A DNA stretch of 64,000 nt from an uncultured Bacteroidales bacterium (GCA_934700615.1 CAKUXR010000003.1:15536-79535), one strand, 5' to 3'. Shown: positions 1 to 64,000, numbered from the stretch's first letter. Notes: a model not told the origin generated them from the letters alone. Translations and numbers: made by a program.

Positions 1-108
1 CGAGCCCTGCCCGCAGTCCCAGAAACAGGTCAAGACAGACATACTCCTATCTTTTGTTCAGATTAAGAATTTGTCTATCAATTACCTTTTCTTTATTAAC
101 TGATTTTT

Positions 109-2373
109 ATGGAGAAGAAATTGACAAAAGTAGCTCTGCGCTATAGGGCATTGTTCCTCGGCATTGACCGCGAGGACATTGACATAACTTCCGAAGTCAC
201 CGTACCGGCGTCGGCATTCGTAGCTCAACTGAGAGAGAACGGATTCTGCGTGAGCGAGGAACTGCTCCACGCCCTTAACGCAGCCTCTGCAGACACCCTC
301 GCAGAGCTCACGGATTGTGTCAATGACGTGATGGGCGTCAATCTTAACTGGGCTTCTCTTGTCAAGGGGTGGAACGTCCCTACAGGGGAATCATGCGCAG
401 ACCATATAATTACTTGGATTGCAAATATTTGCGGCGGTAAAAAGTCCGGATACAATGGCACGACACTTCCGTGCGGGCACTTTATTCCTGACGGCACATT
501 TCCTCTAGAGCGCTACAACGGCTGCCCGTTCTGCGGAAGGCCGTTCAAGACTGCCGATTTTGTTTATAAAGGCCAGGGCAGCAAACTAAAAGAGCTCAGA
601 TTGTTTACCGAGGATGACATCCGGAACGTCTTCGTTTCGCTCTTGACTTCTTCGACACCTTTGGATGCGACCCAGAAAGATTCCCTCAAGTTGCTTCTAG
701 ACCACTACCCTCTCCCAGCCGACATTGTAATTCCTATGAAGGAAACTTCAATGCTTGTTGTCACGGCTTTGGTCAAACATGGAAAAGCAGATGAGGCTTG
801 CGTGCTTCTCAAAACCCCGGTTGACATCCTACGCTATCTCTGGTATGAAAAGACAGTCCACGTTCAGATCATTGAACCTAAGGCCCTTGTAGTTCATGCC
901 ATGAATATGTATTATCATATGTGGGGACCTCTTGACAAAGGCTTGGATGCTGCAAAAGAAATGAAGCAGAATCTGAAGCTCAAATATGACCGCAAGGTTT
1001 GTTTTCGTGTTGCCAAATGGCTGAATGCCATACCGATGACGGCAGCACAGGCAGCTGAGAACATGAATCCGAAACGCGGCATGTGGGTACGTATGATCCG
1101 TGCTCTCCGTTTAGGTGAGTATTCACGCAAACCGGGCATGGAGCATCTGGCCGAGATTCTTGATGTCTTCTACAAACAGGACTATTCTACCTGGCAAGGC
1201 CGTGTGGACAAGGCCCGTTCCGAAAATGATGCAGACAAGACCCTTGCACTGCTCAAGGAACGGCCCGGGACGTTTGCACGTTGCCTGTTCGTCACAATGC
1301 TTCGTTTCGGCAGCGACAAGACATTGGCTGCTTTCGATGAAATCGCCGACAGGCTTCCTGCGCGGCTGTTGTTGTCATTAGGCAATGCGGCCGAGACCTA
1401 TTTTGATAAAAAGGAGCCACGAGTTACGCGCCCGATCACAGGGGTAACACGCAGGATCAATGCAAACAAACTGCTAGGCCTGTACAATGACGAGGCCAGG
1501 AAAGAGATGGTCAAGAGTGTCAATGAAATCTACAAGTCTTCTATGGAACGCCGTTTCGCTTCCATGAAGACTGAAGCCAAGACCATATACATTGATCCGA
1601 CTCTTTACAATATTCCTGTAAGTGTGGGCGACCGCACATCGACTGTTCAAGACGCATCCTGCGCCTTGATGGGGACCCGTTTTCCTGTAGACGGGGAAAC
1701 TGTACGTCTGTTCCTCCAGTGGGGAAAAGGATTGCATGCCCAGCCTCTCGACATGGATTTGAGTTGCCGGATAGCATTGCCGGAGGGAAAAACGGATTAT
1801 TGCTATTTCGGGAATCTTACCTGCCATGGAGCAAAGCACTCCGGGGACATTCGGGAGATTTCGGAAATGGTCGGCACTGCTGAATACATTGACCTTTCTC
1901 TTCCTGAACTGGAGGCGGAAGGCGCCAATTATGTGACTTTCACATGCAATGCCTACTCTTACGGTGCACTCTCCCCTAACCTCGTCGTCGGCTGGATGGA
2001 TTCAGCATATCCAATGAAAATCTCTAAAACAACAGGCGTAGCATACGATCCGTCTTGTGTCCGGCACATGGTGCGGATCAGCGAGGCGAACTTGTCCAAG
2101 GGATTGGTATTCGGGGTTTTGGATATCGCAAAGCATGAGATTATCTGGCTTGAGATGCCTTTCACGTCTCAGATTGTCCACTATGCCGACAGTAAATCTA
2201 TCAAGGCACTTCTGCGCCGCTTGGAAGAAAAGATTTCAATCGGAGAACTCCTCGAATTGAAGGCCAAAGGACAAAACTTAAAATTAGCAGACTCTGCCGT
2301 CGGGGCCGACGAGGCCTACACCTACGACTGGGCATTGAATCCGGCAGAAGTAAGCCGCCTGCTGAGTGCTTGA
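109..2373 (+). CDS. Large TerD-like domain-containing protein. Residues ~1-500 are uncharacterized and carry a C-x12-C-x13-C-x2-C zinc-ribbon-like Cys cluster; the TerD-like beta-sandwich is C-terminal.
   Basis: Uninterrupted 754-aa ORF. The C-terminal ~180 aa aligns by eye to TerD/CABP1: DMDLS matches DLDAS, HSGD matches HTGDN, EYIDLSLPELEAEGANYVTF matches EQILVDLSKVPAEVTKIAFAV, and LVFGVLDIAKHEIIWLEMPF matches MVFGELYRRGAEWKF. The N-terminal part has no family I recognise. Confidence 0.55.
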   Translation: MEKKLTKVALRYRALFLGIDREDIDITSEVTVPASAFVAQLRENGFCVSEELLHALNAASADTLAELTDCVNDVMGVNLNWASLVKGWNVPTGESCADHIITWIANICGGKKSGYNGTTLPCGHFIPDGTFPLERYNGCPFCGRPFKTADFVYKGQGSKLKELRLFTEDDIRNVFVSLLTSSTPLDATQKDSLKLLLDHYPLPADIVIPMKETSMLVVTALVKHGKADEACVLLKTPVDILRYLWYEKTVHVQIIEPKALVVHAMNMYYHMWGPLDKGLDAAKEMKQNLKLKYDRKVCFRVAKWLNAIPMTAAQAAENMNPKRGMWVRMIRALRLGEYSRKPGMEHLAEILDVFYKQDYSTWQGRVDKARSENDADKTLALLKERPGTFARCLFVTMLRFGSDKTLAAFDEIADRLPARLLLSLGNAAETYFDKKEPRVTRPITGVTRRINANKLLGLYNDEARKEMVKSVNEIYKSSMERRFASMKTEAKTIYIDPTLYNIPVSVGDRTSTVQDASCALMGTRFPVDGETVRLFLQWGKGLHAQPLDMDLSCRIALPEGKTDYCYFGNLTCHGAKHSGDIREISEMVGTAEYIDLSLPELEAEGANYVTFTCNAYSYGALSPNLVVGWMDSAYPMKISKTTGVAYDPSCVRHMVRISEANLSKGLVFGVLDIAKHEIIWLEMPFTSQIVHYADSKSIKALLRRLEEKISIGELLELKAKGQNLKLADSAVGADEAYTYDWALNPAEVSRLLSA

Positions 2374-2589
2374 TGGCGCTTGCGGTACCGCTCGGAAACG
2401 CTTGCCCTCTCGTGGCGGGACGCGGCCACGGTCAAATTTATAACTCATTGATAATCAGATATCATTTAACCCCAAGCGTGGAATCGCAGCCGTTTTTTTG
2501 CCACAATTCCACGCCCCATTTCATGAAACACTGAAAATCAACGCATTGCAAAACAAAACGTGGCTGCATCACGCCAATTGAAATTTCAC

Positions 2590-2597
2590 TATATTTG
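2590..2597 (+). promoter_or_regulatory. Bacteroidetes-type -7 promoter element (TAnnTTTG = TATATTTG) upstream of the DUF1643 gene
   Basis: Exact TAnnTTTG match 24 nt upstream of the ATG at 2622. The same 12-mer ctatatttgcag recurs upstream of rnpB at 63558. Confidence 0.4.
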
Positions 2598-2621
2598 CAG
2601 AAGCACAAAACTAAAATTACA

Positions 2622-3230
2622 ATGAGTACACCTCCTATTAAAATCAATGATAGCCTTTTCTGCCTTACCAATGATTGGGAGAAAGGCAAACATCGTTATT
2701 CTCTTGAGTTATCCAAGACAGAGGATCCCAAGAACACGATTCTAGTCGTAGGGGTCAATCCTGGCGGAAGAACTGACCCTGATGAGAAACATATTGGCCG
2801 AACCATCCGTCGTGTGTGCGATTTGGTAATTGGTAAGGGAGAAGACGACCCCAAGTATGATAGCGCACTTTTTGTAAACCTCACACCGAAAATTGCGATA
2901 ACCCCATCTGGTTTAAAGGATTCCAAGGAACTACAAGTACCACCGAGGGACAATGTCGAGGAAATCAAAACCCTTATACGAAAACGAAAAGACCACATAA
3001 GCAATGTTCTTTTCTGCTTTGGCAATTCATTCAAATACGGCAAGGACAATGGTTTATTTACAAAAGTTATCGATGTCATAAAAGAGGAATTACCTCTACC
3101 AGAATCAAAGTATTGGTGTCTGGGGATAAGCAACAAGGGATATCCTATTCATCCTCTTGCGCATATAAAAGATATGAGACTGAGGGAATGTTCAATCAAT
3201 CAGGATTTTACGTTTTCCATGAAAGATTAA
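2622..3230 (+). CDS. DUF1643 family protein
   Basis: VVGVNPGGRTDPDEKHIGRTIRRVCDLV ... DDPKYDSALFVNLTP matches the characteristic DUF1643 N-terminal motif (LNPSTAD ... DPTIRR ... VNLF). The ORF track extends to a TTG at 2595, but the ATG at 2622 with a -7 box 24 nt upstream is the more plausible start. The region is AT-rich. Confidence 0.6.
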   Translation: MSTPPIKINDSLFCLTNDWEKGKHRYSLELSKTEDPKNTILVVGVNPGGRTDPDEKHIGRTIRRVCDLVIGKGEDDPKYDSALFVNLTPKIAITPSGLKDSKELQVPPRDNVEEIKTLIRKRKDHISNVLFCFGNSFKYGKDNGLFTKVIDVIKEELPLPESKYWCLGISNKGYPIHPLAHIKDMRLRECSINQDFTFSMKD

Positions 3231-3246
3231 AGTAGTATTCAAGGAG

Positions 3247-3471
3247 TTAAATCGGATTGACGTCGTTTATCCAGTTCTGATATGCCAAAGTTTCCTCCTT
3301 GGTTATTCCATGATCCTCAGCGTAAGCGTCATTGAACTCGAGTCTCTCACCGCTTCGTTGTTGGTCATACTTGAGCAAAATTTCCATCAATGTAACTTTT
3401 TGGCCATCCTCAACCCTGTTATAAGGGTTGTCAAGGATGGACTTTGCAAAATCATTGTTCATAGTCTGCAT
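3247..3471 (-). CDS. Hypothetical small protein (74 aa) immediately downstream of the HD gene, overlapping it by 20 nt
   Basis: ORF tightly packed with the upstream HD gene on the same strand; no recognisable domain. Confidence 0.35.
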   Translation of the reverse strand: MQTMNNDFAKSILDNPYNRVEDGQKVTLMEILLKYDQQRSGERLEFNDAYAEDHGITKEETLAYQNWINDVNPI

Positions 3472-3925
3472 TTTTAATCATTTCCAATGCCTTCTCGTGC
3501 TTGGCGTTAATGCATTCAAGCTCTTTGATCTTGGCCGCGTCATTTGATGCGACGGCTGCTTCATAAGACACTTTTCCCCGCTGCAGATTGTGGTGAAGGT
3601 CATTGAGTTTGACATGGATTGCGGTGACATTGCCGGAAGCGATGATATTTTCCACGTACTCGAAATATCCAACTTTTTCCTTGTCATGAGACAAAAGCGC
3701 CAATGCTGCAATCACCTCATCTTCAACACCTTTGTTTTTCAAATCCTCAAGCGTCATCGAGGAATCCTCCACAACGTCATGAAGGAACCCAGCCTTGATC
3801 TCAGCATCAGAGTTCCCCATAAGTCCGACTGCAAGCGGATGCAGAATCGCAGGATTACCATCCAGGTCTTTCTGTCCAGCGTGCGCTTCAAGCGCAATTT
3901 TTAATGTTTCTTCAATTCTTGTCAT
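3452..3925 (-). CDS. HD-domain protein, small-alarmone-hydrolase-like ((p)ppGpp pyrophosphohydrolase RelA/SpoT hydrolase-domain fold)
   Basis: AHAGQKD-DGNPAILHPLAVG ... FLHDVVEDS ... motifs typical of the SpoT/Mesh1-type HD domain. About 55% identical to the N-terminal half of the HD-MsrA fusion at 32159-33097. The start at 3925 (MTRIEETLKIALEAHAGQ) is preferred by alignment to that paralog; the ORF could start at 3949. Confidence 0.7.
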   Translation of the reverse strand: MTRIEETLKIALEAHAGQKDLDGNPAILHPLAVGLMGNSDAEIKAGFLHDVVEDSSMTLEDLKNKGVEDEVIAALALLSHDKEKVGYFEYVENIIASGNVTAIHVKLNDLHHNLQRGKVSYEAAVASNDAAKIKELECINAKHEKALEMIKNADYEQ

Positions 3926-4251
3926 AACAGTAACTATATGGGCCGCCATAAATGGGCTGTGCGGTCACAAAACCTATCTTGCTGCCAGCGCGCTGGCAGC
4001 CCGTAAGGTTTGTTCCCGCTGCCCGGTATGTTAATAAAATAGGAAATTAATCGAGGAGGAGAACCCTCTTTCATCTTTTGCGAATATAGCAAACTTTTAT
4101 CAAAGTACAATTTTTTTTGCAGTCAGTATCCAATAATCTTCATCGAATTCATCAGTCTGCCTCAGTCAAATTGGCTGAAAACAGAGAAAAGTCTCCAGTG
4201 ATGATTGATGTTATCAGATTAAGTCGTATCTTCGACTTAACACGTACAACA

Positions 4252-4563
4252 ATGCAAAGGTATAACTCAATGAACCGAATAGAGTGGGAGAAGACCACAG
4301 TACGGCACATGATCGAACTGTGGTGCAGAAAAAAGCATGGTGAAAAGGAACTCTGTGTGGAGTGCAGAGAATTACTGACATATGCAACGGTCAGGCTCAG
4401 CCGATGCAAGTTCGGTGAAAGAAAGACCAAATGCCATAAATGCCCTGTCCATTGCTACCGTCCAGACATGAGGGAAAAGATACGCGAGGTCATGCGGTTC
4501 AGCGGACCTCGGATGATATTCCATCACCCACTGGAAGCATTGCGCTATATACTGACAAGATAA
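4252..4563 (+). CDS. Nitrous-oxide-stimulated promoter family protein (YgbA-like Cys-rich protein)
   Basis: WCRKKHGEKELCVECRELLTYATVRLSRCKFGERKTKCHKCPVHCYRPDMREKIREVMRFSGPRM is a close match to the conserved YgbA family core. The start is uncertain (ATGs at 4117, 4201, 4252 and 4270); the family is normally about 100-115 aa. Confidence 0.65.
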   Translation: MQRYNSMNRIEWEKTTVRHMIELWCRKKHGEKELCVECRELLTYATVRLSRCKFGERKTKCHKCPVHCYRPDMREKIREVMRFSGPRMIFHHPLEALRYILTR

Positions 4564-4612
4564 CAACGTCATATCATCAGCATGATCCGCCCTTCAGCCT
4601 TAACTTATAAAT

Positions 4613-7600
4613 TTAACTCTTTTTTTTGAATTCTGACGGAGTACAGCCGAACTCTTCCTTAAATATCTGACGGAAATAGGAGAACGAGCTTATTCCGATA
4701 TTCCATGCTGTCTCAGAGACATTGAACTCGCCGGAGGAGAGCATCTCGGCGGCTTTGCGGAGCTTGATTTTACGCACATAGTCATTGGCAGAAACTCCTG
4801 TAAGGCTCTTCAGTTTGCGGTAAAGCGAAGAAACGCTGACATTCATGTAAGACGCCATATTATTGATATCCAGCGTTTCGGACGACATGTTATCCTCGAT
4901 ATAGGAAGCCAGTTTGCTCAAGAACTTGTTGTCAAGAGGTGAGAATCCTGAATTCTCTTCGACTTTCGAGGCGGTAAAATTGTTGAGCCGCTTAAGATAC
5001 TGCTGGGCAATCTGTGCACGGGAAAATATAAGATTGGCCACACGAGCCTTAATGAGTTCGCTCGTAAAAGGCTTGGTGATATATGAGTCGGCTCCCACTT
5101 TATAGCCTTCGCTCTTGTCGGAAAGAGTATCCTTGGCGGTCAGGAGCACCACAGGGATATGGCTGAGATTTATGTCTACCTTAATCTTGCGGCACATTTC
5201 CAGGCCATCCATCTTTGGCATCATGATGTCACTTATGATGATATCAGGAACTGAGTTCATGGCGACTGACAATCCCTCCTCACCATTTGAGGCCGTGAGC
5301 ACTTCGTATTTATCGGAGAGAATGGATGAAAGGTAATCCCGTATATCCGCATTGTCCTCGACGACGAGAATCCTCTGCATTGATGATGCGGCCGTATCAG
5401 GACTCACATGAATGTCAGAGGAATGCTCTTCTGAAGACATAGGAAGCAGCACCGTAAAACAACTGCCCTTGCCGCGGACACTCTCCACGTTGATAGTTCC
5501 TCCATGCTGTTTCACGAATTTCCGGACTATGGCAAGACCGATTCCTGAACCATTGATATTCTCCCTGCCCGGAACCCGGTAATAGCGGTTGAAGATCTTG
5601 TCAATCTGGTCTGAAGCTATCCCCTCTCCGGTGTCCGAAACACTGATTACGGCAAATTCCTTCCCGTTTTCGGTTTTCGTATGAAGGCTCAGTGTAACTT
5701 GCCCCCGCTTCGTATATTTGAAAGCATTGGACAACAGATTATTGAGTACGGATGTTATTATCTCCCTGTCAAAATCCATAAAGACACCATTGTCGATATC
5801 CAGAATCATTTCAAGGTTCTTGTTCGTATTGGACTCCGAGAACACTTTGCCGATATTGGACATATAAGCACCCAAATTGCCCCTCGTCGGATTAAAACGG
5901 ATGTTGTCAGTCTCGGCCATCCTGAAATTCAACAATTTATTGATAAGTTCCATCAAATTACCGGCATTCTTGTAGATAAGCGACAACTTGTGCTTTGCAC
6001 CGGGGTCAAGACTCTTGTCGGACATCATGTCTTCGGCCGGGCCTATAATCAGGGACAGCGGAGTCTTGAGTTCATGTGTAACATTGGTATAGAATCTCAG
6101 TTTCTCCTCGTTTACTTCACGAACCTGTTCTATCGCTGCCTTATCCATACGTCGGATGATTATTGCACGCGCTATCAGGAAACACAACACGCAGAAAATC
6201 AATGCATAGAGCACCAGCGCCGCAGTCGAGAACCAAATTGGAGGAGAAATCCTGACATTGACAATTGCCTCTTTCCCGAATCTGTCGCTCCATGAATATT
6301 TGCCGCGTACGCGAAGTGTATATTCACCGGGAGCCAGTTGGAGAAACGACAATGAATGACCGGACGCACGATGCCAATTCTTGTCCATCTGGTCAATTTT
6401 GTAAAAGTATTGAAGATTGTCCGCCTTGGAAAAATCATCAGCGCTGAAATTGACAGTAATATTGTTCTGCTGCCACTTCAAGTTCACCTGTTTGGAAAAA
6501 GGCATCAGGATGGTGTTCTGCTTGACCTCAGAAGGATTACTGCTGTCCTTGACAATTATCGAGGAGAGATGGACATCTGACTCTCCGTCAAAATCTATGG
6601 AAGACCTGTCCAGGAATATGATTCCGTCAGATGAGCCGAAAGCCATCAGACCATCCCTGCGGATGGATACTGCGCCAAAGGAGAAACAGCCATGCATAAA
6701 ACTCAGATCTCCGGAAAAGTCCACGGCCTTTCCGTCTCTCAGAAAACCTATGGATTTGGCCGTGGAAAACCATATGGCACCTGACTTGTCTTCGATTATA
6801 GACATTATCGCTTCCGAACTCAACCAACTGTTGTCAGCATACTGTTTCTCGTATGAGAAATCATCAAGATTAGGAAAGCAGATAAGTCCATTGTCCGTAC
6901 CGACCCAGACACGGCCCCTGCTATCTTGAAAAATGTCATTGACAGAACTTGATATGAACCCGTTCCCTTTATTGAACCGGGCCACAAGATTCAGGTCAGA
7001 GTCAAACACGTAGAGTCCGGCACGAAAAGAGCCGACCCACAATCTTCCACGATTGTCAATGCAAATTGATTTGAGATAACGGTCATCCAACTTGTCGCCC
7101 GTATAAAGCCGCCTCTCTGCTTTGAATGTCTTTTTGTCTATACTCCAAAGCCCCCACACTCCCGATGCAGCCCATATGACATCCTTTGATTCGCAGAAGT
7201 CTCTCGCCTCTCCTATTGGCATAGTTGCCCTTACTCTAAGAGTACTGTCAACAACGACCGCACCGTTATTGAACGTGCCCACCCAATATAGTCCTGACTC
7301 GTCCTTGAACATCGATATGATGTTCTTGTCAGGAATACCGGCAACCTCCCGTTTCACGAACTCAGTCTTCGAATCCAGAAGACAGAGTCCTCCGCCATCT
7401 GTACCTGACATCAAGAGTCCGCCATCAGAAAAAGCAAGTCCCCTGACCAGTTTTTCCTTGAAATCTTCCGGATGACGCACGGTAAAAATACCCGTATGGT
7501 TCAATGACTTGTAGTACAGTCCCTTTCCTGCCGAGCCAAGGTAAATATTTCCATATCTGTCTTCCGCCATCGAGCGAATTCCGATATCACTCATTTTTTC

Positions 7601-8551
7601 CGGCATAACCACCTGATGGAATCGTTTGTCTCCTCCCGCCAACTCATCCAGGTCCATAGACCAAAGCCCTCTTGTGTCCGGTGATGCCAGTATCCTGTTG
7701 TCGGATGTACGCATTATAGAAAAAATTATCCCGCTCGGCAATCCGGAAGATTCTGAATCAAAAACAGTAAAATCCTTGGTGACGGGACGGAACAAAGCCA
7801 GACCTCGACCGGTTCCGAGCCATATGTTGTTGTCCTTGTCAATGACGATGCATCCAATCCCATTGCTCGGCAGGCATCCGGGTTTCCCGGTGCGGACATA
7901 TTGTTCTGCTGTCATGGTAACAGGATTGATTACCATGAAGCCTTCCGCAAAATATCCGGCATATATTTTTCCGTCCGGTGCAAGTTCGATGCACCTGACA
8001 TTACCCTCGGCCATCCCTACGACGTTCCTGGGGCAAAATGCGGTAAATGTTCCGGTTTCCACATCATACTTTCCTACTCCTTCAGTATAAGTACCGAACC
8101 ATATATTTCCCGTGTCATCCTGACGCAGACACGTTATTTCATCAGAAAGAGGAGAGTTCGGATTGGCATTGTCATGCCGGAAAAACACGGAGTTTCCTGT
8201 ACTCAAGTCATAAAAACCGAGGCCGTCACGTTTGGTGGCAAACCAAACTCTATCATAGAACTTGTCGGCAAGTACCGCATTCAGTTCATTCCCCGAGACG
8301 GCTCCCGTCCCCCTCATGTATTTGGAAATCACCATACCGTCAAAACTGGCCATTCCGTTTTCCGTACCTATCCACAGACGACCATATTTGTCAAAGTCCA
8401 TCGAAAGAATATAGTCGCTCGGAAGTTCATCCCTGAAAGAAGTCCATGAAGTGGAGAAATAACCGGAAACCTCTCTTGCGTCAAGCGGCAGAAAGGCACA
8501 AATCAGGAATATGGCGACAACACCTGACAGAGTTGTAATTCGACGCAACAT
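4613..8551 (-). CDS. Hybrid two-component system sensor histidine kinase/response regulator with C-terminal AraC-type HTH (PUL HTCS regulator)
   Basis: 1312 aa. N-terminal signal/TM and repeated beta-propeller/Y_Y_Y periplasmic sensor, then a TM segment, HisKA (HELKTPL), HATPase, receiver domain (DIIISDIMMPKMDG), and AraC HTH at the C-terminus. Divergent from susC. Confidence 0.9.
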   Translation of the reverse strand: MLRRITTLSGVVAIFLICAFLPLDAREVSGYFSTSWTSFRDELPSDYILSMDFDKYGRLWIGTENGMASFDGMVISKYMRGTGAVSGNELNAVLADKFYDRVWFATKRDGLGFYDLSTGNSVFFRHDNANPNSPLSDEITCLRQDDTGNIWFGTYTEGVGKYDVETGTFTAFCPRNVVGMAEGNVRCIELAPDGKIYAGYFAEGFMVINPVTMTAEQYVRTGKPGCLPSNGIGCIVIDKDNNIWLGTGRGLALFRPVTKDFTVFDSESSGLPSGIIFSIMRTSDNRILASPDTRGLWSMDLDELAGGDKRFHQVVMPEKMSDIGIRSMAEDRYGNIYLGSAGKGLYYKSLNHTGIFTVRHPEDFKEKLVRGLAFSDGGLLMSGTDGGGLCLLDSKTEFVKREVAGIPDKNIISMFKDESGLYWVGTFNNGAVVVDSTLRVRATMPIGEARDFCESKDVIWAASGVWGLWSIDKKTFKAERRLYTGDKLDDRYLKSICIDNRGRLWVGSFRAGLYVFDSDLNLVARFNKGNGFISSSVNDIFQDSRGRVWVGTDNGLICFPNLDDFSYEKQYADNSWLSSEAIMSIIEDKSGAIWFSTAKSIGFLRDGKAVDFSGDLSFMHGCFSFGAVSIRRDGLMAFGSSDGIIFLDRSSIDFDGESDVHLSSIIVKDSSNPSEVKQNTILMPFSKQVNLKWQQNNITVNFSADDFSKADNLQYFYKIDQMDKNWHRASGHSLSFLQLAPGEYTLRVRGKYSWSDRFGKEAIVNVRISPPIWFSTAALVLYALIFCVLCFLIARAIIIRRMDKAAIEQVREVNEEKLRFYTNVTHELKTPLSLIIGPAEDMMSDKSLDPGAKHKLSLIYKNAGNLMELINKLLNFRMAETDNIRFNPTRGNLGAYMSNIGKVFSESNTNKNLEMILDIDNGVFMDFDREIITSVLNNLLSNAFKYTKRGQVTLSLHTKTENGKEFAVISVSDTGEGIASDQIDKIFNRYYRVPGRENINGSGIGLAIVRKFVKQHGGTINVESVRGKGSCFTVLLPMSSEEHSSDIHVSPDTAASSMQRILVVEDNADIRDYLSSILSDKYEVLTASNGEEGLSVAMNSVPDIIISDIMMPKMDGLEMCRKIKVDINLSHIPVVLLTAKDTLSDKSEGYKVGADSYITKPFTSELIKARVANLIFSRAQIAQQYLKRLNNFTASKVEENSGFSPLDNKFLSKLASYIEDNMSSETLDINNMASYMNVSVSSLYRKLKSLTGVSANDYVRKIKLRKAAEMLSSGEFNVSETAWNIGISSFSYFRQIFKEEFGCTPSEFKKKS

Positions 8552-8785
8552 AATGAGAAACTTTTTCTTTTCAAAGATAGAAAAACTTTGACAATGAGGG
8601 ACTGGCGATTTTCAGGCATACCGTCGCTATTCGTTCAAAAAGCGTTCTGAATATGTCAAAAGCAAAATATCGCCGTTTTTGAACAAAATACGACCATTTT
8701 TAAATATATAAAACGTTAATATCGCATTCGAAAGCCGCAAACCAGCGACCCGATAATTTACAAATAACATTAAAACAACCGCAAA

Positions 8786-11700
8786 ATGAAAAATCAGATC
8801 AGATTGTTATTAGTAGCTATGCTGATGACAGGCATCTGCAGAGCACCTGCAAACGCGGAAATTCCAACTTATGTAGAAACGCAACAAAACACGCACACTG
8901 TCAAGGGTATAGTCAGGGATGCCCTTGGACCTATGGCCGGAGTCAATGTCCTTATAAAAGGGACGTCCACGGGAATGATTACCAACCAGGACGGCTCATA
9001 CAATCTTTCAAATGTGCAGGTCGGAGCAACCCTGGAGTTTTCCTTCATCGGCTATAAGACAGTAGAAGTTACTGTCGGGGCAGACGAAACCATAAATGTC
9101 ACACTTCAGGAAGACCAGAATCTGCTGGACGAACTCGTCGTAGTAGGTTACGGCACCGTGAAGAAGAGCGACGTGACAGGTTCAGTTTCTTCTGTCAGTG
9201 CTGAAGCATTGGAAAAAGCATCCACAGGTGATGCGCTCCAGGCACTTCAGGGACGTGCAGCCGGTGTGCAGATTGTAACGGCAGGCGGTTCCCCTGATGC
9301 TGTGGCAGAAATCAAAATCCGTGGAACCGGTTCTCCTAACGGTTCAAGCCCGTTATACGTAGTAGATGGATTTCCTCTGTCAGACATCAATTACCTTAGC
9401 CCTAATGACATCGCGTCCATCGAAATTCTCAAGGACGCATCAGCTTGTGCCATCTATGGTTCACGCGGCGCCAATGGTGTCGTCATGATTACCACAAAGA
9501 AGGCAAAGGCAGGAGCATTGAAAATCAATGTAAAAAGTGAATTCGGAGTTGAAGCGACACCTAAGAAACCTGAGATGTTGAGTTCATCCGAATACGCGGA
9601 ATTCACGAATTATGTAAGGGGCAATTCAGGACTGCCGGCCAAGTATGACGACCCGTCATCGATTGCAACCAATACGAACTGGTTCAAAGAGGTCATGCGC
9701 ACCGGCATCTATCAGAATCACAGTATAACATTGTCAGGAGGCTCTGACAAACTGTCGACTGTCTTCACCACAAATATGTTCAATCGTCAGGGAACTGTAA
9801 AATCCACTTCTTTCGAACGTCTGAACTTCTCCCAGAAGACACAGTACAAGCCTTTCGAGATTCTGACATTGCAGGCTTCCTTCACCGGGTCATTCATGAA
9901 AACGAACTCACTCGGCGCCAACGGTTCCAACAACAGGACAATTTTCCTTTCTTCTCTCATCGCTCCGCCTGATGTACCTGTATGGAACGACGTAACCGAC
10001 TATTATAGCGGTATTACTGCATTCCGTCTGGCAAACCCTGCTGGAGTAATCGCAAGAAACAACTCCAAGAGCAATCTCAATTTCCTGATGATGAACCTCA
10101 ATGCTGACTTGAAGATCACCAAGGACCTCATGTTCACATCCCGTTTCGGATATAATTACAGGACCATACTCAGCTCCAATTTCACCCCAATCTACACTGA
10201 AACTTCCAATATTGCCAGCGGAAATACTGAAGTGTACCGCGGAACGACTTTCAGCAAAGACTGGACATGGGAGAACATGCTGACGTACACCAAGAAAATC
10301 GGCGCACACGACATTTCAGTAATGGCTGCCATGTCTGCAAGAGACTATTATAGGGAGTGGTATGCAGGCAACAAGAAAAATCTTCCTAGCGAAGCCGAAC
10401 AGTTCCGTTACTTCGATGCCGCATCAGATACAAGTCCTTCACTTACCGGCGGTGCTGAAGCACAGGGAATGCTCTCATACTTGGGAAGAATCAACTACAA
10501 TCTTCTTGACAGATATCTCTTTACCGCATCCTTCCGTGCTGACGGCTCATCCCGATTCGTCGGTTCCAAGAAATGGGGATATTTCCCTTCAGGAGCTTTT
10601 GCATGGAAGATTTCTGAAGAACCTTTCTTCAAGAACATGGGTGCCAAATGGTTCAACATGGCGAAGCTCCGACTTGGCTGGGGTCAGATAGGTAACGAGC
10701 GTATCTCTTCATATTATCCATATCAGACATCAATCTCCCAGAACCAGTACTATGTACTCGGTGACAAGGAAAGAATCAACGGCGTCTTGCTGAGCACACT
10801 TGGAAATAAAGATATCCAGTGGGAAACATCAGAACAGTACAATGCCGGACTCGATCTTGGTTTCTTTACGAACAGACTTAATGCATCCGTAGATATCTAT
10901 CTCCGCAAGACTGACAATATCCTTCTCAACGAGACTGTTCCGCGCGTTGCCGGCACAAGATCAATCATCAGGAATGTCGGAGGTATGCAGAACAAAGGAC
11001 TTGAAATAGCATTGGGATGGAAAGACGACATCGGTGAATTCTCATATAGCATTGATGCCAACGCATCTTTTGTCAAGAACTCCGTAACAAACCTCGGAAC
11101 TTCAGGCATTCTCCAGTCCAATGGTATCACATATGATTACGCATTGATAGATTTCCAGGGCCAGTTCGACAATATCATACGTTCTACCGTAGGTAACCCG
11201 TTCGGACGCTTCTACGGTTACAAGATGCTTGGAATCTTCCAGAACCAGCAGGAAATCGACAATTACAAAAGTCCGGACGGAACCGTCATCATGCCAAGTG
11301 CAAAACCAGGAGACACCAAATTTGCGGACACCAACAACGATGGAAAAATCAGCAGCGACGATATGACAGTCATCGGAGATCCGAACCCGAAGATGGTTTA
11401 CGGCCTTTCATTCAATGCCAGTTGGAAAGGATTCGACCTGTCACTTCTCTTCCAGGGAACTTACGGCAACGACATTTTCAATGCATCCAAATTCTACTTC
11501 GAGAAGTTCGACGGAAGACAGAATGTCCTCAAGTCAGCATACAAATCAGGATGGAGCAAAGAAGGCTCGACCAATTCCCGCCCGATTTCGCTCGCATATG
11601 ATTCAGACGATGCCAGAAACAGCCAGAACTGGTGGCAATCCACAATGTATGTCGAGAACGGTTCTTACTTCAGACTCAAGAATCTCCAACTCGGATACAC

Positions 11701-11875
11701 ATTCAATTTCAAAGCAAAAAGAAATCCGTCATTAAGGTTATATCTGTCAGCCCAGAACCTTCTCACATTGACAAAATATTCAGGTTTCGATCCTGAAATT
11801 TCAGACAACGGAGTGGATGCAGGCCAATATCCGCAGCCTCGCACTTTTGTCATCGGTGTCAATATCAACCTTTAA
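8786..11875 (+). CDS. susC: SusC/RagA family TonB-dependent outer-membrane transporter
   Basis: Signal peptide, carboxypeptidase-regulatory-like N-terminal domain, TonB box (DELVVVGYGT), and plug plus 22-strand barrel with terminal aromatic. 1029 aa, typical SusC. Confidence 0.95.
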   Translation: MKNQIRLLLVAMLMTGICRAPANAEIPTYVETQQNTHTVKGIVRDALGPMAGVNVLIKGTSTGMITNQDGSYNLSNVQVGATLEFSFIGYKTVEVTVGADETINVTLQEDQNLLDELVVVGYGTVKKSDVTGSVSSVSAEALEKASTGDALQALQGRAAGVQIVTAGGSPDAVAEIKIRGTGSPNGSSPLYVVDGFPLSDINYLSPNDIASIEILKDASACAIYGSRGANGVVMITTKKAKAGALKINVKSEFGVEATPKKPEMLSSSEYAEFTNYVRGNSGLPAKYDDPSSIATNTNWFKEVMRTGIYQNHSITLSGGSDKLSTVFTTNMFNRQGTVKSTSFERLNFSQKTQYKPFEILTLQASFTGSFMKTNSLGANGSNNRTIFLSSLIAPPDVPVWNDVTDYYSGITAFRLANPAGVIARNNSKSNLNFLMMNLNADLKITKDLMFTSRFGYNYRTILSSNFTPIYTETSNIASGNTEVYRGTTFSKDWTWENMLTYTKKIGAHDISVMAAMSARDYYREWYAGNKKNLPSEAEQFRYFDAASDTSPSLTGGAEAQGMLSYLGRINYNLLDRYLFTASFRADGSSRFVGSKKWGYFPSGAFAWKISEEPFFKNMGAKWFNMAKLRLGWGQIGNERISSYYPYQTSISQNQYYVLGDKERINGVLLSTLGNKDIQWETSEQYNAGLDLGFFTNRLNASVDIYLRKTDNILLNETVPRVAGTRSIIRNVGGMQNKGLEIALGWKDDIGEFSYSIDANASFVKNSVTNLGTSGILQSNGITYDYALIDFQGQFDNIIRSTVGNPFGRFYGYKMLGIFQNQQEIDNYKSPDGTVIMPSAKPGDTKFADTNNDGKISSDDMTVIGDPNPKMVYGLSFNASWKGFDLSLLFQGTYGNDIFNASKFYFEKFDGRQNVLKSAYKSGWSKEGSTNSRPISLAYDSDDARNSQNWWQSTMYVENGSYFRLKNLQLGYTFNFKAKRNPSLRLYLSAQNLLTLTKYSGFDPEISDNGVDAGQYPQPRTFVIGVNINL

Positions 11876-11888
11876 TAACTAGAGCTTT

Positions 11889-13577
11889 ATGAGAATACAT
11901 AAAATAATGATGGCAACATTGAGCCTTGCCCTTTGTTGTTCCTGCAGCGACCTTTTGGAAAAAAAACCTCTGGTCAATCTCGCAGTGGAGAATTACTATA
12001 CTACGGAAGGTGAGGCGAAGACAGCCCTCATGGGTATATATCACGTCTTCATGACTGAGAACTTCGGTCTCTACCATTATCTTCATCTCGGAGACAATCT
12101 GTCAGACGACTCTCAGCTCGGCAACTCCCGTTCAGACGGTGTAGCGTGGGCAGGAAATGCCAAATCATTGATCCAGTTCAATATTTTGCCGACGAATTCA
12201 TACTCAGGCAACAACACTTGGAATCAGGATTTCCAAGTCGTGACAAATGCCAATTACCTGATCGAAAGTGTAACCAGGAACAACATCCATAACGCCGACA
12301 AGTATATTGCCGAAGCAAAGTTCCTGAGAAGTTACGTTTACTTCGACATGGCGCGTCAGTTCGGAGGCCTTCCTCTGGTAGATCATGTACTCACATACGA
12401 AGAATATTACAAGCCTCGTGCAACTGAAGATGAGACTTGGGAATTCATCGAGCAAGGCTTCAGGGATGCAGTTGAAGGACTCCCTGAAACTTGGGATGCG
12501 GCCAATGTCGGGAGAGCAACCAAAGGAGCCGCTCTTGCAATGCTCGCCAGAACATACGTATATCATGCCAGCCACAGCAAAAAGCAAGAGGATTGGCAGA
12601 ATGCCTACGACACGATAAAGGAACTCGAGAAAGGCAACTGGTTCAGTCTTGAACCCCGTTATGAGGATATTTTCGACATGGAGCACCAGAACGGGCGTGA
12701 GATTATCTTCTCCATACAGTTCAGGACTTCCCATACAGGCTGGGGAGACTCAAATGACGGCAACATGATGAGTTTCTACGGACACGATGCAGGAATCAAA
12801 ATCGCCGACTTGAACAAATCCACGACGACATTGACTCCTGACCAGTATGAGTTCGTATGCAAAAAGCTGTTGGAAGAATTCCCTTCCAATGTCAATGAAG
12901 ACGGGACACCGAAACCATATCTCAAGAAATGGACAGGATGGTCACTCCACTGCCCTACCCTTGACCTCGTGAACGCTTTCGAGTCTGGCGACCCTCGCCT
13001 GAAGGCCACAGTAATTGCCCCTAACGAGTTTTACGACGGACACACCCATTTCAATCTCTCGAGCGACAGCGGCTATCAGTCAAAGAAGGAATATGTACCA
13101 TTCGCCTACCGCACTGAAGAAAGCAATGAGGATGACCTTCCGAGAAACATGATCATTCTCAGATATGCCAACATCTTGCTCTATATGGCCGAGACATGCT
13201 GCCAGCTTGACAAGACAGGTGAAGCTCTTGACTATCTCGAAGAAGTCCGCGGCAGGGCAAGACGTAGCGGTGACGACCCTTCCGCACTGCCAAAGGTCAC
13301 GACAACTAACAAAGAAGAACTGCTTGAGGCCATCTACCATGAAAGAAGAGTCGAATTGGCGATGGAATATGACCGCTACTGGGATTTGGCCCGCACCGGA
13401 AGAGCAGGAAAAGTAATGAAGGCATACTACCAGAAGTACGGCAACGACAATACACATCAGTACAAAGGCAAGAACTTCATTGAAGGTACGCATGAGCACA
13501 TGCCTATCCCTCAGGCTGCAATCTCAGCATCTTACTATCAGGGTGTCCAGACACTCGAGCAGAACAAAGGCTATTAA
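11889..13577 (+). CDS. susD: SusD/RagB family nutrient-binding outer-membrane lipoprotein
   Basis: Lipoprotein signal with Cys (LALCCSCS), TPR-like SusD fold motifs, and position immediately 3' of susC. Confidence 0.9.
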   Translation: MRIHKIMMATLSLALCCSCSDLLEKKPLVNLAVENYYTTEGEAKTALMGIYHVFMTENFGLYHYLHLGDNLSDDSQLGNSRSDGVAWAGNAKSLIQFNILPTNSYSGNNTWNQDFQVVTNANYLIESVTRNNIHNADKYIAEAKFLRSYVYFDMARQFGGLPLVDHVLTYEEYYKPRATEDETWEFIEQGFRDAVEGLPETWDAANVGRATKGAALAMLARTYVYHASHSKKQEDWQNAYDTIKELEKGNWFSLEPRYEDIFDMEHQNGREIIFSIQFRTSHTGWGDSNDGNMMSFYGHDAGIKIADLNKSTTTLTPDQYEFVCKKLLEEFPSNVNEDGTPKPYLKKWTGWSLHCPTLDLVNAFESGDPRLKATVIAPNEFYDGHTHFNLSSDSGYQSKKEYVPFAYRTEESNEDDLPRNMIILRYANILLYMAETCCQLDKTGEALDYLEEVRGRARRSGDDPSALPKVTTTNKEELLEAIYHERRVELAMEYDRYWDLARTGRAGKVMKAYYQKYGNDNTHQYKGKNFIEGTHEHMPIPQAAISASYYQGVQTLEQNKGY

Positions 13578-13607
13578 GTTCTATAAACTAATAATACGAA
13601 CACAAAA

Positions 13608-16600
13608 ATGATCAACAACAGAATCTTACTCAGCACGTTCCTGATGCTCTCATCGGCATTGGCCCTCAATGCCCAGGATCAGGTGACTGTGAAGGAGACC
13701 AAGGAGACCATACCTACTTACCTGGTAGGGAACCCGGATTTATATCCATATTTCTTCAACGGAAGAACTTACCAGGGAGCCGCAGGTCACGTATATCCAT
13801 ATGCTCTGTATGACAATCTCACAGATGAGAGAGTCGACAGGGACTACAAGTACCTCACCCTCGAGAACGAATACACAAAAATCGGTGTGCTTCCGGAAAT
13901 CGGAGGCAGGATTTTCCAGGCTGAAGACAAACAGACAGGCTACAATTTCTTCTACCGCCAGCATGTCATCAAGCCGGCACTCATCGGAATGATCGGTTCA
14001 TGGATTTCCGGTGGAGTAGAGTGGAATATTCCTCACCACCACCGTGCATCTTCCACCCTCAACGCAGGTTATGAAATCACCGAGAATGAGGATGGCAGCA
14101 AGACTATCTGGATAGGGGAAACCGAGCTTCGCCAGAGGCTCAAATGGACTATCGGCCTCACAATGTTCCCCGGCAAATCCTATGTCGAGGCGACATTCAA
14201 GATGCAGAACCGCACACCTGTCATGCAGAGTTTCCTCTATTGGGCCAATGTTTCCGTGCACTGCGATGAAAACTATCAGGTCCAGTTCCCTCCTCAGACA
14301 ATCTACGGTACTGCCCACAGCAAGGTGCAGTACACCGACTGGCCATACAACACCATTTGGGGAAACAGTGAACCGACAGACAACAGCTGGTGGAAGAATT
14401 TCAAAAACGCGAATTCCACTTTCGCAGTCAATTATACCCAGGACTATCTGGTCGGCTACGATTTCGGAAAGAATGCCGGCACGGCACACTGGGCCAACCA
14501 CCATCTCGTACCTGGAAAGAAGTTTTTCCTGTGGGGTACCAAAAGCGTCTGGAATGAGATGCTGACGGAAAAGGATGGAGCCTACCTCGAACTCATGGTC
14601 GGAACATTTTCAGACAATCAGCCTGACTACAGCTGGATAGGACCTAATGAAGTCAGAGTGACAAAACAGTATTGGTATCCTATCAAAGGTATCGGCGGCG
14701 CCAAGAACGTCACATTGGAAGGAGCCGTAAACATAGAGCGCACATCACCTGACAACTTCATGGTGGGATTCAACTCTACGGCACTTTACAAGCAGGCCAA
14801 GGTAATCATCAAAGCCGCCGGCAACGTGATTTCTGAAGAAACTGTTGACATTGACCCTGACACTCCTTATATCAAGAACATCAAGGTGTCTTCAACGCTG
14901 AAAGACAGCGAGTTTTTCGCCGGTCTCTACGACAGTAACGGTATCGAACTCGTAAGTTGGTCTCCTGCAGAGAAAGAGGAATACACCAAGCCGCATCCTG
15001 CAGACCGTCCGAAGCAGCCGTCAGAGTACAATTCTGTCGAAGAACTCCTCCTCGCTGGACAGAGACTGGAGGAATTCCACAATGCACGCCTCAACCCTCT
15101 CCCTTACTACGAAGAGGCTCTTCGCCGCGATTCTCTCGATTCACGTGTCAATGTCAATCTCGGAATCTACTATGCCAAGAGAGCAGAATGGACAGTTGCA
15201 GAGAAATACCTTTCCCGCGCATATAAGAGACTTACCGGATTGCACTATATGCCGGAAATCGCCAAAACCGGCGTCATCTACCACACGAACCCGAAGGACG
15301 GTGAGATGTTCTACTACTCCGGCGTAGTTGCACGCGCACTCGGAAAGATTTCTGAAGCCGAAAGCTACTTCTGGAAGTCAACCTGGTATCCTGGTTTCCA
15401 GTCTGCGTCCTATCTTTACCTCGCAGAAATGTATTGGAAACAGGGCAAGGTCAAAGATGCCCTGGAAGCTGTCGATGAATCCATCGCATTGAGCGGAAAG
15501 AGCACTCAGAGCAAATTCGTCAAAGCACATTTCCTGAGCACACAGGGCAAGAAGGCTGAAGCTGTCGCCTTGCTGGACGAGAACATAGCTTCCGACCCTA
15601 TAGACTTCCTCAGCATCATTGAGAAAGCCCGTATTCAGGACAATAAGGAGCTGACCAAGCATGCCATCACACACATGGGCATTCCTCTCCAGGAAGTTAT
15701 TGAAGTGACAACCTTCTATAATGCCATAGGTGCATGGGACGATGCTGTAGCAATACTTGACTTCGCAATGGAGAACGGAACTCCATACTCATCAACTCCT
15801 ATGCAGAAGAATGCTGTCGAGCCTTTCACGGCTTCTCCACTCCTGAACTATATGGCAGGATGGTACAGTTCACAGGCCGGTCACGAAGACAAAGCTATGG
15901 ACTATTACCGCAAGGCTGCCGAGATGTCTCCAGACTACTGCTTCACCTTCCGCGTCGAAGAATTGGAAATGCTCAGGGATGTCTTGGAAAAGAATCCAAC
16001 TGACTGGAAGGCATACTATTATCTCGGCAATCTCCTGTACTACTATGACCGTAAAGACGAGGCTATCGCAGCATGGAAGTCATCTACCGAGCTGAACAGC
16101 AACTTCGGAATGACATTCCGCAACCTCGGACACTCCGCATACAAGTACCTGAAAGACAAAACTCTTGCTGACAAGTACTACAATATGGCCATCAATGCGG
16201 ACAGTTCCAACCCTATCTTCTTCCAGGAAATGGAAGATGTGGAGGCTGCCCTCAACGTACCGTCAGAAAAGAGACTCGCCCGTATGGAGAAATACCGCAA
16301 GACCATCGAGAAATCTGATGACGCCACATCACGTTTCGTCTATCTTCTGATCGACAACGGCAAGTACCGCGATGCTCTCGACATCTTGGAGAACAGACAC
16401 TTCCGCGTATGGGAAGGCGGCTCGACAGTATATACGCAGTTTGTGGATGCAAACCTTCTCTACGGTCTTTCCCAGCTGTCAAAACACCGCAACAGCAAAG
16501 CACATGAGAGTTTCCTGGCAGCAGGCACATTCCCTCGCAATCTGGAAACGAATGAACTCTCCAACGGACCTCTCGTAGCTAAAGTAGCATATCATCAAGG

Positions 16601-17006
16601 ACTTGCGTACAAGGCTCTCGGACAGAAAGACAAAGCACGCGAATCTTTCGGGAAATGCATACTCACAGCCGGATCCGGAAGAGGCGAATACATTGATGAG
16701 AGATACTATTTCGTCGCAATGGCCCAGAAGGAACTCGGTCAGGAGGCTGAAGCAAAAGCCACACTGAAGAAGATCCAGGACTACATCGACAGCCAGAGCA
16801 CCTCTGCTATCACAGTAGTGGACATTTACTCAAAGTTCGGCGAAGATGGCTCAAGCAACGTCATCAAAGCACGCAACCTCTATCTCCAGGGACTCGTTTA
16901 CCTCGCCTCTGGAGACAGACAAAAGGCACATCAATGCTTCTGTGAGTCACTTGACCTGAACCAGGCCAGCGTCTGGACCAAATACTTCAGGGACAACACC
17001 AAGTAA
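13608..17006 (+). CDS. Large secreted protein (1132 aa): uncharacterized N-terminal beta-rich domain (my recollection is that it is DUF5107-like) plus C-terminal TPR repeats. Its PUL role is unknown.
   Basis: Signal peptide. N-terminal ~450 aa are rich in W/Y/G and look like a carbohydrate-active domain. C-terminal ~600 aa show repeated TPR-like helical pairs (AYYYLGNLLYYYDRKDEAIAAW ...). Co-oriented in the PUL after susD. Confidence 0.7.
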   Translation: MINNRILLSTFLMLSSALALNAQDQVTVKETKETIPTYLVGNPDLYPYFFNGRTYQGAAGHVYPYALYDNLTDERVDRDYKYLTLENEYTKIGVLPEIGGRIFQAEDKQTGYNFFYRQHVIKPALIGMIGSWISGGVEWNIPHHHRASSTLNAGYEITENEDGSKTIWIGETELRQRLKWTIGLTMFPGKSYVEATFKMQNRTPVMQSFLYWANVSVHCDENYQVQFPPQTIYGTAHSKVQYTDWPYNTIWGNSEPTDNSWWKNFKNANSTFAVNYTQDYLVGYDFGKNAGTAHWANHHLVPGKKFFLWGTKSVWNEMLTEKDGAYLELMVGTFSDNQPDYSWIGPNEVRVTKQYWYPIKGIGGAKNVTLEGAVNIERTSPDNFMVGFNSTALYKQAKVIIKAAGNVISEETVDIDPDTPYIKNIKVSSTLKDSEFFAGLYDSNGIELVSWSPAEKEEYTKPHPADRPKQPSEYNSVEELLLAGQRLEEFHNARLNPLPYYEEALRRDSLDSRVNVNLGIYYAKRAEWTVAEKYLSRAYKRLTGLHYMPEIAKTGVIYHTNPKDGEMFYYSGVVARALGKISEAESYFWKSTWYPGFQSASYLYLAEMYWKQGKVKDALEAVDESIALSGKSTQSKFVKAHFLSTQGKKAEAVALLDENIASDPIDFLSIIEKARIQDNKELTKHAITHMGIPLQEVIEVTTFYNAIGAWDDAVAILDFAMENGTPYSSTPMQKNAVEPFTASPLLNYMAGWYSSQAGHEDKAMDYYRKAAEMSPDYCFTFRVEELEMLRDVLEKNPTDWKAYYYLGNLLYYYDRKDEAIAAWKSSTELNSNFGMTFRNLGHSAYKYLKDKTLADKYYNMAINADSSNPIFFQEMEDVEAALNVPSEKRLARMEKYRKTIEKSDDATSRFVYLLIDNGKYRDALDILENRHFRVWEGGSTVYTQFVDANLLYGLSQLSKHRNSKAHESFLAAGTFPRNLETNELSNGPLVAKVAYHQGLAYKALGQKDKARESFGKCILTAGSGRGEYIDERYYFVAMAQKELGQEAEAKATLKKIQDYIDSQSTSAITVVDIYSKFGEDGSSNVIKARNLYLQGLVYLASGDRQKAHQCFCESLDLNQASVWTKYFRDNTK

Positions 17007-17039
17007 TATCAATGTCAAACAACGCATAAAGTTTACAAG

Positions 17040-19013
17040 ATGAACAAAAGAATCACAATGTTATTGGCAGCCATGCTGGCAACCATGTCCATCTCCGCTC
17101 AGGAAAAGACATATTTCGTGTCCCCGGACGGAAACGACGGTTCAGACGGACTCTCGGTAGAGGGTGCGTGGAAAACCATCAACAAGGTCAACACCGTGGT
17201 CTTCCAGCCGGGAGACAAGATTCTCTTCGAATCAGGAGCAGTCTTCAAGGGGCAACTCAAGCCCCTTGGCTCCGGCTCGGAGGGCAAGCCGATAACCATA
17301 TCATCATTCGGAGGCGAGAAACGCCCGGTGATTGACTTCGGAGAAGCCGAAGGCGCCGGCATCCTGCTCGAAAACATCTCGTACTGGGAAGTCAAAGGCA
17401 TGGAAATCACGTCCAAGGCCCCGTTCAAGATAGGAGTCGGACGACAGGGCATATCCGTCACCGCATCCGGTGCTGACCACAACCTCAAACATTTTGTCAT
17501 ACAGGACAACTATATTCACGACATTTGGGGGCAGATGGGCGGACGAGGAGAGAATGTCGGCTACTACAGTTCCGCCATTCTTGTCAGGATTCTGCGTAAC
17601 CGCGAGTCATTCCGGGACCCGTCATATAAACCGTCCACAATCAACGAAGTGCGCATCGAGGGCAACAAGATAGAGCGCGTCGACAAGTGCGGCATAGTAT
17701 GCTGGGGAGCCCGTGACAATGTCGTAGTCCGCAAGAACTATATGGACAACCTCGGAGGCGACGGCATCTTCGTCAACGGACCATATCGCGGCCTCATCGA
17801 ATACAATGTCATCCGCCGCAGCTGCATGAGGGCCGGGGCTCCGGACCTTCCTGGAGATGACGGATGGTGGCCGCATGTCGCGGCCTGCTGGATTCAGGAT
17901 ACGGAAGAAACCATCATGCAGTTCAATGAAGTCTATGACACGGGCCGCAACATCTACAATGGTGACGGATTCGCATACGACTTCGACTTCAACTGCAAGA
18001 GATGCATCGCACAGTACAACTACAGCAAAGAGAACAACGGTTTCCTTCTGCTGATGTACAACATCTTCGAGAATGTGGCACGCTACAACATCTCCGAGAA
18101 CGACAAGACCCACCTCGTACAGATGCAAGGCAGCCTCAAGGATGACAACAACATATTGTACAACAACGTGTTCTATGTCGATCATGGCCTTCTCGATTTG
18201 GATTTCTTCAGAGGCAACGAAAAGGAAACCGCAAAAGACATCAATGATCTGGGAGCCCATTTCCACAACAATATCTTCTACGCCACAGGACAAGGACAGT
18301 TCCGCACCGCGTATTCTACCGGAGAGACATGGAAGAGAGAGTTCGATGATACACTCAGACCGGACCTCCCGTCAGGAAGCATGTTCATGAGCAACTGCTA
18401 CTTCGGCCCATGGAAGAGCGGCATCCCTGATGACCCTAAGGCACTCGTAGCAGATCCGAAGTTCATTGCCCCGGGAACCGGTGGTGACGGATTATGCTCC
18501 CTCGACGGATACAGGCTCCGCCCGGACTCTCCATGTATCGGAGCAGGAACATATATTCCAGACAACGGACGCCGCGATTTCTTCGGACAGCCTGTAACTG
18601 ACGGCAAGACAGACATCGGAGCCTTCGAATATCTTGGAAGCATTCCTGAATCAGACCCGGAAAAAGAAGCCGCACTTGACAAGGCTGCACGTGAAGCCTC
18701 ATCTGTAGCATGGGCCAGATGGAGTTTTCCTAAAGTCGTAGCGACCAACGGTCCATCCAGATTTACCATACGTCTCCGGGAACCTATCACGGACGACATT
18801 AAAGGACAAATCAGCTGGACAAACCCAGACAACGGAAAAACACACAAACTGGACATTTCCAAACTGAAAGACCGCAGGACAATGGCAATCCCTGTCAATG
18901 CCAATGTCTCCGTCCCTGACGGAACAAAGGTCAAGGTATCGCTCACCAACGGTTCATTCAGTGAAGAATTCGAGATTCCAGTCAAGGAAGTTGAACTAAG
19001 GAACAGATGGTAA
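17040..19013 (+). CDS. Right-handed parallel beta-helix repeat protein, putative polysaccharide lyase/hydrolase (copy 1)
   Basis: Signal peptide. YFVSPDGNDGSDGLS..AWKTI...QPGDKILF entry motif typical of beta-helix CAZymes, repeated asparagine-ladder segments, and a C-terminal beta-sandwich. About 55-60% aa identity to the next gene. Confidence 0.85.
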   Translation: MNKRITMLLAAMLATMSISAQEKTYFVSPDGNDGSDGLSVEGAWKTINKVNTVVFQPGDKILFESGAVFKGQLKPLGSGSEGKPITISSFGGEKRPVIDFGEAEGAGILLENISYWEVKGMEITSKAPFKIGVGRQGISVTASGADHNLKHFVIQDNYIHDIWGQMGGRGENVGYYSSAILVRILRNRESFRDPSYKPSTINEVRIEGNKIERVDKCGIVCWGARDNVVVRKNYMDNLGGDGIFVNGPYRGLIEYNVIRRSCMRAGAPDLPGDDGWWPHVAACWIQDTEETIMQFNEVYDTGRNIYNGDGFAYDFDFNCKRCIAQYNYSKENNGFLLLMYNIFENVARYNISENDKTHLVQMQGSLKDDNNILYNNVFYVDHGLLDLDFFRGNEKETAKDINDLGAHFHNNIFYATGQGQFRTAYSTGETWKREFDDTLRPDLPSGSMFMSNCYFGPWKSGIPDDPKALVADPKFIAPGTGGDGLCSLDGYRLRPDSPCIGAGTYIPDNGRRDFFGQPVTDGKTDIGAFEYLGSIPESDPEKEAALDKAAREASSVAWARWSFPKVVATNGPSRFTIRLREPITDDIKGQISWTNPDNGKTHKLDISKLKDRRTMAIPVNANVSVPDGTKVKVSLTNGSFSEEFEIPVKEVELRNRW

Positions 19014-20983
19014 TGAAAAGAATCAGTACAACAATCGCAATATTGGCTCTTGCTGCGTTCGGGCTACAAGCGCAAGACAAGACCTACTTCGTGTCACCGG
19101 AAGGCAATGACAATGCTGATGGACTTTCCGTCAGCAATGCCTGGAAGAGCATTGATAAGGTCAATGCATCTGTATTTCAGGCCGGAGACCGAGTTCTCTT
19201 CGAAGGAGGTGCCACGTTCTACGGCAACCTGGTAATCAAAAGTTCAGGTTCACCTGAAAAGCCTATCTTGTTCTCAAGTTACGGGCAGGGACGTCCTGTC
19301 ATCAATATGGGAAAGGAAGAAGGCACGGCAATCACAATACTCAACTCCGACGGACTCGAAATTGTCGGATTTGAAATCACAAGCGGATTCCCTCCTGAGG
19401 TAGGCGTAGGACGCAACGGCATCCTCATCGACGAAAGAGAGCCCGGCAGAGCATTCAGCCACATTGTCATAAAGGACAACTACATACACGACATCTGGGG
19501 CCAGATGGGAGGCACGCGCTTGCGCTGCGCGGCAATCAGCGGTGGCGTGATGCGCCCTTGGAGAGGTTTTACAGTGTCACAGAACGCCTCAACCCTGGAA
19601 GACGTCCTCATCGAAGGAAACAGAATTGAAAGGGTGGACAAGGTGGGCATCACAACTACCGGCATTGACAAACTCTGTGTACGCCGCAATTATATGGACA
19701 ACCTCGGCGGCGACGGCATAATAGTCAGCAGTTCTTTCAGAGCTGTTGTCGAATTCAATGAAATCCACCGCTCTTGTATGCGTTCAGGTTTGCTCGACCT
19801 CCCAGGAGACAACGGTTGGGCAGAGAAAGGCGAAGGCTGGTGGCCTCATACGGCAGCATGCTGGATCATAGGCTGTGAAGAAACCATCATGCAATTCAAC
19901 GAGGTCTATGACACCGGACGGCAGATCAGAAATGGAGACGGTTTCGCTTATGACTTCGACTTCTATTGTAAACGCTGCATCGCACAATACAACTACAGCA
20001 AGGAAAACCACGGCTTCCTGCTCATGATGTACGACATTTTCGAGAATGTTGCCAGATACAACATCTCAGAGAACGACAAGACACATCTCGTCCAGATGCA
20101 GGGCAGCCTGAAGAGCGACAACAACGTCCTCTACAACAACGTGTTCTATGTGGACCACGGAGTCTCGGAAGTAGAGTATTTCAGAGGTGACCATCCTGAG
20201 AAGGCAAAGGATATAAACGACCTCGGGGCCCACTTCTACAACAACATCTTCTACGCCACTGGACAAGGACAGTTCCGCACCGCCTGGTCAGTCGGTTACG
20301 CTTGGGACAGGTCTTTCGACGACACACTGAAGCCTGATCTCCCTGCCGGCAGCCTGTTCCTCAACAACTGCTACTTCGGACCATGGAAAAACGGCATACC
20401 TGACGACCCGAAAGCCATCGTGGCAGACCCTAAGTTTGTCGACCCCGGCACAGGCGGAACAGGTCTGGGCACACTGAAAGGGTACATGCTTCAGAAGGAC
20501 TCTCCATGTATCAATGCGGGAACCCATATGACGCATAACGGCGGACGAGACTTCTTCGGTTTTCCTGTCAATGACGGTCATCCTGATGTCGGTGCTTTCG
20601 AGTATCTCGGAAGCGGAGTATTCGCTGATGAAGCAGCCATTGCCGCCCAGGACGCAGACGCCAGAGATGCATCTGCCGTGGCATGGGCGAAATGGTGTTT
20701 CCCTCTCGAGTTCGGCATCAAGGAAACCGACGTCCTCAACATCAGACTCTACCAGCCGCTCGAAGATGGAGTAACCGGCAAGATTTCCTGGACAAATCCT
20801 AAGAACGGAAAGACCACAATCGTGGATCTGGGCAAAGAAAAGAGCCGTTCAGAGTTTGCTCTCAAACTGAATGCGGACCCTCAGACCCTGCTTTCAAGCA
20901 AAATCAAGGTCTCCGTCGAAAAAGGCAAGTTCTCTGAAGCGTGGGAAATCGCATTTTCGGAAAACCCGGCCAAACGCCAGTAA
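19013..20983 (+). CDS. Right-handed parallel beta-helix repeat protein, putative polysaccharide lyase/hydrolase (copy 2, tandem paralog)
   Basis: Same architecture as 17040-19013 (DNYIHDIWGQMGG, NNIFYATGQGQFRTA and the FEYLGS block conserved in both). The start overlaps the previous stop (TAATG at 19011-19015); an alternative ATG lies at 19007. Confidence 0.85.
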   Translation: MKRISTTIAILALAAFGLQAQDKTYFVSPEGNDNADGLSVSNAWKSIDKVNASVFQAGDRVLFEGGATFYGNLVIKSSGSPEKPILFSSYGQGRPVINMGKEEGTAITILNSDGLEIVGFEITSGFPPEVGVGRNGILIDEREPGRAFSHIVIKDNYIHDIWGQMGGTRLRCAAISGGVMRPWRGFTVSQNASTLEDVLIEGNRIERVDKVGITTTGIDKLCVRRNYMDNLGGDGIIVSSSFRAVVEFNEIHRSCMRSGLLDLPGDNGWAEKGEGWWPHTAACWIIGCEETIMQFNEVYDTGRQIRNGDGFAYDFDFYCKRCIAQYNYSKENHGFLLMMYDIFENVARYNISENDKTHLVQMQGSLKSDNNVLYNNVFYVDHGVSEVEYFRGDHPEKAKDINDLGAHFYNNIFYATGQGQFRTAWSVGYAWDRSFDDTLKPDLPAGSLFLNNCYFGPWKNGIPDDPKAIVADPKFVDPGTGGTGLGTLKGYMLQKDSPCINAGTHMTHNGGRDFFGFPVNDGHPDVGAFEYLGSGVFADEAAIAAQDADARDASAVAWAKWCFPLEFGIKETDVLNIRLYQPLEDGVTGKISWTNPKNGKTTIVDLGKEKSRSEFALKLNADPQTLLSSKIKVSVEKGKFSEAWEIAFSENPAKRQ

Positions 20984-21064
20984 TCTCACAACATCACAAA
21001 TGCCGGAGACTGCACTTGCAGGCTTCGGCTTTATTTATGACATTCGGACAAATCAGATCTCGAC

Positions 21065-23494
21065 ATGACTACAAAACACTTGATTGTCACGCTTTTATCA
21101 GCATTGACCTGCATTTCGATACAGGCACAGACCTCGTTCGGCGATGCAATGAAATTCGATGACGGCTGGCTGTTCAGCCTCACCGACGCTCCTGACCAGA
21201 TAGACAATTCTTTCAATGACAAAAATTGGCGCACACTCGACCTTCCTCACGACTGGTCCATAGAAGGGCGTCTCTCCCCTACACTCGCAAGCTGCACGGG
21301 ATATCTTCCCGCCGGCATCGGTTGGTACCGCAAGCATTTCACGGTGAACGACGACGCACCGAGACACTACATCTATTTCGAAGGCGTCTATAACCGCAGC
21401 GAAGTGTACCTTAACGGACAGCTTCTCGGCAAACGTCCAAACGGATACGTGTCGTTCATGTACGACTTGACCCCTTACCTCAAGGACGGAGAGAATGTCC
21501 TGACAGTGAGAGTGGACCACAGCCGATATGCGGATTCACGCTGGTACACCGGTTCAGGAATCTACCGTGACGTCTGGCTCGTATCCGCACCCGAAACACA
21601 TTTTTCACTCTGGGGAGTCGGCTGGCATGCCAAATCAATCACGGAAAAACAGGCTACAGTATCAGTGGACATGGAGATACAGAAGCATCTGGACGTCCAA
21701 TCAAAACTCGAAGTCAGAGCCAGCCTCTATGATGCCGGAAACAATCTCGTCGCAAGCAGGACAGTCACGGTCAATGACAGAGAAGCCGGCTTGAGTAAAG
21801 TCGCGACAGAGCTGAAAGTCAAGGACCCGCAACTTTGGAACCTTGACAAGCCATATCTCTATACCCTTGAGACTGACATCCTTTCTGACGGTCAGAAGAT
21901 TGACGGAAGCAAAACCAGAGTCGGACTCCGCACCCTCACATTCGACGCGGACAAAGGCTTCGCCCTGAACGGGAACTGGATGAAAATCAAAGGAGTTTGT
22001 CTCCATCATGATGCCGGAGTACTCGGCGCGGTTGTACCTCCGGAAGTTTGGAGACGGCGCCTGGAGAATCTCAAGGCTATCGGCACCAATGCAATCCGCA
22101 TGAGCCACAATCCTCAGGCACCTGTACTTTACGACCTCTGCGACGAGATGGGACTGCTCGTGATGGACGAGGTATCGGACGAATGGGAATTCCCCAAGCG
22201 CAAATGGATTGAAGGATGGAATGTAGGAACTCCAAGTTATGACGGTTCCTTCGACTTTTTCGAAGAATGGATCGAGAAGGATATCACCGACATGGTAAGA
22301 CGCGACCGGAATCACACCAGCATATTCCTCTGGAGTATCGGCAACGAAGTCGATTATCCAAACGACCCGTATTCGCACCCTATCCTGAACAGCAGTAGCA
22401 TAAACCAGCCAATGTTCGGAGGGTATAATCCTGATGCACCTGATGCCATGCGCATCGGCAAGATAGCCAAGAGACTCGTTGCTTGCGTACGCGCCGTCGA
22501 TACTTCGCGTCCGACCACCGGAGCACTTGCCGGAGTGGTAATGTCCAACGAAACAGAGTATCCTGATGCAGTAGATGTGGTTGGCTATAACTACACAGAG
22601 AACCGATACGACATGGACCATGTCACCTATCCGAAGAGAGTCATCTACGGCAGCGAGAATGGACGGAGCAGAAACGCCTGGCTGGCCGTGCGTGACAAAG
22701 ATTTCATCTTCGGACAGTTCATATGGACCGGAACCGACTACCTCGGAGAGTCAGGACCATGGCCGTCACGAGGACTGGGAACCGGACTGCTCGATTTCGC
22801 CAGTTTCCCTAAGCCGAACGGATACTTCCGCGCTTCAATGTGGAGCACCAGTCCGATGACTTACATCGGCACATATCCGGTACCGGCCCCACGTAACGGA
22901 AACGGACGGACATTTCTGTCCCCGGACGCTTTGGACACCTGGAACTACTCACTTGAGCAGAAAATCCGGGTAGTATGCTATACCAACGCAGCCCAGGCAA
23001 GACTCCTTCTGAACGGAAAGGAGGTCGGAGAGATGAAGCCTTACGATGACGTGAGCGGCATCATCTGGTGGGATATACCTTTCAGACCAGGCACACTCAA
23101 GGCTGAAGGATGCGACAAAGACGGTAACGTCATCTCGGAATACTCCATCACCACATCCGGCCGCCCATATGCCCTGCGGGTAATCTCGGACTGCTCAGAA
23201 TTGTCCAAAGACAAAGCCACCGCGCACATCATAGTTACAGTCGTCGATGAGAATGGCGTCATGGTCAAACTGGCAGACAACAACATCACCTGCACTGTGG
23301 ACGGACCTGCGCGACTCCTCGGACTCGAAGGCGCGGACAACACGGACATGGGAGATTACCGTGACAACCGGCAGAGAGTCTATAACGGACGCCTGCTGGC
23401 CTATATCCAGACTACCGGAGAAGCGGGAGAAATCAATGTCTCGTTCAGTTCTCCACTTCTGAAGGGCGCAGAGATCAAATTCACCGCAGAATAA
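21065..23494 (+). CDS. Glycoside hydrolase family 2 (beta-galactosidase/beta-glucuronidase-like)
   Basis: Signal peptide; GH2 sugar-binding, Ig-like and TIM-barrel domains with the WSIGNE acid/base motif; 809 aa. Confidence 0.9.
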   Translation: MTTKHLIVTLLSALTCISIQAQTSFGDAMKFDDGWLFSLTDAPDQIDNSFNDKNWRTLDLPHDWSIEGRLSPTLASCTGYLPAGIGWYRKHFTVNDDAPRHYIYFEGVYNRSEVYLNGQLLGKRPNGYVSFMYDLTPYLKDGENVLTVRVDHSRYADSRWYTGSGIYRDVWLVSAPETHFSLWGVGWHAKSITEKQATVSVDMEIQKHLDVQSKLEVRASLYDAGNNLVASRTVTVNDREAGLSKVATELKVKDPQLWNLDKPYLYTLETDILSDGQKIDGSKTRVGLRTLTFDADKGFALNGNWMKIKGVCLHHDAGVLGAVVPPEVWRRRLENLKAIGTNAIRMSHNPQAPVLYDLCDEMGLLVMDEVSDEWEFPKRKWIEGWNVGTPSYDGSFDFFEEWIEKDITDMVRRDRNHTSIFLWSIGNEVDYPNDPYSHPILNSSSINQPMFGGYNPDAPDAMRIGKIAKRLVACVRAVDTSRPTTGALAGVVMSNETEYPDAVDVVGYNYTENRYDMDHVTYPKRVIYGSENGRSRNAWLAVRDKDFIFGQFIWTGTDYLGESGPWPSRGLGTGLLDFASFPKPNGYFRASMWSTSPMTYIGTYPVPAPRNGNGRTFLSPDALDTWNYSLEQKIRVVCYTNAAQARLLLNGKEVGEMKPYDDVSGIIWWDIPFRPGTLKAEGCDKDGNVISEYSITTSGRPYALRVISDCSELSKDKATAHIIVTVVDENGVMVKLADNNITCTVDGPARLLGLEGADNTDMGDYRDNRQRVYNGRLLAYIQTTGEAGEINVSFSSPLLKGAEIKFTAE

Positions 23495-23520
23495 TCATAC
23501 GCGCCCATCCATAAATAAAT

Positions 23521-23559
23521 TCCCGCCATCGTCTTTCTCATGAAGCACGATGGCGGGAA
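23521..23559. terminator. Bidirectional rho-independent terminator hairpin between the convergent GH2 gene and the lipoprotein gene
   Basis: Perfect 12-bp inverted repeat tcccgccatcgt / acgatggcggga with a 15-nt loop, followed by an A/T run. Confidence 0.5.
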
Positions 23560-23566
23560 ATCTATT

Positions 23567-25251
23567 TTAAGCAACAGTCACCTGCCTGGTCACCTCAGCA
23601 AGAAGCCTGATATCCTCGGCTGAAGCGCCTACCATGACATTGACCTTGCCCTTCTCCGAATACTCGGCTGCGCTCTGTGGGCCAGACGGGATTTGAGTGA
23701 CGTAGAGCCTGCCAGGTTACTCTTGTCCACTGCCGCAGGAATGACGCCAGTCCACGAGCCGCCGAACAAGTTATATGCAGGATCCACAAACTCGAAGCTT
23801 ACAGTAGTCTTGTCCCCATCCTTGGCCAGTTTCACCCAACCGTCGATAGCTGCCGCATAGCCATGAAGGTAGCCTTCTGAATCGAGAGTGGAAAGATCCC
23901 AATACCATGTGCCGGATTGTCCGAAAGGTGAAGTCTTGCCTGCTACGAAACCGACAGTCTGATTGTCCACACTCATGTTATACTGTTTCTCAGGAATAGG
24001 AATTTCGGTAGTGGAAGTCTTTTCCGTAAGAAGTTCAATGTCAATCGCATCGCCATTGGCATTTTCCAGTGACAGAATCCAGTTGGCCAGACCGGCTCCA
24101 AGATAATCCCCATAGTACGCAAGGGAAGCGGTAGTTGTCTCCGCAGGAAGTTTCAGAGTATAGTCTCCGGTAAGAGTCGTGTTGTCCTCTTCCTTCGGAG
24201 ATTCGTCCGTAAACTCAATGTCTCCCGTAAATACCCCCTTCACCGACTTTCCGTTGTCAGTAACGAGTTCAAGTTCGATTCTGTAACCGGTATCACCGAA
24301 TTCACTGACAAGTGCGGTTCCTGACGCAATGCCGCTCTGGGAAAGTATATTCCCTTCCGCATCGACGGTAGCGGCAATCGAGCCGTAGTACTCGCCCAAA
24401 AGCGAGAATCCCGGTTCTATAGTCCCAGCCGCATAGGTATCGGCAACAGTATATATGCCAGGCATAAGGTAGATGACCGGACTGTTTTCAAGGGTAAGGG
24501 AAAGTCCGACCACTGCACCTCCGGATACTGTAACTCCGTCATTGCCCACCGTTGGTGAGGTCAGAACTACAGAATACCCATCCGTGCCGGAGCCGAGTTC
24601 ATCACCATAATATACACCGAAAGCATTGGTAAATGAGACATTGATGTCTTCCTCCAATGCAGGTATCTGTTCATTTGGTTCAGAGCCTGCATTAGGATCA
24701 CCGAAGGCAAGAGGCCCTTCATAGATACAGCTGACGGTAGAGCCGTCCTTCAATGTAAACAGGCCCTTGAGTATCTTTCCCTTATCCGAAGTCTTGACTT
24801 CCAGATAACCTTCAGTAAAATCGACACTGGTCTGCTTTCCCTCTACATTGACCTGCATTCGGGTATAATAATTATTGAGAGTGCCCGCAGCATTGGTCCC
24901 AGCGATATTGTACGTGCCGTCAGGCAGCACAGCCGTTTCGAATGAGTCTGAGCCTTCAGATGCATATATGTCGAAGAAAATGATATGTCCGTCGGCAGGA
25001 GCGGCATCGTCGCCCTCATTATCTTTTATGAATTCCTTGTCACCAAGACCGACATAGTAATTGAACACTCCTTCTGTCTTGCGGTCTCCATAATAGAGTA
25101 CCTTGGTTGTACGGTCCATAACCAATTCCAGGTCAGCTTTAGGAGCAGTTTCAGGGTCCGGTGTTTCCGGTGGAGTCGGGTTGTCCTTGTTGTTACAGCC
25201 GACAAGGACCAGAGACGCCAGCAAACTGGCGAGAAATCTTGAACATTTCAT
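23567..25251 (-). pseudogene. Lipoprotein of unknown function carrying an apparent -1/+1 frameshift near 23715-23730 (a pseudogene or a sequencing error)
   Basis: SpII signal (LASLVLVGC). The 540-aa ORF ends in a low-complexity tail (..SRLAHRAQPSIRRRARSMSW). A different frame encodes a plausible 48-aa continuation (..LYVTQIPSGPQSAAEYSEKGKVNVMVGASAEDIRLLAEVTRQVTVA*) that stops at 23567, right next to the terminator hairpin. Confidence 0.55.
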
Positions 25252-25314
25252 TCGTCAATGATTAATAAGGTTAAAACTAAGTAACGGCTCATCGAAACGC
25301 CCGAGGCCTATATG

Positions 25315-25322
25315 CAAATATA
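25315..25322 (-). promoter_or_regulatory. -7 promoter element (TATATTTG on the minus strand) for the 540-aa lipoprotein gene
   Basis: The reverse complement reads cttatatttgcatatagg, about 64 nt upstream of the ATG at 25251. Confidence 0.35.
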
Positions 25323-25699
25323 AGAAAAAGTGAAAAATATGCATATCTTATTTCCGACCCTCTTGGCAACCGCTGATTTTCAATTCCCGCGGCCAAAGTG
25401 TTCTATATCAATGCAATAATGAGCACTGACAGATTTTCCTATCTGTCAAAACCCCATTTCAAAGCCACCTCTTGGCATCCCGCAAATCGCGTAAACAATT
25501 GGATATCAGCCAATAATACCAAAGCGAAGCTGTCAAGAGGGTCGAATAGTGACAAACCTACTGACAACCCTCCTGACAGACCTAAGGTCAAGACTATTCC
25601 TCATCGTAAACGGCAATCGTCCCGAAGCCGATGGAGACTTTGGGACGACTCAAAAAATATTAATGCTAACTCAAGTTTCAAGAAACCCGAAATTCCGAT

Positions 25700-26287
25700 C
25701 TACTGGACTTCCGCATCCACATTTCCAATGTGCGGAAGATCAGAAATGAGCCTCTGGTCATAAAAGGTTCCCAGAGTGACTGAAGATTTCTCCAGACTCA
25801 CAGCCTCCATGTAATTCGGATTGTCGTTTTCATCGAAATCGCCGTTGAACAGCAGCATGTGGTCTCCGGTAACCTCCTTCACATAGAAAGCCATCGGAAT
25901 TGCCTGAGGTCCGTCATCGAAGAGATTTTCATATGTAAGGCAGAACGCCATGCTACCGTCAGAATTCCGCTTCATGGAATACCAGCCATTAAAAGAATAG
26001 ACGTCGTTCACCTTGATACCATTGACAAGAGTCTTCTGCTCATCAGTCAATTTATCCATGTCAATGCTTTCCTTGAGTTCAGCCAAAGTCTCCTCAGTAA
26101 AGACATTTCCCAAGAGCACCGTCCCGTCATCATTCAATTGCATGATGCTGCTGAACTCGTTCGAGAAATTGACAACCCATGTATTCACGTATAGTTTCGG
26201 GTCATCCGGCTCAGAGCCATTCTTGTCACATGCATTGGCCATGGCAATAACAGCGAATGCCAATATACTGTATATCAATTTTTTCAT
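25700..26287 (-). CDS. Small lipoprotein of unknown function (195 aa), paralog of the next gene
   Basis: SpII signal (AMANAC). Shares a LYVNTW ... N-terminal block and overall similarity with 26299-26901. Confidence 0.7.
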   Translation of the reverse strand: MKKLIYSILAFAVIAMANACDKNGSEPDDPKLYVNTWVVNFSNEFSSIMQLNDDGTVLLGNVFTEETLAELKESIDMDKLTDEQKTLVNGIKVNDVYSFNGWYSMKRNSDGSMAFCLTYENLFDDGPQAIPMAFYVKEVTGDHMLLFNGDFDENDNPNYMEAVSLEKSSVTLGTFYDQRLISDLPHIGNVDAEVQ

Positions 26288-26298
26288 ATCTTCAATCT

Positions 26299-26901
26299 TT
26301 AATACATACCCAACAATTCAGTCAAGTCAACTGTCTTTCCGACAGTAATGCCGGAGGCAGACAGGCTCTTCACCGTAAATGGCTTTTCACCGGACGATTC
26401 ATTACCGAATACCATTGATTCCTTGGAAATGTTTGTCAAATGAAGCTCATTCTCCATCGGAACCGGATATTCCATACCTTCAATATTTCTAATGCTGAAT
26501 GTGGACAGATAAACGTCGTTATTCTTTCCAGGAATCTCCACATACAGTCCCTTGAGGATTGTGACAACATCATTGACCTTGATCGATTTGATCATTTCGA
26601 TGACTTCCTTCGGAACTTCACGTGAATTCCCATCAGTTTCGGGATTGTCAGAGGACGGCAAGTATTGACTCCTAAGGACTTCCAGCAACTCTTCATTGAC
26701 GACGAAACCCGAGTTGAATGTCTTGTCAGCATTGAATTGATAGAGACAGCAATCCGCTCCTCCAAGTCCACCGATACCTTCAATTGCCCATGTATTGACA
26801 TACAAAGGGACAGGCGCAGAATCCTTGTCTGAATCCTTGTCGCAGCTCACTCCGGACAACAGTATGGTCCAAAGAGCTAAAAAGTAAACTAATTTCTTCA
26901 T
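26299..26901 (-). CDS. Small lipoprotein of unknown function (200 aa), paralog of the previous gene
   Basis: The internal start MKKLVYFLALWTILLSGVSC at 26901 is a canonical lipoprotein signal. The long ORF to 27009 would overlap the upstream gene. Confidence 0.7.
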   Translation of the reverse strand: MKKLVYFLALWTILLSGVSCDKDSDKDSAPVPLYVNTWAIEGIGGLGGADCCLYQFNADKTFNSGFVVNEELLEVLRSQYLPSSDNPETDGNSREVPKEVIEMIKSIKVNDVVTILKGLYVEIPGKNNDVYLSTFSIRNIEGMEYPVPMENELHLTNISKESMVFGNESSGEKPFTVKSLSASGITVGKTVDLTELLGMY

Positions 26902-26918
26902 TACCATATATTTAAAGT

Positions 26919-28655
26919 TTATTCCCATTTCATATCCTGGTCGAAAGACACACGGAATCCAATCAGCATGTTTGTCACCCGAGGTGAACAATATACTCTT
27001 GCTGCACAACGGCAGCTGAGTTTGTCCATAGTGAAGTCCCCTCCACGAACAACCTTGTCGGTTCCGGTCTTCGGGCCTGTCGGATTCCAGGCAAATCCGC
27101 CAGAACCTCCATAATAATTTACGTCAAACCAGTCCGCCACCCATTCTGAAACATTCCCATGCAAGTCATACAGTTCGAACCCGTTAGGGGGATAAGAACC
27201 TACCGGAGCAGTTGTTCCCATGCCGGCCGACCTGATATTCGCCATCTCCCCTGTCAGGTCCAGACCATTTCCAAGGCCGAAAGGCGTCTCCGCAAGACCT
27301 CCCCTGCAGGCAAATTCCCACTGCGCCTCAGTCGGAAGCGCTCCACCCACGCAATCTGCGAAAGCCTTCGCTCCATACCAGCTGACATTGACGACAGGGC
27401 AATCACAATATCCGTCAGCCGGCTTCCATTCGGCAAGTTCCGTGTCCCAGATGAGTCCGAACTTGGCATACTGCCTCACAAGGACTTTCGATTTGTTCTC
27501 CGCATCGCCCCATCCGTTCCATATGCCGTCACTTCCTATCTTATTGTCATTCAGAAAAGACGCATACTCGGCATTGGTAACTTCATACTTGCCCATATAG
27601 TAACTGCGGGCCAGATGCACATTATGCTGATTCTCGACATTCGTATTATTCCGTCCTTCTTCAGTTTTCGGACTGCCCATCCGGAAATACCACAGGCCAT
27701 CACCTTGAAACTTATAAGTACCCTTCTGGTCGACAACCATCTGAATGACGTCAGGATGCTTGTAATCCACCGGCAGTGAGCGGTTGAACACTTTCACGTT
27801 CCCGGCATTCAGGGCACAATCCCCGACCGGACCGCCCAACCTGTACTCTTTGCCATCCGTAACATAACTGAACAGTGATGTACCGCCTCCAAGCGTCTGA
27901 ACCGGAATGACAGCACGATAAATGTAATTGTTTCTCTCTTCACCCGGCAACTCGAAGAGATGCATTTTGACATTTCCTTCAGAACTCCCGGTTCCCGCTA
28001 CCGAGGCAGAAACGTCACTATCCTCAAGCAAATTGATTTCGGCGAGAGTTCCGACTCCGCAGAGGCTGACTTCAAGTTTTCCATCAATGTTCCAATACTT
28101 GCTTTTAGGCACTTCCACCTGGATCATAGCAAACTCATGCCTGAATTCAAGCTTCACGTCGCTTCCGATTTTTACTCCCTCCTCATTCCTGGCCACCAGA
28201 AAATCTGAAAGCCTGTAATCATTCTCACTGCTTTGGTCCTCTTTGACATTGACAGAGATTGCGGTAGGGTCAGTATTGTTCTCGTCGAACGGATAATATG
28301 CGCAGAATTTCAGCGATTCTTTTTCCCAGCACAATTTGTCTCCTACCCAATTGCTGCCATCAAATGTCAGTTTCTTGTTCCCGAAAACCAACTCATCAGA
28401 TTCGGCATCATATGCATATACACCGACAGCGTCACCCTCAGTCCAGACACATTCGACAGTATCTTCCGAAGAAGCGATCACATATGGTTCAATGTCAAAC
28501 TTGAAACTGATTTCAGGCTTGCTCTCCTCCGGTTTCGGCTCCCCCTTCCCCGGTTCTTCCGGAGAAGGTCTGTCATTGACATTCTCCTTGCCGCAACACA
28601 CCAACATTGAAGTCAATGCCAATGATGCAATAAAATGATAAATAATTCTTCTCAT
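26919..28655 (-). CDS. Lipoprotein with an N-terminal fimbrillin-like/Ig-like region and a C-terminal formylglycine-generating-enzyme (FGE/SUMF1, DUF323) domain
   Basis: Start at MRRIIYHFIASLALTSMLVCC (lipoprotein signal). The C-terminus contains FGE-sulfatase hallmarks: VNVSWYGAKAF, GGALPTEAQWEFACRGG, LYDLHGNVSEWV and RVVRGG. Confidence 0.8.
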   Translation of the reverse strand: MRRIIYHFIASLALTSMLVCCGKENVNDRPSPEEPGKGEPKPEESKPEISFKFDIEPYVIASSEDTVECVWTEGDAVGVYAYDAESDELVFGNKKLTFDGSNWVGDKLCWEKESLKFCAYYPFDENNTDPTAISVNVKEDQSSENDYRLSDFLVARNEEGVKIGSDVKLEFRHEFAMIQVEVPKSKYWNIDGKLEVSLCGVGTLAEINLLEDSDVSASVAGTGSSEGNVKMHLFELPGEERNNYIYRAVIPVQTLGGGTSLFSYVTDGKEYRLGGPVGDCALNAGNVKVFNRSLPVDYKHPDVIQMVVDQKGTYKFQGDGLWYFRMGSPKTEEGRNNTNVENQHNVHLARSYYMGKYEVTNAEYASFLNDNKIGSDGIWNGWGDAENKSKVLVRQYAKFGLIWDTELAEWKPADGYCDCPVVNVSWYGAKAFADCVGGALPTEAQWEFACRGGLAETPFGLGNGLDLTGEMANIRSAGMGTTAPVGSYPPNGFELYDLHGNVSEWVADWFDVNYYGGSGGFAWNPTGPKTGTDKVVRGGDFTMDKLSCRCAARVYCSPRVTNMLIGFRVSFDQDMKWE

Positions 28656-28819
28656 AACAGTTTGTCTTATATGAAGGTCAAGTGGATTACGATAAGAAAA
28701 TCGTTGACGAATATACGTTCCGGACACCTTATAATCACTATTTTTGATTAAACATAGTCCGGGAGTACGCAGTTTTTGCGAAAAACCATATCTTTGCAGG
28801 ACATAAAACGGAAACTGAA

Positions 28820-29977
28820 ATGGAAAAAACATATTGCGACCTGATGCTCTTGGCCTCAGGGGTGATTGCCGCCCTTGCCGTGTCAATCATAGGAATCAAA
28901 ATCCCGTCAAAGCAGGAGTTCCGGAAACTCAGGACTGCCAGAGCGACACTGGCGGCATCATTCATCACACTTTCAATTCTGAATTTCATCTGCTATTTCA
29001 CGGGTTACGACGAGGACCTTGACAGACTGAACACCCTGATAGTGGCAGCATTCCAGGCACTCCTTCTGACAGGGACCCTGCTGGTATTCATCCGTCCGGA
29101 TGTGGTTACAGGAAAATGGGTGGGACTGCAAGTGGCGGCAATCAGCCTCATCACTGCCATGCTCTACTTCGTCATGTTCCTTTTTCCGGGGATATATCCG
29201 GTCTTCTTCTACACAGGAGCGGCTCTTCTGGTACTGCAACTTGTCATGTACAGCATCAGCTTCTTCAAGTCGCAGAACATGACTTTGAATGATTTGAACG
29301 AATATTATGCAGACGATTTCTCTCCCAGACTCGGAGGAATTCGGGCAGGCTTCATTCTCATGCTCATAATAGGAGTGTTGGCACTTTGCACCCTGGTTAC
29401 AGGCCCGTGGTTCTACGCCATCTTCGTCCCGGCATATCTCATCTGCTATACCATCGTCGCGATTTGCATGATACGCTATGTAAACAATACATCTTTCATC
29501 CTTCCCGCCGTCAGTCAGGACAGCACAGAGACGCCACATGCGGAACAACCCTCTGAGGCCTCACATAAAAATCCCGCCAATATCTCTGACAACCAGATAA
29601 TTGTACTGCGGAACAAACTGGAATCATGGGAGGCCGCCGGAGAATACCGGCACAGGGATATACCATATAAAGACATACTGGAGCATCTCGACACCGACCC
29701 GGCGACCATGCGCGCCTTCATGAAGAGTGAGCACGGGATGGATTTCCGTTCATGGAGAAACAGACTCCGTCTCAATGATGCCAGCCGGATGCTGCTGGAA
29801 CACCCCGAGATGAAAGCGGAAAGAATCAGCGAAGCCGTGGGCTACAGCGACAGCAGCAACTTCCACACAGATTTCCGAAAATTTACAGGAATGTCTGCGA
29901 GCGAGTGGAGGAAAACCCATACGAAGACAGGTCAATGCCAGAACCCGTTATCGACAAACCCGGAAAATCAATCTTAA
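28820..29977 (+). CDS. Membrane-anchored AraC-family transcriptional regulator (about 6 TM helices plus a C-terminal HTH_AraC)
   Basis: N-terminal hydrophobic helices; the C-terminal ~100 aa carry AraC HTH signatures (..NDASRMLLEHPEMKAERISEAVGYSDSSNFHTDFRKFTGMSASEWR). Confidence 0.75.
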   Translation: MEKTYCDLMLLASGVIAALAVSIIGIKIPSKQEFRKLRTARATLAASFITLSILNFICYFTGYDEDLDRLNTLIVAAFQALLLTGTLLVFIRPDVVTGKWVGLQVAAISLITAMLYFVMFLFPGIYPVFFYTGAALLVLQLVMYSISFFKSQNMTLNDLNEYYADDFSPRLGGIRAGFILMLIIGVLALCTLVTGPWFYAIFVPAYLICYTIVAICMIRYVNNTSFILPAVSQDSTETPHAEQPSEASHKNPANISDNQIIVLRNKLESWEAAGEYRHRDIPYKDILEHLDTDPATMRAFMKSEHGMDFRSWRNRLRLNDASRMLLEHPEMKAERISEAVGYSDSSNFHTDFRKFTGMSASEWRKTHTKTGQCQNPLSTNPENQS

Positions 29978-29991
29978 ACAACTAACAATCA

Positions 29992-30753
29992 ATGAAAAAG
30001 ATAGCATTTATAACTGGAGCCACCAGCGGAATCGGAGAAGCCTGCGCAAGAAGATTTGCAGAGGGCGGTTACAATTTGATATTAACGGCCCGTCGTGCCG
30101 GGAAACTGGCTGAAATCAAGGCTGAATTGGAAGCAGAGGGCGCCAAGGTAAAGACTTTGGTATTCGATGTACGGGATGCCGAGGCAGCAAAGACTGCTGT
30201 AGATTCACTCGAACCGGAATGGCAGAAAATCGACGTCCTCATCAATAACGCCGGCCTTGCACTCGGTCTTGATAAGGAGTATGAAGGCGACCCTGAGGAT
30301 TGGAACACCATGATTGACACCAATATAAAGGGACTTCTGACTATGACAAGACTCATCGTTCCCGGCATGGTAAAACGGAATGAAGGACATGTAATCAATA
30401 TCGGCAGTGTTGCCGGTGACGCGGCTTACGCCAATGGCAATGTATATTGCGCGACCAAGGCGGCCGTGAAGACCATCACTGACGGATTGCGCATCGACGT
30501 GGCTGAAACCGCCGTCCGTGTCACGAATCTCAAACCTGGACTCGTAGAGACCAATTTCAGCAACGTCCGCTTCCATGGTGACAACGAAAGGGCCGACAAG
30601 GTTTACAAGGGCATCACTCCCCTTACTGGTGCGGACATCGCCGACGTCGCTTTCTACGCGGCATCAGCCCCAAAACATGTCCAGATCGCCGAAGTTCTCA
30701 TTCTCGCCACACACCAGGGAAGCGGAAGCGTAATCTACCGGAACAACCTATAG
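29992..30753 (+). CDS. SDR-family NAD(P)-dependent oxidoreductase (YdfG/3-hydroxy acid dehydrogenase-like)
   Basis: TGATSGIGEA Rossmann motif, NNAG, and catalytic YxxxK (YCATKAAV). Confidence 0.9.
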   Translation: MKKIAFITGATSGIGEACARRFAEGGYNLILTARRAGKLAEIKAELEAEGAKVKTLVFDVRDAEAAKTAVDSLEPEWQKIDVLINNAGLALGLDKEYEGDPEDWNTMIDTNIKGLLTMTRLIVPGMVKRNEGHVINIGSVAGDAAYANGNVYCATKAAVKTITDGLRIDVAETAVRVTNLKPGLVETNFSNVRFHGDNERADKVYKGITPLTGADIADVAFYAASAPKHVQIAEVLILATHQGSGSVIYRNNL

Positions 30754-31128
30754 TTTTCGGGTTTCAGCCAAGACTGAATACACGCTGAAGACTAACCCAT
30801 AGGTCAATCCCAAAATCATAAGGGAAGAAAGCACTTTCACCTTATAAGAGAAAAGTGCGACATTTCCGATGCTGGTGATGCTCCTGATGATTTCCAGATC
30901 TGTCGGGAGCATCGGCAGCAGAAGAAGAGCAACAACTGCAGAAAGCACACCGGCAACAAATGCGACTACCAGATACCGCCTGCAACTACGCTTCTGTTCC
31001 TGCTGGATGCGCTTGAGGAACTCCACTTTGTCAAGCCTCGAAGACAGTTTGTCAATGAAAATTTCATTGTCATTGAACTCGGTTATGGCGGAAGCGAAGA
31101 GCGCTTCCAGTTCTTTATCTTTTGTCAT
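30748..31128 (-). CDS. Small single-pass membrane protein, putative anti-sigma factor partner
   Basis: ATGA overlap with the upstream ECF sigma gene; a cytoplasmic N-terminus followed by TM helices. Confidence 0.5.
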   Translation of the reverse strand: MTKDKELEALFASAITEFNDNEIFIDKLSSRLDKVEFLKRIQQEQKRSCRRYLVVAFVAGVLSAVVALLLLPMLPTDLEIIRSITSIGNVALFSYKVKVLSSLMILGLTYGLVFSVYSVLAETRKL

Positions 31129-31601
31129 AGCTTGATTATATTTTTAAGTTTTTCCCTTCCGCGGGACATCTGCTTTTTCACTGCATCAGCATTGACCTCG
31201 GTGATTGCAGCAATTTCTTTGATGGAGTAGCCGCTGAGGTAGTAGAGTGTGATGGCGGTTCTTTCTTTCGGAGGCAGGGTGGAGAGCGCGAGATAGAGTT
31301 GCTGATGCGAAAAACTGCTGTCAGCGGATTCCTGAGACGCTACAGTGCAGGCTTCATCGATGGAGTCGTATTGCTTTTGCGACGCAGTATGATTCAGAAA
31401 TGTATTGTAAGCAATCTTGAACAACCATGATTTGAACTGCCCGCTGTCTGAATAACGACCAATTGCCAGATAGGCTTTGACCAGTGCTTCCTGCGCAATG
31501 TCATCAGCATCAGCCAGATTGCCGCCGCACAAAGCCAGCAGGAAGCCTCTTAGTGCATTCTGCTGGATTTTTACTTGTGCTATAAACTGGTCTCTGTCCA
31601 T
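31125..31601 (-). CDS. RNA polymerase ECF-type sigma-70 factor
   Basis: Sigma-70 region 2 (DIAQEALVKAYL ... FKSWLFKIAYN) and region 4 (TLPPKERTAITLYYLSGYSIKEIAAIT). Confidence 0.9.
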   Translation of the reverse strand: MDRDQFIAQVKIQQNALRGFLLALCGGNLADADDIAQEALVKAYLAIGRYSDSGQFKSWLFKIAYNTFLNHTASQKQYDSIDEACTVASQESADSSFSHQQLYLALSTLPPKERTAITLYYLSGYSIKEIAAITEVNADAVKKQMSRGREKLKNIIKL

Positions 31602-31603
31602 GA

Positions 31604-32047
31604 TTACTCCTGAACCGACTTACGCTCTTCAGCTTCGATTTCCTCTGCAAGGTATTTCTTGCCGTAAACGAAACTTACCGCCAAGGCAATACCGATTGCC
31701 AGAAACGTACCGCCAAGAAATCCTGGGAGAACCGGCGAGATAGCCGACGATACTTGAGGGACAAATACTGCGGCAAGGATAAGTCCAGTGCCCAAAACCA
31801 GCAGAATTATGCTCCAGGTCAATCTAGCCACGAGTTTTTCTTTGATAAGTTTTCCCTTCTCCTGCGGTGCGAGTTTTTCAAGCCACTCTGCCACATTGAT
31901 ATCAGGATTCTTTTCCAATGCAGCTATTATAATGTCCTTCCTCTTATTGGTTTCATTGATCTGCTTGCGGGTAACGAACCAAATGATGACAATCGGCAAA
32001 ATCGTAGAACAGCCTATGAGCCAAACGATTGATAATACTCCTTCCAT
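31604..32047 (-). CDS. Membrane protein of unknown function, first gene of the ECF sigma operon
   Basis: Two to three predicted TM helices; the 3-nt gap to the sigma gene suggests co-transcription. Confidence 0.6.
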   Translation of the reverse strand: MEGVLSIVWLIGCSTILPIVIIWFVTRKQINETNKRKDIIIAALEKNPDINVAEWLEKLAPQEKGKLIKEKLVARLTWSIILLVLGTGLILAAVFVPQVSSAISPVLPGFLGGTFLAIGIALAVSFVYGKKYLAEEIEAEERKSVQE

Positions 32048-32158
32048 GATGATAAATTTTACTTGTTATACATTGTACAGTTTTCGAACATGTTCGCATA
32101 TATAACAAGACAAAGATAGGAAAGGTGACGTCAATGCTACCTTTCCTATCATTAATTT

Positions 32159-33097
32159 TCAAAACTTCTTTGTCCTCATGTGGCAATACGGCTCGCCACC
32201 CGTCTTTTCGTAGTATTGCTGGTGGTAAGACTCGCCGATATAGAAAGGCTCTTCGGGAAGCAACAGAGTATTGACCTCATACCCCTTGTCGCGAAGCAAC
32301 TGCATAACATGTTCAGCAGTATTCCTCTGATTGTCATCACGATAGAAAATGCAACTCCTGTACTGCGGACCGAGATCCGGACCGACTCCATCCGTCTGGG
32401 CAGGGTCATGAATTTCGAAGAACAGTTTGCAGAGACTCTCGTAGGAAACCAGTTTGGGGTCAAACTCCACGATTACAGACTCCACATGATGGGTCCTGTG
32501 CTCCCTGACGTCCTCATACGTAGGAAAAGCCTCTTCCCCGCCAGTATAACCCGCCAGGGTATTAATCACGCCCGGCACCTTCTGAAACTGATGCTGAGTA
32601 CCCCAGAAACAGCCGCAGGCGAAAATTCCGACCGCAATGCCATCGGCTGCCGGCGCATGATAAAGGTCAATCTTAGAGCAATTTTCAATGGCAGTCCGCA
32701 CCATTTTCAATGCCTTGCCATGCTTCGCCTGCAAGTCCGGATATGACTTCCCGCGCGAAAAATTATGCCTCAGGTCATTGAATTTCACCTGCAGTGCAAT
32801 GGGATTTCCAGAATCAATGATATTCTGTACGTATTCGAAATAATCAGTTCCTTTTTCGTGGGTAAGAAGCCTTAAGGCATTGACAATGCCGGTCGGGATG
32901 CCTTCTCTGAGCAGGTCGTCGAAGGTCACGTCCGAGTCTTCCACCACGTCATGAAGGAATCCGGCTATCTTTTCTTCGTCTGTGTGTCCCATCAGTCCTA
33001 CAGTCAACGGATGGAGAATCACGGGATGTCCGTCACGGTCCAACTGTCCCGCATGAGCAGCAGTTGCGATGCGGAGCGCTATGTCTATTGCATTCAT
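32159..33097 (-). CDS. msrA: Fusion protein: N-terminal SpoT/Mesh1-like HD hydrolase domain plus C-terminal peptide-methionine (S)-S-oxide reductase MsrA
   Basis: Residues 1-150 are HD (AHAGQLDRDGHPVILHPLTVG, FLHDVVEDS). Residues 160-312 are MsrA (GIFACGCFWGTQ catalytic Cys motif, the YHQQYYEK tail). Confidence 0.85.
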   Translation of the reverse strand: MNAIDIALRIATAAHAGQLDRDGHPVILHPLTVGLMGHTDEEKIAGFLHDVVEDSDVTFDDLLREGIPTGIVNALRLLTHEKGTDYFEYVQNIIDSGNPIALQVKFNDLRHNFSRGKSYPDLQAKHGKALKMVRTAIENCSKIDLYHAPAADGIAVGIFACGCFWGTQHQFQKVPGVINTLAGYTGGEEAFPTYEDVREHRTHHVESVIVEFDPKLVSYESLCKLFFEIHDPAQTDGVGPDLGPQYRSCIFYRDDNQRNTAEHVMQLLRDKGYEVNTLLLPEEPFYIGESYHQQYYEKTGGEPYCHMRTKKF

Positions 33098-33110
33098 AAT
33101 GTTCTGTTTA

Positions 33111-33530
33111 TTAGTTGGTCGGATATTGATTATGTCTTAGGAATCTGGCTGAGGCGAAGAGCAGCATCGGACCCAGCCCCGAATAGAATGATGCCGTAAA
33201 TTCAAGTGGAATTCCGGGAATGAATTTCAGGGCCATGCCCAGACAAAGCATGAATAGTATCAGAATCCATCCCCGAAGCGGGAATGTATGCCATATGCTC
33301 GTCTTTTCCGGCTGTGCGGCGATAAGAGCCGAATACTTGTCAACGACTTTCCTGAACATGAAAAAGAAGCAGACCAGAACCACGGCAGTGCCCGAAATGA
33401 GCCACCATGATTCCCGCAAAGGCATTGACAAATATGCATTGACACCCTTGACAGTTATGATGACACCGGGTATCCCCCAAAGCGCCGCAGCCACGAAATA
33501 TAAAGCACACCTTTTCATCTCAGACAGCAA
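33111..33530 (-). CDS. Polytopic membrane protein of unknown function, co-oriented 14 nt upstream of the HD-MsrA gene
   Basis: Four hydrophobic helices; no recognised domain. Confidence 0.55.
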   Translation of the reverse strand: MLSEMKRCALYFVAAALWGIPGVIITVKGVNAYLSMPLRESWWLISGTAVVLVCFFFMFRKVVDKYSALIAAQPEKTSIWHTFPLRGWILILFMLCLGMALKFIPGIPLEFTASFYSGLGPMLLFASARFLRHNQYPTN

Positions 33531-33546
33531 TTGTCAACCATACACA

Positions 33547-33951
33547 TCAATCCTGAAAGAACTTGTCAAGTTTACCAGATTCTAGGTCCTCCAGCATCTT
33601 GTTGGTCGTTTCTCTAAGCACAGGCAGGTCTTTCCGTATAGTATTAAAGACTGCTTCATCATCAATATCTGAATATTCATGAGACAAAACATTCCTCATA
33701 CCAAAGACCGCTTTCCAAGGCACCTGTTTATAGGGCGAGAAAAACTCTTCGGAAACCTTATTCCTTATTTTGATAAAGTTTTCGGTAATATATTGAAGGC
33801 TCATCCCACAGGCTCTGAATACCGTCATTCCTGTTATACTCTGTCCAAAGTCTTCAGGAGACTCTATCGAGACAGACATTTTTTCGATCAAGTCCATTTC
33901 ATCAATACACACACGCAGGTAGGTCCTGATTCTCTCTTTCACACTACACAT
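33547..33951 (-). CDS. hepT: HepT-like (DUF86) nucleotidyltransferase-substrate-binding toxin
   Basis: Rx4HxY motif (RNVLSHEY) near the C-terminus. Overlaps the upstream MNT gene by 8 nt. Confidence 0.8.
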   Translation of the reverse strand: MCSVKERIRTYLRVCIDEMDLIEKMSVSIESPEDFGQSITGMTVFRACGMSLQYITENFIKIRNKVSEEFFSPYKQVPWKAVFGMRNVLSHEYSDIDDEAVFNTIRKDLPVLRETTNKMLEDLESGKLDKFFQD

Positions 33952-34447
33952 ATATCAAATCTTTTTCAATATTCGCCCTAAATTCATATCGACTTTTAGC
34001 TTTCTCTGACACCAAATCCACTCTACGTTTCAGGACAGACTCCAGAAGGATATTTATCTCTGATAAAACAAACAACGATGGATTCTTAACTGAAATAAGG
34101 ATATCAACATCACTATCACTTCCCTGTTTTCCTCTTGCACAACTCCCGAACAATGCCATACTCTCTATCCCGTACTTTGCGCCCTGACTTCTCTTAAAGG
34201 CCCTGAGAATCCCCAAAATACGCTCCTTTTCAGAACACTCACTTGCATATTTATCCACAATCGTGAACTTCAATTCATAGCCGAGCGCTTCCAGCAAACG
34301 CAAGATAGTCTCTTCACTACCTAAAGTTCCCTTCTCCATTTTAGAAATCTGAGACTTGGACATTCCGGCCAAGACGCCAAGTTGCTCTTGCGTAAGGTTT
34401 CTGGACTTACGCAAAGACTTTAGCATATTAGATGTAATCGTTTTCAT
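33944..34447 (-). CDS. mntA: MNT-type minimal nucleotidyltransferase antitoxin with an N-terminal XRE-type HTH
   Basis: N-terminal HTH (LTQEQLGVLAGMSKSQISKME), then a GSxxRG ... DxD nucleotidyltransferase motif (FGSCARGKQGSDSDVDI). Confidence 0.8.
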   Translation of the reverse strand: MKTITSNMLKSLRKSRNLTQEQLGVLAGMSKSQISKMEKGTLGSEETILRLLEALGYELKFTIVDKYASECSEKERILGILRAFKRSQGAKYGIESMALFGSCARGKQGSDSDVDILISVKNPSLFVLSEINILLESVLKRRVDLVSEKAKSRYEFRANIEKDLIYV

Positions 34448-34548
34448 TTCAGTCCAAATATATCAAATATTTCATATTTATGCAACTTCAAGTTTAAAAT
34501 CGCGCCAACACATGAGTTAAATGTTGGACTCAGAAGAATATTTTTTGG

Positions 34549-34556
34549 TATCTTTG
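34549..34556 (+). promoter_or_regulatory. -7 promoter element TATCTTTG upstream of the peptidase gene
   Basis: TAnnTTTG match 43 nt upstream of the ATG at 34599. Confidence 0.35.
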
Positions 34557-34598
34557 TGGATAGAAAACCACATATTATTTAACTAACAACCACATTTT

Positions 34599-35918
34599 AT
34601 GAGAAAGTCATTTCTTAACACAAAAACAGCCCTGTCGCTGGTTTTGTCGTTCATCTTGCCGCTGCAGATGCTGGCAACTGAACTCGGAGAGGCCGGAAAA
34701 CGTCTGGCCGCACTACCAGGAGTAAGCAATGTCGAAACGCTTGAATCCGCACATTTCCCTGAGAAATATGTGTTCTTCATCCGTCAGCAACTTGACGCGA
34801 AAGACGCATCCAAAGGAGGCTTCGACCAGAGAGTCGTTTTGTGCCACCGCGGATTCGACCGGCCTACCGTCTTCGTGACAGAAGGTTACAACGGACGATA
34901 CGCACTCTACAGCAACTATATCGAAGAACTGGCGAAACTGTTCGACACCAACATCATCCTCGCCGAATACCGCTATTTCGACAAGTCAATGCCAAAGGAG
35001 CGCAACTGGGATTACCTTACAGTCGAGAACTCACTCTACGACTTGCACCACATCAATGAAACCCTCCGCGCGATGTATAACGGCAAATGGATTTCCACCG
35101 GCATCAGCAAAGGCGGGCAGACCACAATGTTCTACCGTTCATACTTTCCTGATGATGTGGACATTTCAGTCCCTTACGTAGCGCCGCTGAACAGAGCCCT
35201 CGAGGACGTAAGACCGGAGATATTCATCAATGATAAGGTCTCCACCAAGGAAAACAGGCAGAAAGTAATTGATTTCCAGGCTCTTCTCTTCGAACGCAAG
35301 GCTGCATTGATACCAATGATGGAAAAATATTGCAAGGAGATGAAGTACACATTCAAAGAGCCGCTGGAGAATGTCTTCGACTTCTGTGTGCTCGAGTATT
35401 CATTCGCTTTCTGGCAGTGGGGATATAACGTTGACAGGATTCCTACCAGAGAAGCGACTGACGAGCAGATCTTCGGATATCTGATGGGAATCAGCGAGCC
35501 AAGTTATTTCACAAACCAGACAGGCAATGTTTCCTTCAATGTCCAGGCTGCCCGTGAATTGGGATACTATGGCTACTACACCAAGCCATTCAAGAAATAT
35601 CTGAGCATCAAGACATCCAAAGGATATCTCAAGCGTCTCATGTTGCCGACAGACGCGGAGGACATAAAGTTCTCTTCTGAGCTCTACAAGCACACTGTCA
35701 GTTTCCTGAGCAAGAACGACCCTAAGATGATTTACATCTACGGCGAACAGGACCCTTGGACAGCAACCGGCATCTATGGGCTTCCGCTTACAAAGGACAA
35801 GGAAAATCTCCATGTCTATCTCTGCAAAGGCGGTTCCCACTACACCCGCATCAAGTCCTTCCCGGAAGAAACTCAGCAGGAAATCATCCAGCTGATAAAC
35901 AAATGGTTACAGGAATAA
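34599..35918 (+). CDS. Secreted S28-family-like serine peptidase / alpha-beta hydrolase
   Basis: Signal peptide; overall resemblance to Bacteroidetes S28 aminopeptidases (GGQTTMFY region, ~440 aa). Assigned from memory of the family, not verified. Confidence 0.55.
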   Translation: MRKSFLNTKTALSLVLSFILPLQMLATELGEAGKRLAALPGVSNVETLESAHFPEKYVFFIRQQLDAKDASKGGFDQRVVLCHRGFDRPTVFVTEGYNGRYALYSNYIEELAKLFDTNIILAEYRYFDKSMPKERNWDYLTVENSLYDLHHINETLRAMYNGKWISTGISKGGQTTMFYRSYFPDDVDISVPYVAPLNRALEDVRPEIFINDKVSTKENRQKVIDFQALLFERKAALIPMMEKYCKEMKYTFKEPLENVFDFCVLEYSFAFWQWGYNVDRIPTREATDEQIFGYLMGISEPSYFTNQTGNVSFNVQAARELGYYGYYTKPFKKYLSIKTSKGYLKRLMLPTDAEDIKFSSELYKHTVSFLSKNDPKMIYIYGEQDPWTATGIYGLPLTKDKENLHVYLCKGGSHYTRIKSFPEETQQEIIQLINKWLQE

Positions 35919-35928
35919 CAAAAACTCA

Positions 35929-35975
35929 AAACAGAGCTCAGTCCGACATTCAGGATGGGCTCTGTTTTTTCTCTC
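35929..35975 (+). terminator. Rho-independent terminator downstream of the peptidase gene
   Basis: aacagagctcag ... gggctctgttttttctc: a GC-rich stem followed by a T-run. Confidence 0.4.
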
Positions 35976-36000
35976 TTACGATGCCGCTTTCTCCTCAGCA

Positions 36001-36537
36001 TCAATGTGCTTCAATCCGGTAGTTTTTGAATTTTCCTTTTGTGACTGTAAGACTCTTGTTTTCGCTCCGCTCATATGTAGATTCAGAGTTAAACCAGAAC
36101 TCGCCCTCGTATCGCCCTTTCTTGTTCTTCTTGATTTTTATCATTCCTTCGGTTATACGATGTTGATTTGCATCTACATCATAGATATAATCATTATCTA
36201 TGTCCAAAGGATACCATTTATCCAACTTCAAATCTCCCTTTACCTTCATGCTGATTCTCAAAACCACATAATAGACTGGAGCTGAAGTAATGTCCTGACC
36301 TTCCTTAGTCATGTCCGCTGATAAAATATAGGCTACAGAGTCCGCCCAGGACACTGATACCAAATCAGACTCCACTTTATCGTTGTCATATGTATTGCCG
36401 GAGAACTTTGCGCCATTAATCTCTGCAGAAACTGTGAGTTTCTCCAAGGACTTCAATTCGGTCAGAAGTTTATTACAGTCTGACATTGACGTCAATAATA
36501 CGAATGATGTCACCATCAATACCACTAATTTTTTCAT
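36001..36537 (-). CDS. Small secreted lipoprotein of unknown function (178 aa), tandem paralog
   Basis: Signal ending LTSMSDC and a shared GEFWFN block with the neighbouring gene. AT-rich. Confidence 0.7.
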   Translation of the reverse strand: MKKLVVLMVTSFVLLTSMSDCNKLLTELKSLEKLTVSAEINGAKFSGNTYDNDKVESDLVSVSWADSVAYILSADMTKEGQDITSAPVYYVVLRISMKVKGDLKLDKWYPLDIDNDYIYDVDANQHRITEGMIKIKKNKKGRYEGEFWFNSESTYERSENKSLTVTKGKFKNYRIEAH

Positions 36538-36539
36538 AA

Positions 36540-37148
36540 CTATTCCTCAATATTTGGTTCAACATCTGACGCCTCCTTTTGTTTATTATCAAAATATTCA
36601 TGCGCACGAAGATTTTTGAACCATCCTTTTTTTGCTATCAATATGTCATCAGGATCATTGTCGTTTACCGCATTGAACCAGAACTCGCCACTGTATTTCT
36701 TCATCTCGCGACGTCCATCCTCAATCTTAGTGATTTTTAGGGAGCCGTCCAAAATACTATATATGTCTCCGCCAATATACCACAATGCATAGTTGCAGTC
36801 GGTATCTTTACGCTCTCTTCTAAATAACGGATACCATTTGTTCAATTCAATATCGCCCTTAGTATGAATGCACACGTTATAGTCGATTGCGTCCTTATAC
36901 TTATTTTCAAAAATAGTTACAGGAGATGCATTTATCCAAAATGCAAGGGAGTCTTCATCCCAATGACGGACCCATGCAAACACATATCCGCCTCCCAATA
37001 TAAAGGAATGTGGCATTGTGTAGCCTAAAGTCTTTCCATTAACGTCAACATAAATGGATTCCTCGTTATTCTCATACCATTTTTCACAGTCTGACATTGA
37101 CGTCAAAACTATCAAACAGGTAAAGAGCAGTGGTATAAATCTTTTCAT
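36540..37148 (-). CDS. Small secreted lipoprotein of unknown function (202 aa), tandem paralog
   Basis: Signal ending LTSMSDC and a SGEFWFN block. A 2-nt gap separates it from the downstream paralog. Confidence 0.7.
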   Translation of the reverse strand: MKRFIPLLFTCLIVLTSMSDCEKWYENNEESIYVDVNGKTLGYTMPHSFILGGGYVFAWVRHWDEDSLAFWINASPVTIFENKYKDAIDYNVCIHTKGDIELNKWYPLFRRERKDTDCNYALWYIGGDIYSILDGSLKITKIEDGRREMKKYSGEFWFNAVNDNDPDDILIAKKGWFKNLRAHEYFDNKQKEASDVEPNIEE

Positions 37149-37391
37149 ATCCTCAGTGTTTTAAATTATAAATGTAAACTATATTGTTACAAGCAAATGT
37201 CCGCATTCCAATATCTATAACACTCTAGTTGCAATTAAGCAATTATTTCTCTAAAAAAAAATTTCGAGTACAATTTATTTGTTCATCTTGAGAATACACC
37301 TCACACTTCCACAGCATAAATTGTCGGATAGTTCGACATAAAGGATTATTACTGGTGTAAGTGAGCATTCCGTAGCTGAATAGCGAACAAA

Positions 37392-37478
37392 CGGTGTAAA
37401 AAACAGCCTGATTTTGCACCGTTTCATCATATTTGCCAAAACGGTGTAAAAACTAGCCGATATTTTCACCGATTTTAC
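37392..37478. promoter_or_regulatory. Two tandem palindromic sites AACGGTG-N20-CACCG(a/t)TT upstream of the lipoprotein pair. Probably operator or regulatory sites.
   Basis: aacggtgtaaaaaacagcctgattttgcaccgtt and aacggtgtaaaaactagccgatattttcaccgatt, about 48 bp apart. Confidence 0.3.
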
Positions 37479-37673
37479 GTTGAGACTGCTTTGTGCCTCG
37501 TACGCACTACGAAATGCAAATCAACCGGGTTTTTACGTTGTCCCCATTTTATGCGGTGGAAAATAATGAACCGAACTTCTTAATTCCAGATTGACAGCAA
37601 CTCTATATAAATTGGCGGCCAGCAAGGATTTCTCTTTGCAGGCCGCCGTCACACATAATTATTTAACAACTAA

Positions 37674-39068
37674 CTACCCTATCATATTTTTAGGATCGAG
37701 AGCCTTGTCAAGCTCCTCTTTTGTGAGGATCCCTCTTTCGAGGACGATGTCATAGACTGAACGGTTGGTTTCGAGCGCCTCTTTGGCAACCTTCGTGCTG
37801 GCCTTATAACCGATGATAGGGTTAAGGGCTGTCACGATACCGATACTGTTCTTGACCATTTCATAGCAACGTTCCTTGTTTACGGTGATGCCGTTTATAC
37901 ACTTCTCGCGAAGAGTGTTCATGGCATTGGTAAGCCAAGTTATGCTCTCCATGATGGACTCGGCGATAACCGGCTCCATAACGTTGAGCTGAAGCTGTCC
38001 AGCCTCTGCCGCAAATGAAACTGTCATATCATTACCGATAACCTTGAAGCAAACCTGGTTGGTAACTTCAGGGATAACAGGGTTGACCTTGCCCGGCATG
38101 ATAGACGAGCCCGGAGCCATTGGAGGAAGATTGATTTCCTTCAAACCGCAACGAGGACCTGAAGCCATGAGTCTGAGGTCATTGCAAATCTTGGAAAGTT
38201 TAACGGCAAGTCTCTTCAGAGCGCCTGAGTAGCTTACATATGCGCCGGTATCAGGAGTAGCCTCCACGAGGTCCGGAGCAGCGATGAACTTCTCGCCGGT
38301 AAGCTCGGTCATCTTCTTTGCGCACAACTCAGGGAAACCTGGCTTCGCATTCAGACCGGTACCGATTGCTGTTCCACCCATATTGATTTCATAAAGGAGA
38401 TTCACATTTCTCTCAATATTGAGAACCTCTTCCTCGAGGTTGGTCGCATAAGCGTGGAACTCCTGGCCGGATGTCATAGGAACGGCATCCTGAAGCTGTG
38501 TACGTCCCATCTTGATCACATCCTTGAACTCCTCACCCTTTGCCTTGAAAGCATCGATGAGATCCTTGAGAGCCTTCTCCAGATTTCTGTTCATTCTGAT
38601 GAAAGCATAACGGAATGCTGAAGGATATGCGTCATTGGTGGACTGGGCACAGTTCACATGATCGTTAGGAGAGCAGAACTGATATTCGCCTTTCTTGTGT
38701 CCCATGATTTCGAGAGCCCTGTTGGCAATAACCTCGTTCGCATTCATGTTCACAGATGTTCCAGCACCGCCCTGCATCATATCCACAGGGAACTGGTCGT
38801 GGAACTTACCGTCGATAATCTCGCGGCAAGCCTCTACGATAGCATCAGCGATCTTTCCATCCATGGCTCCGAGTTCCTTATTAGTCTGCGCAGCAGCCAA
38901 CTTGATGCAAGCCATTGCGATGACATACTCAGGGTAATCGCACATTCTGGTGTTGGAAATCTTATAGTTATTGATAGCCCTCTGTGTCTGAACACCGTAA
39001 TAGGCATCAACAGGAACCTGAAGTTCACCAAGAAGGTCAGATTCAATTCTGAATTTCTCTTCGCTCAT
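37674..39068 (-). CDS. aspA: Aspartate ammonia-lyase (aspartase)
   Basis: Fumarase/aspartase family signature [11 protein letters not shown]; an N-terminus ([25 protein letters not shown]) typical of AspA; 464 aa. Confidence 0.85.
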
Positions 39069-39313
39069 AACGAATTATTGTTATCTGTTTGTAAATTGTT
39101 TTAGTTTATATGCACAAATATAAGATTAAAAGAAATCATAAGCAAAAACTACGATATAAATTTCAATTTATTCATAAAAGCCGCAATACTCTTAACAATT
39201 TGGCACATTTTTACGCAAATCCGCCCAAACGAATTGCTTTCTCCTGAAAATTCCGTAAAAATGGTAGCCGTTCCTAAGGATAATCTCCCTATCTTTACAA
39301 AAAAACAAGAACC

Positions 39314-40480
39314 ATGTTAGGCAATTTCACATTCCATAACCCCACGAAACTGATTTTCGGAGAGGATTCATTAAGCAAGCTCAGCGAAGAATTGAAGAAC
39401 TACGGGCCAAAGGTCATGCTGGTCTATGGCGGAGGAAGCATAAAGAAATACGGCATCTATGATCTCGTGATAGCAGAACTGAAAAAAGCCGGAAATCAGG
39501 TAGTCGAACTGTCAGGCGTCATGCCGAACCCTACCATTGAAAAAGTCATAGAAGGAGCCAGGCTCGCAAGACAGGAAAACATTGACCTTATCCTCGGCGT
39601 GGGCGGCGGTTCCACCATCGATTACTGCAAGGCGGTGGCTGGCTGTGCATGGCACGACGGAGACCCTTGGGAGGACTATTTCAAGAACTGGAAGCCTCTC
39701 ACATGCCGCTGGATACCGGTAGGCTGCGTGCTCACCATGGCAGGCACTGGCTCAGAGATGAACGACTGCTCAGTCATCACAAACCACACCGAGAAGCTGA
39801 AGTTGCACTACAATTTCCGCAACCCGGATTTCTCCATCCTTAACCCGACATTCACTTTCACCGTCCCGAAATACCAGATGGTAGCGGGCATCTACGACAT
39901 CATGAGCCACATTCTGGAGCAGTATCTCTCCGGCAACGACGACAACACCAGCGACTACATCTCCGAAGGACTGATGCGTTCGCTCGTCACCAGCTCGCGC
40001 AAGGCTCTTGTCAATGCCAATGATTACGAGGCCAGATCAAACATCATGTGGACCGCCACATGGGCGCTCAACTCCCTCATTGACAGAGGCAAAGCCACAG
40101 ACTGGATGGTCCACATGCTTGGACAGGCGGTTGCAGCATACACTGACGCGACACACGGGCACACTCTCTCGGCCGTGAGCGGAGCCTACTATCGCCTGCT
40201 GATAAGAAAGGCCCCGGATGCAGTCGCCAGATTCAGAAGACTTGCCGTCAATGTCTGGAACGTTACGACAGGCAACAAGACAGACGAGGAGATTGCAATG
40301 GAGGGTCTGGGGACTATGGAGAACTGGATGCGTGAACTTGGACTTGCCATGAACATCACAGAATGCGGAGCAAGACCTGAGCTTCTCGAAGGCATGGCCG
40401 ACGCATGCCCTATCTGCAAAGGCGGATACTATATTCTCAGCAGGGACGAAGTCATCCAGGTCCTCAGAGAGAGCCTCTAA
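39314..40480 (+). CDS. Iron-containing alcohol dehydrogenase (NADH-dependent butanol dehydrogenase-like)
   Basis: Fe-ADH family motifs (GGGSTIDYCKAVA, metal-binding His cluster HGHTLSAV). Confidence 0.9.
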   Translation: MLGNFTFHNPTKLIFGEDSLSKLSEELKNYGPKVMLVYGGGSIKKYGIYDLVIAELKKAGNQVVELSGVMPNPTIEKVIEGARLARQENIDLILGVGGGSTIDYCKAVAGCAWHDGDPWEDYFKNWKPLTCRWIPVGCVLTMAGTGSEMNDCSVITNHTEKLKLHYNFRNPDFSILNPTFTFTVPKYQMVAGIYDIMSHILEQYLSGNDDNTSDYISEGLMRSLVTSSRKALVNANDYEARSNIMWTATWALNSLIDRGKATDWMVHMLGQAVAAYTDATHGHTLSAVSGAYYRLLIRKAPDAVARFRRLAVNVWNVTTGNKTDEEIAMEGLGTMENWMRELGLAMNITECGARPELLEGMADACPICKGGYYILSRDEVIQVLRESL

Positions 40481-40508
40481 AGACATTGACATTCATATAT
40501 TTACAAAA

Positions 40509-40613
40509 CAGGAAGGTGTGTCAAAACTCCTTTTTTGAAGAAATCACCCCTACTACAGTTATCTGTAGCAGGGGTAAACCTTTCTATTTGGGCATTATGA
40601 CACACCCTCCTGT
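40509..40613. repeat. Structured intergenic element: a 17-bp perfect terminal inverted repeat enclosing a second 12-bp hairpin. May be a MITE/REP-like element or a complex bidirectional terminator.
   Basis: Outer arms aacaggaaggtgtgtca (40509-40525) and tgacacaccctcctgtt (40597-40613). Inner hairpin cccctactacag-ttat-ctgtagcagggg followed by a T-rich tail. Confidence 0.35.
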
Positions 40614-40617
40614 TTGC

Positions 40618-43002
40618 TTATAGGCCCAAAAGACGGAAGAGTCCAGATGCTCCAAGCCGCTGCTTCGTCTTCTTGGATTTCTTGTCATCCTGCACCTGAT
40701 CCGATGCCCCCGACTTGGCATCCGTTTCGGACTGAACCTTCCGGGAAGGAGTATATTCAGAAGGAATCTCAATGTTGTAAGGCGCTTTGCTGAGTTTCAA
40801 GTCATAGAAGACATACTGCCCCGAGCGCTTGTCCCCGCACTCAAGCCAGAACATAAGCTGATGGCACTTGAAGATCGGGACAGTAACCGTAAGAGGCTGC
40901 ATCTTGTTGTCCAGCCAGAACTCCCCTACAAGTACCTGATCAGCAAACACATTGAGCTTTACAGGATTCTTCACCGCCTCTTCACTCCTGTTCTGGAATA
41001 CATCATCGAACTCATCCATGTGCTCCATCTTGTTGGCAACAGTGAAAGTACAGCTCTCATATTCTCCATAGGGATTGAACGCCGCAGCCGAAGCCTGTTT
41101 GTTGTTCTTGTCCTCCAGAAGCAGGAAGATGCCCGCCGTAGGAGTTCCGCCTGAGACTCCGCCGCTGACGCCTGTATATGCCGCTACGTCAGAGCCGCTG
41201 ATAGTCGCGCCGACTCCTGTCAATGCCATGAATACGGCATCCATGACCGTCACATTCTCCAGTCCTAGAGGAATGTTTGTCTCCAGCATGAAACCCTTGT
41301 TGATCTGTCTTCCGTCCTTCATCTGGAAATATTTCGTGATAGTGCTTCCGTCGTGGAAACATTCGTCCATGCTGAATTCGGTCAAATCACTTACATACCT
41401 TCCGACAAAATGGAAATAAGGCTTGCCGCAAAGGTCTATCAGGTCTGTCTCAAACGGGCAGTCCGGCACGTCATGCTCGAACACATTGTTAGGAACAGGC
41501 TTGCCACGATAGAGAATAATGTCACCCACACCTATGATAGTCTGCTTGTTCTTTCCGTTGCCCATCTTCTCGAACCTGAGCGTACGGCACTTTGAAACAG
41601 GGATTTCGTAATGCTGGTTAGGCCATGTGCAATATATGGTCTTGTCGAAGACAAGCTGCCCGTCGGCATAGATGCGGAGATTGTCATCATCCAATACGTG
41701 ATTCTTGCTGAGACATCCAGCATCGAAACTTATCCAGTCATACTCCCCTGCCAGGTCAAACTCCGCATAAGAATCCACCCTGTCCCCCAGCATCGTATTG
41801 CCTGTCGTCAGGAGCAAGCCTTCCCAATAGCGTTCCCCACCCATCGAGAATGTATAATGACGGGATTCTCCCTCGAACAGAGTATTATTTGCAGCACTGA
41901 CACCACGAACCGAATAAGGTTTGATAGAGGACATAAGCGGGCAGATATCCGGCAGTTTAGAAATCCTGTCCCTATTGGAATTGACAAGTCCCTCCGCCGG
42001 AACAGATGAATCGCCTTGCGGGTGAGCCGTGATATCCACTACGCCGTATGTTATGCCTCCGAGGAAATCACTGTTACGGTACTCACAGGTAAATGCCAAC
42101 TGCGTAGCTCCGTTCACATCGACCACCACTTGTTTAGCGAGGTCTCTCTGGGTTATCATCCCTTCATATACTGTCTTCTTGTCCGCCTTTACGATAAGCC
42201 AGGCACTGGAGTTGGTACTCTGATTATCTCTCGGGCCCACAACGAATGAAACCTTGTCATACCTCTTGTCAAGCCAGAAGCAGGCGGTTCCCTGTTCCTT
42301 TCCCGAAAGAGCCTGAGATACAGAGAACTGGATTCCGGAATCATAATCCTTACGGGTAATGCTTATCGTCTTCACCTCGGACATGCTTGACTTGAACCGG
42401 TCTCCCACGACAGGCTTCACTCCACCATTTCCCTTCATGTAATAAAGTTGATTGGTCTTCATCATATCCACAGTCCCCTTCGGCAAACCAGAAAGCAATG
42501 TATTGGGATTGGATGGGGTAACGCCCGCCTTCCACAACTTGATATTTCCGAAAGAGATGTCCAGACTGCCACGTGGCACGGTAAACGTCAATTCATTGAC
42601 ACCGGCAACATCGAAAGTATAGAATCTCGGCGCGTCATATCCGTAAACGACCTCATCCATAAGTCTCTTCCCGTCTCCGGAAACAGTCACGATAGAGTTC
42701 CCGGGATCGGACGAGCCTACAGAGAAAGGCCCCACGATCAGCGTCATCTTGCTATAGGCTCCCTTAAGGTTGAACACAGCCTTTCCCGGGACATTGTCGG
42801 CAATCAATCCGCCCGAAGGGGACCCCAATGTAAATCCCCCCTTGACATTGTATCCGCTAATGGAAACTGATCGTTCGTTCGACTTATATACATTGCATTT
42901 CGACTTGCTTGTCGGAGCGAGAACATTGACCATTACAGTCTGTGCATTCACGTGCGACAAGCCGATGAGCATCAATGCGACAAAGGAAAGTATCTTCTTC
43001 AT
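40618..43002 (-). CDS. Secreted multi-repeat protein with NPCBM/NEW2-like (discoidin-type) carbohydrate-binding repeats
   Basis: Signal peptide; about four repeated ~170-aa modules each ending in a G-x-I-x-L/Y-K motif (ISFGNIKLWK, GDIILYRG, YVFYDLKLSK); Lys-rich C-terminal tail. Confidence 0.6.
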   Translation of the reverse strand: MKKILSFVALMLIGLSHVNAQTVMVNVLAPTSKSKCNVYKSNERSVSISGYNVKGGFTLGSPSGGLIADNVPGKAVFNLKGAYSKMTLIVGPFSVGSSDPGNSIVTVSGDGKRLMDEVVYGYDAPRFYTFDVAGVNELTFTVPRGSLDISFGNIKLWKAGVTPSNPNTLLSGLPKGTVDMMKTNQLYYMKGNGGVKPVVGDRFKSSMSEVKTISITRKDYDSGIQFSVSQALSGKEQGTACFWLDKRYDKVSFVVGPRDNQSTNSSAWLIVKADKKTVYEGMITQRDLAKQVVVDVNGATQLAFTCEYRNSDFLGGITYGVVDITAHPQGDSSVPAEGLVNSNRDRISKLPDICPLMSSIKPYSVRGVSAANNTLFEGESRHYTFSMGGERYWEGLLLTTGNTMLGDRVDSYAEFDLAGEYDWISFDAGCLSKNHVLDDDNLRIYADGQLVFDKTIYCTWPNQHYEIPVSKCRTLRFEKMGNGKNKQTIIGVGDIILYRGKPVPNNVFEHDVPDCPFETDLIDLCGKPYFHFVGRYVSDLTEFSMDECFHDGSTITKYFQMKDGRQINKGFMLETNIPLGLENVTVMDAVFMALTGVGATISGSDVAAYTGVSGGVSGGTPTAGIFLLLEDKNNKQASAAAFNPYGEYESCTFTVANKMEHMDEFDDVFQNRSEEAVKNPVKLNVFADQVLVGEFWLDNKMQPLTVTVPIFKCHQLMFWLECGDKRSGQYVFYDLKLSKAPYNIEIPSEYTPSRKVQSETDAKSGASDQVQDDKKSKKTKQRLGASGLFRLLGL

Positions 43003-43073
43003 ACAAGCAGATTATCAATAGGTTATCAATTATTTACTGCAATATGGCAAATCCCTGTCTTCCGCACAGTGAG

Positions 43074-43191
43074 CCATATTCCGAAAGGTAGTGAATAATC
43101 GAGATATCTGCAAGTTCAGCCACTATTGCATCTTGCTAATCGATGATTATGATGTTTTCCTATAAGACGTTATCGCACACAAGGTTGTAAC
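43074..43191. repeat. Direct repeat A (about 118 bp, about 90% identical to repeat B). Contains a duplicated copy of the last 14 codons of the ABC-2 permease (VTTLCAITSYRKTS*) and a degenerate remnant of the N-terminus of the 236-aa gene.
   Basis: 42-bp and 35-bp perfectly identical blocks with 51943-52059. Translation of the minus strand reproduces the permease C-terminus. Confidence 0.75.
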
Positions 43192-43320
43192 CCGGCAGTT
43201 TGACAAATATATTTTCAACGATTTTAACTTGCTTTTACGAAAAAATGCCTTGTATTTGAGAGAACAACACTCTTTTGGCAACTTTAAGTGGATATATTAT
43301 TTATTCCCGGTTAAAAGCAG

Positions 43321-43328
43321 TAACTTTG
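43321..43328 (+). promoter_or_regulatory. -7 promoter element TAACTTTG upstream of the HTH gene
   Basis: TAnnTTTG match 27 nt upstream of the ATG at 43355. Confidence 0.35.
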
Positions 43329-43354
43329 CGGCAAACACAACAAATAATTGAAGT

Positions 43355-43561
43355 ATGGCGGATTTAAATCGTGTCAAGACCGTATTGGCAGAAAGAGGTA
43401 TTATGAGTAAATGGTTGGCAAAGACATTGCATAAGGACCCTGCCACAGTATCGAAGTGGTGCAACAACCACGCACAACCTGACTTGAAGACACTGGCACA
43501 AATAGCCGATGTTCTCAATGTGGATATACACGAGTTGATTTGCCATACCAAAGTGGAATGA
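43355..43561 (+). CDS. XRE-family helix-turn-helix transcriptional regulator (68 aa)
   Basis: HTH_3-like sequence (MSKWLAKTLHKDPATVSKWCNNHAQPDLKTLAQIADVLNVDIHELI). Confidence 0.8.
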   Translation: MADLNRVKTVLAERGIMSKWLAKTLHKDPATVSKWCNNHAQPDLKTLAQIADVLNVDIHELICHTKVE

Positions 43562-43568
43562 ACAGAAT

Positions 43569-44987
43569 ATGAGATATACTATCGAAGAGATACGTCAGAT
43601 GCCCGAAGGGCAGACTTTCGACTGCAAGAGCATTCATATAGAACCGAAGGCTCTCGCCAACACTATTGTCGCTATGGCAAATGCCGATGGCGGCATGATA
43701 GCCGTAGGTATATCCGACAAGACTCGTCGTATCGAGGGTGTCAACCAAGACAAGGCTCATTTGAATGAGATACTTCGCACTCCGTTTGACTTCTGTGTAC
43801 CCACCATTTCTGTTACGACAGAGTTCATGCCTTGCCAAGACAGCGAGGGCAATGACAACCACATACTGATAATCCATGTCCCGGCCAGTCCTCGCCTCCA
43901 TGCCAACCAAGCCGATGAGGTGTTTTGGCGGGTGGGCGACAAGTCGCGTAAGCTACCCTTTGAGGAACGTCTGCAACTGATGTATGACAAGGGTGAACGA
44001 TACTATGAGGACAGCCCTGCCTACGATGCCACTATCGAGGATATCGACATAGATGCCGTAAAAGCATATATGAAGCGCATTGGTTATGGCAAGTCTCCAA
44101 TGGAATACCTGCAAGAGAACAAAGGATTCCTGACTTACAAGGGCAATGTACCACAAATCAGCACTGCCTGCATCTTGCTCTTCGGTAAGCATCCCCAGAA
44201 CTTCTTCCCTCGTGCCCGTGTCCGTTTTATCAAGTACTATGGTACGGAAGAGAAAGTCGGCAGGGAAATGAACGTCATCAAGGATGTCACCTTCGAGGGG
44301 CGCATCCTCGACCAGATACAGAAAACCATCGACTACCTCGAAACGCAAGTGAAGGAACATTCCTATCTCGGTGAGGACGGACTCTTCAAGACCGACAGGG
44401 AATATCCTAAGTTCGTGATACAAGAGATGACGGTAAACTCGGTTTGCCACCGCGATTATAGCATCAAAGGAACGGAGATACAGATAAAGATGTTTGATGA
44501 CCGACTTGTGTTCGAGACCCCCGGTAAGCTGCCAGGTATCGTCCGCACCGACAATATCCGCCACACCCATTTTTCCCGTAATCCCAAGATAGCCGAGTAC
44601 CTGAAAGCCTACGACTATGTAAAGGAGTTCGGTGAAGGAGTTGACCGTATGTGTCGTGAGCTTTCTGCCATTGGCACGAAGGAACCCCAATATCATTTGG
44701 TCGCCTTTATAATGAAAGCTTCTGTGTGGGCTAATTTATTGGAGGAAGGGCAAGAAAAGACCATATCCGACCAGAAGCGACCAGAAAGCGACCAGATAAG
44801 CGACCAGATAAAAATGATTTTAGAACTAATCAAGGAAAAACCACAAATAAGTAGAAGCGAAATTTCACACAGAATGGGACTTCATGAAAGTAGTGTAAAG
44901 CGTCGTCTGAAGATGATGGCTGATAAAGGTATTATTCAACGCATAGGTTCCGACAAAGGTGGTTATTGGCAAATCAGCAATAACTAA
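43569..44987 (+). CDS. AlbA_2 (Schlafen-like divergent AAA) plus HATPase_c_4 plus C-terminal winged-HTH ATP-binding protein
   Basis: An N-terminal E-x-K-S/E ... VAMANADGGMIAVGI AlbA_2 core, a central HATPase_c_4-like region (NSVCHRDYS) and a C-terminal HTH (ISRSEISHRMGLHESSVKRRLKMMADKGII). A short tandem repeat of agcgaccaga units sits in the linker (44742-44790). Confidence 0.85.
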   Translation: MRYTIEEIRQMPEGQTFDCKSIHIEPKALANTIVAMANADGGMIAVGISDKTRRIEGVNQDKAHLNEILRTPFDFCVPTISVTTEFMPCQDSEGNDNHILIIHVPASPRLHANQADEVFWRVGDKSRKLPFEERLQLMYDKGERYYEDSPAYDATIEDIDIDAVKAYMKRIGYGKSPMEYLQENKGFLTYKGNVPQISTACILLFGKHPQNFFPRARVRFIKYYGTEEKVGREMNVIKDVTFEGRILDQIQKTIDYLETQVKEHSYLGEDGLFKTDREYPKFVIQEMTVNSVCHRDYSIKGTEIQIKMFDDRLVFETPGKLPGIVRTDNIRHTHFSRNPKIAEYLKAYDYVKEFGEGVDRMCRELSAIGTKEPQYHLVAFIMKASVWANLLEEGQEKTISDQKRPESDQISDQIKMILELIKEKPQISRSEISHRMGLHESSVKRRLKMMADKGIIQRIGSDKGGYWQISNN

Positions 44988-44996
44988 ATTAAAAAA

Positions 44997-46529
44997 ATGA
45001 ATTCACAATTAAACAAATCAGATTATACAAAGCACTCCAATTCAAATTGGATAGAAAAACGCAAAAATGATATAGGGCTCACCGATCTTTTTTTGATGGA
45101 TTCATCGAATAATGAGATTGGAGAGATTATGTCATTATTCAATACTCATGGATTTGTAGTAATAAAAGGAGATAAGGGTTATGGATTGATAGACAAACAA
45201 TTGAAAGTAATCCTTGATTGCTCGTACATTTTTAAATATAACAGATGTGGTCCTGACTTTGCATACCATTATTTAGTTGTACAGAAAAATGGGTGTTATG
45301 GTCTGGTAAATGAAATTGGGAAAATTGTTGTACCATGCCAATATCCAGGCTTTGCATCTTTTAGTAATGCCGATAATAATAATTTATTAGACAGGGGATT
45401 TTTATGTATTACAGACGGTAATAAGTATGGTTTGATTGAAATAGCCAATTCAAATCAATATCTACTTAATTGTGTTTACGATAGGATAGTATTTCATTCA
45501 AACAAACAATATATCTGGCAGGATTTCTTGTGTGCAGCCGATAATAGGTATATTGTTGGTTATTCTGCAAAATCATGTACTGTGTTTGATGTTCTATCAC
45601 ATCAGTTTTTTACCATAAATGAGCAGGTATATAACATTGAAGTTATTTTCAACAATCATGTTGTTGCTATTTCAAAGTTTTCTAAAACAGATGATACTTT
45701 GAGATATAATATTCTTTCAATAGAAAATGGTATTACAATGAACGAAAAAGAATATGACGGACTAGCAACTTTAGATGGGGAATATATACAAGTACGCCAG
45801 GGTGAGAACTGGGGCATTTTTGATTTGTCTGAAAATAAAGAGATTATTCCATGCCAATATTTTCACGGTGAGAAGCAAAGTTACTTTTCCGTTCACTTTT
45901 GTCCAGGTTTCATGGTAAAGCCCAATGAGGAATTGATATTGGTTTTAATTGATGGCTTGTGGGGTTATATTAACAAAAGCAATAACTTAGTTATTGACTG
46001 TATTTATGAAAAAGCAAGACCTTTTTCCGAGGGCATGGCGGCCGTTTATCAACATTTTTATTGGAGATTTATAAACTCAGAAGGTGAATTTGTAGGAGGA
46101 AAATATATGGAAGTGTTGGATTTTAATGAAGGAATGGCAGGTGTAAAAGAATTCGATAAATGGGGATATATTAACAAGTATGGAATTCAGATTATCCCTT
46201 TCCGTTTTTCTGAAGCAGAATCCTTTTCAGAGGGATTGGCACCGGTGGCTTTTAAAAATAAGTGGGGATACATAAATGAAATGAATGAAACAGTCATACC
46301 TTTCCGATATCAATGGGCATATCCATTTAATGATGGAATTGCAAGTGTTAATGATTATGGAGGAAATGGGCATATTGATAAAAATGGGAAATGGATTGAT
46401 TATGAAGAATATAAACAAGATAATAATATTTATCATAATTATGAAGCAGAACGTTGGGATGCACTAACAGATGGAATGGAAGGCGATTACCCTGGTTCTG
46501 GTGTTGACTACGATTTATTAGGATTTTAA
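44997..46529 (+). CDS. WG-repeat-containing protein (510 aa, no signal peptide)
   Basis: Multiple WG-repeat units (KWGYINKYG, KWGYINEMNE, LWGYINKSNN, NGCYGLVNEIGK ..). Very AT-rich. Confidence 0.8.
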   Translation: MNSQLNKSDYTKHSNSNWIEKRKNDIGLTDLFLMDSSNNEIGEIMSLFNTHGFVVIKGDKGYGLIDKQLKVILDCSYIFKYNRCGPDFAYHYLVVQKNGCYGLVNEIGKIVVPCQYPGFASFSNADNNNLLDRGFLCITDGNKYGLIEIANSNQYLLNCVYDRIVFHSNKQYIWQDFLCAADNRYIVGYSAKSCTVFDVLSHQFFTINEQVYNIEVIFNNHVVAISKFSKTDDTLRYNILSIENGITMNEKEYDGLATLDGEYIQVRQGENWGIFDLSENKEIIPCQYFHGEKQSYFSVHFCPGFMVKPNEELILVLIDGLWGYINKSNNLVIDCIYEKARPFSEGMAAVYQHFYWRFINSEGEFVGGKYMEVLDFNEGMAGVKEFDKWGYINKYGIQIIPFRFSEAESFSEGLAPVAFKNKWGYINEMNETVIPFRYQWAYPFNDGIASVNDYGGNGHIDKNGKWIDYEEYKQDNNIYHNYEAERWDALTDGMEGDYPGSGVDYDLLGF

Positions 46530-46541
46530 TAACGGAAACAA

Positions 46542-46760
46542 ATGTTTGCAAAAGGATATACAAATATTAGGGCGATGATAGAAACCCAATATGGGATTTT
46601 ATCACATATGATAACGGATATAGCTTACAGATACCAAACGCTATTAAAACTGACAGAGGAAGAAGCTGAGCGATTGGCGCAAAATAATTCCGATGGAGAT
46701 CATGATGTCTATCATACTATTTTGAATAGTTTTAATGATGTTGAGGAAAGGTCGTTGTGA
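46542..46760 (+). CDS. Hypothetical small protein (72 aa)
   Basis: An ORF 12 nt after the WG-repeat gene; no domain recognised. Could be spurious. Confidence 0.25.
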   Translation: MFAKGYTNIRAMIETQYGILSHMITDIAYRYQTLLKLTEEEAERLAQNNSDGDHDVYHTILNSFNDVEERSL

Positions 46761-47133
46761 TTGATGACGGAAAGCAGAAAGATCCTGTTTTGCGCGATTT
46801 TTTCTTACTATGAGACAATGCTCAACGAATTTGTCCTGTATTATAAAATTGCAAATAATGCCACCCATCCATCACAAATACTTGATTCAATTCTTGTAAT
46901 GTGATAGGAAGGCACATTTCATTCTGATACACCCGGTACATTTGAAAGTGATATGGACGGTACATTTAAAGTGCCGACATCAATTAAAACGCCATAACAA
47001 AATAATGATTAATTATCTGGTAATTTTGTAAGCCTCCGGTGACGCCCGTATTGAACAAATCGAACTTTTAGCACATTATAGATGGCTCTACTCGCACTTG
47101 ACTGTTTATTCTGCATAGTTGTATAAACAAATG

Positions 47134-48330
47134 TCACCATTTACCTGAATACCCGAAGTTTGCGTAGTGCTTAACTTCTGCTCTAATTTGACTGTTAATG
47201 TCTTTTTCTTCGATGTCCAAATTATTTTCAATGAACTTCAACAACTCATCATCTGTATGCACGGTTCCAAGTGCTTCCAATAGTTTGTGATGACCGCATC
47301 TTTTCTGTATGAGATTAACTATTACCAAACCAATTAGATAATTTTTCTGCGTCATGTTCCCGGAATCAAACCTATCCAATATTCTAAGGTCTATTTCAGG
47401 ATGAGCATCCAAATAATAGTCTAGGTCTCGAAAATGGGTCTGTATCGGAATTCCGATTATCTTCGGATTCTCGGAATAATATTCAGATAAACCATCTGTG
47501 AGCAAGTGATGTGTCCCCCTGTATTTTACTAACACGAACCGCATCATCTCATGCGGATAGAATTCTCCCTGCGTGGCATTTGAGTAAATAATGTAATTGT
47601 CAATATCTGTCGTACCTCCCAAATCATTGGTGTCAAATACTGCAGTCTCACCAAAATCATAACCAAAGCCTTTCAACCTCTGCGACTCTCGGAACCCATC
47701 TGAAATATACACATCCAGATGAGGCAGCTTAATGCCAAAATTATCGAGTAAAAAAGAGCGAAATTTAAGGGCTTTATTTATCTTGCCTCTGTTTGGCTTA
47801 TATGTCTGGTAATGAAAAGTGATGTCACCTTTTGTTACACTTTTCCAGTTCTTTGAATAATAATCTAGCCAGTTGCCAAGAACGAAATTGTTATTCTCGT
47901 CCTTAAAGGAAAGTACATGTGTAGTGCACAGCACATAAGGATACTCCGAGAAATGCCCCCAATAATACATTGAATGTATATCATAATAATCGTCATTCAA
48001 AGGCTTGATAGATAACACCAGGTTCTTTAGTTCACCATATTTCGCCAATCCATATAATTCCAGATACCCTTCAGAACGGAGCAAATCATAACTTTTATAC
48101 TTCTCTTTATCTCTACAATTCCAATATGGATTATTATATAAACTGTCCGGAGAACTCATAAGATAATCGGTCCACAGCTGATTGATTTTGACAATATCTG
48201 GATTCTTCTGATTCTCCGTCTCCACCAATGAATTAGAAATAATCTGTTGTGCATGTAGATTCACGCACAACACTAAAGAAGGTATAATACAACAATATAT
48301 ATGCTTCATAACAATAAACGTTTTAGACAA
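47134..48330 (-). CDS. Secreted hypothetical protein (398 aa)
   Basis: N-terminal signal peptide; no recognised catalytic motif (HEMMR rather than HExxH). Confidence 0.65.
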   Translation of the reverse strand: MSKTFIVMKHIYCCIIPSLVLCVNLHAQQIISNSLVETENQKNPDIVKINQLWTDYLMSSPDSLYNNPYWNCRDKEKYKSYDLLRSEGYLELYGLAKYGELKNLVLSIKPLNDDYYDIHSMYYWGHFSEYPYVLCTTHVLSFKDENNNFVLGNWLDYYSKNWKSVTKGDITFHYQTYKPNRGKINKALKFRSFLLDNFGIKLPHLDVYISDGFRESQRLKGFGYDFGETAVFDTNDLGGTTDIDNYIIYSNATQGEFYPHEMMRFVLVKYRGTHHLLTDGLSEYYSENPKIIGIPIQTHFRDLDYYLDAHPEIDLRILDRFDSGNMTQKNYLIGLVIVNLIQKRCGHHKLLEALGTVHTDDELLKFIENNLDIEEKDINSQIRAEVKHYANFGYSGKW

Positions 48331-48507
48331 TTAGAGTTTATAGTCTGAAAATAAAATACTTGGCCCATTCTCCCAATTAGACAAACGATAATATGTATCT
48401 TCATCAACTTGTAAAAGAGCATTTGATAAAGAATTATACAGGAAATAATCTTTTCCATTGTATACAGTAAAAGGTATAATTTGAGACAAGCATAAAAGTA
48501 ATCTATG

Positions 48508-49965
48508 TTATTGGATCTTAAAAATCATGTCATAATTATCCTTCATCCGATAATGAGTTTTACTAACAAATGAAGAATATGGAAAACGGACACCAAATTC
48601 ATTTTCAGATATTAACATGTCTGAGTTAAGCTTTATTACAAATGTGGTATCATTTTCCCAATGACATGATGGAAACTCAGCAGGAATCATTGGATAATCA
48701 GGAAGTTTAAGCATTCCAGAAATGCCCATCATCATGCTTTCTGAAAATATAACCTTAATCATCTTAGTCTTAGATGAAATTTCCTTAAAGGATGGCTGTA
48801 TGTCTATAATGAACGGTTTTTTACTTAAATATTCCGCCTGAATCGTTTCCCAGCGACTAGGAAGAGACTTGGCAAATTGTATTATTTTCGAAAGACTCTC
48901 TGACACACTGTTTTCGTGGCAATTAAGGATAGTTTCATCAATTGCTCTGCCAAACCAAATAAATCCGCGCTCTTCATTTTCTGCGATATATTCATCTATA
49001 TTATTTTTATCTTCATCTGTAGCAATAAAATAACGTATAGAGAAGATTTCGTTAATCCACTCTCCAGCAACACTACGAGCGCTACTATACCCTAAAGAAT
49101 ACATATCACTTTTTATAACAGAAAATATTGTATCCATTTCTGACGAAAAATGACGAAACGTTTTTTCTATCAATGGCGATACGAAGAAATGAGATATCTC
49201 GTGAACTATAGTATATATTTGATTATTAGATATTGACGGAACGCTATTGTTCTCATACTCAACCCCTATTACAATAGCAAGGTGTTTGTTCCATTGCTTT
49301 TGATTGTTTATACCTGGTATTGAATAATTATTATTCCCTGTACTTAATCCAAGATATAGATCAACGGGGAAAACACGACGTTGATAGTACTGTTCAAGAA
49401 CCGGAACGTTGATTTTAGATATTGTCTTTGCACTTTCCTCAACTATTTTCTCATAGAATTGAAAATGAGATATAAAAAAGAGATGAAAATTGCTTTTTTT
49501 ATAAAAATCATCAAGCAATCCTACATATTCACGAAATATATCTTCTGTCCAACACTGTTCATATTCTTCGCTAAATGTTTTTTTAAGGTTCCACGCGTTA
49601 TCGTAAACAATGTTACCATTGACAATTTTTACCATTAAGGCAGATTTTGCGGCAATACTGTAGGCGAAATTATATTTCTCTCTGATATCTTTTATGAATG
49701 ATATAATTGGATGATCCTTGTTGTTATATACGAAGTTATCCACTTCTGATATGTAATCAAAAAGTTGATAATTAATATATTCCTGAGCTCCAGCTAATCT
49801 GAAAACTGTACAAACTAATTCTATCCTTTCATCAATAATGAGTTGAATATTATTATCTAAGCATAGACTCACCTGATCGTTTCGTGGAGAAAGTGGGTCT
49901 GCGTGCGCAAACAAACCAGATAGGACAACAAAAAAGATAAAAGAATATATCTTCCTCATAAACAC
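48508..49965 (-). CDS. Secreted hypothetical protein with an HExxH motif (putative zinc metallopeptidase; my recollection is that it is DUF4932-like)
   Basis: Signal peptide; TIVHEISHFFV contains HExxH. Confidence 0.65.
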   Translation of the reverse strand: MFMRKIYSFIFFVVLSGLFAHADPLSPRNDQVSLCLDNNIQLIIDERIELVCTVFRLAGAQEYINYQLFDYISEVDNFVYNNKDHPIISFIKDIREKYNFAYSIAAKSALMVKIVNGNIVYDNAWNLKKTFSEEYEQCWTEDIFREYVGLLDDFYKKSNFHLFFISHFQFYEKIVEESAKTISKINVPVLEQYYQRRVFPVDLYLGLSTGNNNYSIPGINNQKQWNKHLAIVIGVEYENNSVPSISNNQIYTIVHEISHFFVSPLIEKTFRHFSSEMDTIFSVIKSDMYSLGYSSARSVAGEWINEIFSIRYFIATDEDKNNIDEYIAENEERGFIWFGRAIDETILNCHENSVSESLSKIIQFAKSLPSRWETIQAEYLSKKPFIIDIQPSFKEISSKTKMIKVIFSESMMMGISGMLKLPDYPMIPAEFPSCHWENDTTFVIKLNSDMLISENEFGVRFPYSSFVSKTHYRMKDNYDMIFKIQ

Positions 49966-49999
49966 AATAATTCGTTAATTTAGACATCATATTATTTGA

Positions 50000-51238
50000 T
50001 TAAAACAGTTGGTTCAACCAAGCTGCAATATCTTCAAGGACAATCGGGCTGATGGTCTGCTCACTGTTGATATATTCAGTCGGCAAGCCAGTTGTACACT
50101 CTTGAAACAAGTGATTCAGTCCGGGATAGATTTTCACTTGTGATTTCTTGTTTTTCGGCAAATTGCCTTTGATGGCTTCCACATTTGACGAAGCAATTAC
50201 TTGCAAATCCTTTTCTCCATTCATAACCAAGACCGGGCAGGTGGTTTTGCTTATGTCGGAAGCCGGATCGTAGTCAAGGAAGAACTCGTACCATGGGGAC
50301 ATTGTGCCTATGAGGTATTCCCTTAACTGTTCTTTTGTTAATTGGTATTCCTGACCAGATTGTTTTGCGATGGCCACACCTTGCTGGTACAGGCATTCAT
50401 CTCCTTGAACGCCTACTCCGGCCATGGTGATTGCGAAGTCTATCAGTTTGTCGGCACCGAGCATGAAGGCAACATTTCCTCCTTCGCTATGCCCAAGAAC
50501 CCCGATTTTTGAGAATTTCTTTGTATCACGAAGATATTTCACGGCAAGTGCGGCATCTTTGGCAACTTCCTTTGTGGTTTCAGTCTGGAATCTCCCTGTT
50601 GATTTGCCTACACAACGATCATCATATCTAAGGGTTGCATATCCGTTCCTTGCAAGGTAATCCGCTATGATAAGGAATGGTTTGTGTTCGTATATTTCGC
50701 TGTCTCTGTTTTGTGGTCCACTGCCTGTAACCATTACGACAACAGGTACCTTTTTGCCTTGTATGTAACCTACGGGATAGGTGATAGTTCCGGAGAGAGT
50801 TGCGTTTGCTTCGTCATTGACAAATTCAATTTCTTCGGTAGTGTATGGGTACGGAGGTAGCGGGTTTTGCGGGCGGTTATATACTATTTTTTCGTTTTTT
50901 AGGTCCAGGTCTAATTCTAATCCTAATTGTGAGTAAACGCCGCAAATCATATCTCCGTTAAATTTTCCGTTGTATTCTATGCCTAAGTTCGAGATACGGA
51001 TGCTTATGGAATCGGATGATTCGAATACTATCTGAGCGGGAATACCTTTGACGCTCTGGTCAGGGCTGTCCATTGTGCAGACGGTATTTCCTTCAGCATC
51101 CTGAGAGATGTTGAATACTATATGGAGACTGCTTCCTCCGGCAGAGATTATACCGGTCCATGAGCCGGTGAAATTTTGGGCAAATGCGGTAATGGAAAGC
51201 AGTAGTGCAAAGAGCACTGATAGGGCTTTATTTTTCAT
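50000..51238 (-). CDS. Secreted alpha/beta hydrolase (S9/dienelactone-hydrolase-like) with an N-terminal lipocalin-like beta domain
   Basis: Signal peptide; nucleophile elbow GHSEGG; downstream Asp/His positions consistent with a catalytic triad. Confidence 0.8.
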   Translation of the reverse strand: MKNKALSVLFALLLSITAFAQNFTGSWTGIISAGGSSLHIVFNISQDAEGNTVCTMDSPDQSVKGIPAQIVFESSDSISIRISNLGIEYNGKFNGDMICGVYSQLGLELDLDLKNEKIVYNRPQNPLPPYPYTTEEIEFVNDEANATLSGTITYPVGYIQGKKVPVVVMVTGSGPQNRDSEIYEHKPFLIIADYLARNGYATLRYDDRCVGKSTGRFQTETTKEVAKDAALAVKYLRDTKKFSKIGVLGHSEGGNVAFMLGADKLIDFAITMAGVGVQGDECLYQQGVAIAKQSGQEYQLTKEQLREYLIGTMSPWYEFFLDYDPASDISKTTCPVLVMNGEKDLQVIASSNVEAIKGNLPKNKKSQVKIYPGLNHLFQECTTGLPTEYINSEQTISPIVLEDIAAWLNQLF

Positions 51239-51280
51239 ATTATAGCGGATTTGAGGTTTACTTGTTTATGTCAGACGGTT

Positions 51281-51991
51281 TCATATACGGTCAAAACGCT
51301 TTCCGCACTGTTTACATTTGCAGTTCTTGCTTTTTCGACTTGCTATAATGCCACTCACTACAAATAATACAATCATCACCATTGACAGCCAGTCCATTAC
51401 GACAGATTTGATATTATACTCCGCAGATGCAAGCAAATAGCCGAAGCCTGCTAAGAAAAAAAGTATTGACAGTATATACAGATGGGTGACATATTTGCCA
51501 CGCCCGATATGTTCTATGTCTTCACTGCCACACTTGGGGCAGAAAGGTTTTGCGCTTTCGGCTGTGGAATTGATAATCGGTTCAATCAGAGAGTATGCTT
51601 TTTCATAATCCTTTTCGAACACATAAATCGCGATGCCGGGCATTGGACCGTATGTTCCCGTACGTGTGTCCGTTGTTTCATCATGACGGCGAAAGACAAT
51701 ATCATCATTTTCGAGAATGCTAACGACATTGTGCACTGTAGTAATATTTGTGCACTTACATAATAATTTTTCATTCATGACCACAAAATTTTTAGTGTTA
51801 TTTCTCTTCAAGTTTGGGCTGTTTCCAAACATGGAAAATAATCGTTCTACCATTGCAGCATTGCACAGGCCAGCATATTGCTTTGCGTCACGTAAGCAAT
51901 TATGAGAAGCTATACATAATTGCGTCAAAGTGTCAAAGATAGCATATTCCGAAAGGTAGTGAATAATCGAGATATCTGCAAGTTCGGCCAC
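51281..51991 (-). CDS. Hypothetical protein with a soluble N-terminal domain and a split zinc ribbon (CPKCG ... CKQCG) flanking two TM helices
   Basis: 236-aa ORF. Its first 16 codons lie inside direct repeat B, and a degenerate copy of them lies in repeat A. Confidence 0.6.
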   Translation of the reverse strand: MAELADISIIHYLSEYAIFDTLTQLCIASHNCLRDAKQYAGLCNAAMVERLFSMFGNSPNLKRNNTKNFVVMNEKLLCKCTNITTVHNVVSILENDDIVFRRHDETTDTRTGTYGPMPGIAIYVFEKDYEKAYSLIEPIINSTAESAKPFCPKCGSEDIEHIGRGKYVTHLYILSILFFLAGFGYLLASAEYNIKSVVMDWLSMVMIVLFVVSGIIASRKSKNCKCKQCGKRFDRI

Positions 51992-52059
51992 AATTGCAGC
52001 TTGCTTGCAGATGATTATGAAGTTTTCCTATAAGACGTTATCGCACACAAGGTTGTGAC
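51943..52059. repeat. Direct repeat B (partner of 43074-43191). Overlaps the true 3' end of the ABC-2 permease gene and the 5' end of the 236-aa gene.
   Basis: See repeat A. Confidence 0.75.
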
Positions 52060-53145
52060 CGAACCGATACCCGTCAGGCAGGCCAGGTCAAACCACGTGT
52101 CCGGCAGTCCGCCACCCTTGAGGTAAATGGAGCGCATGGCATCTGCATAGTACCTGAGCGGATTGGCATAAGTAATCATCTCCGCCCACTTCGGCATTGA
52201 CTCTATCGGCGTGAAAATACCGCTCATCAGCATGAAGACCATACTGAAAAACCAGATCACGAACATCGCCTGCTGGGTATTGTCGCTGAAATTCGATATG
52301 AGAAGCCCGAACGAAGCCATCACGACAATATGGGCCAATGTGAACAGCGAAATCAGCAGGACGCTCCCCTGACAGCTGTAGCCATACGAGAGCCGCGTCA
52401 GAAAGAGACACGTGAACAGAATCGTATATGCAACAACTACATAAGGAACCATCTTGCAGATGATGAAAGTGCTCTTGCGGACCGGAGTAACATTGATCTG
52501 TTCGATTGTACCCTTTTCCTTCTCCCCGACGATATTCAGCGACGGCAGGAATCCGCACATCATGGTTATCGAAATCACTATCAATGCCGGGAGCATGAAC
52601 AGTTTGTAGTCCAGATACGGATTGAACAGGTATGTGACATCGATGTCCGGTGCAGAAACCTGAGCCCCGGACGCCCCCGGACCGGTTGCAAGACCGCCGT
52701 TCTTCACCAGAAACGATGATATGCAGCCTGTCAGATACTTGGAACCGATGTTGCCTCTGGTTCCGTTCACGGTATTGACGGAAATACCTACCGGAAGCGG
52801 GTCCGACGGCTGAGCACCCCCTCCCATATACTTCGCAAAGCCGGAATTGATCGTAAGGATAGCGTCAATGTCACCGTTATCCATCATTGACCTTGCCATC
52901 TCCGGAGTCCGGCAAACATCCTCCAGGATGAAATATCCCGAATTGACGCATTTCTCGACCAAAAGGGAAGACTCGCTGCTGCGGTCATTGTCAATGACAG
53001 CAAGCTTTATGTTCCTCAATTCCATCGACGCCGCGAACGGGAAAACAAACACAATCAGAATCGGGAACATCATCACCATACGTGGCATTCCCGGGTCCCT
53101 GAGGAACTGGCGGAATTCTTTTTTCAATAAATATTTGAAAGTCAT
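52015..53145 (-). CDS. ABC-2 family transporter permease
   Basis: A large N-terminal periplasmic loop after TM1, then five TM helices: the ABC-2 membrane topology. Confidence 0.9.
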   Translation of the reverse strand: MTFKYLLKKEFRQFLRDPGMPRMVMMFPILIVFVFPFAASMELRNIKLAVIDNDRSSESSLLVEKCVNSGYFILEDVCRTPEMARSMMDNGDIDAILTINSGFAKYMGGGAQPSDPLPVGISVNTVNGTRGNIGSKYLTGCISSFLVKNGGLATGPGASGAQVSAPDIDVTYLFNPYLDYKLFMLPALIVISITMMCGFLPSLNIVGEKEKGTIEQINVTPVRKSTFIICKMVPYVVVAYTILFTCLFLTRLSYGYSCQGSVLLISLFTLAHIVVMASFGLLISNFSDNTQQAMFVIWFFSMVFMLMSGIFTPIESMPKWAEMITYANPLRYYADAMRSIYLKGGGLPDTWFDLACLTGIGSVTTLCAITSYRKTS

Positions 53146-53331
53146 GACAAATTCTTTTACGGAAACAACACTATGTAATCCTTAAAAAATAACTTGGTAA
53201 TCTTTGCGCGTCTTTTCGGTCTATATTCCTTTTCTCATCAGTCGTGTACGTCCAGTACACTCCTTCTTCGAAAAGAAATCTATCCTCGAAAATCCTTCAC
53301 AAATCTTTACCAACTTATTTTTTAACGCTTA

Positions 53332-54414
53332 CTATTTCAAACGGGTCTGGAACTTCTTGACGCTCACCCACAAAAGGAAAATCATCATCAATGCAAGTAC
53401 CATGAACTCAGGGGCGACCGACGTGAAACCGGCACCCTGAATCATAATTTTCTTGGCTATGATAATGTACCATTTGGCCGGTATAACGTCAGAAAGAAGC
53501 TGCAGTGCAAACGGCATGCTCTCACAAGGAAAGATGATTCCGGCAAACATCATGGTCGGCATTGTCAATCCCATACCACAAATCAGCAGAGCAGTCTGTT
53601 GGGTGGATGCAATGGTGGAAATCAGAAGTCCGAGACCCAGTGATGTGCCCACAAATATCAATGATGAAAGTGACAACAAGAGAAAACTTCCGTGCATCGG
53701 AACCCCCATTACAAATCTCGCAAGCAACAGAATCGTGATGTAGTTGAAGATAGAGATGACCAGATAAGGAATCAACTTGCTGATTATGATCCAAGCCGGG
53801 CGCAAAGGTGAGACAAGAACCAGTTCCAGAGTTCCGAACTCCTTTTCCCTGACAATGGACACAGCAGTCATCATGGAGCATATCAGCATGAGTATCAAGC
53901 CCATGACTCCCGGGACGAAGTTATATGACGAGTTCATCGACGGGTTATAGACCAGTTTCACTGACGGGCTCGGCAGCGAGACCGAATGCCCATCCAGCAA
54001 AACAGATTTGACATAGTTCCCGACCATCTGGGCAGTGTTCGGGTCAGCACCGTCACAAATCACACTGATGGATGCACCTTCATCTGATCTCCTTTCGCGG
54101 TCATATTGGTTCTCGAAGATGATGGCCGCCTTGGATTTGCCCTTTTTCAGACGAGACTCGGCCTGGGCCGGAGTATCGAGAAACTGTCCGAGACTGAGAC
54201 TTGAGTTATGTTCCAGTTTCGGAGCAATCTCACGGATAGTCGCATCGCCAGGATCACCGACGATATCGACTACCGCATCCTTGACTTCAGTGCTTATGGC
54301 AAAGCCGAAAAGAAGAATCTGCACAACAGGCATGCCCAGCACAATGAGCATTGTCCTGGGATCCCTGAAAATATGCAGGAACTCTTTTCTTATCAATGAC
54401 AATATAGATTTCAT
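53332..54414 (-). CDS. ABC-2 family transporter permease (second subunit)
   Basis: Same topology as the previous gene; paralogous. Confidence 0.9.
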   Translation of the reverse strand: MKSILSLIRKEFLHIFRDPRTMLIVLGMPVVQILLFGFAISTEVKDAVVDIVGDPGDATIREIAPKLEHNSSLSLGQFLDTPAQAESRLKKGKSKAAIIFENQYDRERRSDEGASISVICDGADPNTAQMVGNYVKSVLLDGHSVSLPSPSVKLVYNPSMNSSYNFVPGVMGLILMLICSMMTAVSIVREKEFGTLELVLVSPLRPAWIIISKLIPYLVISIFNYITILLLARFVMGVPMHGSFLLLSLSSLIFVGTSLGLGLLISTIASTQQTALLICGMGLTMPTMMFAGIIFPCESMPFALQLLSDVIPAKWYIIIAKKIMIQGAGFTSVAPEFMVLALMMIFLLWVSVKKFQTRLK

Positions 54415-54417
54415 AAC

Positions 54418-55173
54418 TTATTCTCTTTCAGCGCGTCCGGCAAGCAGAGCAAACACTTCATCCATGTCTTTCGCGCCATATTTTTCTTTCAATGCAGCCG
54501 GGCTGTCCAGATCTTCAATCCTTCCGTCGACCATAATGGAAACCCTGTCACAATATTCCGCTTCATCCATATAGTGCGTCGTCACGAAAATCGTCATCCC
54601 GGACTCTGCAGCCTCATTGATCATATCCCAGAAATTCCTTCTTGTCTTGGGGTCCACACCGCCTGTAGGCTCGTCCAGAAACAGAATCTCAGGGTCATGT
54701 ATCATAGCAATACTGAACGCAAGCTTCTGTTTCCATCCCAGAGGCATGTCCCTTACAAACATATCGGAAACATCATCAAGGCCAAAACGTTGCAGCATTG
54801 ACAATCTCTTCTCTTCAATTTGCCTGTCGTTCAGCCCATATATGCCTCCGAACAACTCGATGTTTTCGCACACTTTCAGGTCAGGGTACAGGGTAAAACG
54901 CTGGCTCATATAGCCGATGTGCTTCTTGATTTCCTCCTGCTGCGTCCTGATATCGAACCCGGTGACAGTCCCCTCTCCCGATGTCGGAATGCTCAGTCCG
55001 CAGAGAATCCTCATGGCAGTTGTCTTGCCGGCACCATTCGCCCCGAGGAATCCGAAAATTTCACCTTTGCGGACATCGAATGAGATGTGGTCCACAGCAG
55101 TAAAACTTCCGAATTTCTTCGTAAGGTCGCGGACAATAATGCTCTTGTCAATGTTATCAGCCATCATGTTCAA
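54418..55173 (-). CDS. ABC transporter ATP-binding protein
   Basis: Walker A (GANGAGKTT), ABC signature, and Walker B (ILFLDEPT). Confidence 0.9.
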   Translation of the reverse strand: MNMMADNIDKSIIVRDLTKKFGSFTAVDHISFDVRKGEIFGFLGANGAGKTTAMRILCGLSIPTSGEGTVTGFDIRTQQEEIKKHIGYMSQRFTLYPDLKVCENIELFGGIYGLNDRQIEEKRLSMLQRFGLDDVSDMFVRDMPLGWKQKLAFSIAMIHDPEILFLDEPTGGVDPKTRRNFWDMINEAAESGMTIFVTTHYMDEAEYCDRVSIMVDGRIEDLDSPAALKEKYGAKDMDEVFALLAGRAERE

Positions 55174-55183
55174 TTCTAAAAGT

Positions 55184-56089
55184 TTACGAAAGCCTCATGA
55201 AGCAGTCCTCGATTCCGGCTTCGATCGGCTCCACCTTGCAGTCCGCAAATCCGGCCTGCTTCAGGACCGACTCCAGAAACGAAGCATCCGGGCCGTCTTT
55301 TTCCACGGACACATGACAAATGGAGCCGAATGAATTGCAGTCCTTTACGCCTGGGGTCGCCCTCAGAATCTTAAGCATCCCGAAAATATTGTTGCTGCCC
55401 GCAGCATACAATCTGTCAGGAAAAGATTTGCATATCTCGTCAGGTGTTCCTCCTCCTATGATGCTTCCCTCGGAAATCATGGCAATCCTGTCACAACGCG
55501 CCGCCTCGTCCATGTAAGGAGTTGAGACAAAAATACTTACCCCGCTTTCTCGTATTCTCTTCAGCATTGACCAGAACTCTTTTCGACTGACCGCATCGAC
55601 GCCGGTAGTCGGCTCGTCGAGGAACAGGACCTTCGGCTTGTGGACAAGGGCGCAACATAGTGCGAATTTCTGTTTCATTCCTCCGGACAGCGCTCCTGCC
55701 CTCCTCTTCCTGAACGGCTCCAGCTGGCAGAATATTTCTTTGATGTTATCGTAACCGGAATGTACGTCGATTCCGAATATGCTCGCATAGAACTGCAGGT
55801 TTTCCTCTACGCTAAGATCATGATACAGAGCGAAATGCCCCGGCATGTATCCTATCTCCGAACGTATCTTCCGATAGTCTTTCACGACATCAAGTCCGCA
55901 GACTGACGCAGTTCCGCTATCCGCCAGAGACAAAGTTGTAAGAATGCGGAACAACGTTGTTTTTCCAGCCCCGTCCGGACCGATGAGACCGAAAATCTCA
56001 CCATTGTCGATTCTGAAAGAGATGTCTTTAAGAGCCTTGACCTCTTTATAGGATTTGCAGAGGCCCTCGGCCACAATAGTTGAATCCAT
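55184..56089 (-). CDS. ABC transporter ATP-binding protein (second ATPase)
   Basis: Walker A (GPDGAGKTT), signature LSGGMKQK, and Walker B (VLFLDEPT). Confidence 0.9.
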   Translation of the reverse strand: MDSTIVAEGLCKSYKEVKALKDISFRIDNGEIFGLIGPDGAGKTTLFRILTTLSLADSGTASVCGLDVVKDYRKIRSEIGYMPGHFALYHDLSVEENLQFYASIFGIDVHSGYDNIKEIFCQLEPFRKRRAGALSGGMKQKFALCCALVHKPKVLFLDEPTTGVDAVSRKEFWSMLKRIRESGVSIFVSTPYMDEAARCDRIAMISEGSIIGGGTPDEICKSFPDRLYAAGSNNIFGMLKILRATPGVKDCNSFGSICHVSVEKDGPDASFLESVLKQAGFADCKVEPIEAGIEDCFMRLS

Positions 56090-56100
56090 AATATCGGCTA

Positions 56101-56994
56101 TTACTTTCTTACATAAGCATACATTCCAAGCCTGAGAGATCCGTCATTAGGGACAGCAACTTTCACGGCATATACAAGTTCCGCACGTTCATCCCTTGTC
56201 TGGATATCCTTAGGAGTAAACTCGGCCTGCGACGAAATCCATATAACACGTCCTGTGTATTCCTTAGGATTTGCGCTTCCGTCGTCGGGAATGACCTTAA
56301 GGTCATCGCCCAGTTTCAGAGTCGCAAGCTGCGATGTAGTAAAGTATGCTCTCACGTATGTTTCGGCGAGATCTGCAAGTTTGAACAGCGGCTTGCCCAC
56401 TGTAACGCTCTCACCTTCATTGGCATACTTCGTCAGGACCGTTCCGGCGACAGGAGAACATATCCTGCATTTCGCCAACTGGTCCCGCTTCTCGGCAATC
56501 TGGATTTCATAAGTCGATATTTCCGAACGCACCGAACTGTTGTTTCTCTCCCATGTCTGCTTCTGAGCGGCCATCTGACTTTTCAGGATATCGATCTGAC
56601 TGCGCAAGTCATCTACCTGCTTCTGAGTTGCAGCATTATTGGCCAGGAGCGAACTGTAACGCCTGAAATCATTTTCAAGGTTCGCAAGCTGGTCTTTCTG
56701 AGGAGCCTGCTGACGGTCAATGTCGATGAGACGTGACCTCGCGCCATCCCTTCTCTGCTCCAGTTCGCGAATCTGGAGGGCGGTCTGTACCGAATCCACA
56801 GCGCCGACCATCTGACCGGCATTGAGCACATCCCCTTCCCTGACATTGAGGGAAAGAATCCGTCCGCTTGCTTCCGCGGAAACAGTAACCTGCTCAGCGT
56901 CAATCTGTCCACAAGCATCGAAGTCAATGTCATTCCGGCATCCTGCCAATACTGTCACAGCAGCCGCTGCTACCAGTATTTCATATCTTACCAT
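56101..56994 (-). CDS. HlyD-family membrane fusion (periplasmic adaptor) protein
   Basis: Lipoyl/barrel-sandwich plus coiled-coil architecture; sits in the efflux operon. Confidence 0.85.
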   Translation of the reverse strand: MVRYEILVAAAAVTVLAGCRNDIDFDACGQIDAEQVTVSAEASGRILSLNVREGDVLNAGQMVGAVDSVQTALQIRELEQRRDGARSRLIDIDRQQAPQKDQLANLENDFRRYSSLLANNAATQKQVDDLRSQIDILKSQMAAQKQTWERNNSSVRSEISTYEIQIAEKRDQLAKCRICSPVAGTVLTKYANEGESVTVGKPLFKLADLAETYVRAYFTTSQLATLKLGDDLKVIPDDGSANPKEYTGRVIWISSQAEFTPKDIQTRDERAELVYAVKVAVPNDGSLRLGMYAYVRK

Positions 56995-57050
56995 AATTCA
57001 AGCTGTTTCAATGTTATCAACTTCCAATTTCATATTCAATCAGGCCACGG

Positions 57051-58325
57051 CTATTTTCCGAGAGTGTTCTTCATGTCGTAAACCGCCATCATCAGCTGCA
57101 CCTCATGCATTGACTCATTTGCCTTGGCCTTGTACTCCTCGTCCAGCATTGACAAATAATCATTCATCTTTATCGTTCCCTCCCGATACTGGTTCTCGCC
57201 GGCTTCGCGAATTCTCTGACGCAATGCAATTATCTCAGAATCACGGTCAAGGACGTCGCGCGCCTTCTCGATCGCATTGCTCTTCTGCTCAGCCTCGACA
57301 GAACTGTTGAGCAGGAAAGTCTCCCTCGTAAGGTCAATCTTCTGTGCATCGGCCTTGAGCTTGCGCTTGTCCATGCCTCTGGTATAGAGGGCGCCTATAT
57401 TCCACTGAAGTTTGAGTCCGGCCACAAAATAAGCCGAGAAATCACCAGAGAGCATATTCATTCCGGGCCGTCCATAACCGCCCTGAAGACTGAGATTCAA
57501 TTTCGGCGAAATCAATGTATTCAGCTGACGGAGCTGCACATCATTCTGCTTAAGTTGCGCCGAATACAGGGACATTTCCGGACGCGTTGCAAAATCACGC
57601 ACCCCATCATCCTGAAAATCAAGAGCTTCCTGTGGAATTGCAAGTTCAGCACCTGTCATGTCCCGTCCTGTCATCAGCCCCAGCAACTTCACATAGGACC
57701 TCCGGTCGGCTTCTAGTGATGCACGCTGCTGAAGACAACTTAAAATATTGACACTCACCTGGTCCAGATCAGTAGGAAGAGCGACACCGCCATTGATGAG
57801 ACTCCTTACTTCTTCTGAGTTCCTCTCAAGATTCTCGCGCAGGAGGTCATTAAGCCTCATCTGCTTATCAATCAATATTATACCGAGATAAATATTCTGT
57901 ACCCGGGACCTGATTGCCCAGAGATTGGTCTCAAGCTGGGTTTTCTTCACCTCTGCTCCTGCCTCCGCAAGTTCCCGCTGGCTATGGCTTGTGCCACCAT
58001 CCCAAATCTGCTGGGTAAACTCAGCAGTCAGACCGTACTGGTCATGAGGGATCTTGATGTCCATCCCCGGGATTTCAATCGGCATCTCGACGACCTCGGA
58101 CTGCCATGTCGCCTTTCCGGAGACATTCAGATGTGGAAGCCAGGCGTAAGCCGCAGTTTTAAGGTCAATGCCTCTGGTCATCTCGATGAGCGACATTTCC
58201 TTGATCTGAGGATAATTGTCGTAGGCCAATCCGATACACTCGTCGAGAGTTGTCTGTGCACTTGCGACATGAACGGCGAATATTGCCGCCAGCGAAACGC
58301 ACAAAGTTCTCAATATCGGTTTCAT
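57051..58325 (-). CDS. TolC-family outer-membrane efflux protein
   Basis: Signal peptide; two OEP repeats; 424 aa. Confidence 0.85.
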   Translation of the reverse strand: MKPILRTLCVSLAAIFAVHVASAQTTLDECIGLAYDNYPQIKEMSLIEMTRGIDLKTAAYAWLPHLNVSGKATWQSEVVEMPIEIPGMDIKIPHDQYGLTAEFTQQIWDGGTSHSQRELAEAGAEVKKTQLETNLWAIRSRVQNIYLGIILIDKQMRLNDLLRENLERNSEEVRSLINGGVALPTDLDQVSVNILSCLQQRASLEADRRSYVKLLGLMTGRDMTGAELAIPQEALDFQDDGVRDFATRPEMSLYSAQLKQNDVQLRQLNTLISPKLNLSLQGGYGRPGMNMLSGDFSAYFVAGLKLQWNIGALYTRGMDKRKLKADAQKIDLTRETFLLNSSVEAEQKSNAIEKARDVLDRDSEIIALRQRIREAGENQYREGTIKMNDYLSMLDEEYKAKANESMHEVQLMMAVYDMKNTLGK

Positions 58326-58350
58326 AATGCATGTGTTTAGAACTATTTAT

Positions 58351-58980
58351 TCATTTTCTTACAGCGAGATAGTCACGCATCCGTCTCACCGCGTTCTCCT
58401 TCTGCTCCTCAATGAAGGCCGACAATTTGTCTTTGTCATTGCCCATGGCGATCCGGATCATAGGCAACAGGGCAAATACGGAATAGGCGGCCAATATCAT
58501 CTCCAGAATCAGCTTTTCCATTGTAACCGGGGCAATAAGTCCCTCAGCGACAGCCTCTTTAAGTCGCTCATCATGCCGCTGGAATGCTTGTCCCATCATC
58601 ATATTGATACCGTCATGATACTTTGTCAGGTATTCGGGATGAGTTTCCGCTATTTCAAGCAACAAGTGAAGTTCGCCCTGATGCATATTCATAAAATCAA
58701 AGAGTTTCCCAGTGACCTCACAGACAGTATCCACGATACTTTTTTCGGGAGACATTGACATCCGCAGATCTCCATGCATCTTCATGATATATCCGTCAAG
58801 GACTTTTATGAATATCTGCTCCTTAGTCCGGAAATAATAATGGAGCATGGCATGGGTAACGCCAGCCTGACCTGCTATCAATGTCGTAGTCGTGCCTTTG
58901 AAGCCGTTCTCTTTGAAAAGTTTTTCTGCGGCTTCCAAAATTGCCGCCTCGGTATTTTCTTTTACTTTCATATATTCCAT
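58351..58980 (-). CDS. TetR/AcrR-family transcriptional regulator, first gene of the efflux operon
   Basis: N-terminal TetR HTH (FKENGFKGTTTTLIAGQAGVTHAMLHYYF). Confidence 0.85.
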   Translation of the reverse strand: MEYMKVKENTEAAILEAAEKLFKENGFKGTTTTLIAGQAGVTHAMLHYYFRTKEQIFIKVLDGYIMKMHGDLRMSMSPEKSIVDTVCEVTGKLFDFMNMHQGELHLLLEIAETHPEYLTKYHDGINMMMGQAFQRHDERLKEAVAEGLIAPVTMEKLILEMILAAYSVFALLPMIRIAMGNDKDKLSAFIEEQKENAVRRMRDYLAVRK

Positions 58981-59119
58981 TATGTTTCAGCGCTTTACAC
59001 GGAAATATCTTCATATTCCGCATATTAACACATTTGTTTAACAGCATTGTTAACACGCGAATATAGCATTTATTCTGTTACATTGACACAAAATTTTCAA
59101 TTATCTGATTATTACGAGA

Positions 59120-59584
59120 TTATTCAGCGATGACTTTCCAGCGGACGCGCCAAATTCCGTCATTGAAATCATGACTTATAATCTTGAACTCCCCTATTTC
59201 TGATGTATTGGCCACATGGGCTCCGATACATGCGCAATCGTCATAGTCTCCGATACTTACTATGCGCAGGGTTTCCGATGCATCATCAGGCAACTTGCTG
59301 AGGTCCACGATGTCAGCGGCCTCTTCCTTCGACACGAAACGAATAGTAACCGGCAGTGCAGCATTGATGATTTCATTGACCTTGGCCTCTATTGCGGCAA
59401 CCTGACCGTCCGTAGGACAGGTTTCGAGGATGTAGTCGCATTTGCTTTTCTTCCGCTCGACGTGGGCATTGCGGGAACGCGGGCACCCGAACATGTTGAC
59501 CATCGTGCGGTTAAGGATATGCTCAGCCGTGTGCGCCGGCTCATATTCAGCTTTGTTATGTGAATTCAAAATTGGCTCTTCCAT
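59120..59584 (-). CDS. AlaX-S-like alanyl-tRNA editing domain protein
   Basis: Zn-binding HxxxH (HTAEHIL) and CxxxH (CIGAHV) motifs of the AlaRS/ThrRS second additional domain. Start preferred at MEEPILN (59584) over the upstream ATG at 59629. Confidence 0.7.
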   Translation of the reverse strand: MEEPILNSHNKAEYEPAHTAEHILNRTMVNMFGCPRSRNAHVERKKSKCDYILETCPTDGQVAAIEAKVNEIINAALPVTIRFVSKEEAADIVDLSKLPDDASETLRIVSIGDYDDCACIGAHVANTSEIGEFKIISHDFNDGIWRVRWKVIAE

Positions 59585-59652
59585 GACAAGTGTTATTTTC
59601 CCAAAGATAGCACATTTTCCATTCTTCACGAAATGTGCTAAATTTGAGCAGA

Positions 59653-59877
59653 TTATGATTGATGCTCCTTCTGGAAATCATAATATAGAGCAACAGGACC
59701 AAGATGCCATAACTTAGTGGATTCCTGTTCCAACCTCAAATATGTATCTGAGGAATACAACAATTTCATGGCATCCACTATAGTTATGCCTTTGTCTTCA
59801 GCCAACATGGCAGCCATCCAACTTAATTTGGAGGGAAGAAGCAGATAAACATTTTGCTGTGTAATTTTCATATTCAT
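59653..59877 (-). CDS. DUF3791-like small protein
   Basis: Size and position 3' of the DUF3990 gene, with weak similarity to the upstream DUF3791 member. Confidence 0.5.
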   Translation of the reverse strand: MNMKITQQNVYLLLPSKLSWMAAMLAEDKGITIVDAMKLLYSSDTYLRLEQESTKLWHLGPVALYYDFQKEHQS

Positions 59878-60356
59878 AAGGTAACCTCATAAGCTCCTTT
59901 AAACCTGACATAAAGAAGAGACCTGTCAGTATGAAAAAGATACTGATCAACAAGCCTATATGCTTTAAGCTCAGCAATCAAAGTCTGCTTGTCGATTAAG
60001 CCGCCTTCATATAAAGCAAATGCCGCATAAACACGGTCATTGGCCACAGGTCCATAAACTATATCATATTCGTGGTGAAAGTTCTTCTGTGTGCGATTCT
60101 TCATTACGAAATCCACCCATTCCTCAGTAGGAGCATCAAACACAAGAGCATTTAAATTTTTAAGCGCATCCTCTGCCAATTCATACTCGCATATATATCC
60201 GCGCAGAACTTTCTTCTCGTCCATCTTTCGCTTAACCCAGGCCTCCGCCTGTTCGTATGAGGTCGTGGTATAAAAACCGCTGCCATAGTCAAGAGTTCGA
60301 TTTGACTCCCTAATCTCAGGAGCCACAACCTTTTCCAAACTACCATGAAATATCAT
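59874..60356 (-). CDS. DUF3990 family protein
   Basis: MIFHGS ... LDYGSGFYTT N-terminal signature of DUF3990. Confidence 0.7.
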   Translation of the reverse strand: MIFHGSLEKVVAPEIRESNRTLDYGSGFYTTTSYEQAEAWVKRKMDEKKVLRGYICEYELAEDALKNLNALVFDAPTEEWVDFVMKNRTQKNFHHEYDIVYGPVANDRVYAAFALYEGGLIDKQTLIAELKAYRLVDQYLFHTDRSLLYVRFKGAYEVTL

Positions 60357-60357
60357 C

Positions 60358-60663
60358 CTACTCATTCGACTGTCTCGTTCTAATAAATTCATCTATATCT
60401 TCTAAAATCCACCGGCTGTTTTGCGTATGCAGGACATCGAAATGCTCTGCCAAATAATCCAAAACATTGTATCTCGAAAATAATTCCATCGCCGCATAAC
60501 CACTCAGTCCCTTTTCATTTTTGTATTGTTCAATGCAAAATGAAAGAAAATATGCTACATCTTGATTCTTATTATCCGCCATAACATTATCAGCCAGAGC
60601 TAAAATATTGTTTTTCTTCTGACTCTGCGAATATAATGAGAATTTATCAAAAAGCACATACAT
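60358..60663 (-). CDS. DUF3791 family protein
   Basis: VLHTQ ... ILEDI C-terminal signature of DUF3791. Confidence 0.6.
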   Translation of the reverse strand: MYVLFDKFSLYSQSQKKNNILALADNVMADNKNQDVAYFLSFCIEQYKNEKGLSGYAAMELFSRYNVLDYLAEHFDVLHTQNSRWILEDIDEFIRTRQSNE

Positions 60664-60717
60664 GAGTCAATTACAATCTATACACACAAGATATCGATTG
60701 AATATTATTAGAAAACT

Positions 60718-61725
60718 TTATTCATTCAGGAAGCGGGAGACAATTCTGACGGACTCCTGGAACGCGGCAGGCTGGCCAGGGACAGTGATAAAGAGATGTG
60801 TCGCAGTCGGAAATACATGATATGAAAGAGGATGACCAAGGTGCTGAAGTCTCCGGGCTAGTTCTGCCGTCTGGTCGAAAAGTATATCATGTCCGGCAGA
60901 AATGATGAGTACAGGAGGGAGTTCCGCCAATGTCTCATCGCTGGCCAAGCCCACGGATATCAGAGGATTACGAGAATCTCCGGCAGAATACGCCTCATTG
61001 AATGCTTCCAGAAGCTCGGCATCATCACCATAACCCCGGGCATACTTTTTCCAAGATGTCGTGACCTCGGTGAAAAGCTTTGTCACCGGATAAATTGGAA
61101 TCACCTTATGGACACAGGTCAATGACATTGACGCAGCCAGCGCCAAGTTTCCTCCTGCGCTGTCGCCTCCGATGGAAATTCGCGACGAATCGCATCCCCA
61201 TTCTTCCGCATGTTGTTTCAAATATTCAAATGCCTCAATGCAGTCATTCAGCGGCATTGGAAACGGATATTTTGGCGCCAGACGATAGTTAAGCGCTGCT
61301 ACACAGCAGTCCCCTGCTTCGGCCAGTGCCGCACAAAAGCGGGCGCAACTGTTTATGCTTCCGAAACACCATCCTCCGCCATGGAGATAAAGCAACAAAG
61401 GACGTTTACGTTCAATGGCATTGACAGGAGAAAAGAGGCAGATGTCCGGCGTAACATACTTGGATTCAACAGTTTCCGGCAGCACAGGCGCCTGATTGCG
61501 GCTCTGGCGGATTTGTTCCAATGCTGAATAGTCTCCTTTCATGGCGTCGCGTACAGCCAACATCTGGGTGTGCTGCAACCCAGGCCTCATACTTGCCAGA
61601 AATGCAGTTTCTTCAGTCTGCATCTGCCGCTGGAGAGCCTTATTCGGGCAGGTCTGTCCACTGGCATTGATCATAGAGAACAAAATGGAGATTGTTGTCA
61701 ATATGCTGATAATTGTGATATTCAT
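60718..61725 (-). CDS. Secreted alpha/beta-hydrolase fold-3 esterase/lipase (HSL/arylacetamide deacetylase-like)
   Basis: Signal peptide; oxyanion HGGGW; nucleophile GDSAGG. Confidence 0.85.
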   Translation of the reverse strand: MNITIISILTTISILFSMINASGQTCPNKALQRQMQTEETAFLASMRPGLQHTQMLAVRDAMKGDYSALEQIRQSRNQAPVLPETVESKYVTPDICLFSPVNAIERKRPLLLYLHGGGWCFGSINSCARFCAALAEAGDCCVAALNYRLAPKYPFPMPLNDCIEAFEYLKQHAEEWGCDSSRISIGGDSAGGNLALAASMSLTCVHKVIPIYPVTKLFTEVTTSWKKYARGYGDDAELLEAFNEAYSAGDSRNPLISVGLASDETLAELPPVLIISAGHDILFDQTAELARRLQHLGHPLSYHVFPTATHLFITVPGQPAAFQESVRIVSRFLNE

Positions 61726-61881
61726 GGTACATTTATTATTACATCGGACGCCTTAATTGCAATCCATCAGGCAAAGATAAATTCATTTTCGGTATTTTCT
61801 CAGGTTTACTAAACCTAGGAATCATTTTTGCAGCGAAATGCAGGTTTGGAAAAACAACACAAAACATAAAAATCTGTTGAT

Positions 61882-63519
61882 ATGAAAAAATTATTGTTTT
61901 CACTTCTGGCCGGTTTGGCCATGGTGTCATGCGCTAATGACACTGTAAGTCTGCAAGTCAAGACCAAACAGGGAACTCTGGAAGGTTTTGACCAGAATGG
62001 CGTAAAAACATTTTTGGGAATTCCTTTTGCGCAGGCTCCTATAGGAGAGCTCCGCTGGAAAGCTCCGCAGGCTCCGCAGAAATGGGAGGGCGTACGAGAG
62101 GCCAAGACTTTCGGCAATGACCCTATGCAGCCCAACCTTTTTGGAGACATGTCGTTCAGAGGTCCAAAACGCAGTGAGGATTGCCTATATCTGAATGTAT
62201 GGACAACGGCCAAGACCACCAAGGACAAGATGCCTGTCCTCATCTATTTCAATGGAGGCGGTCTGATGGCAGGTTCCGGTTCCGAACCACGTTATGATGG
62301 AGCCGCCATTTCCAGAGAGGGTGTAATCGGCGTCACGGCCAACTACAGGGAGGGTCTTTTCGGATTCCTGTCCCATCCTGAACTTACCGCAGAATCGACT
62401 TATGGAGGAAGCGGAAACTATGGTTTCCTTGACCAGGTTGCAGCTATCGATTGGGTAAAGGACAATATTTCCGCTTTCGGCGGAGACCCTGACAGAATCA
62501 CTATAGTGGGTGAATCAGCCGGTTCATTCTCAGTCAGCCTCCTTATGGTTTCCCCTCTTTCCAAGGGCAAAATCGCCGGAGCAATGCTCTCTTCTGGAGC
62601 CGAGGTTATCCCTTATGCAGCTGTACCTCAGGCCAAAGCAGAGGCAGAGGGCAAGGCGAATCTCGAGAGCAAAGGTTTGATGAGCATAGCAGAGGCAAGA
62701 GCTTTGGATGCTGACAAACTTCAGGAACTCCTCCCTCCGACCGGGATGTACAGCGTCGTTCTTGACGGTTACTTCATGACAGAGACTCCTGACACCATAT
62801 ATGAGAAAGGTGAACAGGCAAGAGTTCCGCTCCTTGCAGGATGGAATTCTCTTGAAGGTTCCCCTCTTCAGGCTCTGGCCGGTCAGGAACCGACTCTTGA
62901 GAACTACAAGAAGGCCATGTCCGCAAGATTCGGAGACATGACCGATGAGATTTTCGAAGCCTATGGTCTTCTTACCGATGCTGACATAGTCAGCCAGAAA
63001 GGCATTGACCTTGCTTCAGATCTTTTCACCGGTTTCCCGACCTGGAAGGTATGTGATTATCATGCAAAGACTTCCGGCCAGCCGGTTTACAGATATAAAT
63101 ACAATCATCCGCGTCCTGAGGTCTCAGCCAAGATGGGCGACAAGGTAGCGGCTCTTGCCGGTGGCGTCCGCGAAAAGACTGCTGAAGAAAAGGCTGCCGA
63201 GAAGAAGCCTGCTCCTGTCATCAATGGTGCGGTTCATTCTGCTGACATTGAATATGCAATGGGCAATCTTTCCACCAATGAATATTATGCGTGGACTGAA
63301 GATGACTACAAGATTTCAAAGCTGTTCCTGAGTTTCTACGCGAATTTCTGCAAGACCGGTAATCCTAACGGCGAGGGACTTCCTGCCTGGACTCCTATCA
63401 ATGATAAACTGGATGCCGCTCCTGTGATGCAGATTGACATTGATTCAAAGGAGGTTGCGGATCCGGCCCGCGAAAATGCCTACAGGACACTGGAGAAATT
63501 TTACCGCAGCCGCATGTAG
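61882..63519 (+). CDS. Carboxylesterase type B family protein (lipoprotein)
   Basis: Signal peptide with Cys; type-B carboxylesterase nucleophile elbow GESAGS; 545 aa. Confidence 0.9.
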   Translation: MKKLLFSLLAGLAMVSCANDTVSLQVKTKQGTLEGFDQNGVKTFLGIPFAQAPIGELRWKAPQAPQKWEGVREAKTFGNDPMQPNLFGDMSFRGPKRSEDCLYLNVWTTAKTTKDKMPVLIYFNGGGLMAGSGSEPRYDGAAISREGVIGVTANYREGLFGFLSHPELTAESTYGGSGNYGFLDQVAAIDWVKDNISAFGGDPDRITIVGESAGSFSVSLLMVSPLSKGKIAGAMLSSGAEVIPYAAVPQAKAEAEGKANLESKGLMSIAEARALDADKLQELLPPTGMYSVVLDGYFMTETPDTIYEKGEQARVPLLAGWNSLEGSPLQALAGQEPTLENYKKAMSARFGDMTDEIFEAYGLLTDADIVSQKGIDLASDLFTGFPTWKVCDYHAKTSGQPVYRYKYNHPRPEVSAKMGDKVAALAGGVREKTAEEKAAEKKPAPVINGAVHSADIEYAMGNLSTNEYYAWTEDDYKISKLFLSFYANFCKTGNPNGEGLPAWTPINDKLDAAPVMQIDIDSKEVADPARENAYRTLEKFYRSRM

Positions 63520-63558
63520 TCTTTCATTGACTTTTATGCGGTTTTCGCAAAAAGATAC

Positions 63559-63566
63559 TATATTTG
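63559..63566 (+). promoter_or_regulatory. -7 promoter element TATATTTG for rnpB
   Basis: TAnnTTTG match about 35 nt upstream of the predicted mature 5' end. Confidence 0.4.
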
Positions 63567-63599
63567 CAGCCGCGTCGGAGACGACGCACACAAACCAAA

Positions 63600-63970
63600 G
63601 AGTCAAAAGGTGGGACGCTCTATCGCGCTGGCCATATGGCCGGTGAGGAAAGTCCGGACAGGAAAGGGCACCCTGCTGCGGAAAGCGCAGATGGGAGTAA
63701 TCTTATGAAACCGTAACAGAAAACAACTGCCGTCCGATACCGGATGGCGAGGGTGAAAACGTGAGGCAAGAGCTCACGACGTCCGTCAGTGATGCCGGGC
63801 GGGTACGGTACCAGGGCCTGCAAGACCAAATATACTGACAGATGAGGACTGCCCGTCCGATGTCAGGGGGTAGGTTGCGCAGATAAATGATAGGGATAAT
63901 AACAGAAACCGGCTTACGGCCCCACCTGCAGAATTAAGGTGACTGAAACAATGTTTCGGCCACCTTTTTT
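63600..63970 (+). ncRNA. rnpB: RNase P RNA (bacterial type A)
   Basis: Universally conserved GAGGAAAGUCCGG (63644-63656); ACAGAAA and AGGGUGAAA ... GGUAAGAGC-like regions. P1 pairing aaaaggtgg (63605-63613) with ccacctttt (63960-63968), followed by a T-run. Ends are approximate (+/-15 nt). Confidence 0.8.
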
Positions 63971-64000
63971 AGATTCTGATTTGCAGACAATATCCATTTC

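Follow-up and report, generated by a model that had tools for sequence, protein, structure and literature searches.

Phage 21 and e14 integrate in icd of E. coli and carry a replacement 3' end for this gene, and cis-mobilizable elements (CIMEs) are exemplified by those at the fda 3' end in Streptococcus thermophilus. CIMEs are decayed ICEs or IMEs in which attL and attR persist but the genes for integration and transfer are gone (PMC5704250). Integrase-free HGT hotspots, located between conserved core genes, diversify by double homologous recombination in their flanks (Oliveira et al. 2017, PMC5635113). Here, we compare these systems with a variable islet in a 64-kb stretch of DNA (the window) from an uncultured gut Cryptobacteroides-like Bacteroidales bacterium.

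The islet lies between two genes on the minus strand. Its left border, in gene orientation, is an ORF for a 376-aa ABC-2 permease (P; 52015-53145; Pfam ABC2_membrane_3, E=1e-42), annotated as the last gene of a TetR-OEP-HlyD-ABC-ABC-permease-permease operon. The right border is the gene for a 794-aa NPCBM-domain protein (N; 40618-43002; Pfam NPCBM, E=2e-17), whose N-terminus reads as signal-peptide-like. Where the site is unfilled, the spacer between P and N measures 147 bp; in the window, an island of 8.75 kb lies between two repeats.

What the repeats duplicate is the insertion site itself. A repeat search of the window returned one family of 118-nt direct repeats with two copies only, at 43075-43192 and 51943-52060 (spacing 8868). 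They are identical at 109 of 118 positions (92.4%), with uninterrupted matches of 43 and 35 nt; there are exactly two occurrences of the 43-mer in the window and none in 100 shuffles. Copy B (R1; 51943-52060, minus strand) comprises, in gene orientation, the terminal 46 nt of the permease gene, a hypervariable spacer of 27 nt, and the 43-nt block. It spans the true permease stop (52015-52017), and its left flank is continuous with genomes in which the site is empty. Copy A (R2; 43075-43192, minus strand), 72 nt upstream of the 794-aa gene, consists of a fossil permease end (14 codons and the stop), the spacer, and the 43-nt block (43075-43117). Its minus strand translates to VTTLCAITSYRKTS*, the permease C-terminus, and both differences in this part are synonymous. 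An earlier note on this DNA had described two direct 118-bp repeats, one overlapping the permease stop and the other re-encoding its 14 C-terminal codons; this description holds, with coordinates shifted by one. Its 35-bp core also stands, and its other values (about 90% identity, a 42-bp core) give way to those measured here.

The 43-nt block is a putative promoter. In copy B (51943-51985, minus strand) it carries CTTG-N20-TACCTTTC, a Bacteroides-promoter-like motif that would be directed into the island. The block is nearly invariant, with one first-base C/T variant and with seven copies (six variant forms) that carry 1-5 changes. A relaxed motif, TTG-N19-21-TAnnTTT, occurs 15 times in 128 kb (both strands), and two of these occurrences are in 43-nt blocks. 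The start of a 236-aa gene had also been placed in the repeat, with 16 decayed codons of it in copy A. This reading proved to be an ORF extension: gene callers start the gene at the ATG at 51778 on more than 20 metagenome contigs, which gives 165 aa; the homologue in Porphyromonas has this same length; and at the DNA level, homology with other genera begins at 51805. The supposed decayed codons are therefore the non-coding, intergenic 43-nt block.

The segment between the repeats is a real, repeat-bounded insertion/deletion polymorphism. Empty sites, which the earlier note had predicted in relatives, are found in Bacteroides sp. CAG:770 (L014) and in metagenome contigs L045, L046, L048, and L050. 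In these five, the permease, one repeat, and the 794-aa gene follow one another with exact continuity on both sides. Six others carry a short island of 3.9 kb with the junction 48449|43216 (L047, L049, L052-L054, and L070). Further fillings of the P-N interval comprise an alternative WG gene, an alternative hydrolase (L006), and a TonB-receptor operon (L042/L043), the last inserted inside the repeat. In L070, the 43-nt block has been lost exactly. L043 is the sole variant with an IS, of which it carries one (DDE_Tnp_1). All 13 metagenome matches to the repeat core lie at the P-N locus; the repeat is not a dispersed multi-copy sequence. Across all filled variants, the junctions are identical (...AAATTTGTCAAACTGCCG|GGTTACAACC and ...GGAATATG|CTATCTTTGACAC), which fits a single founding event.

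The island, taken earlier for a single 8.9-kb element, consists of at least four nested cassettes that differ in distribution, and two of these occur alone elsewhere. It opens with a left stub (51806-51942, minus strand), in which alignment shows the first ~18 nt (CTATCTTTGACACTTTGA) to be common to all filled variants; the remainder is variable (135 nt in the window versus 480-665 nt in other strains). A two-gene cassette follows (49979-51805, minus strand), with Pfam matches for a 165-aa DUF2007/Zn-ribbon membrane protein (51281-51778) and a 412-aa alpha/beta-hydrolase (50000-51238) whose N-terminus looks like a signal peptide. This pair is found alone in three other chromosomal contexts: in Porphyromonas crevioricanis (L068, 75% nucleotide identity), L065 (80%), and L071 (88%). 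The adjoining segment (48449-49978, minus strand), which is the right end of the short island in other strains, encodes a 485-aa DUF4932 protein (48508-49965; Pfam E=4e-43) and has a GC content of 32%.

A nested 5.2-kb insertion (43217-48448), missing in short-island strains, makes up nearly all the rest of the island. One part of it (46896-48448, minus strand) holds the gene for a 398-aa protein (47134-48330) with no family assigned and an apparently signal-peptide-like N-terminus. The other is a module on the plus strand (43243-46895) in which Pfam identifies an XRE-type HTH of 68 aa (43355-43561), an AlbA_2/HATPase_c_4/wHTH protein of 472 aa (43569-44987), and a WG-repeat protein of 510 aa (44997-46529), followed by a truncated ORF of 72 aa (46542-46760). 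This 3.65-kb module (GC 39%) has a 96.6% identical copy in an unrelated chromosomal context in L061, where flank GC is 52.6%, and 360 indexed blocks contain the exact HTH protein, versus 47 for the permease. At the right stub (43193-43242), the 24 nt beside the repeat (GAAAATATATTTGTCAAACTGCCG, gene orientation) align among short, long, and alternative-cargo variants. The Pfam results agree with the cargo first listed for this island (HTH, AlbA_2, WG-repeat, and other proteins, with no recombinase). Its description as AT-rich is correct on average, with 38.0% GC between the repeats versus 46-47% in the flanks, but strongly AT-rich DNA (31-37% GC) is restricted to 45-50 kb. Cargo GC of 32-42% versus 46-47% in the flanks indicates that the cargo was imported.

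The island ends bear on whether this could be a transposon-like element with terminal inverted repeats, a 118-bp target-site duplication, and a transposase encoded elsewhere. A TTTGACA heptamer lies inverted 5-6 nt inside both ends, and the inverted match grows to ~15/18 in the short island, although this signal is weak (the L047 score is reached by 45 of 2000 shuffles). In the window, the match does not rise above chance (314 of 2000 shuffles). No transposase is present, the island ends are not found at other loci, and we know of no DDE transposon family that makes target duplications of more than 100 bp. We consider such an element highly improbable.

The flanking alleles and the islet have been reshuffled. 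The permease-attached repeat co-varies with the permease allele and thus looks native, while the fossil is the constant copy: the N-side fossil has a P1-type permease end (ACAACCTTGTGTGCGATAACGTC) in 12 of 12 distinct alleles. In L047 and L070, both the permease in place and the repeat attached to it are of P2 type (ACTACTCTTTGTGCTATAAAATC), yet the N-side fossil is P1-type. The difference between type 1 and type 2 repeats falls inside normal P1-P2 divergence. In a qualitative comparison, all four combinations of P1/P2 with empty/filled occur, and the same holds for N1/N2. P1 is found with the long island (window and L057) and with an empty site and N2 (L045 and L046), while P2 is found with an empty site and N1 (L014 and L048) and with the short island, next to N1 in L047 and N2 in L070. 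Identity between CAG:770 and the window rises from 87% on the left to 96-97.5% on the right, and the step falls exactly at the site. The island core is 96.7-98% identical across backgrounds in which P is ~13% and N 4-9% divergent.

Within the repeats, the spacer allele CGATTAG is on the N side in the window but on the P side in L057. The position of the crossover thus varies, with exchange points on either side of the spacer. The 92% repeat identity, read earlier as that of imperfect att-like sequences, instead reflects hypervariable spacer alleles that are shuffled between copies and strains. In L014, the P2 permease body gives way to a repeat of N-side type, and the switch falls in a 20-nt stretch that includes the left boundary of the repeat. 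This repeat looks like an N-side copy attached to a P2 body; thus, at least the L014 empty site is secondary.

That secondary site raises the possibility that islet and repeats are older than the lineage split, that all empty sites are secondary deletions between the repeats, and that no recent horizontal movement has occurred. Deletion between 118-bp direct repeats is expected and leaves exactly one copy. In more distant species, the 794-aa gene is not beside the permease, so polarity cannot be rooted from them. However, the island core is only 2-3% diverged against 13% for P and 4-9% for N, and the N-side fossil is P1-type in P2 genomes. The low cargo GC also argues against common descent in place, as do the cargo parts that stand alone in other genera and at other loci. 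Deletion alone is thus an improbable account of the empty sites.

A decayed, CIME-like integrative element requires closer consideration. An ICE or IME would have integrated site-specifically at the permease 3' end, by means of an attP containing a duplicate of this end. With attL/attR retained but the genes for integrase and transfer lost, it would still be excised and integrated in trans by the recombinase of a related element elsewhere in the genome. Elements of this type are documented (PMC5704250). Such an origin would suit direct repeats that include a gene 3' end, with fossil and live copies differing only synonymously. It would also suit the precise empty sites, the identical junctions and constant end stubs of all variants, the fact that L014 switches at the repeat boundary, and a 43-nt block that is nearly invariant amid variable neighbours. 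The spacer alleles swapped between L057 and the window could reflect a cycle of excision and re-integration.

The searches for mobility functions point the other way. No recombinase was detected in the island (Pfam, all ORFs of at least 60 aa) or in the 64-kb window. There is no integrase or relaxase between the repeats in any short, long, or alternative-cargo variant examined, including L006, L043, L044, and L070, and no tyrosine or serine recombinase in the variant islands of L006, L044, L047, L056, and L070. Some 75 related loci yielded no integrase-bearing element at the P-N site, no circular junction, and no repeat copy outside the P-N locus; the core sequence occurs at this locus alone, within a single species group. 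We also surveyed the DNA downstream of permease orthologues (28 loci, of which 4 had no downstream DNA, leaving 24 related genomes), and Phage_integrase is absent from the Pfam families common to at least 2 of the 106 ORFs found there. The sole integrase encountered, in L070, is at a different site ~7 kb off.

A circular junction would read ...TTTGTCAAACTGCCG-118 nt-CTATCTTTGACAC.... No such attP-like junction (island end, repeat, island end) was found in 13 metagenome loci, 23 contigs with the 165-aa gene, and 23 with the HTH gene, in data where assembled contigs would rarely capture a rare excised form. Tandem accretion with three repeat copies was not found, and plasmid and phage collections gave no match to the island. 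An integron-like cassette array was considered separately and rejected: there is no IntI or other integrase, and the repeat search found no attC-like or other repeated element between cassettes besides the two 118-nt copies. A single fixed crossover position, which a CIME-like element would lead one to expect, is contradicted by the placement of CGATTAG, and the cargo is made up of ordinary accessory cassettes, each with a history of its own. The earlier proposal of mobilization in trans by a dedicated recombinase thus finds no circular junction, cognate integrase at the site, or fixed crossover point to rest on. Nothing points to a dedicated trans-acting recombinase, and one founding event and homologous recombination explain the data. 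We regard a trans-mobilised or decayed element as rather unlikely.

The history that we favor, with moderate confidence, is one founding duplicative insertion of Campbell type, followed by spread, remodelling, and loss through homologous recombination. The duplication would have arisen once, in a chromosome with a P1-type permease allele. Its simplest route would be a Campbell-type single crossover of circular DNA carrying a copy of the 118-bp segment; a duplicative insertion could have given an equal result. Homologous recombination by the host, in the repeats and flanking genes, may later have carried the islet across diverged haplotypes of P and N. The nested insertions by which the islet grew (the 5.2 kb with the genes for the HTH, AlbA_2, WG-repeat, and 398-aa proteins), the exchange of some of its parts, and its deletion may be due to the same process, all with no recombinase of the islet's own. 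Neither neighbour is harmed by the insertion, since the P-side copy keeps P intact and the N-side copy keeps all of the upstream region of N. The first island genes are probably placed behind a second copy of N's putative promoter.

Several observations sit less easily with this history. In P2 backgrounds, the left crossover is confined to ~70 nt (spacer and 43-nt block), which is tight for RecA-type recombination, and a site-specific cut would also explain the L014 switch at the left boundary of the repeat. Stubs of ~20-25 nt are constant at both island ends, and everything further in is variable. Several breakpoints that arose independently fall together in or next to the repeat: the TonB operon of L042/L043, the block loss in L070, and, 24 nt from copy A, the nested insertion. 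An improbable but more radical reading is that the 43-nt block serves as the dedicated recombination site of an unlinked host or element recombinase, acting as both docking site and promoter for promoterless cassettes. Cassettes would be inserted, exchanged, and removed at the block in a manner loosely analogous to integron attI/Pc. If true, this would account for an island junction that falls precisely at the 3' edge of the block and the TonB-operon junction at its 5' edge, as well as for the L070 block loss, the L014 switch, and the constant end stubs.

Among known systems, the islet shares with integrase-mediated elements (genomic islands, ICEs, and IMEs) repeats over the 3' end of a target gene and a single-copy empty site. 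Unlike them, it encodes no tyrosine or serine recombinase, and its crossover is not at a fixed position. Its resemblance to phage 21 and e14 in icd lies in a duplicated gene 3' end with mostly synonymous differences and an intact target gene; however, in those elements, it is the copy brought in by the element that restores the gene, with an integrase beside the att site, whereas in the islet the permease-attached copy looks native, the constant copy is the fossil, and there is no integrase. With CIMEs it has in common direct repeats that include the target-gene 3' end, recombinase-less cargo, and a single-copy empty site in relatives. Repeats without mobility genes make the structure compatible with a CIME, with the repeats as putative att sites. 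It differs from CIMEs in having no cognate ICE, IME, or integrase at the site in related genomes, no accretion, and no fixed crossover point, in the hypervariable spacer inside its 118-bp repeat, and in a cargo that is a patchwork of unrelated cassettes.

The comparison with MGE-free HGT hotspots is the closest. One feature sets the P-N site apart from these, namely the 118-bp insertion-site duplication, including a gene 3' end, that brackets it. The flank-recombination model neither needs nor predicts this duplication; therefore, an extra founding event, Campbell-type or site-specific, is required. Otherwise, as in such hotspots, the same interval is empty or holds 3.9-kb, 8.75-kb, or alternative cargo depending on the strain, within an interval without an integrase or recognisable self-mobilisable element. 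Mosaic flank haplotypes and a sharp divergence step at the site likewise indicate, in qualitative terms, elevated recombination in the flanks. Thus, the islet looks like an ordinary recombination-driven hotspot of gene exchange rather than a new kind of mobile element.

The 118-bp direct repeats described in the earlier note duplicate the 3' end of an ABC-2 permease gene. A direct-repeat search of the 41-54 kb region finds a single long family, a 118-nt pair at 43075-43192 (copy A) and 51943-52060 (copy B) with a spacing of 8868 nt. Alignment confirms that the copies are imperfect, with 109/118 positions identical, perfect blocks of 43 nt and 35 nt, and 8 of the 9 mismatches falling between these blocks. 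The window has exactly two copies of the 43-mer, and none of 100 shuffles has any. Copy B carries, on the minus strand, the final 14 codons and stop of the gene for the 376-aa permease (52015-53145, minus strand). Copy A encodes the same 14 residues and stop, and both nucleotide differences there are synonymous. We dropped the repeat divergence (8%) as an estimate of age, because the differences sit in a polymorphic spacer that is shuffled among all copies. The copy of locus L044 on the side of the 794-aa NPCBM protein gene (N side; 40618-43002, minus strand) is 98% identical to the permease-side (P-side) copy of the window.

GC content inside the repeats is 38.0%, vs 46-47% on either side. 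The island between them encodes an XRE-type HTH protein (68 aa), an AlbA_2/HATPase_c_4/wHTH protein (472 aa), a WG-repeat protein (510 aa), a 72-aa ORF, a 398-aa protein of unknown family, a DUF4932 protein (485 aa), an alpha/beta-hydrolase (412 aa), and a DUF2007/Zn-ribbon membrane protein (165 aa). The last had been read as a 236-aa gene starting within the repeat, which is an ORF extension: gene callers start it at the ATG at 51778. Its homologues are likewise 165 aa long, and DNA homology to other genera starts at 51805. Hence the part of the repeat in question is intergenic and non-coding.

The empty site predicted by the earlier note exists in relatives. A scan of species-representative genomes with the permease protein groups the organism among Candidatus Cryptobacteroides-like Bacteroidales. 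The nearest match, from Bacteroides sp. CAG:770 (L014; 93% amino acid identity), is followed by 147 nt and then by the 794-aa gene, with the island genes absent. In a three-way alignment, its single repeat continues leftward as copy B and rightward as copy A. Metagenome contigs were also scanned for an exact match to 31 nt of the repeat core, which returned 13 loci, four of them further empty sites (L045, L046, L048, and L050). The 794-aa gene thus abuts the permease gene across one repeat in five cases. A dispersed repeat is ruled out, with two copies in the window and 13/13 metagenome matches at this one locus, so neither of the findings named as refuting, a lack of empty sites or a dispersed repeat, holds.

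Allele patterns point to a single origin of the duplication. Two junctions, each with a short constant stub, are common to all filled variants: the first reads ...GAAAATA(A/T)ATTTGTCAAACTGCCG up to the breakpoint and GGTTACAACC... beyond it, and the second ...GGAATATG followed by C(T/C)ATCTTTGACACTTTGA... Permease genes fall into two haplotypes, P1 and P2, which are ~13% apart and differ at the 3' end (type 1 and type 2), by no more than P1 and P2 diverge in the rest of the gene. All N-side repeats (12 distinct alleles) contain a type 1 fossil of the last 14 permease codons, even in L047 and L070, where the resident permease and the P-side repeat are both type 2. This indicates that the duplication arose in a P1-type chromosome and that the fossil was not re-created in P2 genomes. 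An element-borne copy that restores the gene, in the style of phage 21 and icd, is less likely, since it is the P-side repeat that changes along with the permease allele, and the N-side fossil does not vary.

Empty and filled states are found on all flank combinations, P1 or P2 and N1 or N2, where N2 is a haplotype of the 794-aa gene just ~91-93% identical to that of the window. CAG:770 and the window are 87% identical to the left of the site and 96-97.5% to the right. Island core divergence among these flank backgrounds is 2-3%, and thus transfer of the island between lineages postdates the split of the flank haplotypes. An ancestral arrangement modified by deletion only, which we consider improbable, is contradicted by this low island divergence and by the presence of a type 1 fossil in genomes of P2 type. 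The ABC-exporter operon at ~51.9-59.0 kb (TetR, OEP, HlyD-like, two ABC ATPases, and two ABC-2 permeases) has two population haplotypes that are 82-87% identical, with DNA just outside at 93-97% (L051, L043, L014, and L048). This pattern looks like that of an imported operon allele.

Crossovers at the repeats have no single fixed point. The spacer allele CGATTAG, which has not been seen in any empty site, is carried by the N-side copy of the window and by the P-side copy of L057; this placement implies exchanges on either side of the spacer. The single repeat of L014 resembles an N-side allele (the closest is that of L047) joined to a P2 permease body, with the switch point within 20 nt of the repeat left edge. 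The “empty” site of L014 is therefore secondary. It could have arisen by recombination with DNA of a filled donor that becomes homologous to the recipient exactly at that point, or by precise deletion at the repeat left edge.

The absence of a recombinase from the island, claimed in the earlier note, was borne out by a Pfam scan of the island genes. Integrase, transposase, and relaxase genes were found in neither the island, the 64-kb window, nor the island variants, apart from an insertion sequence (IS; DDE_Tnp_1) in L043. We consider a transposon that would generate a 118-bp target duplication very improbable. The island-end/repeat/island-end junction of a circle or tandem (...AAATTTGTCAAACTGCCG-118 nt-CTATCTTTGACAC...) was absent from the 13 metagenome loci, from 23 contigs with the exact 165-aa protein, and from 23 with the HTH protein. 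Plasmid and phage collections gave no megablast match to the island. At the site, no tRNA or tmRNA (ARAGORN) and no known RNA (Rfam, E≤1) was detected, and the repeat region around copy A holds no intrinsic terminator. The permease 3' end is not a common integrase target either: Phage_integrase is not among the Pfam families shared downstream of its orthologues, that is, those in two or more of 106 ORFs downstream of the permease in 24 related genomes (28 permease loci, 4 without DNA downstream of the permease). An inverted match of TTTGACA lies near both island ends, and shuffles were as good in 314/2000 cases for the window and 45/2000 for L047, making terminal inverted repeats not significant in the window and only weakly significant in L047. 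Nor does the island hold a complete known defence system: PADLOC gives domain-level matches only, of the AlbA_2/Schlafen part to the N-terminal region of a single pAgo model and of the HTH to generic HTH models.

These results bear on whether the island is a decayed integrative element of the cis-mobilizable type (CIME; defined in PMC5704250), a decayed ICE or IME that keeps attL and attR, moved in trans. Such an element would fit the position of the repeat at a gene 3' end, island-end stubs that stay constant, the point where L014 switches, and breakpoints clustered around the 43-nt block, but no cognate integrase or parent element, circular junction, second locus, or fixed crossover point was found. 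We regard this origin as possible but doubtful, and the att-site and trans-mobilisation reading of the earlier note as unnecessary and weakly supported.

A second variable spot lies ~8.5 kb from the island. Here, a ~1-kb insertion/deletion polymorphism (33534-34540) holds an MNT/HepT-type toxin-antitoxin pair (minus-strand genes at ~33547-34426, encoding an HTH_3/NTP_transf_2 protein of 160 aa and a HepT-like protein of 134 aa). L049 and L059 jump from 34541 to 33533 and lack the pair, and in L070 a tyrosine-integrase gene (Arm-DNA-bind_5, Phage_int_SAM_5, Phage_integrase) begins just past the equivalent of 34541. A further small indel nearby is the segment 30759-32162 (ECF sigma factor, DUF6249 protein, and 126-aa ORF), which is absent in L049, where matches jump from 32163 to 30758.

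The island is built from nested cassettes. A short form, at six loci (L047, L049 with L042, L052, L053, L054, and L070), consists of window 48449-51807 alone, with the 165-aa, hydrolase, and DUF4932 genes; L051 has the P-side part of this form, its contig stopping before the right junction. In the short form, 48449 is joined to 43216, and the N-side repeat and 794-aa gene come directly after, so window 43217-48448 is a second, nested insertion. Within it, the module 43243-46895 (HTH, AlbA_2, WG repeat, and truncated ORF) is 96.6% identical to L061:9888-13535, in a wholly different chromosomal neighbourhood (module GC 39%, flank 52.6%) after FeoB, Ffh, MnmA, AsnC, and LytTR-regulator genes. The 72-aa ORF runs for at least 183 aa in L061, and the window copy is thus truncated. 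An identical HTH protein is indexed in 360 collection blocks, vs 47 for the permease and 31 for the 794-aa protein. Numerous metagenome contigs stop near 46.6 or 48.2 kb in window coordinates, as expected of assemblies that break at multi-context modules. The 165-aa/hydrolase pair (49979-51805) also stands alone, at 75-88% nucleotide identity, in Porphyromonas crevioricanis (L068) and two other Bacteroidales contexts (L065 and L071), where it sits in differing housekeeping neighbourhoods, with GC below the surroundings. Both the HTH/AlbA_2/WG-repeat module and this pair are roaming cassettes, possibly worth functional study.

Other variants carry alternative cargo: another WG gene in L044, L056, and L060, and, in L006, a truncated AlbA_2 gene with a different hydrolase after it. 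In L042 and L043, a TonB-receptor operon (TBDR, DUF6850, DUF4876/BACON) sits inside the spacer of the P-side repeat. This insertion (L043:3260-9960, L042:1-2735; 909-aa receptor, 137-aa ORF, DUF6850, and DUF4876/BACON) is clean and lies in the hypervariable spacer, immediately upstream of the 43-nt block. Most of the ABC operon is missing from L043 as well, and the IS of this locus (599 aa) follows the island left stub. The short-island variant L070 has a P-side repeat (L070:8480-8600) from which precisely the 43-nt block is missing; the deletion joins GCAATAAT to CCTGTCTTTGACAC, with short microhomologies (AATAAT and AATATA) on either side. In this variant, the DUF4932 gene is broken into 171-aa and 198-aa ORFs.

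The 43-nt block may be a promoter. It is nearly invariant across empty-site, P-side, and N-side copies and beside the TonB-receptor operon, the exceptions being C/T at the first base and a set of seven copies (six variant forms) that carry 1-5 changes; the adjoining 27-nt spacer is hypervariable. Within the block lies CTTG-N20-TACCTTTC, which resembles the Bacteroides promoter consensus TTTG-N19-21-TAnnTTTG. A relaxed motif (TTG-N19-21-TAnnTTT) has 15 matches in 128 kb (both strands), two of which are the 43-nt blocks, and the motifs in these point towards the 794-aa gene and into the island. We infer that the block is a putative promoter of the 794-aa gene. If so, this gene would retain its full upstream region after the duplication, and the co-oriented 165-aa, hydrolase, DUF4932, and 398-aa genes would gain a second promoter copy. 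A third match, at 43185-43214 (plus strand), straddles the boundary between copy A and the right stub and is directed at the HTH gene; the junction itself may thus form a promoter for the nested module.

On balance, we favor one founding duplicative insertion, followed by spread, remodelling, and loss through host homologous recombination. The founding event would have occurred once, in the spacer between the permease and 794-aa genes of a P1-type chromosome, most simply by a Campbell-type single crossover of circular DNA bearing a copy of the 118-bp segment. Afterwards, the homologous recombination machinery of the host, acting at the repeats and in the flanks, would have carried the island to other haplotypes and produced nested gain, cassette replacement, and loss.

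The locus offers a well-resolved natural example, in an uncultured gut Bacteroidales lineage, of how an integrase-free hotspot is assembled, and metagenomes allow several of its stages (empty, short, long, alternative cargo, and secondary scar) to be compared directly. An overlap between a long direct repeat and a gene 3' end is insufficient to call an att site, and strain allele patterns can distinguish a founding duplication plus homologous recombination from ongoing site-specific mobility. Current concepts are unchanged by these findings: the locus looks like an integrase-free gene-exchange hotspot, of a kind already known, with a duplicated insertion site. Gain, replacement, and loss driven by homologous recombination have been described for integrase-free hotspots (PMC5635113); on the favored reading, the behaviour here would be the same, with the duplication of the site as the added feature.
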